This document shows positions 1 through 29,660 of a stretch of 29,660 nt of DNA, piece after piece. Position 1 is the stretch's first letter, and each line of letters starts with the position of its first letter. Where the stretch lies: positions 1-29,660 of IMG/VR virus record IMGVR_UViG_3300025296_000087; one strand, given 5' to 3'. Source of the DNA: a virus. Taxonomy: Duplodnaviria; Caudoviricetes. Made by a program: the position numbers and the translations under genes. The notes beneath the pieces were generated by a model. It worked only from the letters and a program-made list of their open reading frames with translations. It was not told the origin of the DNA and did no database searches.

Positions 1-2
1 CT

Positions 3-1247
3 TGCGCGTCCTGTTGTGCCTCTTAATTGTGTTTCTTCTATATCAGCCAGTGACATCCCTCTTGCAGTTCGACCTGCAAGCCTTGTAGCTTCTAGCCCAC
101 CTGCACCATATAATCTTTGTGCTTCGCCTAACTGTGATGTAATTCTTTCTTGTTCAAGCCCTCGTGTAGCTACTGCACGCTGCAAAGCACCCTGTATAGA
201 TGCTGCCTCAGCACCACCCGCACCAATAAGTGCCTGTTCTCTTGCAAATCTTTGCTGCCTTGCTGTTGTGGCTATACCCGTTCTTGATACAGCGGCATCG
301 TAATCAGCCTGTATTCTTTGTGCTTCTGGACTCTCTGCACCGTATCTTGACCTTGCCTCTTGAAGTTGTTCAGCAAGCTCACCAGTTTCAATATCAAAAG
401 CCTGTCCCGCTTCTCCACGCCTTGCGAGAATATCGGCCTGCGTAAGACCTAATTGGCTTAATGCTTCGGCTCCTCTCGCTGTAATATCAGCCTGTGTGAT
501 GCCTAGTCCTGTACCTGCCTCACCCAATCTTCTTGATATGTCGGCCTGTTGCTCTGTTAATTGTCTTTCTGTTAGTGTACGCCTTCCCGCAATGTCTGCC
601 TCTGTAAGACCATATTGAGCACCCACCTGTGCACGTCTTGCGTCAATCTCATCTTGTGTAAGACCTAGCTGACTTAACGCCTCTTCTCCCCTTGCTGTTA
701 TATCAGCCTCTGTTATACCGAACTGCCTACCAGTCTCGGCTTCTCTTGCTCTAACATCTGTAGCCTGCAGGTTTAACCGTTGTAGCCCCTCCGTCCAAGC
801 TCTTGATGCTGCCTGCTCTTCTAAGCCAAGACCACGCTCTGCAAGTCCATATTCCTCACCGAGAAATCCAAGCTGGGCAGTTTGTTGGTCTTGGAGTGTA
901 TCTATAAGACTCTGATATCTCTGCTGTTGGAACTGAGGAATGAACTGTTCCATGGCCGCTGGGTCTATCCCAGGGAACATTTCTGCAAGATTTCCGTAGA
1001 AATCATCTCCGCCAAATAATGCTAGTTGCTCTGGGGTTAATCCCATACCCCCAAATAAATCAGCATAACTCGTAACTGGGTCAACGTCAGCATATGGGTC
1101 TACTGGCTCTTCCCATCTACCAGTATCGGGATTCCAAACTAAATTCTGACACTCTGCAACCTCGCCAGAATATTCGTATCCCTCGCACTCAGTCTCTACG
1201 TACTGATTGCCGTCCCACTCGAATTTTACTTTAGTATTAATCCACAT
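3..1247 (-). CDS. Putative internal virion/ejection protein, truncated by the window edge (not in ORF track)
   Basis: Open frame from ATG at 1247 (MWINTKVKFEWDGNQYVETECEGYEYSGEVAEC...) to the window edge. Ala/Gln/Glu/Arg-rich helical sequence with internal repeats, located downstream of the tail nozzle. Confidence 0.65.
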   Translation of the reverse strand, partial: MWINTKVKFEWDGNQYVETECEGYEYSGEVAECQNLVWNPDTGRWEEPVDPYADVDPVTSYADLFGGMGLTPEQLALFGGDDFYGNLAEMFPGIDPAAMEQFIPQFQQQRYQSLIDTLQDQQTAQLGFLGEEYGLAERGLGLEEQAASRAWTEGLQRLNLQATDVRAREAETGRQFGITEADITARGEEALSQLGLTQDEIDARRAQVGAQYGLTEADIAGRRTLTERQLTEQQADISRRLGEAGTGLGITQADITARGAEALSQLGLTQADILARRGEAGQAFDIETGELAEQLQEARSRYGAESPEAQRIQADYDAAVSRTGIATTARQQRFAREQALIGAGGAEAASIQGALQRAVATRGLEQERITSQLGEAQRLYGAGGLEATRLAGRTARGMSLADIEETQLRGTTGRA

Positions 1248-1252
1248 TATTA

Positions 1253-2245
1253 TTACTTACCGAAGATTTGTTGCAATATCTGAGTTACGTCCCTTCCTCC
1301 ATATGTTCCTGTATATGGGTCCCAATCTGCACTTGGAGCAGTCCTTGCAATTCCAAGAATGTCTGGTCCCCAATCTCTTCCAGCTCTTACTGGCATATTT
1401 GTTACATCATATGGATTTGCAATTCCAGGCAGCGCATCTAATCCTTGAGTTAGAAAACTTCCCATGCCAGACCCCATAGTTTCTTCCATTGCATATGTTG
1501 TAGCATATTCTGGTCCGCCAGCGAATGTAGGTGAGAGCTTTGCAACGGGGTCTGCATATGGGTCTAATAATTTTGTTAATTCTGGTTCAACTGCGACTGT
1601 TTTTGCCACCTTTGCACCTGCACCTGCTTTCGAAACCATACCTTTAAAATATTCTTTAATACCTGGAGTAGCGAACATCAATGCCATTTGCTGTGCAACA
1701 GATTCTTTTGACGCTTTAAACATGTCATTCATACTTGTTCCTAGCGTATTGATTTTGTCAATATCGGACCTAATGGTTTCTCTTTCACCGCTTAGAAAAT
1801 ATCCGCTCGACAGATTAGCAATATCAGCCTCATTAATTTCTTTGTATTTATAAGTAGAGGCTCCCATGCCCGTTTTTTCTGCAAATTTACTTGCAGATTT
1901 TCCAGTAAGTGCTTTTGAGCCAAAATATGCACCTGCGGCAGGTATGAGAATTGCACCCAATGGTGTAGCGGCAGCTGCTGTCATCGCCATAGGAGCAAGC
2001 AAACCGCCTAACACACCCCCAAAAAGACCACGTCGCTTCTGCCTACCCTCTCTTGTCGTTCGTCTAGTTTCTTCTGTTAGCTGTTGTGACGCAATGTCTT
2101 CTCGACCCCTCTGAAGCTCTCTTTCTTCTTTTCCTACCTGTATTCCTGCCCTAGCCTGAGCCATAGAGGCCATTGCTCGATTTCTATCTCTTACGTTTGA
2201 CAGTAATGCATTAAACGCTGAAGCCACTATTCCATCTCCTCCCAC
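1253..2245 (-). CDS. Putative internal virion (ejection/pilot) protein; probable start is ATG at 2173 (MASMAQ)
   Basis: Gly/Ala-rich hydrophobic segments (GLFGGVLGGLLAPMAM...LGAILIPAAGAYFG) typical of podovirus ejection proteins; gene position fits. Confidence 0.55.
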   Translation of the reverse strand: MGGDGIVASAFNALLSNVRDRNRAMASMAQARAGIQVGKEERELQRGREDIASQQLTEETRRTTREGRQKRRGLFGGVLGGLLAPMAMTAAAATPLGAILIPAAGAYFGSKALTGKSASKFAEKTGMGASTYKYKEINEADIANLSSGYFLSGERETIRSDIDKINTLGTSMNDMFKASKESVAQQMALMFATPGIKEYFKGMVSKAGAGAKVAKTVAVEPELTKLLDPYADPVAKLSPTFAGGPEYATTYAMEETMGSGMGSFLTQGLDALPGIANPYDVTNMPVRAGRDWGPDILGIARTAPSADWDPYTGTYGGRDVTQILQQIFGK

Positions 2246-2463
2246 ACGTTAGTCGTTACCAGTGTCGAATCTCTCTCTTCAACTGGTAGAAATTCTGTGT
2301 AATATAATTTTGCTCCCAAGCGAATATATAATCTCAGGTTCTTGCCGGGAACTCGTGCGTAAGCCCTTTCTCCATCCATCATCTGAGATACTGCAGGTGG
2401 CTTATCCGAAATAGCAATAGGACGCTGTGTCATATTCCTGAGTTTTCGTTCCTGTGCCTGCAT
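2227..2463 (-). CDS. Hypothetical virion-module protein
   Basis: 78 aa ORF coupled to the upstream gene by a TAATG overlap at 2463. Confidence 0.6.
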   Translation of the reverse strand: MQAQERKLRNMTQRPIAISDKPPAVSQMMDGERAYARVPGKNLRLYIRLGAKLYYTEFLPVEERDSTLVTTNVWEEME

Positions 2464-4898
2464 TAACTCACTCGCTTGTATACAGGTCTATATTCAATAG
2501 ACATATCATTTATTTGTATTCCTTCCGACGTACCCGTTGTAGTGGTCGGATTTGTAATTTTAAATCTTATGCTCTGACAAGAAATTGGACTGCTTGAAGT
2601 GGCTCGTAGCTTCTTCCACCCTGTTCCCGTACCACTGAAATTGCCTGTAAGCTGGTCTGAAAAGCTTGTACCGCCATCTGTAGCATAGTATATCGGTTGT
2701 GTCTGGTCATTATCGCTTTTATAAGTTAGTGTAATACCATATACCTTTTTTATTCTGCCGGGGTCACCAAAGTCTATATCTTTCGTAGTCACCTTGAAAT
2801 TCTCAGCGGTAACGTCACGAATATCATCTGACCATTCTTTTACACTGTAATTATCAGCAGTAGAATTCCACAAGTTTCCACCAGTGTAAGAACCCCAGTT
2901 CGCATTGGTATTGGTCCAAGTCAAATCTCCAGTAGTAAGATTCTGATAGGTGGTTGTCATATTACCGTTCCAATCGGAAACTATATTACTTCGGTTTACG
3001 TTCGTATCAAATGCTGCTTGTCCCGACACCCAAGAACCTGTACGAAAGTCGTATACGTATACATCTCCATCTGTGGCAAAAGCACTTTTCAAAATAACGA
3101 GATAATATTTCTTTGGATTATAACCTATTACAGTATTTGCATTTACATAATCTTGCCAAGTAGACTCCTTAATCTTATTTCTCAAAAGGTTTGTAACATT
3201 GTTTCCATCATACACAAAAAGACCAAATTTGTTTATCCAACATATACCAAACTCTGTCTTTACTGATGCGTGGGGATGCTCTATACCAGAAAAGTCTTTT
3301 ATCTCTTCCAAGAACCAGTTGGCTGGAGAAGGAGAAGCTATATTAAGAATATAAAGTTTCCTCGTCTTGAACGCCAATAATCTGTCTGAATATTCCTCAA
3401 GCTTAATAAACTCTTCAGAATCTCCCTTAACAACGTCAATAAAATAACTTCGGGGAAACGTATCAAACTTTCCTACTGGAGTGTACATAATCCTGTCACG
3501 CATTTGAATAGTCTGACCGTCTTCGTTCTCTGTCTTTATATTAGCTACAAAACATCTTCGATTGGCCACTACTGCGGTCTTGTATCCTTCTCCGTTACCT
3601 GATATGGTAATCTTACGTTCAGAAGGAAGAAAACCATTTAATATTTCATATGTTTCCAGACTTGGAGCTAGAGATACAACGCTATTTACATATACTTGGT
3701 CACCGCTATTTTTTACCCACGCTGAATAATCACCACTCAATCCTGCTCTAGCACCACGTGCCATATCAATATCCATAAGCAGTGCCCAAGGGTCATCTGT
3801 ACCATCTACTCTTACATAAACCCTTGCACCAGATATCCTTTCATCAAAGGGTGCGGTTGCATGCAGATTCATTGTCACTTTATAATTGTCCGCACTCGGT
3901 GTAAATGTATTGTTTGCCGTAGGAACATAAAGTAATGATTCCTGATGACCGTCATAAATAAACGAAGTGGCAATCTGATATGCCACAGCATCATAACCAC
4001 CGCCAGATACAGACGCTGCCGTTGTGCTGAATTGAAATCCAGCACCTGCAGATGGATAATTAGATGCGTGAATAACAAGCTCTGTAGGTGCAGCTAATGT
4101 GTTTACATTGGAGAACCAGTTGTCAAAACTTGTAGTAGAAGAAAGACTCAGACTACCAAAGTGCTGTCTCTTAACGTAGCCATACCAGTAAGGCTGAACC
4201 GAAGCACCAAATGTTCCATCAGCAATCCTCAAAGCTTCATCGGAAAAATAGTAAACAGCTTTAATAAGCTTTGTAATGGTGGGAGTGCCAGCTTCATTAG
4301 CTTCTGTATCAAGAATACCGCTATGGTCAAGTGTAATCGTACTTGCAGTCACATTCTTAATCCTAACACCATTAAGATTGTTGTCTGTATCATCAGTACA
4401 TCCCGATATCGCAATAATGTCGCCCTTGCGGAACCCATTGGATATCATTGTACTGTCATCATCTACAATAGTATCATTCGTACCAGAGCCAGAATTATCT
4501 GTAAATGCTAATTTATTTGCGGCAAATGTATCACCTGTAGCCGTACCTAAGTCAACTTGAGAGCTGTTAAATGCATCACCTTTAAGGTCGTATAGGTCTA
4601 TCGTACCCGTAAGACCATCGCACATTGCAAACCAGTTCTCGCCCGTGTCTAATGCGGAAGAACCTTGCTCATGGTCAGACTCGAATACAAATGCACCATA
4701 TCCGGGCGTAATGTGCCCTGCGGTACCGTCTGGTATATCCGTATGTGTTGAGTCTCCGCCTAATGGTTTGATTGACATTCTCTCATCTAAAATGATATTG
4801 TCTGTTTCAGAAAGCTGATTGTCAGCAATATCACGTGGATTGAAAGCGTCGTTAAGACCGCCAGAGAAATCTTTTAGACCATAGAATGCTTTAGGCAT
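2463..4898 (-). CDS. Tail nozzle / stabilization protein (P22 gp10 / T7 tubular B-like)
   Basis: 811 aa, N-terminal FSGGLN motif, beta-rich, C-terminal TKDIDFGDP...K.V motif typical of podovirus nozzle proteins. Confidence 0.7.
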   Translation of the reverse strand: MPKAFYGLKDFSGGLNDAFNPRDIADNQLSETDNIILDERMSIKPLGGDSTHTDIPDGTAGHITPGYGAFVFESDHEQGSSALDTGENWFAMCDGLTGTIDLYDLKGDAFNSSQVDLGTATGDTFAANKLAFTDNSGSGTNDTIVDDDSTMISNGFRKGDIIAISGCTDDTDNNLNGVRIKNVTASTITLDHSGILDTEANEAGTPTITKLIKAVYYFSDEALRIADGTFGASVQPYWYGYVKRQHFGSLSLSSTTSFDNWFSNVNTLAAPTELVIHASNYPSAGAGFQFSTTAASVSGGGYDAVAYQIATSFIYDGHQESLLYVPTANNTFTPSADNYKVTMNLHATAPFDERISGARVYVRVDGTDDPWALLMDIDMARGARAGLSGDYSAWVKNSGDQVYVNSVVSLAPSLETYEILNGFLPSERKITISGNGEGYKTAVVANRRCFVANIKTENEDGQTIQMRDRIMYTPVGKFDTFPRSYFIDVVKGDSEEFIKLEEYSDRLLAFKTRKLYILNIASPSPANWFLEEIKDFSGIEHPHASVKTEFGICWINKFGLFVYDGNNVTNLLRNKIKESTWQDYVNANTVIGYNPKKYYLVILKSAFATDGDVYVYDFRTGSWVSGQAAFDTNVNRSNIVSDWNGNMTTTYQNLTTGDLTWTNTNANWGSYTGGNLWNSTADNYSVKEWSDDIRDVTAENFKVTTKDIDFGDPGRIKKVYGITLTYKSDNDQTQPIYYATDGGTSFSDQLTGNFSGTGTGWKKLRATSSSPISCQSIRFKITNPTTTTGTSEGIQINDMSIEYRPVYKRVS

Positions 4899-5364
4899 GT
4901 AGTGCTCTCCTAACCCATCCGTAATAATACTTTTCTAACTCTGGTCGAGTAAGTGCTAACCTAGCATATTCCATAAGTCTGTAAGCCCTTAATCTCTCAG
5001 GCTCTAATTTTGCAGTCGCTTTAATTGTTTTTGGTCCCACTTTACCATCTACTTGAATTTTAGATTTATTCTTCCCATTACATGCACGTTGCAGTATCTT
5101 GGCGGATTTGGCTATCCCCTGATTAACCACCATATCAAAGTACTGCCCCTGCAACTCGTCAGGCAGTCTTTCTATTTTAGCTGGTAGCCAATAATCATCT
5201 TTATATATCTCCACGGCATCATCCATTGTAAGGTTCTTTATATCAACCTTTGGATATGCTTTTTTAGAAATACCGTACTTAGTTTCTCCGCCGGGGTCAT
5301 CAGGGTCGTTTACATATCCACCTTCACGACCAATTACCTTAGTTATTTCCTGATAAAAAGGCAT
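4891..5364 (-). CDS. Endolysin, glycoside hydrolase family 108 (lysozyme-like)
   Basis: Signature EGGYVNDPDDPGGETKYGI, plus FDMVVNQG and a VDGKVGPKT peptidoglycan-binding-like segment. Start revised to ATG 5364 (TAATG overlap with the upstream small ORF). Confidence 0.9.
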   Translation of the reverse strand: MPFYQEITKVIGREGGYVNDPDDPGGETKYGISKKAYPKVDIKNLTMDDAVEIYKDDYWLPAKIERLPDELQGQYFDMVVNQGIAKSAKILQRACNGKNKSKIQVDGKVGPKTIKATAKLEPERLRAYRLMEYARLALTRPELEKYYYGWVRRALHA

Positions 5365-5516
5365 TATTTTTTCTTCATTACTTTCACGCCCATCAAAACC
5401 TTTTTGGCAGCCGTCCATACGAGGTCATCCATTTTGCTAGGTGACATAGCCACCACCTTGTCTACCACAAGAATACCTATTGTTACGTATTCCCAGTTTT
5501 GCATTATCATGTCCAT
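5364..5516 (-). CDS. Small holin-like membrane protein (50 aa, not in ORF track)
   Basis: MDMIMQNWEYVTIGILVVDKVVAMSPSKMDDLVWTAAKKVLMGVKVMKKK. AGGAG RBS, hydrophobic segment with basic C-terminus, stop overlaps the endolysin start. Confidence 0.6.
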   Translation of the reverse strand: MDMIMQNWEYVTIGILVVDKVVAMSPSKMDDLVWTAAKKVLMGVKVMKKK

Positions 5517-5527
5517 TGTACCATCTC

Positions 5528-5791
5528 CTATTTAAATAATATCCAATCTGACGCGGTGAAATTGACATTTGGGTCATCACCTTCTTCTTTTTCAGGGTTG
5601 ACAATTTTGTCATTTCTATCATATCCTTCCCAACTACATCCCTCATAGAAGAACATCACAAAAGCAAAAACGAAACATATTCCAAGAGTTGTTGCAAAGG
5701 CGTTCCCGAACTTCTGATTCCAATTCTCCATATCCTTAATATCTTTGTTCGTTATGTCTGGCTCTCCCCTCCATGTCTTCACTGTCCTCAT
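5528..5791 (-). CDS. Membrane protein of the lysis cassette
   Basis: One TM segment (AFATTLGICFVFAFVMFF) followed by EGC and an acidic tail. Confidence 0.5.
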   Translation of the reverse strand: MRTVKTWRGEPDITNKDIKDMENWNQKFGNAFATTLGICFVFAFVMFFYEGCSWEGYDRNDKIVNPEKEEGDDPNVNFTASDWILFK

Positions 5792-5794
5792 TTC

Positions 5795-6076
5795 CTATCG
5801 TTTTCTTATTCCAATTTTTTCCAATAAAGATTTATTCTCTTGTATAAGCTCTTCGTTATGATGCTCAATCTCTTCTACATGCTCTTTTTCCATCTGGTCT
5901 AGCCTCATCTGTATCCCTACTATCTCATCGTGTATCTGCGTTATCCTAGTCCCGTGGTCATCAAGTGTGCTACTGACTTTAAAATAAGAAGCTGTAAGCA
6001 AAACAGAGGCTGTGATAATCTGTATGAGCCACTTGATATTGATGTTGATATGAAGGCTATCATTGAGACTAGTCAT
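5795..6076 (-). CDS. TM + coiled-coil membrane protein (lysis accessory / i-spanin-like architecture)
   Basis: N-terminal TM (WLIQIITASVLLTASYF) followed by a heptad-rich helix. Confidence 0.5.
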   Translation of the reverse strand: MTSLNDSLHININIKWLIQIITASVLLTASYFKVSSTLDDHGTRITQIHDEIVGIQMRLDQMEKEHVEEIEHHNEELIQENKSLLEKIGIRKR

Positions 6077-6294
6077 TCCCCAAACACTACACTGCTAACC
6101 AGAGCAAGAATAGACCCAAGAACAACACCAACAAGCGAACCCAGCCCCCTAAGCCACGATACTTGTTTCGTAAGTTCAGATTGTCGCACATCCAATCCTC
6201 TAAGATTGTCCTTAATCCATCTGACATCGGTTTTGACCTCAGCCAAATCAGTTTTTAAGCTCTCTCTCCAATCAGTCAGCTCTTGTCCGTTCAT
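6073..6294 (-). CDS. XhlA/holin-like coiled-coil protein with C-terminal TM
   Basis: DLAEVKTDVRWIK coiled coil, then GLGSLVGVVLGSILALVSSVVF. Confidence 0.55.
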   Translation of the reverse strand: MNGQELTDWRESLKTDLAEVKTDVRWIKDNLRGLDVRQSELTKQVSWLRGLGSLVGVVLGSILALVSSVVFGE

Positions 6295-6469
6295 TCTTCA
6301 TTTCTTCTTTAAATATCCACTTTGTTTTAGGTGGCGTTGACACGTATAAATCAATAGAGTTATGAGCACTCCCCAGAATACGTGTGGTGCTACCTGCCTT
6401 ACCGATACCAGTATCATGGCACTTACAACTGCAATCGCACACGCCATTACTGGGTCTTTCATTCTTCAT
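6272..6469 (-). CDS. Small Cys-rich hypothetical protein
   Basis: 65 aa with CDCSCKCH; overlaps both neighbours and fills the gap in the operon. Confidence 0.4.
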   Translation of the reverse strand: MKNERPSNGVCDCSCKCHDTGIGKAGSTTRILGSAHNSIDLYVSTPPKTKWIFKEEMKNERTRAD

Positions 6470-6947
6470 TTCTTAATCTATCCACTTCTTTCTCAAGAGT
6501 GTCAAGCCTAAATACATTAGCCTGTATATCACCCTGCAGTGCATACCACATACCTAGTAGGGATATAAGACCAGTCACAGCCGCCACCATAGTTTGGATT
6601 GACAACGTGAATTTTTTTTTAAGTATCTCCTCATCAGCCACAGGTACTATAGCGGGTAGTGGTGATACCTTAGATACAACTGGTTTTGGAGCAATCTTCT
6701 TCTGTAAAATTTGTTTCTGTAATAACCTATCTCGTTTTGCCTTCTCTCTCTCAGACTGTGCTTCCTTGGCTTCCTCTAACATAACCCCCGTTAAATCTTC
6801 TACTGTGACATACCCAGCCGCAACTAGAATCTCTCCTAGCTTTCTGTCATCACCATTAGACTGCTTATTAATAGCCTCATTAAGCTGTCGCTTAGTGATA
6901 ATGTCAGCATCCATTAATAGACTGCCGAGCTTAGTCTTATGACCCAT
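6459..6947 (-). CDS. MshEN-motif (c-di-GMP receptor-like) membrane protein
   Basis: From ATG 6947 (GAGG upstream): tandem 24-aa motifs KLGSLLMDADIITKRQLNEAINKQ and KLGEILVAAGYVTVEDLTGVMLEE matching MshEN RLGxxLLxxGLIxxxxLxxxLxxQ, then coiled coil, Pro linker, TM helix and coiled coil. Confidence 0.75.
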   Translation of the reverse strand: MGHKTKLGSLLMDADIITKRQLNEAINKQSNGDDRKLGEILVAAGYVTVEDLTGVMLEEAKEAQSEREKAKRDRLLQKQILQKKIAPKPVVSKVSPLPAIVPVADEEILKKKFTLSIQTMVAAVTGLISLLGMWYALQGDIQANVFRLDTLEKEVDRLRNEE

Positions 6948-7488
6948 CGGTAAACTTGACCTCAAATACATCATGGTCGTCAGTTCCTTTATACTCTATC
7001 TGAGTAATATCTGCTTCGCCACCGAAATGTTGAGCAATACCCTTTAGTGTACCTATAGCCAAAGGAGCTAATCCATCTCTCGGAGACTCATAATGAATTT
7101 CAAAATGATTGTCTCCAAGTTTATTTATTTCAAACGAGGGTGGAGCTAAGTTGGGTAACATCTCTGCAATCCTAACGTGCATCTCATCCAATCCCTCAAC
7201 GAAAGTTTCAAAATCATGACCAAAGGCATTGAAGTATTCTCCATATCCTTTAGGTGCAACATCAGTTGCCCAGTAAACACCAAACATCTCTAGCACATCT
7301 GATGCCGGCACCCCCAATATCTCTGACGTAGCCCCAACAAGTGAATACGTAACAGAATCATCATATCCTTCCATACCATCAAACACATCATCTCCTACTC
7401 CAGAAGATTCAAGTACTTGTTCCCACACCTCTTCACCAGCCTCTCTTGTGACTAAGGTTCGGATAGCTTCGTTAATCATTCCGTACAT
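6937..7488 (-). CDS. H-NOX (HNOB) heme NO-binding sensor protein, 183 aa
   Basis: Starts MYGMIN at ATG 7488 (TAATG overlap). Has YDDSVTY, FGVYW, proximal His in LDEMH (H104), LAPPSF proline and YxSxR (Y133-S135-R137); co-linear with cyanobacterial and sGC-beta H-NOX. Confidence 0.93.
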   Translation of the reverse strand: MYGMINEAIRTLVTREAGEEVWEQVLESSGVGDDVFDGMEGYDDSVTYSLVGATSEILGVPASDVLEMFGVYWATDVAPKGYGEYFNAFGHDFETFVEGLDEMHVRIAEMLPNLAPPSFEINKLGDNHFEIHYESPRDGLAPLAIGTLKGIAQHFGGEADITQIEYKGTDDHDVFEVKFTDGS

Positions 7489-7961
7489 TACTTGTATTCC
7501 AATTCCATTGTGTATGATACTACAACATCTGTGGGCCAATCATCTGTTGCCCATTTCTGTTTAGAGAAAAATTCTCCGTAACCATGACTAAATGGATAAG
7601 CCCAATCTCTTGCATTGTCGGGCCAAGGTACAAAATGTGTTTTATCCATTACGTTACCCAAATTTCTTTCATTGTTCCACTCAATGATGTAACCAGTAAG
7701 AAAAACAGAATCAACAGGAGTTGAATCCAGTTTCGTGACAGCATACCAGTAACCGAGTTCCACACTGTCTACTCCGAATGGATAGAGCTGGGCTTCTGAT
7801 GTAATTCCAAAAGATGCTTCGCTTTCAACATATGAAGTATCATGGACTTGAACATAGAGCGTATCCCTTATCTCATAGATTTCGGGAACATATACTATCT
7901 CTGGGTCTAATTGGCATCCGAGAAGTATGAGTGGAAGAATCCATTTAAGTGCCTTTGCCAA
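7488..7961 (-). CDS. Predicted lipoprotein
   Basis: Basic N-terminus, hydrophobic stretch and lipobox LLGC (Cys16); TTG start. Confidence 0.6.
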   Translation of the reverse strand: MAKALKWILPLILLGCQLDPEIVYVPEIYEIRDTLYVQVHDTSYVESEASFGITSEAQLYPFGVDSVELGYWYAVTKLDSTPVDSVFLTGYIIEWNNERNLGNVMDKTHFVPWPDNARDWAYPFSHGYGEFFSKQKWATDDWPTDVVVSYTMELEYK

Positions 7962-8145
7962 CTTTGGATTTCTTCTCCTTCTGTGGAGGAGGTATTACCT
8001 CACCATTTTTAGGTGTGGTCTCAGCCTCTACGTCTTCTAATGCCTGTTTATAACCCATCAACTGATGTTGTTCAGCAGTTATGACCGCAATCTGCTGCGG
8101 AATCTCTGCGAGTCGTGCATCTACCTGTTCTAGCGTTAACACCAT
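7945..8145 (-). CDS. Small coiled-coil hypothetical protein (possible fibre chaperone)
   Basis: AGGAG RBS, 66 aa helical. Confidence 0.6.
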   Translation of the reverse strand: MVLTLEQVDARLAEIPQQIAVITAEQHQLMGYKQALEDVEAETTPKNGEVIPPPQKEKKSKVGKGT

Positions 8146-8160
8146 ATTATCTCCTATTGA

Positions 8161-8397
8161 TTAAGGCTTTGGATGAGCGTCTTTCACCGCTTTAATGGTA
8201 ACCTTCCACGCATCTATCCCTTCGTGATAGATTTGGTCAAACTGGTCTTGCAAGGAAGGATAAGCCATCTGCCTATCTCTAGAGTATTGGGTGGCTTTTA
8301 TTTTACTATCTTCTTTTGCCCACTCTGCCCGAGTCGATGCTTCTTCTTCATCTGTTAATTTTATGCGTGTATTATTAACTTGTTTATATAATGTCAT
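8161..8397 (-). CDS. Tail-fibre-associated small protein (assembly chaperone-like)
   Basis: YSRDRQMAYPSLQDQFDQIYH..IDAWK..IKAVKDAHPKP, a pattern I recognise downstream of fibre genes in aquatic phages. Confidence 0.65.
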   Translation of the reverse strand: MTLYKQVNNTRIKLTDEEEASTRAEWAKEDSKIKATQYSRDRQMAYPSLQDQFDQIYHEGIDAWKVTIKAVKDAHPKP

Positions 8398-8405
8398 TCT
8401 AACTC

Positions 8406-8954
8406 CTATTTTATCAATCCATAAGACGTGAACTGTGCCGACGCAATAGACCCAGAACCCATCTTAAAACGGAACCCCGTAATTGCACCTACACCTACTG
8501 TAGTCCCACCGCCTCCAATAATACCTTCTCCTCTACTAGCAGACTGTTCTGCCTGCGACCCAATCCAACTTACATGTTTAGTATAGGTTGTATCATCAGG
8601 ATTGTGAAAAGTAAATTCAAGGTTGGTTGACTCTCCTGCTCCATCTACTCCTTGGTTTTGGTGTAGCACAATAAAATCTGTGTCAATTGCACCAGAACTT
8701 GAAATCCCACTACCAGAATATCTTGAATGTTGATAATGATAATTGTCTCCTTCATCATAAGAACCGGCACTCTTCAGTTGCAATTTCACCGACTGACCAT
8801 CTGAGGTTCCACGTAAATTGGAAACATAAAGCTTATAAACATCATAAGTAGAATCCCATCCATGTTCAATCTCAACTGGGTCAGCATTTGAACTAATAGT
8901 AGTGCTTCCAATTTTGACCCACCCAGTCACATCACCCGCTGTATATAAAGCCAT
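8406..8954 (-). CDS. Tail fibre tip / receptor-binding-associated protein
   Basis: Beta-rich 182 aa (STYDVYKL...AITGFRF...YGL), coupled to the fibre gene by TAATG. Confidence 0.6.
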   Translation of the reverse strand: MALYTAGDVTGWVKIGSTTISSNADPVEIEHGWDSTYDVYKLYVSNLRGTSDGQSVKLQLKSAGSYDEGDNYHYQHSRYSGSGISSSGAIDTDFIVLHQNQGVDGAGESTNLEFTFHNPDDTTYTKHVSWIGSQAEQSASRGEGIIGGGGTTVGVGAITGFRFKMGSGSIASAQFTSYGLIK

Positions 8955-10972
8955 TACTCTATCTCCTCTAATTTAAATTTATATTTCTTATCTGTATTTC
9001 TATTGATAAGAAACAGATTGTCAGAACCCTCTTGAATTGTCCAACTTCCAGAAGTTCCGTCAACTTCATTCCCGTCCCCTCTGGTGTTGTTGAGGTTCAA
9101 GTCACCTGTATAAATGTTCCGCCATTGATAAGAAGCACTACCCAAATCTTGTCCATCATCTGTTGCTGGTAAAACGTGACCCGCCACAGTTAGAACCGAT
9201 GCCGTACCATTACAAATGGTAACATCTATTTCATCTTCTGCTGAACCATCAGAAAGGATAAGACCATCATTCATTTCGCCATCGTGTGAGGCAACACCCA
9301 AAGTCAGCTTCCCACCTTCTGCACCATTGGAAGCATCAGCGACTTCAGCCAATATTTTGGCAAAAGCTATGTTGTCTTGGTTGTCATCATCACCATAAAA
9401 TTCTATTGTACCACAATCATCTCCATCAGCACCTGCCGCACCTTTGTCCATAACAAACCTAAGTGTAGGTGCCGTTGTATCATTAGTGGTATTTTTTATA
9501 ATAACGAGAGGTTTGGCTGAAGTACTAGATGCAAATGTGTGTGCTGGCCCATCAATAGTAACTGCCGTAGCGGCATTGATGTCAACAGTTGGTGCGGTTA
9601 TATCTAATGTAGTTCCAGCATTTACCTCTAGGTGCCCATTTGCTGAAGCATAAATTTCTTCACCACCACCGATATCGTGAAACTTTAACTTAGTTGTAAG
9701 AAGAAGCCCCAACTCATCCTCTGATGCGTCATAATGCAATCCTTCATTTGTTGTTGCACTATATACTCTTACATCGGCTCCAGTATCATCAACACCTACG
9801 GTTACGCCCGAGGTGCTCAACGGAGCAAGTGTAATACCACCAGCAGTGGATACTAGATTGATTGCTGATGCAGTATTGCCAGCATCATTCTGCAAAAGAA
9901 TGGTTTGACTTGTACCATCGTCAGCGTGAAGTTTTATACATCCAGCCGCATCTTCGTTGGCTGTTACAATAGCACGTCCGCCTTCAGCCCATAAGTCCTT
10001 ACCATCCGCCCAACTAAGTCCTAGACCACCTGCATCTGATACAAGCAAAATAGAACCAGCAGCGGCAGCCCCATCAACTGTACTTTGGTCATTATGTACG
10101 ACCATTGTAGCTGATGTTCCACCATCCGCTGTAAGTAATACAGCATTTGCAGCATCTACATTACCTTTAATATTGACACCACCAGCAGAAGCAAGAAGCT
10201 GAATAGCTGCAGAACCCTCAGTAGCACCAGTACCCTCATCATTAATAAGTGTGATTGCTTGAGAAGTACCAGCATCTGCGTGAAGCTTGATACAATCAGC
10301 TGCGTTTTCATTTGCCGTAACGACAAACCTGCCACCTTCAGCCCATAAATCTTTTCCGTCTGCCCACGCCAAACCTATACCACCAGCTACAGCACTCAAT
10401 AGAATTGAACCTGCGGCATCTGAACCGTCTGTAGTTCCAGCCGTATTAATTAATGAAGCTAATTCACTCCCAGCCGTTCCGTGGGGTGAAAGCAATATAG
10501 CAGAAGCCCCACTCTGTCCAAGTGTAAGCGTCTGACCGTCTGCAACAGTAAATGTACCGTTACCTGCCGATACGGCTATATCAAAATCTCCCGCTGAGGC
10601 AACATCCATTCCTGTGCCATTATCGTGAGTAAAGGTAACATCGCTACCTGCCCCGAATGTTAAAACAGACGCATCACTGTTAAGAGTTAAATCGTCCGTA
10701 ACAACTCCATCGCCAGTAATAGTAACCGTAGGGCTACTTGAATTAACTGTTAAAATAGCCGTACCATCATTTTGCGAAACTTCAAATGCAGTTGTACTAT
10801 CCGCACCAGAAGGCAAAATCTCCACCTTATCTCTTGCCAATTTCAAAGCAGATGTAATGCCATTGTCACCATCTTTAATTGCTTGCAGACTGGTCGTTAG
10901 TCCGCCATCGGCATCACAATGTAGCAATTGCTCGTAACTCGAAGCAATCGTTTGTCCCGTTAAAGCTGCCAT
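8954..10972 (-). CDS. Tail fibre protein
   Basis: 672 aa, G/A/D/T-rich, with an internal ~60 aa duplication and C-terminal DLGS..QWRNIYTGDLNL...GSWTIQEG..LFLIN motif. Confidence 0.8.
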   Translation of the reverse strand: MAALTGQTIASSYEQLLHCDADGGLTTSLQAIKDGDNGITSALKLARDKVEILPSGADSTTAFEVSQNDGTAILTVNSSSPTVTITGDGVVTDDLTLNSDASVLTFGAGSDVTFTHDNGTGMDVASAGDFDIAVSAGNGTFTVADGQTLTLGQSGASAILLSPHGTAGSELASLINTAGTTDGSDAAGSILLSAVAGGIGLAWADGKDLWAEGGRFVVTANENAADCIKLHADAGTSQAITLINDEGTGATEGSAAIQLLASAGGVNIKGNVDAANAVLLTADGGTSATMVVHNDQSTVDGAAAAGSILLVSDAGGLGLSWADGKDLWAEGGRAIVTANEDAAGCIKLHADDGTSQTILLQNDAGNTASAINLVSTAGGITLAPLSTSGVTVGVDDTGADVRVYSATTNEGLHYDASEDELGLLLTTKLKFHDIGGGEEIYASANGHLEVNAGTTLDITAPTVDINAATAVTIDGPAHTFASSTSAKPLVIIKNTTNDTTAPTLRFVMDKGAAGADGDDCGTIEFYGDDDNQDNIAFAKILAEVADASNGAEGGKLTLGVASHDGEMNDGLILSDGSAEDEIDVTICNGTASVLTVAGHVLPATDDGQDLGSASYQWRNIYTGDLNLNNTRGDGNEVDGTSGSWTIQEGSDNLFLINRNTDKKYKFKLEEIE

Positions 10973-11007
10973 AATTTATTTCTCCTTTTTAGTTTCCTTG
11001 TTAAATC

Positions 11008-11046
11008 TCGCAACTTACCGCCCGAAACTACTTGACATGGTTGCGA
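11008..11046 (-). promoter_or_regulatory. Conserved hairpin element, copy A (putative structured RNA / operator)
   Basis: Transcript UCGCAAC-CAUGUCAAGUAGUUUCGGGCGGUAA-GUUGCGA; 7-bp stem upstream of the fibre gene RBS. Confidence 0.6.
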
Positions 11047-11054
11047 TAAAATTT

Positions 11055-11192
11055 TTAAACAATGTCTTCCCATTTTCTTTGTTCTCTTTCCCATACATCA
11101 TTAAGAGATATAGAGTTCCATAAATCTCTTGCAAGGCGTGCCATTTGATGCACTACCTGTACAATGCCTAATCTTGTACCTAAGCGTGACAC
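11055..11192 (-). CDS. Small hypothetical protein (45 aa, not in ORF track)
   Basis: GTG start 3 nt after the upstream stop: MSRLGTRLGIVQVVHQMARLARDLWNSISLNDVWEREQRKWEDIV. Confidence 0.5.
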   Translation of the reverse strand: MSRLGTRLGIVQVVHQMARLARDLWNSISLNDVWEREQRKWEDIV

Positions 11193-11195
11193 GAT

Positions 11196-11525
11196 TTAGG
11201 GTCCTAAGTATAGAAATGCAGAACCAGAATCAAATGCTACCGTAGTCCATCTACCGTAAATTGTCATACCCTGTGGCATGGTAGTCTGATTAATAGCATC
11301 ACTGTTTGTGCCAGGACCGCCCTGTGCGTCTGTAGGCCAATCCGAATCAGCCGTTGTAGCATCACTGGAATCAAACAGGGTGTCCTCTGTAAATTGAATT
11401 GCTATTACTTTCATATTACCTGGTGGCGTATATGTAGAAGTATCTGCTAAGAATGCAACTCCCGCCTGCCCTATTGTAATATTGTTTGTCTCTACGACTG
11501 TATATTTATGAATATTTGCTGCCAT
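11196..11525 (-). CDS. Virion structural protein (hypothetical)
   Basis: AAGGAG RBS; beta-rich, GMTIYGRWT motif. Confidence 0.65.
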   Translation of the reverse strand: MAANIHKYTVVETNNITIGQAGVAFLADTSTYTPPGNMKVIAIQFTEDTLFDSSDATTADSDWPTDAQGGPGTNSDAINQTTMPQGMTIYGRWTTVAFDSGSAFLYLGP

Positions 11526-11545
11526 TATTATCTCCTTGTTTTATG

Positions 11546-11581
11546 TATGCCTTACTGCCCGAGAATATTGACATGGGCATA
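11546..11581 (-). promoter_or_regulatory. Conserved hairpin element, copy B
   Basis: Transcript UAUGCC-CAUGUCAAUAUUCUCGGGCAGUAA-GGCAUA; same core as copy A with a different 6-bp stem. Confidence 0.6.
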
Positions 11582-11959
11582 TCATCTTAATGGGTAAGGC
11601 GCAATTTGCCTTAACCCGCCTATCTTATCTCTACCTGCGTACTCACTTGTCGTGCGTACCCATCTTCTTCTATATTTTTCTCCCTGCATCATAGATGCTT
11701 CATCCATCCTGTCATCAAAAAGCTTCCACTTGATATAGTCAACAAGTGCAGGATGAAGGGTATCATCACAGTCAGGCACATCTGAAAGACTAACAATCTC
11801 ATCAGGCTGTGCACTATATTCAATTAAAAGACCATCTTCCTGTGATTCGTCAATAGCCTCGTATAAATTTTTTGAAGATGTATTTTTCTGCGTAATAAGA
11901 GCAAGCCTATCGCCAACTATATAATAAGCTATTTCGTTTTCTGGATAGCTATATGCCAT
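11582..11959 (-). CDS. Head-tail adaptor-like protein (C-terminal-half type)
   Basis: YYIVGDRL...IEYSAQP...PDCDDTLHPALVDY pattern resembling podovirus adaptor C-termini. Confidence 0.55.
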   Translation of the reverse strand: MAYSYPENEIAYYIVGDRLALITQKNTSSKNLYEAIDESQEDGLLIEYSAQPDEIVSLSDVPDCDDTLHPALVDYIKWKLFDDRMDEASMMQGEKYRRRWVRTTSEYAGRDKIGGLRQIAPYPLR

Positions 11960-12255
11960 TATTTAACATCCGTATTTATTAATCTGTGAGAATCCAATAG
12001 CCTTGGAATCCTTCTATATGTCCCATCACTATTTTTGTAATAAACATTATAAATTTTATCTATTTTTAGGTCCGAATTTGTATCCCCAATATTATACCAT
12101 CTCTGGTCTGTTATGGTGTTCATCTTTGAATATTTCCTAGATACCTTATACTTCCTTAAATCAAGAAGTGCATCGTTAACAATCGCCTTTACATATGTTT
12201 CGCCAGCATTAGGATGTACCTTTCGAACCCTTGAAAGTATTTTCTTGAATGTCAT
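11959..12255 (-). CDS. Head-tail adaptor-like protein (N-terminal-half type)
   Basis: MTFKKILSRVR...IVNDALLDL helical start resembling adaptor N-termini. Confidence 0.5.
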   Translation of the reverse strand: MTFKKILSRVRKVHPNAGETYVKAIVNDALLDLRKYKVSRKYSKMNTITDQRWYNIGDTNSDLKIDKIYNVYYKNSDGTYRRIPRLLDSHRLINTDVK

Positions 12256-12897
12256 TTATGCTCCTGCCGGTGCTCCCGTCATTGCCTGTACTGCTTTTGC
12301 ATATTGCCCTACAAGCCAGTTATACTGGTCCTTTCTAGCATTGCCGAGTTCAATGTCTTCGTCAACCATAATATCTGTTATAATTCTTTCCATTCCCTTC
12401 ACCGCAGCATACAATACAACAATGTATTCAAGCTCGTCTGGGAATGTAGCAATAGCACTATCGCCATAGGCTACGGCTGGATACTGAACTTCAGAATATT
12501 TACCTACCGCAGAAGAGGATGATGGTAATATATTAAGAAAATTACTCTCAATATAATACACAGGGTCTGTTGCTGTAGCATAGTCCATATCATCTGAGTC
12601 AGATACACGTCCTTTAAGCTTTGCTGGAATCAATCTACAGGGTTGGTCAATCGTTCCATCGCTTCGCCTTACATTAAAAACCTTGCCTGTATTCAATGTA
12701 GACGCAGAACTTTCACTTCCAGGGGCTTGTGGAGTAAGTGTTACCTCGGAAGAACACAACCTTAAAAGATTGGGTGGCATAAGGTTTATAACCTCTTTTG
12801 CACCATCTGTAAGAAAGGATGTAATTGCTGTAGTATCAGAAGAACTACCGCCTACAGTACCGACCATATCTTCAATTTGCACTTGGAACGTAGCCAT
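12256..12897 (-). CDS. Head-tail adaptor / connector protein
   Basis: FLTDGAKEVIN...PVYYIE...ILP...FPDELEYIVVLYAA pattern and gene position. Confidence 0.6.
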   Translation of the reverse strand: MATFQVQIEDMVGTVGGSSSDTTAITSFLTDGAKEVINLMPPNLLRLCSSEVTLTPQAPGSESSASTLNTGKVFNVRRSDGTIDQPCRLIPAKLKGRVSDSDDMDYATATDPVYYIESNFLNILPSSSSAVGKYSEVQYPAVAYGDSAIATFPDELEYIVVLYAAVKGMERIITDIMVDEDIELGNARKDQYNWLVGQYAKAVQAMTGAPAGA

Positions 12898-13265
12898 TAC
12901 GCCTCAATTAGTATCATCTGCAAATTTTCTGCAGAAGATGCAAGAGCATAAATAGCATCTACACCAGAGCGAAACATTGCGAACTCTCCTGGTTTTAATG
13001 CTACCATTGATGTCGTGGAAGACATATCAGAATCCTCATCAATATATATTGTACCGCTAGTACCGAGGTTCTTGAGAAATACATATCCTACATCACTCAA
13101 GTCTGTAGAATTAAATGTTAGCGTTTCTGCACTTGTTCCGATAACCTGTACACCCATATGCATAGCATCGCCAGATACATCAACAAATGTTGAATCGTGC
13201 TTTGAATGCTTTACATCATTTTTGCTGTATTCAAGCTGTGCTTCTATTCTTAGTTCGTTAGCCAT
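12897..13265 (-). CDS. Structural hypothetical protein
   Basis: 122 aa, beta-rich (YVFLKNLG...LKPGEFAMF). Confidence 0.6.
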   Translation of the reverse strand: MANELRIEAQLEYSKNDVKHSKHDSTFVDVSGDAMHMGVQVIGTSAETLTFNSTDLSDVGYVFLKNLGTSGTIYIDEDSDMSSTTSMVALKPGEFAMFRSGVDAIYALASSAENLQMILIEA

Positions 13266-13286
13266 TATTCTTTTTCCGCCTTTTGT

Positions 13287-13397
13287 TTAGCAGCGCATCC
13301 CCTTTTTCTTGCCTTTCTTTTTTTTCTTTTTCTTCTTCTTTTTCTTGGTAGGCGGTCTGCCTTTCTTGCGTCCGTACGTTCCTTTGCCTTTAGGCAT
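13287..13397 (-). CDS. Very basic 36-aa peptide (protamine/AT-hook-like; not in ORF track)
   Basis: MPKGKGTYGRKKGRPPT-K11-GKKKGMRC; the lysine run is encoded by mixed AAA/AAG codons. Confidence 0.6.
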   Translation of the reverse strand: MPKGKGTYGRKKGRPPTKKKKKKKKKKKGKKKGMRC

Positions 13398-13400
13398 AGT

Positions 13401-13598
13401 TCAAGCCCCCCATCTTCTTTGGTTCATTTCAGAAATATTATCATCTATGGTTTGGCTCCTGAACTCTATATCAGTCCGCTTTCCACGTTCTGTCCTTACA
13501 AATCCATAAGGAGATGAAACCTTTTTTACTTCCTCACATTTGGGACAAGATTCTCCCTTGTAGTACCCGTGGGAAGAACAAATTCCAGATATCTTCAA
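13401..13598 (-). CDS. Small zinc-finger-like protein
   Basis: CxxH...CxxC pattern; TTG start overlapping the upstream stop. Confidence 0.5.
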   Translation of the reverse strand: MKISGICSSHGYYKGESCPKCEEVKKVSSPYGFVRTERGKRTDIEFRSQTIDDNISEMNQRRWGA

Positions 13599-14134
13599 GC
13601 GTATCTTCCTGCGCCCATCATAGGAGGAGCACCCATAGGCATTCTACCTCTAGGTCCCTGTCCCTGCTGCATCATAGCCAATAAAGCCATCATCTGAAGC
13701 TGGTTCGGACCTCCTGCAGCACCTGCACCACCTACTCCTGGCATTCCCATCCCAGCACCCATCATAGGGGGTGGAGCCATAGGCATTCCCATTCCTGCGC
13801 CCATCATAGGAGGCGGAGCCATCGGTGCCCCCGCTGGCATTCTGCCTCTGGGTCGCCCGCGTGCCTGAGCGAGTTTCCCTTTCACTCCTGCGGCATTCGG
13901 ACTTCCCGTTGGTGCCCTTGGGGGAGCCTGTGTGCCCCTACGTGGACCAACCTGTGGCATAAGAGCCGCCATTAAAGAACTTCCACTAGGAAGTCTTTGC
14001 CCAGCACCTGTAATTGGTGCACTCTGTGCTTCCATATATCCTTGCTTGTCTCCAAAAACTTCCAAAATCTGATTCATCTTCATAGACTGAACCATTGGAT
14101 TGTCCTGAACAGGACCTGTACCACCATACGGCAT
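13595..14134 (-). CDS. Pro/Met/Gly-rich low-complexity protein
   Basis: Repeated PMAPPPMMGAGMGM units and GPRGRMP motifs; GAGG RBS. Confidence 0.65.
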   Translation of the reverse strand: MPYGGTGPVQDNPMVQSMKMNQILEVFGDKQGYMEAQSAPITGAGQRLPSGSSLMAALMPQVGPRRGTQAPPRAPTGSPNAAGVKGKLAQARGRPRGRMPAGAPMAPPPMMGAGMGMPMAPPPMMGAGMGMPGVGGAGAAGGPNQLQMMALLAMMQQGQGPRGRMPMGAPPMMGAGRYA

Positions 14135-14136
14135 AA

Positions 14137-14229
14137 CTATTCCTCTCTAGTTTCGTACCACTTGGGACGATTTCCCAAGAAATACAGTATTAACAAAATT
14201 ACTAATATTATCCATAGTAAACATTTCAC
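14137..14229 (-). CDS. Possible 30-aa single-TM peptide
   Basis: GTG start, MKCLLWIILVILLILYFLGNRPKWYETREE, stop 2 nt before the next ATG; weak RBS. Confidence 0.3.
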   Translation of the reverse strand: MKCLLWIILVILLILYFLGNRPKWYETREE

Positions 14230-14274
14230 CTAGCGGTGGAAAGAAGTATAACCCTCTAACCACCTTGTTTTTTA

Positions 14275-14302
14275 GGGGAAAGTCCTTTATACGACCTTCC
14301 CC
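14275..14302 (-). terminator. GC-rich hairpin downstream of the capsid genes
   Basis: Minus-strand GGGGAAGGTC-GTATAAAG-GACTTTCCCC; no U-tract, so a terminator function is uncertain. Confidence 0.35.
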
Positions 14303-14340
14303 CACAGCAAACAAAAACTGCTAATCCTTATGAATTCGGA

Positions 14341-14787
14341 TTATGATGTGGTAACTGCGCCATCGGCAGCTGACGAACCAAACATCCAATATGCTCCAGC
14401 ACTGAAGGACATTTCAATGAAATCCCCTTTATGTGCCGAAGTGCCAATAATGACATTGGATACACCAGTTGCGGCTGAAGAACCTGGACTGTCATCGCCA
14501 GTGTCAACTTCAGTTTCGTTGACCTTGCCGAAAACAATCGCACTGCCAGCGGCAATCGTAATTGCTGCTGTCGGTGTATGTTCTTCTACCCAGAACTTGT
14601 AAGTGGTCCCATCTAGACCTGTAGTAGCGGTGGGAAGCGTAATTGTATACGCACCACCAGCGGAATCTAACCTAAAGGTTTTTCCGCTATCCGTCTCAGC
14701 GTCTAGAGTTCTCGCAGCCTTGATTTGTTCCCAAGGCTGAAGAAATCCACCAGCTCCACTACTTTTACTAATATAGTCACTACGCAT
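14341..14787 (-). CDS. Minor capsid / decoration-like protein
   Basis: Follows the MCP; DSGKTF.L...YTITLP....G..YKF beta-rich motif. Confidence 0.6.
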   Translation of the reverse strand: MRSDYISKSSGAGGFLQPWEQIKAARTLDAETDSGKTFRLDSAGGAYTITLPTATTGLDGTTYKFWVEEHTPTAAITIAAGSAIVFGKVNETEVDTGDDSPGSSAATGVSNVIIGTSAHKGDFIEMSFSAGAYWMFGSSAADGAVTTS

Positions 14788-14797
14788 GATTCATCCC

Positions 14798-16183
14798 CTA
14801 CAGACTTTCGACGTTGTAAAGAGCATGGGTTTCAGGAAGCGTAACTTCCAGACCCGCTTCGGTCAGAATCATATCTTTCCGAAGGTCTTCGTCGTCGTTC
14901 TGTACGTTAGTAATAACATGAGTATCACGATTGACACCGTTTCCGACAAGCGGACGGTAGGCAACGTTTTTCATATCAGCCATAAGCATGAAGCCGCTAG
15001 CAATACCACGGAAGAGTGGCTCCTTAACCAGATTCATTCGGCCATGGATACTATCAATAACCATGATTGAATGTCCAAAAGTACCCTGTCTTTCTTCGTA
15101 GTTCCAACGAAATGGAGTAACAGCTGTAGTACCAGCCTGTAAAGACTCGTACAAGAAGTTCCCATCTCCTAGTTTATTAAAGAAAGAAACAACGGGCAAT
15201 CCGCAAAGAACCAATCTGTCGCCACTGCCACCGCGAGCGGGGTCAAAAATAACCTCTAAGTCAGAAAGCATTCTGTCATAGGTTAATTCTGCCTGTGCTA
15301 CGCTTCTGTAATATCCAGCACCTGATGTGTGGGATAAATCAGAATCGTCGGTAGTCGGATTCGTGTTTTTTACAATATGACCAACAAGGCCTTCAGTGTA
15401 CTGAACGCCAGTTACACGAGCTTTCTGCCCAAAGAGCAAAGCCCGTTCAATGTCGACCTTATGTTCACGAAGCTTCTCAGCCCAAATACGCTGAAATTCA
15501 TCAGAGTATCCCCTGAACCGAGTAGCTAGTGCAGTTCCTGACAATTCCGCAGCAGTTTTGAAAATCTGAGTATAACCGTAGTTATCCTCGATTTCCGCAG
15601 ACCACACATCAGGTGCGCCGGAACCCTCAGCAAATGAGGTGCCGATAACCTGACATTGGTCGTTATCTGCTAATGTCGCATAGCCAGTTACGTTGGAGTT
15701 TGATACTTCAACACATTTACCTGTGAAGCTTGTATCAGCACCATTGTCTGACGGAGACGACTCAATTCGGAATATTGCCTGTGACCATCCAGCTGTACCA
15801 TCAACCGTATTAACGGAGAAGACCATGCCCTTCACAAGCCAGTCAATACTGCCTGGAGAAGAAGCTGCGTCATCAACCGTAAAAGCATAACTGGTTCCAG
15901 CAGTAACAGCACCCGTTGGGGCACCATCAATATAGAAATTTCTGGAAGTCCAATTAATCTTAGTACGATTTTCTAGATACCTGAAGACTGAATCATCGGT
16001 AGGAACTTTGGCTACTTTGCTCAGGTAGACGAAAAATGGAGACTCTTCTGGAGCTAATTCAGCTACCCTGTCTCCAAAGTTATATAGTCGTCTACGGTCT
16101 GGAGCTTGTCCGACATCGGCACTCGTCGCAGCAACAGTTATGTCACTTGATTTAAGTGTGCCAGTGTTATAAGTAACAGCCAT
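14798..16183 (-). CDS. Major capsid protein (HK97 fold, SU10/DUF5309-like)
   Basis: 461 aa after the scaffold; ESPFF..L, NYGYTQIFKT, EHKVDIERALLFG, ILTEAGLEV motifs; strong AGGAGG RBS. Confidence 0.85.
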   Translation of the reverse strand: MAVTYNTGTLKSSDITVAATSADVGQAPDRRRLYNFGDRVAELAPEESPFFVYLSKVAKVPTDDSVFRYLENRTKINWTSRNFYIDGAPTGAVTAGTSYAFTVDDAASSPGSIDWLVKGMVFSVNTVDGTAGWSQAIFRIESSPSDNGADTSFTGKCVEVSNSNVTGYATLADNDQCQVIGTSFAEGSGAPDVWSAEIEDNYGYTQIFKTAAELSGTALATRFRGYSDEFQRIWAEKLREHKVDIERALLFGQKARVTGVQYTEGLVGHIVKNTNPTTDDSDLSHTSGAGYYRSVAQAELTYDRMLSDLEVIFDPARGGSGDRLVLCGLPVVSFFNKLGDGNFLYESLQAGTTAVTPFRWNYEERQGTFGHSIMVIDSIHGRMNLVKEPLFRGIASGFMLMADMKNVAYRPLVGNGVNRDTHVITNVQNDDEDLRKDMILTEAGLEVTLPETHALYNVESL

Positions 16184-16193
16184 AGTTTACCTC

Positions 16194-16964
16194 CTAAGGT
16201 AATCTACCTGCATTCGAACTCGCCATCACTGCATCCCAGACTTTATCCTCATCGCTCTTTCGAGCGGGGGCTTTGCCTTGCACAGCTCCGGCGGTCCTGG
16301 GAGCTGACTTTCCAGCTCGGACTGCATCCAGTGAAGAAGAAGGCTTCGACCCATCCTTTTTCTTTGTTTTCACGAATACGTCAACAAGTGCGTCAAGTGA
16401 CAATTGCTCCTTCGGTTGCGCGTAAAATTGAAGAAACTCTTGTGTATCTTGTTCACCAAGCTTATAAACATTTTTTAGTTCGCTCACAAGATTGTTTACA
16501 AACACCTGTTCCTGGAGTGCTCCCATGTGTTGTTGTATAGCCTGATTTACCTTCCCATGTTCCTGTTGTTCACGAAACCTGAAAGAAGGGGAATCGGGCT
16601 TGAAATACGCATCCCAAGGATTAAAATCCTCCTCAGAAACAGCATCTTGGCTAGCACTTACTTGTGAATTCAGATTTTCCTGTAATAGTTTTATCAAATC
16701 TGGTCTACTCTCCAAAAGGTCAACTAAGGGCTGATATTGGTTCCAACTAGTCAACTCGGCTTCCGCCTTGTCTTTCATAGATTGGAACTTTTTAGCCTCG
16801 GTTTCCCAGTCAACGCCACTTGCGTCCGAAGTTAGCTCTTCAGCTTCTTCTGCGGGGGATTCGTAGTCCTCGCCCACAGATTCATCGCTGTCCGCAAATA
16901 AATCAACCGTATCCTGTTCCTGTGAATCGATTACCTCATCGATTACGTTTTCTTCTGTTGCCAT
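16194..16964 (-). CDS. Scaffolding protein
   Basis: Acidic N-terminus and helical body, located between portal and MCP; AGGAGG RBS. Confidence 0.75.
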   Translation of the reverse strand: MATEENVIDEVIDSQEQDTVDLFADSDESVGEDYESPAEEAEELTSDASGVDWETEAKKFQSMKDKAEAELTSWNQYQPLVDLLESRPDLIKLLQENLNSQVSASQDAVSEEDFNPWDAYFKPDSPSFRFREQQEHGKVNQAIQQHMGALQEQVFVNNLVSELKNVYKLGEQDTQEFLQFYAQPKEQLSLDALVDVFVKTKKKDGSKPSSSLDAVRAGKSAPRTAGAVQGKAPARKSDEDKVWDAVMASSNAGRLP

Positions 16965-17037
16965 AACCTACCTCCTGATGTCTTCAAACCGTGGACTGGA
17001 CTCCTGTGGAATCTCCCTGTCGAAGCGTCACCATATG

Positions 17038-19074
17038 TTATGTTTCCGATTTAGCTGCCGCTTTTTCCTGCTTTCCAAGCATATCAAGCTCTCTCTGAGA
17101 AAGCTTGACGGCAGCGTCCAATTTCGAAGCACGGACCTTTCGGTCTGCGTTCGCATTAGCCTCAATCTCTGTGAGATGAGACTTAAATTTTGAAAGTTCA
17201 TTGTCTTGTTTGGCATGCATTGTTTCTCTCTGTGCTGTCTGTAAGTCACCACTCAAGTTTTGAATCTGTTCTTCGAGTTGTGCAACATAATCCCTCATTT
17301 GCTGCATTTCATCCATTCTTTCCAAGACACCTTCTTTGTCAAAAATTTCTGGGTTTTTCTTTAATACTTCAATTCTGTCAATAAGCCCGAGCTGAAAAGC
17401 TTCAAGGTATACACCGAATGTCGCCCACTTGCTTTCTGGAAGAGTGCTTCCTGAAACAATTCTCACATCGTGCTGTCCCACGTTCAGCCTGTCTTTTTGT
17501 ATATCATTTACAGCTTGAGAGGAATCGTCATACATATTAACCGTTATCTCGGTCATATTGTTATCAGCCTGTACTAGTGTGAACATTTTTGGAAATGTGT
17601 AATGTCCCTTTGATATACCATACAATACTTTTCCCAATCGATTAATACTAAATTCTATATCACGTAACTTGGACTTCGGTCTATCGCTTCCAAGTGCTAC
17701 CATACGTTCCGTTCCACGCACTGTATCAGGGGCCTTCTCTGGAAACCCGTGAGTCATCTCTGGAAGACCGAAGATAAAATCTATGTAGAACTCTGCCTGT
17801 TGAATCAGCCGATAGAACTCAGAGGCTAATGGCTGTGGTGCAGGATAATGTGGCTCACCCTGTGTTGTATCAACTTCGATAACCGCATTTGGATTTGCCC
17901 ACTCACGCTCTAGGTCATCAAGATTATCAACAGACCCAATCGGTACAATAAGCTTAAGACCTGCAGATGCCTGTGCATGAGAAAGAGCCAAAGACCATAA
18001 ACGGTTTAAAAGCTTCTGCATAGGACGTGCACGAGATACATCCGATTTCGGATATGGTGTTCCTGTCCAAATATTTGGAAGTGGTACAATTGGATACATA
18101 TCAGTATTCAATACAGATTCGTATAGCAGAACCTCTCCAATTGTTGCCGTTACTGCAATTCTTGGCTGTAAAACCTCTTCAAACTGCAAAAACCCCCTTT
18201 CAACCATTCCAGGGTTTTCCTGAAGCATAGTCTGAAAAGCCTGCTCGTCAAGAACGCTTTCCTCTCCAGAGCGTGCGTCAATAACCCGATAATAAGGAAC
18301 CTTTACAGGATAAAACCTTTCGAGTATCTGGTATTTATCAGAAGTAAATGTATTAGAATAGCTCTTATCCTTTGTCTCAGCCGGCGTAAACACTTTCATT
18401 GAGTTTACATTCTGAGCGTCTGGATAATCTTCCTCGTTATACGTCGATAGCTCATGTATCACCCCAGGATAGACTTCCTGAGTTTCTGAATCTATCTGGT
18501 CACCTAATTGTGGGTAGAGGTTGACGACCTGTTCGCCTGTCAGTATAGTAGAAAGAATGATGCCCTCGGCATCAGCAAACCACCTGTCCCTGCAGTCAGG
18601 TGGGACATAAACACGGAAGGGATTAACATAGGTAAACTTGACATCACCTCTACCGAAATCTGATTCTGCATCAACATATGCATACATATATCCTAGACCC
18701 GTAACAGCATAATCCGTGATAGCCTGCTTTATCTGATTATCACCGTCTGAAATGTCCCAGACATATCCTAGTATAGAGCGAAACACGGAAGCTACCTGTG
18801 CATCCGAGTCCTCTCTGGGAACCACTGTGAACACGGGGGGTCTTGCAGTAAGAACACTCTTTAGCTTATCAATTGCAGGAGATATCCTATCCATAGGAAC
18901 ATCTGCTTGATTTCTAGATGCAAGCTCATCTGACTCTTCTGAAGTAAAATGATTGCCAAGAAAAAAATCTAAGTCAGTTCTTGCTTCTGTATCCCAGTCT
19001 GTACGTGCATCACGCCAGTTACGATAAAGTTCCTGGTTCTGTTCTGCTTCTGGTGCCTTCTCTATTTTAGCCAT
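17038..19074 (-). CDS. Portal protein (P22-like)
   Basis: 678 aa; DFFLGNHF, TGLGY, VNPFRVY, YPIVP, WANPNAVIE motifs and a C-terminal coiled-coil barrel. Confidence 0.85.
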   Translation of the reverse strand: MAKIEKAPEAEQNQELYRNWRDARTDWDTEARTDLDFFLGNHFTSEESDELASRNQADVPMDRISPAIDKLKSVLTARPPVFTVVPREDSDAQVASVFRSILGYVWDISDGDNQIKQAITDYAVTGLGYMYAYVDAESDFGRGDVKFTYVNPFRVYVPPDCRDRWFADAEGIILSTILTGEQVVNLYPQLGDQIDSETQEVYPGVIHELSTYNEEDYPDAQNVNSMKVFTPAETKDKSYSNTFTSDKYQILERFYPVKVPYYRVIDARSGEESVLDEQAFQTMLQENPGMVERGFLQFEEVLQPRIAVTATIGEVLLYESVLNTDMYPIVPLPNIWTGTPYPKSDVSRARPMQKLLNRLWSLALSHAQASAGLKLIVPIGSVDNLDDLEREWANPNAVIEVDTTQGEPHYPAPQPLASEFYRLIQQAEFYIDFIFGLPEMTHGFPEKAPDTVRGTERMVALGSDRPKSKLRDIEFSINRLGKVLYGISKGHYTFPKMFTLVQADNNMTEITVNMYDDSSQAVNDIQKDRLNVGQHDVRIVSGSTLPESKWATFGVYLEAFQLGLIDRIEVLKKNPEIFDKEGVLERMDEMQQMRDYVAQLEEQIQNLSGDLQTAQRETMHAKQDNELSKFKSHLTEIEANANADRKVRASKLDAAVKLSQRELDMLGKQEKAAAKSET

Positions 19075-19252
19075 CTATATAATTCTTTACGCTTGCTGTT
19101 TCCTCTATTTTCTGCAATCTGGCTTCTATACCCTCAACAAGCCCTGCAAGCTCGTTGTAGTCTTTAGAAAAGTCATAAGGCTCGTGAGCGTTTTTTTCTA
19201 GCTCCTCAATTCGAGCCTGCAAGTCGGGTTTTTCTTCTTTTTTTGCTGCCAA
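19067..19252 (-). CDS. Small coiled-coil hypothetical protein
   Basis: 61 aa, TTG start, first gene after the promoter at 19279-19307. Confidence 0.5.
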   Translation of the reverse strand: MAAKKEEKPDLQARIEELEKNAHEPYDFSKDYNELAGLVEGIEARLQKIEETASVKNYIDG

Positions 19253-19278
19253 GGTATAATAGTAAATCTCTCTAAGAT

Positions 19279-19307
19279 AATATAAGGAAAAAAATGCCGT
19301 TTGTCAA
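19279..19307 (-). promoter_or_regulatory. Sigma70-type promoter for the portal/capsid operon
   Basis: TTGACA-N17-TATATT on the minus strand, preceded by an A-tract. Confidence 0.7.
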
Positions 19308-19326
19308 GAGTTTTTTTGCAGGAAAC

Positions 19327-20961
19327 CTATGTTCTTGCACCTGTAAGCCAGTTATACTTAAGATATTTTGCAGTTTTTCTACTTCCTTCATTAGCTGGAG
19401 AGTTAAAATCGTCTATATCCATAACTTTACTAGAAGGTGGTTTCTGCCACGCAAAGTAGTTTGCATAGTACAGTGCATCAAGAATATCATCATTCCTTGC
19501 CTTCGGGTGTTCAAATAATTCATCTGTCAATTCCGTCATAGTTCTCTTTATGTATAGCTTCTTTCCGTTTACTATGGGTCCCAATGCTGTTTCTAGCCTA
19601 TCAGCCTTTTTTATTCCTTTCGGTGGTTTAGCACCCTTAAATATTCCTGGAGCCAAACGCCTGTCTGCAAGAGATAACCTATCTGCCATATCTCTTACCA
19701 TTTCCTGTGCAGCAACAGTTTCAATAGTAACTCGCCTTACAGGTCCATAATCTTTTGCAAGTTGTATAATCTTCTTTGGAACGTCGAAAGTTGGAATCCT
19801 TTCTCGAAAATACTCTAGCACATAACGATTTTTATCAGAATCCATTCCCATAACAAGGATTACTTGATAGTCTGACGAAGAAGATGCTGTGTGTGCAACA
19901 TCAACTCCGAGATACACATAAATTGGAATAGCCTTATCATTCGTTATGAGATATGAGAAGTTGTTCTTAGCTTTGTGATGTCCGGCATAATACTGGACTC
20001 TGTCAATTTTGAACGCTGCATTTGATATGTCACGTGCATCATTCATATATTCCTGTGCAAACTTGTTTACAAGCCCAGCCTCTATAAATTCTTTTTTCTT
20101 TTTCTTGAGCTTGTTATTTGAGAATTGTTCTAACCATATAGACTTCCCACCCTCTATAGCCTGATGAAACATTACATCCCACGGATATGAGCGATTCTCC
20201 TTCTTGGCTTCGGTATATGAGTCATATGTCATTTGAAGAAATGAGTCATAATGTACAATAGTACCAAGAAGCCAAATCCATCCTTCGTGACCAGGTGTCT
20301 CTTCAAGCGAGGGGTATACCGTGGAAACAATCCATCTTTTAATTTCGGCACGCCTTTCTGGTGTTTTGGTGTTTAACTCGGATTCAAAGTCATCCAATAC
20401 AATGCCAGTGTACCGCCTGTCAATCTCAGCACGACCACGCAGACGCTGAGTTGTGCCCTTTGCTATTATCCTATCCCCTTTGGATGTGATAATATCCTTC
20501 TCAGTCCATCGATTGCCCACCAAGTCTCCGGCAAGGTCCCCAAAATAGTATCTAATGTATTTATTGTTTTCTATGTGTGACTTAATATATTTTAAATGGT
20601 CAATGGCCTGTCCCTGCTCTTCAGCCACCCAAGCAATAAAATGTGGGTCATCCTTTTGTCCGAAGCATATTTTGTGTAAAATGGCAGCTTTGGCAAGAAC
20701 TGACTTCCCAAAGCCCCTAGGGACAATATTGCAAATTCTCTCTCCAGGTTGAGTAGATATAAGCTTTTGACCTATTTCATAGTGAAATGGCGGAGATTTG
20801 CTCTTTTTAAGGAAATCCTTAGGTAAAAAGGCTCTTCCAAAGAATATGAGGTCTTCATAGGCCTGCTTTAAAAGCTGGTCTTTTGCATTAAGACTTATCT
20901 CTTCTGGTCTTCTTAACGCCGCTTCTTCTTGTGTCTGTCTTGTTTTTGCTTTTTCTTCCAC
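19327..20961 (-). CDS. terL: Terminase large subunit
   Basis: Walker A PRGFGKS, Walker B IVLDDFE, coupling motif GTIVH, nuclease GVD and NDDILDA. Exact start uncertain. Confidence 0.92.
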   Translation of the reverse strand: MEEKAKTRQTQEEAALRRPEEISLNAKDQLLKQAYEDLIFFGRAFLPKDFLKKSKSPPFHYEIGQKLISTQPGERICNIVPRGFGKSVLAKAAILHKICFGQKDDPHFIAWVAEEQGQAIDHLKYIKSHIENNKYIRYYFGDLAGDLVGNRWTEKDIITSKGDRIIAKGTTQRLRGRAEIDRRYTGIVLDDFESELNTKTPERRAEIKRWIVSTVYPSLEETPGHEGWIWLLGTIVHYDSFLQMTYDSYTEAKKENRSYPWDVMFHQAIEGGKSIWLEQFSNNKLKKKKKEFIEAGLVNKFAQEYMNDARDISNAAFKIDRVQYYAGHHKAKNNFSYLITNDKAIPIYVYLGVDVAHTASSSSDYQVILVMGMDSDKNRYVLEYFRERIPTFDVPKKIIQLAKDYGPVRRVTIETVAAQEMVRDMADRLSLADRRLAPGIFKGAKPPKGIKKADRLETALGPIVNGKKLYIKRTMTELTDELFEHPKARNDDILDALYYANYFAWQKPPSSKVMDIDDFNSPANEGSRKTAKYLKYNWLTGART

Positions 20962-21008
20962 CGATGTCTCTTAATCTTCTTCCTTCTTTTTTTAAGAACG
21001 CTTGACAC
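20913..21008 (-). CDS. bS22/mS38 (DUF1713, COX24/AURKAIP1-type) ribosomal-protein-like peptide, 31 aa (not in ORF track)
   Basis: GTG start: MSSVLKKRRKKIKRHRWKKKQKQDRHKKKRR, matching the M[GS]SV[IL]KKRRK..xH..K pattern. Confidence 0.55.
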   Translation of the reverse strand: MSSVLKKRRKKIKRHRWKKKQKQDRHKKKRR

Positions 21009-21162
21009 TCTTCTTTTTACCTGTTGGCTTCCATACGTGCTTTACACCCCGAAGAAGGCTTATCATGCTTTTTGCCTTGGCTACGCTCTTTGCCGTTGCC
21101 TTTTTCTTCCATTTCCTGCTTTTCTTTACATAGACGGTCTTTCCTACTCTTTTGTATGGTAT
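20992..21162 (-). CDS. Basic 56-aa protein with apparent ATA start (not in ORF track)
   Basis: GGAGG-N6-ATA, then PYKRVGKTVYVKKSRKWKKKATAKSVAKAKSMISLLRGVKHVWKPTGKKKSVKRS; in-frame TGA 6 codons upstream. Confidence 0.5.
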   Translation of the reverse strand: MPYKRVGKTVYVKKSRKWKKKATAKSVAKAKSMISLLRGVKHVWKPTGKKKSVKRS

Positions 21163-21215
21163 CGTACCCCTCCCAATTCACGATATCTATGTCAAGCCAG
21201 TCATCTAGCCATCTC

Positions 21216-21428
21216 TCATGCTGAAGCATAGTCTTCGTTCTCGTAGCCTCCTATGTATATAATATTGCTATCGGAATTGTATATAGTGTGGCATATGGGG
21301 CATCTCCACCCGTAAAACATTCCACCACTGTCAAAAATGGTGTTTTCCAAAACTATCTGAACCTGATTCTCACAAACGTCACACTCAAGCTGGAATTCTG
21401 GAAAGACTATTCGAACCTCACGTGTCAT
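21216..21428 (-). CDS. Zinc-ribbon protein
   Basis: CDVC...CPIC; likely start ATG 21428. Confidence 0.55.
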   Translation of the reverse strand: MTREVRIVFPEFQLECDVCENQVQIVLENTIFDSGGMFYGWRCPICHTIYNSDSNIIYIGGYENEDYASA

Positions 21429-22182
21429 CAATCTCAGCTTCCGCCTGAGCAATCATCTTTGTTTCGCCATCGGATTTCAGTGTTTGTAGCTCTGCCGGGG
21501 TAAATCCTTGAAAGACAGTAAGCGTTTCGGACTTTTTCTCAGCATTCGGCATCATATCGGATACCTTTGCAAGTAGCTCAAGACAGCGAACACGAGAACT
21601 TGAGTTGTTCTCATCCTCTTTGACTATTGACCATACCTGTTTCAGAATTTCCTCATGTGTGATACCTACTAAAGACAACGCATCTTTTACTTCTTTTCTT
21701 ATCAACTTCATCACCCTTTCTTGTTTTAGTAACGATTTCGACGCTACCTTGGCATATTCATGCTTATCTGTAGGGTAAGCCCTCAAATAGGCATCAGTCG
21801 GGTCAACACCCTTAACGACATACTGAGCAAAGATTAGCTCATTTGCATTAGCATCTCGGTCCGTGGCCTGAACTTCTTTGTGATTCTTGTCGCGAGAGAA
21901 GGAATAGAGGTTCTTTGGTATATTTCCCTCCATTGGTTCTTTGTTCTCGGCAACATAGGTACCTAGCAGTGTACGAACATAATGCTTGTCTTTTCCCGTA
22001 TTAGCCTTAAAGGGGCTTTTTTTTAAGACCTGAACAACCTGCTCGTCATCTGTCTGGCACCATTCACCCTCCTCCGCATCCCTCCAGGACTCAATCAGCT
22101 TTACATTCTTATGATAGAGCCTAAATTCTTTCTCATCCTTGTAAACAAAATGCCTTTTGTCTTTTATTGTCTTAGCCTTCAC
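21418..22182 (-). CDS. Terminase small subunit-like protein with N-terminal extension
   Basis: FAQYVVKGVDPTDAYLRAY...ASKSLLKQERV HTH and RVRCLELLAK oligomerisation helix; upstream of terL. Confidence 0.6.
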   Translation of the reverse strand: MKAKTIKDKRHFVYKDEKEFRLYHKNVKLIESWRDAEEGEWCQTDDEQVVQVLKKSPFKANTGKDKHYVRTLLGTYVAENKEPMEGNIPKNLYSFSRDKNHKEVQATDRDANANELIFAQYVVKGVDPTDAYLRAYPTDKHEYAKVASKSLLKQERVMKLIRKEVKDALSLVGITHEEILKQVWSIVKEDENNSSSRVRCLELLAKVSDMMPNAEKKSETLTVFQGFTPAELQTLKSDGETKMIAQAEAEIDDT

Positions 22183-22239
22183 TTCCCGTCCAAATAATTT
22201 AAGCTCCTAACCGCTTCCCCCCATGTGAAGGTAAGACCT

Positions 22240-22437
22240 CTATGAATACTCGTTTGGGTTCATTGTGCCTATAAGTTGTGGAACATCCAAGTTTTCTATT
22301 GTTTTTAAGATATTTCTAATAATATCATGCTTTGCGTCTGTAGACTCTGGCGGGTCAAGTTTCTTTGTTTCGTCGTATTGCCACTTCAAAACCTTCAATT
22401 GTGCTATGTTATCCGCCAAATTAAGTGTTTCCATCAA
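22240..22437 (-). CDS. Hypothetical protein
   Basis: 65 aa ORF overlapping the upstream gene end. Confidence 0.5.
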   Translation of the reverse strand: MMETLNLADNIAQLKVLKWQYDETKKLDPPESTDAKHDIIRNILKTIENLDVPQLIGTMNPNEYS

Positions 22438-23209
22438 TTAGCTTCCCCCAAAGAAACGTTTTGCCTTTTGTGATATCAACAACATCGAGTCTAAAATCGC
22501 CATTGCTAAACCAATCCACAATGCCGAAAGCATGTCCCCAATTCGTTTTTCTGTTTTTAAGCCATGAGTTCGCTTCATCAGACATATCCTTAAGACATCC
22601 TAGGCTAAATCCTGCATGTGCTCCATCAACGTGAGTAACGCTGTGTCGCTGAATATCGTGCAAATGACCGTATACCACCGATTTGCCTAGATTTAATGCA
22701 TGTGCACGTGTGTGGTATACTGAGCTGAAATGACCACCATGGTATATGTACAGCTTTCCAATTCTTAAATACTTTCCATAAGGGTAGTATTTATACCCTC
22801 TTTCCTTCAAACGCATCGCATTTGGGAACAAATAGTCCTTTGCGAGGTATGGATGCTCTTCAACAAAGGAGTTCAGCCAAGCGTCATGGTTTCCCTCTAT
22901 CATGTAACGCTCGCTACATCCTATCCTTTTCAGTACTTTGTCAAAAAGGTCGAGGCCTTCGTTGGCCGCTTTTATGTCCTCATCTATCTCTGGCAGTATA
23001 AATTCCAGAGGTGGCCGCTTTTGACGCTTGTATCTCCATCCAGAGGCACTGTGAAACTCACCTATGTCACCCAAACAGACAAAGATATTAGGCTTAACGA
23101 GGGTAATTGCCTTCAAAACACAGTTTATGGCAGCATCATCCTGCTCAGGAAAGTGTATATCCGGCACAATGACCGCTCTTTTGTGTTTTGGGACGGCTTT
23201 AGTCGCCAT
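22421..23209 (-). CDS. Calcineurin-like metallophosphoesterase
   Basis: DIH, GD, GNHD, YHG and GHLH motifs. Confidence 0.88.
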   Translation of the reverse strand: MATKAVPKHKRAVIVPDIHFPEQDDAAINCVLKAITLVKPNIFVCLGDIGEFHSASGWRYKRQKRPPLEFILPEIDEDIKAANEGLDLFDKVLKRIGCSERYMIEGNHDAWLNSFVEEHPYLAKDYLFPNAMRLKERGYKYYPYGKYLRIGKLYIYHGGHFSSVYHTRAHALNLGKSVVYGHLHDIQRHSVTHVDGAHAGFSLGCLKDMSDEANSWLKNRKTNWGHAFGIVDWFSNGDFRLDVVDITKGKTFLWGKLIDGNT

Positions 23210-23510
23210 TACAGGTCGGACAAGCCGAAGACCAAGGGTTTGTTGGGTCTTCCATAGCTTCTCTTACGATACTAGACACATTATTTTCGTTATTTTCCCT
23301 TTTTACGTTCCAGCGACGGTTTTTTATGTGTATAATTTCCGCGGCAAGGTAAATTGAGAGGTCCAAAGCCTCTTCAAGGGCATCAACAAGGTCATATGTG
23401 CCATCAAGCGGCATTTCGTTGCCATGCTTTTTCTTCGCCCAGTGCAATCTTCGGGCTATTAGAGATAAAACAGCTTTATTGTTCTCTGTTTCCACGAACT
23501 CGAACTTCAC
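23199..23510 (-). CDS. All-alpha NTP pyrophosphohydrolase (MazG-like) candidate
   Basis: KKHG...DALEEALDLSIYL (EExxD) motif. Confidence 0.45.
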   Translation of the reverse strand: MKFEFVETENNKAVLSLIARRLHWAKKKHGNEMPLDGTYDLVDALEEALDLSIYLAAEIIHIKNRRWNVKRENNENNVSSIVREAMEDPTNPWSSACPTCNGD

Positions 23511-23737
23511 TAAGGCAAATATCCGTATCCGCCTGGTGGAACGCAGCGTGCCCTGTCGGGCTTTGAGAGTTCTTGATTCCTGAATTCATCAATAATCTCG
23601 GCTGCCTTCTTTTCCGCTTTAAAAAAATCCCTCGCTGAGTACCATTTCCCGCTAATTCTTATTCCTACCCGTCCTAGCCGCCGTTTCTTAGCCATTGTTG
23701 CTTTCCGTAGTGGAAAATGTTTTTTCCTGTATTCCAT
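23510..23737 (-). CDS. Basic hypothetical protein
   Basis: 75 aa; stop overlaps the next start. Confidence 0.5.
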   Translation of the reverse strand: MEYRKKHFPLRKATMAKKRRLGRVGIRISGKWYSARDFFKAEKKAAEIIDEFRNQELSKPDRARCVPPGGYGYLP

Positions 23738-23839
23738 ATTGTTACCAACATTATTACGTAAAATGTGATTATATCAATTTTTTGTATGTACATTAACAAT
23801 TCTATTGAAATCACTGACAAAATCAGTAAAAGTACGAAT

Positions 23840-24052
23840 TTAGTGTTCATTTGATGGTATCCCTGGATGTACGATAGCTATGAAATAGTCACACTTTTCA
23901 TCTGCAAAGCACTTTTTTCCTGCATACTCAATATTCTGCCATAACATACCATTTGCAGCAATCATAATTCCTGCACATATTGCCAGGTTACTTCCTTTGC
24001 CATAATTTGCACAATATCTTTTAGCTAGCCTACTGTTGGTTTTTGCAGTCAC
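23840..24052 (-). CDS. Cys-containing hypothetical protein
   Basis: CANY...C...C....CDYF; immediately downstream of a promoter. Confidence 0.55.
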   Translation of the reverse strand: MTAKTNSRLAKRYCANYGKGSNLAICAGIMIAANGMLWQNIEYAGKKCFADEKCDYFIAIVHPGIPSNEH

Positions 24053-24057
24053 AACAT

Positions 24058-24086
24058 AATTTACTACAATTTACAAGCAAAGTCAA
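24058..24086 (-). promoter_or_regulatory. Leftward sigma70-type promoter
   Basis: TTGACT-N17-TAAATT. Confidence 0.6.
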
Positions 24087-24107
24087 GGAAAAATTTGAAA
24101 TAGCTAC

Positions 24108-24144
24108 TATGTATATATGTATATATATATATATATATTATATA
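24108..24144. repeat. (TA)n microsatellite-like tract
   Basis: tatgtatatatgtatatatatatatatatattatata. Confidence 0.85.
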
Positions 24145-24337
24145 CTAATACTAATATATCCATCAATACCGTATACGTATAATTCGTATACACGTATTGG
24201 GGAAAGTTGAATTTGCAAAAAATAGGGTTACAATGTGTGTCTCCCTTTGATGGCCCAGGGGCACGGGGTCGGGTTATACGCTTTCTGTTCGCTTTCGTTG
24301 ACAACCATTAAGCCCAAAAAGAAAGTGAAAAAAAAGC

Positions 24338-24366
24338 TTGCATGTTATGGGAGGACGTTGTAAATT
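24338..24366 (+). promoter_or_regulatory. Rightward sigma70-type promoter
   Basis: A-tract, then TTGCAT-N17-TAAATT. Confidence 0.5.
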
Positions 24367-24413
24367 ATAGGATTTGCAATTTTCGGTTTTCGTTCCAGTT
24401 TAATAAATCTTTC

Positions 24414-24443
24414 AATTTACGAATGTTTTTTTATACAAGTCAA
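24414..24443 (-). promoter_or_regulatory. Second leftward promoter
   Basis: TTGACT-N18-TAAATT. Confidence 0.45.
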
Positions 24444-24471
24444 GTCCTTTATTTATTGGTAAAAAAACCGC

Positions 24472-24501
24472 TTGCACTATATGTTCTTTTATCCTTACCT
24501 T
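24472..24501 (+). promoter_or_regulatory. Possible second rightward promoter
   Basis: A-tract, then TTGCAC-N18-TACCTT. Confidence 0.35.
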
Positions 24502-24617
24502 TGGGCAATGAATCGTTTATCCTGTCAATTTTGTTCCTGCAGAAAAAATTCCTGTAAAAAGGAATTGCAGAAAGATGTTCTTTCTGTAACATTCAAAACA
24601 AAAAGGATAAATACAAA

Positions 24618-25115
24618 ATGAATGCAGTAACAAACAACGCAACCGATAAGATGACAACTCTAGAATTCGTCAATACTGAAAAGGATAAAGGTGATGCTTC
24701 ACTGTTTGCCTTTACTTTACAGGAAAACGAAACTAGTAAAGATAGAAAGATAATAGAACCAGAGCAAATGTCTGAATCTATTGATTTACTAGTGTCTGAT
24801 GGATTACCCCTAGAAAAGGCTACAGAAAGCGTTCTCAGACATACTAGAGTTAGAACAACATCCGAAAAGTACACTTTGACCACTAGTGTGAAAGGTGCTA
24901 TGAAAGAGATTGAAAACCTAGTTTTCGATGCTATTACTAAGGATGCCAAAACAGAAGCATCTATAGACGAAAACAGCGTCAAACGAGGTAATGACAACAC
25001 TAGAACACTAGTGAAGTTCAATCAAATGATGGATGTTGACGGAAAGAACAAACCTGTACAAGTTGACCTTTCTCTAAACGTCAAAGTATGGAAGAAAAGG
25101 AACGCATCCGTATAA
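24618..25115 (+). CDS. Early hypothetical protein
   Basis: 165 aa, AAGGA RBS. Confidence 0.7.
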   Translation: MNAVTNNATDKMTTLEFVNTEKDKGDASLFAFTLQENETSKDRKIIEPEQMSESIDLLVSDGLPLEKATESVLRHTRVRTTSEKYTLTTSVKGAMKEIENLVFDAITKDAKTEASIDENSVKRGNDNTRTLVKFNQMMDVDGKNKPVQVDLSLNVKVWKKRNASV

Positions 25116-25133
25116 GGTTGCTTTTATGCAAAA

Positions 25134-25159
25134 AGGGAGTAGGTATCTACTTACTCCCT
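25134..25159. terminator. Intergenic hairpin
   Basis: AGGGAGTAGGTA-TC-TACTTACTCCCT; U-tract present only in the minus direction. Confidence 0.45.
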
Positions 25160-25169
25160 AAAATTTAGA

Positions 25170-25619
25170 ATGAAAAAACAAGTGAAACTTACGACAGACA
25201 AAACAGCGAAAATTCTAGTTGAGAAACAGAAGAAACTTTTCAGAATTCATTTGCAATTTGGGAAAGATTCAGAAATTATTTTTGCATCCTCTAAGCGTAA
25301 ATCTGAGGAAATTGCTAGAGGTTGGATTAATACCTTACCTAGTAAATATAAACGTCTTAAAATCGAATTTAACGGCATTATCAGAACGTTTAACAGGAAC
25401 GTTCCTATTCCTCAAGAATTCCTCACAAAATTTCAAGATGACAGACTATTCGATTACTATTTTACTAATAATAGATATTTACCAAATGAATTGACTGTGA
25501 TGAATACCGAAACAATATCATTTAAACAAGATTTACAACTAGCATTTATTAGAGAGGGTTTTTCTCTTTCTGAAGCTACAGAAAAGGCGGTAAGACTAGC
25601 AAAAAAGCTTAATATATAA
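25170..25619 (+). CDS. Early hypothetical protein
   Basis: 149 aa ORF. Confidence 0.65.
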   Translation: MKKQVKLTTDKTAKILVEKQKKLFRIHLQFGKDSEIIFASSKRKSEEIARGWINTLPSKYKRLKIEFNGIIRTFNRNVPIPQEFLTKFQDDRLFDYYFTNNRYLPNELTVMNTETISFKQDLQLAFIREGFSLSEATEKAVRLAKKLNI

Positions 25620-25637
25620 CAAAGTTACACAAACCAA

Positions 25638-25676
25638 GAAAAACCTGTAGTTTACCTTTTAAGCTACAGGTTTTTC
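25638..25676 (+). terminator. Bidirectional intrinsic terminator
   Basis: GAAAAACCTGTAGTTT...AAGCTACAGGTTTTTC inverted repeat. Confidence 0.65.
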
Positions 25677-25696
25677 ACATTTAGAAAGGATACACA

Positions 25697-25828
25697 ATGA
25701 CAATAAAAAAGGCGTTAAACCTACTAGAAAAGGCTTCAGATTTTATCTGTGAAGCTACTTTAACTTTCCTCTATTGTTCTATTTTCTACTTAGGAATTCA
25801 CATAGTCGTTTTCTTAATCCGTCAATAG
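25697..25828 (+). CDS. Small TM protein (43 aa, not in ORF track)
   Basis: AAGGA RBS; MTIKKALNLLEKASDFICEATLTFLYCSIFLLGIHIVVFLIRQ. Confidence 0.5.
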   Translation: MTIKKALNLLEKASDFICEATLTFLYCSIFYLGIHIVVFLIRQ

Positions 25829-26132
25829 TTCAGAAAGTTTGGTTTTGTTTCCGAAAAGCCATTTTCAGAAATTGGTTTTTTTCCTGTTTTTTCAAGCTAC
25901 AGGAGAACATCAAATTTGAAAAGTTTGTCTGGCAGGAAAATTTGAATTCTTAGATGAGATGATTACTAGAATAATACTACAGAATATTAGGAATACTTAG
26001 ATGAAGAGATTCTTGCAAAAACTTATGAAGCTACTGAATTCCAGGCGGAGCAGATTTCCAGTAAAGTATGAAAAGAAGTATTGTAAATGTTGTGGTAAAA
26101 CATACAGAAGTAAAATAAAGGAGTAAGATAAA

Positions 26133-26408
26133 ATGAAATGTGCAGGTAACCTGAAGGAATCTTGCAGTAATGATGCTACTCATTACGCTTGGATTCCTGA
26201 ACATATAGATGATGAATTCGTAGATATAAAACCTTCACGCATCTGCAATGAGCACGCTACAGAAATAAAAGCATTCTCAGATGTTGTTTACATCACAGTA
26301 GTATCAATAGATAATTTTACAGGTGATTGTGATTGCTGTCGTTATTATTGCGAAGACTGCGAATGTGAAGACTGTTTAATGAAACTAAAATGGATAAAGG
26401 AGAAGTAA
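26133..26408 (+). CDS. Cys-rich small protein
   Basis: AAGGAG RBS; CDCCRYYCEDCECEDC. Confidence 0.65.
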   Translation: MKCAGNLKESCSNDATHYAWIPEHIDDEFVDIKPSRICNEHATEIKAFSDVVYITVVSIDNFTGDCDCCRYYCEDCECEDCLMKLKWIKEK

Positions 26409-26409
26409 A

Positions 26410-26556
26410 ATGAGTAATTGGCAAATTCTAGAACCGTTTCTTGTATTCTTCGGAGTTATAATGGCTTGCATCTATTCAATACTATTTGCAGAAGAATTAT
26501 CTAACTTATTTTGGAAGCTTGTAAATAATATTTATAATCTTGTAAGAAGAAAATAA
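26410..26556 (+). CDS. Small TM protein (48 aa, not in ORF track)
   Basis: AAGGAG RBS; MSNWQILEPFLVFFGVIMACIYSILFAEE... Confidence 0.55.
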   Translation: MSNWQILEPFLVFFGVIMACIYSILFAEELSNLFWKLVNNIYNLVRRK

Positions 26557-26736
26557 ATGTGGGATAAATTAGTAAGTGACGAAGAACATAGAAGACTATT
26601 GAAAGAGTGTGGTCTTCCTGTATCTATTGCTAAACATCCCAAATCAAGAGAAGAACTTGAAGAGATATATCCACACTTAAAGATGTCAGATGCAGAAAAA
26701 GAAGTAAGAAGAATAGTAAACAAAAAGGAGAAGTGA
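26557..26736 (+). CDS. Hypothetical protein (59 aa, not in ORF track)
   Basis: ATG immediately after the upstream TAA; MWDKLVSDEEHRRLLKECGL... Confidence 0.5.
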   Translation: MWDKLVSDEEHRRLLKECGLPVSIAKHPKSREELEEIYPHLKMSDAEKEVRRIVNKKEK

Positions 26737-26737
26737 G

Positions 26738-26908
26738 ATGAAATGGAGAATGCCTTTCAAATTCAGGAAGTGGATTGATATAGATATTGGTTGCAGGAAA
26801 TCACACAAGTGGTTTGAATTTAGAATAAGAGGATATGGATTAGATGTATACTATACTGCAGGTGAAGGATTTGGTAGGTATCCATTTAAGAGTAAATCCA
26901 TATACTAG
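26738..26908 (+). CDS. Hypothetical protein (56 aa, not in ORF track)
   Basis: AAGGAG RBS; MKWRMPFKFRKWIDIDIGC... Confidence 0.5.
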   Translation: MKWRMPFKFRKWIDIDIGCRKSHKWFEFRIRGYGLDVYYTAGEGFGRYPFKSKSIY

Positions 26909-26926
26909 AAAAAAAGGAGAAGTAAA

Positions 26927-27247
26927 ATGAATCCAGTAGAAAAAAGAACGTCAAGAGCGTTTTCTGAAAACGTACCTGTCGGGAAGTTTGGAGTAGACAG
27001 CGGTCAAATTATTATTGTTGACCCTTGCTACCTGAATGAATGGCTGCACAATAGAATGGATGAAGAAAGTGCAGAAGAACTAAGTTGGAGTAATGTTTGC
27101 AGAACTACATTAGATGAAGAATTCCAAATTGGAGATTCGTGTGCAGTAGTATCTACTACAGGACACGGAGATGGACTTTATCCTGTATATGCAGACTTCG
27201 ATGAAGCAGGAGCTGTGAAAGAGTTAAGAATAAGGTTCTTACGTTGA
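26927..27247 (+). CDS. DUF4241-like protein
   Basis: GVDSGQIIIVDPCY and TGHGDGLYPVY motifs. Confidence 0.6.
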   Translation: MNPVEKRTSRAFSENVPVGKFGVDSGQIIIVDPCYLNEWLHNRMDEESAEELSWSNVCRTTLDEEFQIGDSCAVVSTTGHGDGLYPVYADFDEAGAVKELRIRFLR

Positions 27248-27456
27248 TGACACCAATAAGTAACTCAAGCTACAGAAATATGATTAGTATCTTAAATGAT
27301 ACTGAAAACCAGGACAGGAAGATTGTTGATGCAGAAGCATGTCTAAGAGCATATGGAAGCTATAAAGACTTTGAAGTAGACACCTTCCTGAAAGATTGTG
27401 GCCTGATTAACAATGAATATCTGCAACAAATAGCAACTGAGGTAAAAAGAATATGA
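27244..27456 (+). CDS. Hypothetical protein
   Basis: 70 aa, overlapping the upstream stop. Confidence 0.55.
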   Translation: MMTPISNSSYRNMISILNDTENQDRKIVDAEACLRAYGSYKDFEVDTFLKDCGLINNEYLQQIATEVKRI

Positions 27457-27520
27457 TTCTATTCCTAAATGTAGTCGTTCTAGTAATATTAGTTGTTTGG
27501 ATTATAATTGACTGGAATAA

Positions 27521-28264
27521 ATGGAGGTATCTAAAATGAATCATCCGTATTTAGGCAGGACTGAGTTGTTTACATATCCTGACAGTAGCCACAAAGCAGA
27601 AAAGGCTCTTCCTATGGAATATGCAAACTTTATAATGTATATGAAGCCATATAAGACAGAAATAGATGGTAAAGTAAGAAATGTTTGCAGTATGGCTAAA
27701 ACCTGTATAAAACCCTGTCTTGTAACAGCCGGCAGGGGTGCATTCGGTGCTGTAAAACAAGCAAGAAGGAAACGTACAAGATTTTATTGGCAGGACAGAA
27801 CTGGATTCCTGGAATGTCTTGAACAATCAGTAGATAGAGCAGTAGGATGGGCAGAAAGAAGAAGTCTTACTCCTGTATTTAGATTAAATGGTACTTCTGA
27901 CCTTCCATTTCATAGAATGAATGTGATGCAGAACTTTTCCGATGTACAATTTTATGATTATACCAAAGTTTCTAGAAGATTAACGCAGAAATTGCCAGAC
28001 AACTATCATCTTACTTTCAGCTATGATGGAACTAATATGGAATCCTGTATGGTGGCGTTACTGAATGGAATCAATGTTGCAGCCGTATTCAAGAATGAAT
28101 TTCCTGCACATCATACTATAGGCACAGAAACTGAAGTAGGAATATTTAAGGTAATAGATGGAGATAAGCACGATTTAAGATTTCTGGATGAATCTCCTGC
28201 AATAGTAGCACTTTCACCGAAAGGTAAAGCAAGAAAGGATGATTCAGTATTTATCATTAACTAA
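27521..28264 (+). CDS. GP88-like protein (radical-SAM-like Cys cluster); likely start ATG 27536
   Basis: CSMAKTCIKPCL..AGRG, RLNGTSD, FYDYTK, NYHLTFS, DGDKHDLRFLD motifs. Confidence 0.6.
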   Translation: MEVSKMNHPYLGRTELFTYPDSSHKAEKALPMEYANFIMYMKPYKTEIDGKVRNVCSMAKTCIKPCLVTAGRGAFGAVKQARRKRTRFYWQDRTGFLECLEQSVDRAVGWAERRSLTPVFRLNGTSDLPFHRMNVMQNFSDVQFYDYTKVSRRLTQKLPDNYHLTFSYDGTNMESCMVALLNGINVAAVFKNEFPAHHTIGTETEVGIFKVIDGDKHDLRFLDESPAIVALSPKGKARKDDSVFIIN

Positions 28265-28278
28265 AAAGGAGCAGGAAA

Positions 28279-28719
28279 ATGAGTAACAAACACGGAACTT
28301 TGTTTCCGTCATATCTAAGAAATAGAGATGATGAAGGAAACTTAGTGATAGAAGTAGATGAATATGAAGTTATGTACAGGAATTATCCCCTGCAGGACAT
28401 ACCTCCAAGAGATACAGGGTGTGCAATACCTGTTTCTAGAACTTGGGATAAAGATAAGCCACTAAGACAGTTTGCTGTTACTGTGCACAACTTACCACCA
28501 ACTGTAAAATCATATACTAGCAAGTTAGATGATTTTATAATATACTACAATTCCCTTAATAGAAATGAAGAAGAAGCTATAGACTCCTGCAAAGAATTAC
28601 TTAAAGACCATCCAGTATCTCCTCACAAGCTTCTTGCAGTGTGGGAACATACTAGAGGTGAAGGATGGAAGAAGATTAAGAATCTTGACATAACACTAAC
28701 ACAAAAAAAGGAGCAGTAA
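28279..28719 (+). CDS. Hypothetical protein
   Basis: AAGGAG RBS, 146 aa. Confidence 0.7.
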   Translation: MSNKHGTLFPSYLRNRDDEGNLVIEVDEYEVMYRNYPLQDIPPRDTGCAIPVSRTWDKDKPLRQFAVTVHNLPPTVKSYTSKLDDFIIYYNSLNRNEEEAIDSCKELLKDHPVSPHKLLAVWEHTRGEGWKKIKNLDITLTQKKEQ

Positions 28720-28720
28720 G

Positions 28721-28954
28721 ATGAAACAGGAAGTATCTATGCACTATAGTGTAGAAACAGACACATCTTTGCAGTATACAGTCGACTCAGAAAAGGCTAC
28801 TGTAATTTGTGTGCATACTCAAAGCTACAGGTCAGGAGATTACGAGATAATAGATGAAAAGCTATTTCCAAATTCTCCTGAAGGCATGAAAGATGCAGAG
28901 AAGTATGCAGAAGGGTTGTGTTCTAAATATAAAACTAGGTATGAATTCTATTAA
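28721..28954 (+). CDS. Hypothetical protein
   Basis: AAGGAG RBS, 77 aa. Confidence 0.65.
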   Translation: MKQEVSMHYSVETDTSLQYTVDSEKATVICVHTQSYRSGDYEIIDEKLFPNSPEGMKDAEKYAEGLCSKYKTRYEFY

Positions 28955-28974
28955 CATCAAAAAGGAGCAGAAAA

Positions 28975-29220
28975 ATGGGTGAACAATCACTACAGGGAAT
29001 GAAAGAGATGTGTGGGCAGAATGAATATGCATTGTTATACTGGCACCTGCAATCAAATCACTTTCCTCCCATAGATACAGACTTTGTTGAGACTGCACAA
29101 AAAGCTTTGCAGTATGCAAGGGAAGAAGACTACGAACAACAGATAGAAATGCCTAATGGTAAAACTCTTGAAGTAAGAGAGATACTAGACGGAATGCACC
29201 TGTGGGAAATTATTGAATAA
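28975..29220 (+). CDS. Hypothetical protein
   Basis: AAGGAG RBS, 81 aa. Confidence 0.65.
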   Translation: MGEQSLQGMKEMCGQNEYALLYWHLQSNHFPPIDTDFVETAQKALQYAREEDYEQQIEMPNGKTLEVREILDGMHLWEIIE

Positions 29221-29235
29221 TAAAGGAGATTCAGG

Positions 29236-29559
29236 ATGTCAAAAGTACAGAAAAACCGTGTTGATAGAATCAATGCGATTATTGACACGCTAAAAAGCAC
29301 AATAAGAGAAAGTGATAGTAATGGATACTTCGAAGTTACTTCTGTACACAGAGGTGATTTAGAAGCTATAGGATATAACACTTCTAAGATAACAGATAGT
29401 GAGATGTTTTATCTTGCCAAAAAGATGGCAGCAGCATATGTTGAGAATGGTTTCTGGCAAGACCTAGAAATTCTTGCAGAAACCTATATGGAAGACGGAA
29501 CTCTATCAATAACCAAAAAGGAGAATAACGATGGAAATAACACGAAAAGCCCTGCGTGA
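29236..29559 (+). CDS. Hypothetical protein
   Basis: AAGGAG RBS, 107 aa. Confidence 0.65.
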   Translation: MSKVQKNRVDRINAIIDTLKSTIRESDSNGYFEVTSVHRGDLEAIGYNTSKITDSEMFYLAKKMAAAYVENGFWQDLEILAETYMEDGTLSITKKENNDGNNTKSPA

Positions 29560-29659
29560 ATTCAGAGAAGAATTCAATGATGCGGTAAGCTCATTGCAGG
29601 AAAAACACGAAATAGCTATAGAAGCAGGAAGTATATCGTATAATGAAGATGGCTTTCGC
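29531..29659 (+). CDS. Hypothetical protein, truncated by the window edge
   Basis: AAGGAG RBS; MEITRKALREFREEFNDAVSSLQEKHEI... Confidence 0.55.
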   Translation, partial: MEITRKALREFREEFNDAVSSLQEKHEIAIEAGSISYNEDGFR

Positions 29660-29660
29660 T

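Follow-up and report, generated by a model that had tools for sequence, protein, structure and literature searches.

The question raised by this locus is whether a phage carries both a sensor of NO and a receptor for c-di-GMP, and on what the two would act. The window, by which we mean the whole 29,660-nucleotide stretch of IMG/VR record IMGVR_UViG_3300025296_000087, includes the lysis region of a podovirus-like phage, where a run of minus-strand genes at 4891..7961 had been read in the initial annotation as one NO/c-di-GMP module wired into the lysis cassette. All features given below lie on that strand. The run is contiguous as described (-11 to +11 bases at the junctions), but it is not a conserved module as a whole; conservation is confined to 2 neighboring genes, one for an H-NOX protein and one for a membrane protein with an MshEN head, here called MshEN-TM. 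We give about an even chance to what we consider the best explanation, namely that these genes are a mobile two-gene cassette whose products form one inner-membrane complex, join 2 signals, and act on a late envelope step.

Likely starts are the ATG codons at 7488 for H-NOX, 6947 for MshEN-TM, and 5364 for the GH108 endolysin. Neither promoters (23 versus 21.1 in shuffles) nor terminators (3 versus 4.2) are in excess, and an Rfam search gave no match. A chimeric assembly was rejected because 2 other, independent contigs are colinear and gap-free with the region at 99.8% identity, L039 over 12,549 bases and L001 over 7,623 bases. The run opens at 7488..7961 with a predicted lipoprotein of 157 aa with a TTG start, whose LLGC lipobox is there in the sequence as annotated. 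It is a backbone gene, present also without H-NOX in 5 loci (L203, L217, L220-L222); family searches gave no match to it and the atlas search nothing.

The first core gene of the cassette (6937..7488) encodes a stand-alone H-NOX of 183 aa. Its identity holds up in the profile search, where PF07700 is matched over the whole domain (E = 3.8e-46, 157.4 bits against a cut-off of 25.5, profile positions 1-162 of 163). The Nostoc Alr2278 H-NOX aligns at E = 2.4e-49, and likeness to guanylate cyclase is found at E = 4e-25 to 6JT0. The recognizable residues are His104, Pro117, Tyr133-x-Ser135-x-Arg137, and the hinge glycines Gly70 and Gly146, with H104, Y133, S135, R137, G70, and G146 present in 71/71 sequences of the H-NOX clade and P117 in 70/71. 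Members of this clade are at least 70% identical to each other and at most about 46% identical to other full-length matches. Against locus L043 the gene is under purifying selection (dN 0.014/dS 0.385); values against L021 were left out for this gene and for the lipoprotein, as L021 does not extend over either. The AlphaFold model has a pLDDT of 84.7 and finds no fold match among predicted viral structures at E<=0.001. The O2-binding class, which we take to be marked by a distal-pocket Tyr on alphaG, was rejected since residues 138-150 contain no Tyr in 42/42 sequences and L143 is present in 71/71. The Zn/Cys redox class, defined by 3 conserved Cys (PMC8738867), was rejected as well, there being no Cys in 42/42. 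We think it very likely that the phage H-NOX binds haem and NO. A search of the literature for phage H-NOX found none, and a search for longer, fused forms also found none, which is weak evidence.

Overlapping the H-NOX stop by 11 bases is the second core gene (6459..6947), encoding MshEN-TM with 162 aa. The layout is a cytoplasmic MshEN head, a docking helix, a linker, one membrane helix (6543..6611, hydropathy peak at residues 113-131), and a short C-terminal coiled coil, the model having helices at 3-13, 19-30, 37-44, 49-85, and 106-161. The head has no match in Pfam, and its annotated identity is carried by NCBIfam NF053729, scoring 47.9 bits (cut-off 38) and matched at E<=0.001 by 42/42 aligned members. 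PilB and MshE sequences in PDB are matched at E = 1.6e-5 to 3.6e-4. The top fold match is the MshE-c-di-GMP structure 5HTL (rmsd 1.2 A over 55 columns, E = 0.03), and a second fold search again put 5HTL on top (Z = 7.9, rmsd 2.4, 59 aligned). Purifying selection is seen here too (dN 0.041/dS 0.284 versus L043).

Whether this head would hold c-di-GMP is a matter of the tandem motif at residues 6-59 (6771..6932; K6-L-G...Q29, a 6-residue spacer, K36-L-G...E59), compared with the motifs given in PMC5013675 and PMC11731258. The pattern expected of an MshEN receptor, a tandem (R/K/L)LGxx..LxxxLxxQ in a four-helix head, is found by NF053729 and both fold searches. Contact residues L7, G8, L22, Q29, L37, G38, and L52 are kept, and this copy, with its 6-residue spacer, is off consensus at I26, D15 (G18), M56 (L58), and E59 (Q61). 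Among 43 H-NOX-linked partners, the second motif ends in Gln in 32 and the second Arg position is Glu in 7. PilF still binds c-di-GMP with Lys at motif position 1 or with one Gln-to-Glu change, at 6 nM and 460 nM (PMC11731258). As judged from the motif, we lean slightly toward c-di-GMP binding by this copy.

The 2 genes belong together as the initial annotation had proposed. Of 95 loci examined (55 non-redundant), 6 are cut off before the downstream gene, and in the 89/89 that have downstream sequence MshEN-TM comes next after H-NOX, in the place where a canonical H-NOX operon has an adjacent histidine kinase or GGDEF/EAL enzyme, or else a fused chemoreceptor. That they form a functional pair we hold with high confidence. 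The pair is spread over podo-, sipho-, and myovirus-like contigs, and is an optional two-gene unit in several unrelated marine phages. Neither protein was matched among 50,697 GenBank phage records, and neither has a PHROG match. Among close relatives the region is mosaic, and 6 of the 9 that span it lack both genes and retain the endolysin block. Such mosaicism might be expected if 2 host genes had been picked up accidentally and were carried along in a region prone to insertions, or if the assembly were chimeric, but we assign this next to no probability. A neutral passenger is rejected by the strong purifying selection, the strict adjacency, the colinear independent contigs, and the near-absence of the clade from species genomes: 185,579 of these yielded one locus, L024, which is a phage-like contig with a tape-measure gene in an archaeal bin.

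As had been annotated, the window has no enzyme for the pathway: no cyclase, phosphodiesterase, or kinase is found among its 49 ORFs, nor among 150 representatives of neighbors of the pair, and 5 partial phage records (22-71% complete) have no GGDEF, EAL, or HATPase. This accords with the proposal that the phage H-NOX regulates a histidine kinase or cyclase of the host, with MshEN-TM reading the shift in c-di-GMP and gating a holin. Known stand-alone H-NOX proteins do work through such enzymes (PMC8738867), and 6/17 small-phage loci have an endolysin within 3.5 kb. What that proposal leaves unexplained is a helix in MshEN-TM at residues 68-84 (6696..6746, KRDxxLxxxI), present in 44/44 H-NOX-linked partners and 0/25 partners without H-NOX, with K71, R72, D73, L76, I80, and K84 found in 42/42. 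We derived the pattern from the H-NOX-linked partners themselves and loosened it once, the first version having matched 37/44. On the partner tree, at least 2 changes are required on the starred branches, and L130, nested within the H-NOX-bearing clade, lacks both the gene and the helix; the tree is small (109 columns, 68 rows) and therefore documents few independent events.

This helix is also where H-NOX docks in the complex model. The model scored 0.71 (runs 0.61-0.80) against 0.09 for the best of 3 controls, with the score mark reached by 116/157 solved pairs and 2/215 mismatched pairs, a calibration only rough here given our own alignments and the haem riding along. Contacts agree at 100% and the partner pLDDT is at least 82. 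The interface puts H-NOX residues 38-39, 81-89, and 102-111, the His-bearing face, against partner residues 68-84. Conservation is high across the interface, where the mean top-residue share is 0.93 versus 0.88 for H-NOX and, on the MshEN head, 0.85 versus 0.75. The corresponding face of human guanylate cyclase (G82, I86, V89, H107, T110; our mapping has a +1 offset) touches the coiled coil (bioRxiv 10.1101/731679; PMC8196705), and this likeness, or memory of those structures, may inflate the docking score. From the model, we judge that H-NOX probably docks directly on MshEN-TM. Since the helix tracks H-NOX and the model docks there, the sensor likely signals to a membrane protein of the phage itself and not to host enzymes. 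Of the annotated input sensor and output receptor, then, both stand as intact, co-occurring, and selected, but the helix and the model speak against 2 separate parts bridged by a host enzyme. That circuit is also hard to square with one H-NOX clade (70-97% identical) in very different phages and with a pair dispensable in this lysis region, and we consider it improbable.

Docking as predicted would equally fit a membrane-tethered scavenger, with H-NOX taking up NO or haem against nitrosative stress and MshEN-TM a mere anchor; the haem-binding residues are all invariant. But the MshEN head is older than H-NOX in the family and is still conserved (25 H-NOX-less forms, the Q32 equivalent in 25/25), the hinge glycines and signalling face are retained, and a one-to-one binder would make a poor sink. 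We find the scavenger very improbable.

Returning to the complex, the next question is whether it is part of lysis. Downstream of MshEN-TM, the likelier product is a hydrophobic 54-aa ORF (6298..6462, hydropathy peak 3-21), with a pN/pS over 8 sequences of 0.47 and a third-position excess of 23/23/40. The Cys-rich peptide annotated at 6272-6469 has a pN/pS of 0.86, is probably a shadow frame of it, and was dropped as a sensor part. A caveat is that all 8/8 sequences keep the Cys-rich frame open and give it an ATG, whereas for the 54-aa ORF the ATG is missing here in L217, L220, L221, and L223. Then come a 73-aa membrane protein and possible holin (6073..6294, hydropathy peak 54-72), with a weak XhlA-like ("hemolysin") match to phrog_1193 at E = 0.0011; a 93-aa single-pass coiled-coil protein (5795..6076), with a weak Rz-like spanin match to phrog_739 at E = 0.024 and a homologue in L005 at E = 2.6e-4; and an 87-aa membrane protein (5528..5791, hydropathy peak 31-49) without a family match. 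The 50-aa peptide at 5364..5516 (dN 0.186/dS 1.94 versus L043) is coupled to the endolysin start by a 1-base overlap. It is holin-like, as annotated, by position only, and has no family match and no 19-residue window of hydropathy at or above 1.6. The GH108 endolysin itself (4891..5364, 157 aa) is confirmed, by PF05838 at E = 5.1e-26, a PF09374 (PG_binding_3) peptidoglycan-binding domain at E = 5.2e-11, and phrog_315 at E = 1.4e-46.

The claim that the pair is wired into this cassette is not supported, in view of the relatives that lack it and of the other loci. The synteny expected of H-NOX, MshEN, and GH108 holds for the pair, but an endolysin within 3.5 kb is confined to the small-phage loci mentioned, with none in the 38 myovirus-like loci (17 with at least 3 kb downstream), L024, or L052. 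The endolysin families phrog_465 and phrog_315 gave no match in the 5 partial large-phage records, and since the second of these searches matched no control either, they do not place the lysis genes of those phages. The link to lysis is thus one of position only. A lysis role is possible because the membrane-protein family is often near lysis genes: 8/15 close TM-only loci have an endolysin no more than 3.5 kb away, and 8/25 H-NOX-less MshEN-TM loci have a 3-TM holin.

Elsewhere the family keeps other company. It exists without the MshEN head, at about 90-117 aa with a thioredoxin-fold gene next. The membrane part of MshEN-TM is remotely like the family of the 93-aa neighbor (hhalign probability 93.6%, 41 columns), and an atlas search with it found only unnamed viral clusters. 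A thioredoxin fold is found in 17/17 myovirus-like loci with 3 kb downstream; the window lacks this and the 430-aa neighbor that accompany the family there, hence the output partner is not constant. These typical neighbors, being exported proteins, suit an alternative in which the complex controls a non-lysis envelope process of the host under NO control, such as the type IV pilus or receptor display, for superinfection exclusion or attachment. To do so, it could imitate the MshEN head of PilB/MshE, compete with that head, or act as a sink for c-di-GMP at the membrane. Among solved structures, those nearest to the head belong to pilus ATPases, and pilin-like genes follow the cassette in 3/55 loci (L069, L086, L097). 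But most loci and the window have no pilins, here the gene sits among late structural and lysis genes, and a pure sink would need no conserved membrane and outer segment. We regard this alternative as rather unlikely.

In the complex that we favor, H-NOX would take host haem and NO and dock on helix 68-84 through its alphaE/alphaF face, the face that moves in guanylate cyclase when NO breaks the iron-His bond, to retune a membrane protein that likely binds c-di-GMP too. Since the helix runs on from the last MshEN helix, an NO-driven shift would change how c-di-GMP is bound or how the membrane helix packs. Two signals would be joined without an enzyme, and with the sensor docked on MshEN-TM as predicted, the cell envelope would likely be the place where the virus picks up chemical signals of its host. 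The output would be a late envelope step, most probably progeny release; that it is lysis or release and not another envelope process has, in our judgment, somewhat less than an even chance. The fullest version, an enzyme-free coincidence detector with an NO sensor, guanylate-cyclase-like docking, a c-di-GMP-binding lysis gate, and a stepwise origin in which a membrane protein gained an MshEN head and later the helix and H-NOX, moving between unrelated marine phages and timing release to the respiratory and lifestyle state of the host, we think unlikely in its entirety.

If the favored reading is true, a virus carries a gas sensor, and H-NOX has a new class of partner, namely a membrane protein of the receptor type instead of an enzyme. 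According to a 2022 review (PMC8738867), no H-NOX had been solved at high resolution together with its partner; to such a structure the small soluble pair (183 + 90 residues) offers a tractable route, being also a minimal model for passing alphaF movement to a helix. Forms with and without H-NOX and the helix occur naturally and provide ready controls. On the favored reading, marine phages would be sensing NO and c-di-GMP while they infect.

Among known systems, T4 lysis inhibition depends on holin T and the antiholins RI and RIII, and what signals it is superinfection and neither a gas nor a second messenger. It serves as a working analogy, being signal-timed by a protein of the inner membrane that has partners on either side, and PHROG searches found no sequence likeness to its proteins. 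Bacterial stand-alone H-NOX genes likewise sit directly before their partner, which is either a histidine kinase or else a diguanylate cyclase-phosphodiesterase (PMC8738867, PMC8196705). The nearest solved one, Nostoc Alr2278 (PDB 2O09, 4IAE), shares the fold, proximal His, YxSxR, Pro, and glycine hinge. The bacterial partner is an enzyme, whereas the phage partner is a membrane protein of the c-di-GMP-receptor type and the unit is carried on phages. MshEN receptors (Vibrio MshE 5HTL, Thermus PilF GSPII-B, PilB, NfrB) have in common with it the tandem 24-residue motif and four-helix head. Unlike these, the phage protein has no MshEN_C subdomain, ATPase, or glycosyltransferase; its head is fused to a single-pass membrane family, and the second motif of this copy ends in Glu. 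The beta-1 subunit of guanylate cyclase is alike in sequence, and the predicted docking of the helix on alphaE/alphaF corresponds to its coiled-coil contact face. The phage system, in contrast, is 2 proteins without a PAS or cyclase domain, and its helix connects a nucleotide-binding head at one end with a membrane helix at the other.

The H-NOX gene (6937–7488, minus strand) starts at 7488, overlapping the stop of the lipoprotein gene (7488–7961), and is followed by a gene (6459–6947, minus strand) for a 162-aa membrane protein, MshEN-TM, made of an MshEN head, a helix at residues 68–84, a linker, one membrane helix, and a C-terminal coiled coil. Profile searching bears out both domain names proposed in the initial annotation, with PF07700 at E = 3.8 × 10−46 for the first gene and NF053729 above cut-off for the second. 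The H-NOX protein matches Nostoc Alr2278 at E = 2.4 × 10−49, and His104, Tyr133/Ser135/Arg137, and Gly70/Gly146 do not vary among 71 sequences of the clade (the window's own and the top 70 of 91 matches). All 42 aligned rows are free of Tyr within residues 138–150 and free of Cys throughout, features that we take to group it with NO-selective sensors. Against the relative L043, dN/dS is 0.014/0.385.

The top fold match of the MshEN-TM head is MshE–c-di-GMP. Compared with the motif in PMC5013675, the window MshEN has Lys at both Arg positions, keeps Gln29, and has Glu59 in place of the second Gln. PMC11731258 gives c-di-GMP binding at 6 nM for a PilF-type MshEN with Lys at position 1 and at 460 nM for a change of the second Gln to Glu, so binding by the window domain is plausible but probably weakened. 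The two MshEN motifs are separated by an 11-residue spacer, not 6, in L081:2105–2824 and L093:6552–7250.

The pair is real, under selection, and phage-borne. The 29,660-base virus record holds terminase, P22-type portal, and SU10-type capsid genes, by which the phage is judged podovirus-like, and the region of the pair is a minus-strand late block flanked by two tail-region genes, with genes adjoining or overlapping all along (gaps −17 to +11), as the initial annotation had it. A chimeric assembly, which that annotation named as a possible refutation, is ruled out by 2 contigs colinear with the window at 99.8% and gap-free, L039 over 12.5 kb and L001 over 7.6 kb; L040, identical to the window, is probably the contig it comes from. 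At least half of the sampled words are present in 14 of 20 listed sequencing runs, all 14 labelled marine metagenome and possibly from one campaign. Elsewhere in the window, a low-GC plus-strand arm carries a GP88-family gene (27521–28264) and a DUF4241-like gene (26927–27247).

The H-NOX loci number 95 (14 viral, 1 species-genome, and the 80 best of at least 142 confirmed metagenome loci, so that the set leans to close relatives, with duplicates), and clustering at 97% identity leaves 55. Of the 95, six stop no more than 30 bases past the match, and in the remaining 89, MshEN-TM directly follows H-NOX without exception. The bearers include podovirus-like contigs (L040, L043), tape-measure-bearing contigs (L024, L006), and myovirus-like contigs such as L010 with its sheath gene; a thioredoxin-fold gene follows the pair in 17/17 myovirus-like loci having 3 kb downstream. 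A scan of 185,579 species genomes with clade-specific patterns gave one clade H-NOX, on L024, and one distant planctomycete H-NOX. L024:1–12540 is phage-like, with a tape measure, the pair, and 2 DUF2589 genes, and is probably mis-binned in its archaeal bin. Kinase, GGDEF, and EAL families were found neither among 150 of 151 neighbour-cluster representatives (at least 45 aa) nor in 5 partial phage records, in keeping with the earlier remark that the window has no enzyme of the NO to c-di-GMP pathway. Some myovirus-like loci (L097:2644–4678, L069:4132–4984, L086:4849–5393) have 1 to 4 type IV pilin-like genes with the N-methylation motif soon after the cassette, and host-like extras nearby are a trypsin-dockerin protein (L112:5978–7132), a mechanosensitive-channel beta domain protein (L112:4617–5036), and a family-25 glycosyltransferase (L113:3460–4326).

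Searching with L129, which carries MshEN-TM but lacks H-NOX, gave 67 loci in 3 grades: the membrane part alone, the MshEN head with the membrane part, and the head, an extra helix, and the membrane part behind H-NOX. A pattern for this helix, loosened after a first version matched 37/44, occurs in 44/44 complete H-NOX-linked partners versus 0/25 H-NOX-less ones, leaving out incomplete rows and L185, which has the helix and 41 bases upstream. On a partner tree computed with the helix left out (68 rows and 109 columns, a row containing X dropped), the H-NOX/helix label must change 3 times, with 2 or more of these changes on starred branches. L130, nested in an H-NOX-bearing clade, has neither the H-NOX gene nor the helix; the independent events are few, but all concordant. 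The H-NOX-less MshEN-headed family of large phage contigs (L129:4983–5582, L130–L163, L180) is a candidate phage c-di-GMP receptor in its own right; it has a 420–430 aa exported protein or lipoprotein on one side and on the other a thioredoxin-fold gene, without CxxC in the copies read.

The model of MshEN-TM alone has its final MshEN helix continuing into the docking helix (49–85). The complex of H-NOX, partner residues 1–90, and haem scored 0.71 (0.61–0.80) against 0.09 for the best control, above a mark reached by 116/157 solved and 2/215 mismatched pairs, a calibration only rough here. Contact agreement was 100% and partner pLDDT at least 82, and all confident partner contacts fall within residues 68–84, the helix picked out beforehand by its co-occurrence with H-NOX. 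The H-NOX side comprises residues 38–39, 81–89, and 102–111, around His104. According to 10.1101/731679 and PMC8196705, human guanylate cyclase touches its coiled coil through G82, I86, V89, H107, and T110, and alphaF shifts when NO binds. The predicted phage docking face is that same face at a +1 offset, which makes a mechanism plausible, and by the same token the model's pass may partly be memory of guanylate cyclase structures. Docking of H-NOX on MshEN-TM is well supported computationally.

The initial annotation had the module wired into the lysis cassette. The endolysin gene (4891–5364) is indeed a neighbour in the window, with weak holin- and spanin-like matches among the neighbours, and the membrane segment of MshEN-TM is remotely like the family of the 93-aa neighbour (5795–6076). 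A search for 3 lysis families placed an endolysin no more than 3.5 kb away in 6/17 loci with H-NOX identity of at least 85% (4 of the 6 that extend 3 kb downstream) and in 8/15 close membrane-only loci; 8/25 H-NOX-less MshEN-TM loci had a 3-TM holin. Against the wiring, myovirus-like H-NOX loci had an endolysin near the pair in 0/38 and a holin in 2 of 38, L024 and L052 had neither, the pair is dispensable in this lysis region, and lysis regions in general often gather accessory membrane genes. Of 32 loci found via the endolysin, 31 were mapped and 9 span from the 66-aa gene or lipoprotein through the endolysin; the pair is present in 3 (L204, L207, L210, one phage type) and wholly absent from 6 (L203, L217, L220, L221, L222, L223, with L221 and L222 near copies). 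In one contig of sequencing run X2, 6463 is linked to 7488, the two ends of the pair, at depth 4.6 and likeness 88 (short side 33 letters, intervening letters not known), which agrees weakly with the pair being optional. In relatives, the lipoprotein-to-endolysin stretch holds 5–8 shuffled small membrane genes in varying order (L203:1885–2369, L220:1058–2076, L221:2291–3849, L223:2372–3192). An output on lysis or release is a tentative reading that we rather doubt, and one on pili or other envelope processes seems somewhat less probable still.

The Cys-rich peptide once counted in the sensor module drops out. Its frame (6272–6469) and the overlapping hydrophobic frame (6298–6462) are each found where the pair is absent, and neither belongs to it. 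With pN/pS of 0.86 for the former and 0.47 with third-position excess for the latter (8 sequences), the hydrophobic frame is the probable gene, although both frames are uninterrupted in all 8, the Cys-rich one has an ATG in 8/8, and the other lacks ATG in 4. There may be a true overlapping gene here.

The pair is apparently previously undescribed. Searches of mostly open-access full text listed no phage-encoded H-NOX or MshEN; supplementary virome tables could still list HNOB. A term search for H-NOX, HNOB, and MshEN had no occurrence in the main text of the jumbo-phage survey PMC7824862. In the available part of PMC8738867, H-NOX neighbours are kinases, cyclases, FIST, and Nudix, not MshEN; as read from its genes, the phage pair would combine two known sensor domains in a new way.

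Follow-up and report, generated by a model that had tools for sequence, protein, structure and literature searches.

The window, that is, the whole 29,660-nt stretch of viral DNA analysed here (CheckV rates the record as about 67% complete), carries on its minus strand a pair of overlapping genes that lies between tail-type genes and a group of five small genes with an endolysin, the latter 1.1 kb downstream of the pair. The first gene of the pair encodes an H-NOX haem sensor and the second a small protein with a predicted membrane helix, which we call the partner. The features are as follows.

14798..20961, minus strand (the strand of the module): SU10-type major capsid, scaffold, P22-like portal and large terminase
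7488..7961, minus strand: upstream gene for a predicted lipoprotein, with a hydrophobic N-terminus ending LLGC and a TAATG junction
6937..7488, minus strand (7488→6937): H-NOX (HNOB) haem sensor gene, 183 aa
6459..6947, minus strand: partner gene, 162 aa from the ATG at 6947, laid out as MshEN domain, basic helix, linker, predicted transmembrane helix and short predicted coiled coil
6771..6932, minus strand: MshEN c-di-GMP-binding-type tandem motif, partner residues 6-59 (K6-L7-G8...L22, I26, Q29; K36-L37-G38...L52, M56, E59)
6696..6758, minus strand: basic 'KRD' segment, a predicted helix, partner residues about 64-84
6543..6611, minus strand: predicted single transmembrane helix of the partner, about residues 113-135
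5364..6462, minus strand: five small genes with hydrophobic segments, candidate holin/spanin-type (6298-6462, 6073-6294, 5795-6076, 5528-5791 and 5364-5516)
4891..5364, minus strand: endolysin, GH108 + PG_binding_3

The plus strand of 6937-7488 is riddled with stops, and the 183-codon reading frame is on the minus strand. Its product matches PF07700 (HNOB) with 157.4 bits against a cut-off of 25.5 (E=3.8e-46; profile positions 1-162 of 163) and, over residues 1-182, the sequence of a solved H-NOX, Nostoc Alr2278 (E=2e-49). The hallmark residues listed in a preliminary description of this DNA are all in place, namely the MYG start, H104, LAPPSF at 114-119, Y133/S135/R137 and L143. H104, P117 (the family-invariant proline) and Y133/S135/R137 align with the Nostoc protein, H104 falling on the proximal His. 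The protein further has the distal residues I9/W73/L143, no Cys and a net charge of -27. The same description correctly recorded the TAATG that joins the gene to the one upstream; the latter, whose product matches no Pfam or PHROG family, occurs only in the window's own lineage (its cluster lies upstream at 14 of 84 loci) and is no fixed part of the module. The assignment to a phage late region also holds, given the terminase, P22-like portal, SU10-type capsid and GH108 endolysin, as does the statement that no kinase, MCP or cyclase is adjacent: none was found among the 35 of 128 listed window ORFs that were scanned for families (Pfam, PHROGs), and the record contains no GGDEF.

The O2-binding triad of the Cs and Tt H-NOX proteins consists of W9, N74 and Y140 (PMC7356049; 10.1101/2025.05.27.656425). 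In all 63 unique viral proteins these positions are I9, W73 and L143, and the O2-type triad is absent. L143 aligns with a Nostoc Met six residues past the motif Arg, and we take it to be the position of sGC I145 and Tt Y140; Thr147 is presumably the position of sGC I149. Because I9, W73 and L143 replace the triad, the pocket is predicted to be of the NO type and to exclude O2, as had been proposed from Leu143. The proposal needs a qualification, however: at position 147, 40 of the 63 viral proteins have Thr and the other 23 have Met, whereas 40 of 40 other aligned H-NOX have Leu, Val or Ile, and the polar Thr147 is a caveat for strict O2 exclusion. Redox sensing through Cys and zinc is described for H-NOX of the Vibrio cholerae type (PMC7108781); a Cys-based mode is unlikely for the viral proteins, since 62 of 63 contain no Cys, and the Cys residues of the zinc site are absent.

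A protein search at the level of 90% clusters returned 91 proteins, the near-full-length ones at 70-93% identity, after which identity drops to ≤46%; an exhaustive search of 50% representatives gave one cluster at 78%, with the next full-length match at ≤45%. Related loci were found in viral contigs (14 loci, 73-100% identity), in metagenomes (the best 80 of 170 stretches) and among 185,579 species genomes (four loci), by scans with short query-derived patterns that distant viral H-NOX could escape. Two of the four genomic loci are ordinary bacterial H-NOX genes (43% and 36% identity) located before sensor genes; the other two (L015 and L018) come from a single phage that had been placed in two MAGs with no relation to each other, and capsid, portal, terminase, polymerase and tape measure are all present on the contig of L015. 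The H-NOX has no match in PHROGs, and the ESM Atlas yielded nothing but viral clusters, which share no Pfam family. The preliminary description had suggested a phylogeny against bacterial H-NOX and an estimate of dN/dS across viral homologues, and we carried out both. The quick tree places 35 viral rows on one side of a branch and 40 others on the opposite side (SH-aLRT 100, stem 0.55), and no donor can be named from it. The alignment comprises 97 H-NOX rows including the window, six of which are identical copies of the window's protein and eight of which are cut by contig ends; none of the 97 contains an internal stop. Among the 63 unique full-length viral proteins, 87 of 183 columns are invariant, all haem-contact residues included, and H104, P117, Y133, S135, R137, W73 and L143 are the same in every one. 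The 1511 of 1953 pairs with dS 0.05-2 give a median dN/dS of 0.104, and for the window's gene against the others dN/dS is 0.04-0.12 where dS is computable.

The codon composition of the gene follows the phage that carries it: GC3 of H-NOX is 0.32 against 0.34 for the flanks in the window, and 0.19 against 0.14-0.15 in low-GC phages. One viral clade, dN/dS of about 0.1 and GC3 matched to each phage together bear out the earlier suggestion of a resident phage gene. The opposite possibility, a recent non-functional capture with homologues that are always degraded or only bacterial, was looked for as well; because internal stops are lacking, dN/dS is purifying and GC3 matches the flanks, what we found are intact, selected viral homologues. 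As judged from these comparisons, the viral H-NOX proteins are under purifying selection and constitute a single clade carried by phages, with 73–100% identity inside it and ≤46% to the nearest other H-NOX, and 6937..7488 is a real, intact and selected phage-borne H-NOX gene of the predicted NO type.

Residency had also been argued from the lack of GATC. The absence is real across the window (0 sites against about 203 expected on both strands), but as evidence of residency it is weak and we rejected it in favour of GC3 tracking: at a density of 3.1-3.4 sites per kb, a stretch of 552 nt would lack GATC with a probability of 0.15-0.18, and the H-NOX genes of the GATC-rich relatives L002, L006 and L010 also lack the site (the close relative L002 has 64 in 20.5 kb). 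In the window, GCGC, CCGG, CGCG, GGCC and CATG occur at 0.28-0.41 of expectation. This depletion, together with the absence of GATC, suggests restriction avoidance.

The term orphan, which had been applied to this H-NOX, does not fit. A gene for an MshEN-motif membrane protein comes next in 89 of 89 readable loci, corresponding to 75 distinct protein pairs, with gaps of -11, -8, -1, +2, +3 or +5 nt. In the window, the partner begins before H-NOX ends, with an overlap of 11 nt, and a GAGG lies 11-14 nt upstream of the partner ATG. The upstream neighbours of H-NOX vary (23 clusters among 84 loci) and so do the settings of the pair, which is found with a P22-like portal (the window), tape measures (L015, L006) or a tail sheath (the low-GC large phage L010), such that podo-, sipho- and myovirus-like phages all carry it. 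The membrane helix predicted for the partner (Kyte-Doolittle maximum of 1.75 over 19 residues, at 113-131) is kept across the partner family, and H-NOX is the more conserved of the two proteins. We regard it as probable that H-NOX and the partner constitute a coupled sensor-partner module. In one 61-kb contig the module appears twice, about 30 kb apart (L088 and L089), probably an assembly duplication.

The partner also works without H-NOX in many phages. An alignment search located the partner family at 51 viral loci, at 38 of which (32 unique proteins) there is no H-NOX in the flanking DNA covered, and no H-NOX was found elsewhere in the genomes of unlinked partners in 10 records that are 2-72% complete. 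A large phage family of MshEN-membrane proteins without H-NOX (L031-L068, e.g. L035:3983-4558) has no Pfam family; its neighbours include a ~430-aa exported protein, a lipoprotein and a thioredoxin-like protein, and the 5284 profile hits for this family include other MshEN proteins.

The first 60 residues of the window's partner score 47.8 bits against NCBIfam NF053729 (cut-off 38), which eight of nine partners scanned exceed, L015 scoring 37, and this head matches PilB, PilF and MshE (5HTL) in the PDB. The residues that PMC5013675 gives for MshE, Leu10/Gly11/Leu25/Leu29 and Leu39/Gly40/Leu54/Leu58, correspond to L7, G8, L22, I26, L37, G38, L52 and M56 here. In the same paper, the hydrophobic cluster and Gly11 matter most for MshE, and changes of Arg9 and Gln32 cost less than fivefold. 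For PilF, a Lys at motif position 1 is associated with tighter binding (PMC11731258); the window's partner has Lys at both first motif positions, which is compatible with tight binding. The partner keeps G45 and Q29 but departs from the consensus in D15 for Gly18, a spacer of 6 residues rather than 5, and E59 for Gln61. The residue equivalent to Gln61 is Gln in 42 of 63 linked partners, and position 1 of motif 2 is Glu in 10 of the 63. Overall, the head is likely to bind c-di-GMP.

Adjacent to this head is the KRD segment, with invariant K71, R72, D73, L76, I80 and K84. It is present in 63 of 63 H-NOX-linked partners and in 0 of 32 unlinked ones, and the charge of the partner linker differs likewise, from +2 to +7 in linked and from -12 to 0 in unlinked proteins. 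The viral H-NOX, for its part, has a charge of -17 to -28, while 100 other H-NOX have a median charge of -10. Because the H-NOX domain of sGC lies along a coiled coil (10.1101/2020.08.21.262071), the KRD segment is a plausible docking site; its association with H-NOX linkage and the unusual acidity of the viral H-NOX suggest direct docking of the acidic H-NOX on the basic helix. Common descent could also give this pattern: since a single clade of linked MshEN domains stays acceptable (AU test p=0.40), common descent with tight linkage could account for the joint presence of helix and H-NOX. By the same test, recurrent loss of H-NOX together with the KRD segment is not established, although the MshEN tree shows three changes between linked and unlinked forms, with L037 and L043/L047 nested among linked rows. 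In a quick C-terminal tree linked and unlinked partners interleave, with 10 changes, a pattern that suggests recombination within the partner gene.

The position of the pair next to the lysis-type genes of the window is shared by only some relatives. The partner and the five small window genes match no holin/antiholin or lysis family. In 33 relatives, read up to 3 kb downstream and less at contig ends, endolysin and holin-like genes were found within 3 kb in L005, L080, L083, L086 and L101, and a 3TM-holin-like gene lies downstream in L007 and L013. A thioredoxin-like gene is downstream in 21 of the 33 loci, with a recognisable holin in only two of these. In L015 the pair lies between the tape measure and two DUF2589 genes (L015:7033-8110, straight after the module and within the tail gene block), about 8.6 kb from the endolysin. 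Linkage to lysis genes is not general, many relatives having no recognisable lysis gene nearby. Other neighbours include, downstream of the module in L138 (3760-4224) and L108, five pilin-like ORFs that carry an N-methylation motif, and small proteins with PF00924, the mechanosensitive-channel beta-domain, near the module at four loci (among them L010:1943-2365 and L118:2111-2461). Elsewhere in the window, 13595-14134 (minus strand), between the capsid and adaptor genes, is a 179-aa Met/Gly/Pro-rich low-complexity ORF with no family match. At 24300-25000 there is a strand switch, with late genes on the minus strand and small early-type genes (Pfam GP88, DUF4241) on the plus strand, where GC falls to 0.32-0.34 and the skew reverses. 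Neither an Rfam family nor a tRNA was recognised in the window, and promoter-like or terminator-like sites are not in excess.

All 14 runs that contain half or more of the window's words are labelled marine metagenome. No cultured relative of H-NOX or the partner is present in INPHARED, and the best-covered terminase matches are about 25% identical. Marinimicrobia came up as a candidate host, L018 and L155 being in a Marinimicrobia bin, but was not adopted: the same phage is in a Methanosarcinales bin (L015), the contig is phage throughout, and the window's capsid matched only 1 of 401 Marinimicrobia genomes, weakly. Contigs of relatives cover the H-NOX/partner region in four of four RNA-type runs (deepest X15), although such contigs can be DNA.

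Taken together, these results are best accommodated, tentatively, by a model under which H-NOX is the sensor half of a two-gene module, an NO and c-di-GMP membrane switch that would tune a late envelope step, most likely the timing of lysis. The model starts from an intact gene, the fixed pairing, the overlapping or near-abutting stop and start, and purifying selection. As is known for the family, the H-NOX would take up host haem via H104 and YxSxR, and NO would move its N-terminal subdomain. The acidic H-NOX may then bind the basic KRD helix in the manner of the sGC H-NOX, which lies along a coiled coil, so that the NO state and the c-di-GMP level could jointly set the conformation of the single-pass partner. 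In the last and weakest step, the membrane helix or outer coiled coil of the partner might act on the holin-type neighbours as an antiholin-like brake or a trigger. Lysis control is the best single guess as to the output, because the pair is near the endolysin here and near lysis genes in some relatives, but we hold it to be possible rather than probable. Sequestration of c-di-GMP or envelope remodelling comes close behind, and the pilin-like genes near two loci fit these outputs.

Such an output is the basis of a rival explanation, in which the same coupled module would be an NO-gated membrane sink or decoy for c-di-GMP that does not act on the lysis genes but lowers or redirects the c-di-GMP signalling of the host, with effects on pili, surface glycans, superinfection exclusion or c-di-GMP-using immunity. 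The low-GC large phages, in which the partner resides among envelope-type genes (the ~430-aa exported protein, lipoproteins and the thioredoxin-like protein), the pilin-like genes of L108 and L138, the large size of the partner family without H-NOX, and the role of MshEN as the c-di-GMP receptor of pilus ATPases (PMC5013675) are all consistent with this explanation. We nevertheless consider it less likely than action on lysis, given that a pure sponge needs neither a membrane anchor nor a conserved outer domain and that small phages repeatedly place the pair between tail and lysis genes.

More improbable is an H-NOX that works by itself, either by addressing a histidine kinase or diguanylate cyclase of the host or by buffering NO or haem, next to a neighbour that is merely co-expressed; the preliminary description had raised a host HnoK/DGC target or NO buffering as possibilities. 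Stand-alone bacterial H-NOX do regulate kinases or cyclase/phosphodiesterases (10.1101/2020.08.21.262071), and GGDEF proteins are encoded in 81 of 101 genomes of the candidate host phylum, although the host link is unreliable. However, H-NOX is present in only 2 of 301 genomes of that phylum, both distant (L153, L154), the pairing is 89 of 89 across unrelated phage types, and the helix and charge switch of the partner track the presence of H-NOX. It is this dedicated, phage-encoded MshEN-motif neighbour with an H-NOX-linked helix that makes host-directed action or buffering the less likely alternative. The least probable of the explanations is that H-NOX is a passenger of a useful membrane-protein gene, or a structural cap that senses no gas. 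Overlapping genes are inherited together, and a single origin of the linked form is acceptable by the AU test, but a passenger is hard to reconcile with dN/dS of about 0.1 (dS being near or past saturation), the intact frames in all 97 rows, the invariant haem-contact residues and the conservation of H-NOX above that of the partner.

Returning to the membrane-switch model, a possible, if still speculative, generalization is that three virion types of marine phage have in common a dedicated two-protein receptor, in which a haem NO sensor, docked on a membrane protein that binds c-di-GMP, would integrate a gas with a second messenger of the host to decide when the cell bursts. Late in infection, viruses with the module would probably sense chemical signals of the host and may use them to time lysis, and a phage clade under strong selection that moved with its partner between unrelated marine phages would be a case of a virus sensing a gas. 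If the model is correct, H-NOX gains a new kind of output, MshEN without an enzyme, that is not described in the literature searched, and marine NO chemistry and the c-di-GMP state become tied to viral lysis. Both proteins are small and expressible without the host, so that binding of haem, NO, c-di-GMP and the partner is directly testable. In the literature searched, judged by titles and the opening lines of abstracts, neither the pairing of a phage-borne NO-type H-NOX with a dedicated MshEN-motif membrane partner nor an H-NOX or MshEN encoded by a phage is described; the search did not extend to subscription journals or to supplementary tables of auxiliary genes, which may list PF07700. A term search of one review (PMC8738867) did not return 'phage', and the papers on phage N4 concern an MshEN enzyme of the host.

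The closest known relatives of the sensor are the stand-alone, sGC-like bacterial H-NOX, such as Nostoc Alr2278 (PDB 2O09/4IAE), that of Shewanella woodyi with its cyclase/phosphodiesterase, and the H-NOX/HnoK systems. The known H-NOX proteins, of bacterial and animal origin, act by controlling kinases, cyclases or chemoreceptors. The viral and the stand-alone bacterial forms share the full HNOB domain with proximal His, Pro, YxSxR and a non-polar distal position, as well as a separate gene coupled to the next one. Unlike the bacterial proteins, however, the viral form is phage-borne, belongs to one clade with ≤46% identity to others and is far more acidic; Leu143 and Thr/Met147 are specific to this clade, and the next gene encodes a small MshEN-motif membrane protein without an enzyme domain rather than a kinase, cyclase or MCP. 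The partner resembles the MshEN receptors (V. cholerae MshE 5HTL, GSPII of PilB/PilF, NfrB; NF053729) in the tandem (R/K)LG, the hydrophobic cluster and the first Gln, but differs from them in that it has the four-helix N-subdomain only, on a membrane anchor and not on an ATPase or glycosyltransferase, with Asp for Gly18, a 6-residue spacer and, in the window, Glu for the second Gln. T4-type lysis inhibition operates through antiholins and superinfection signals and, if the proposed output holds, would be similar in that a phage reads a signal to steer lysis. In the same conditional sense, a signal steers lysis in the phage LuxR-type receptors and the quorum-sensing lysis control of VP882 as well; those systems employ autoinducer-binding transcription factors, whereas here a haem gas sensor and c-di-GMP would act at the membrane, late and with no transcription factor.
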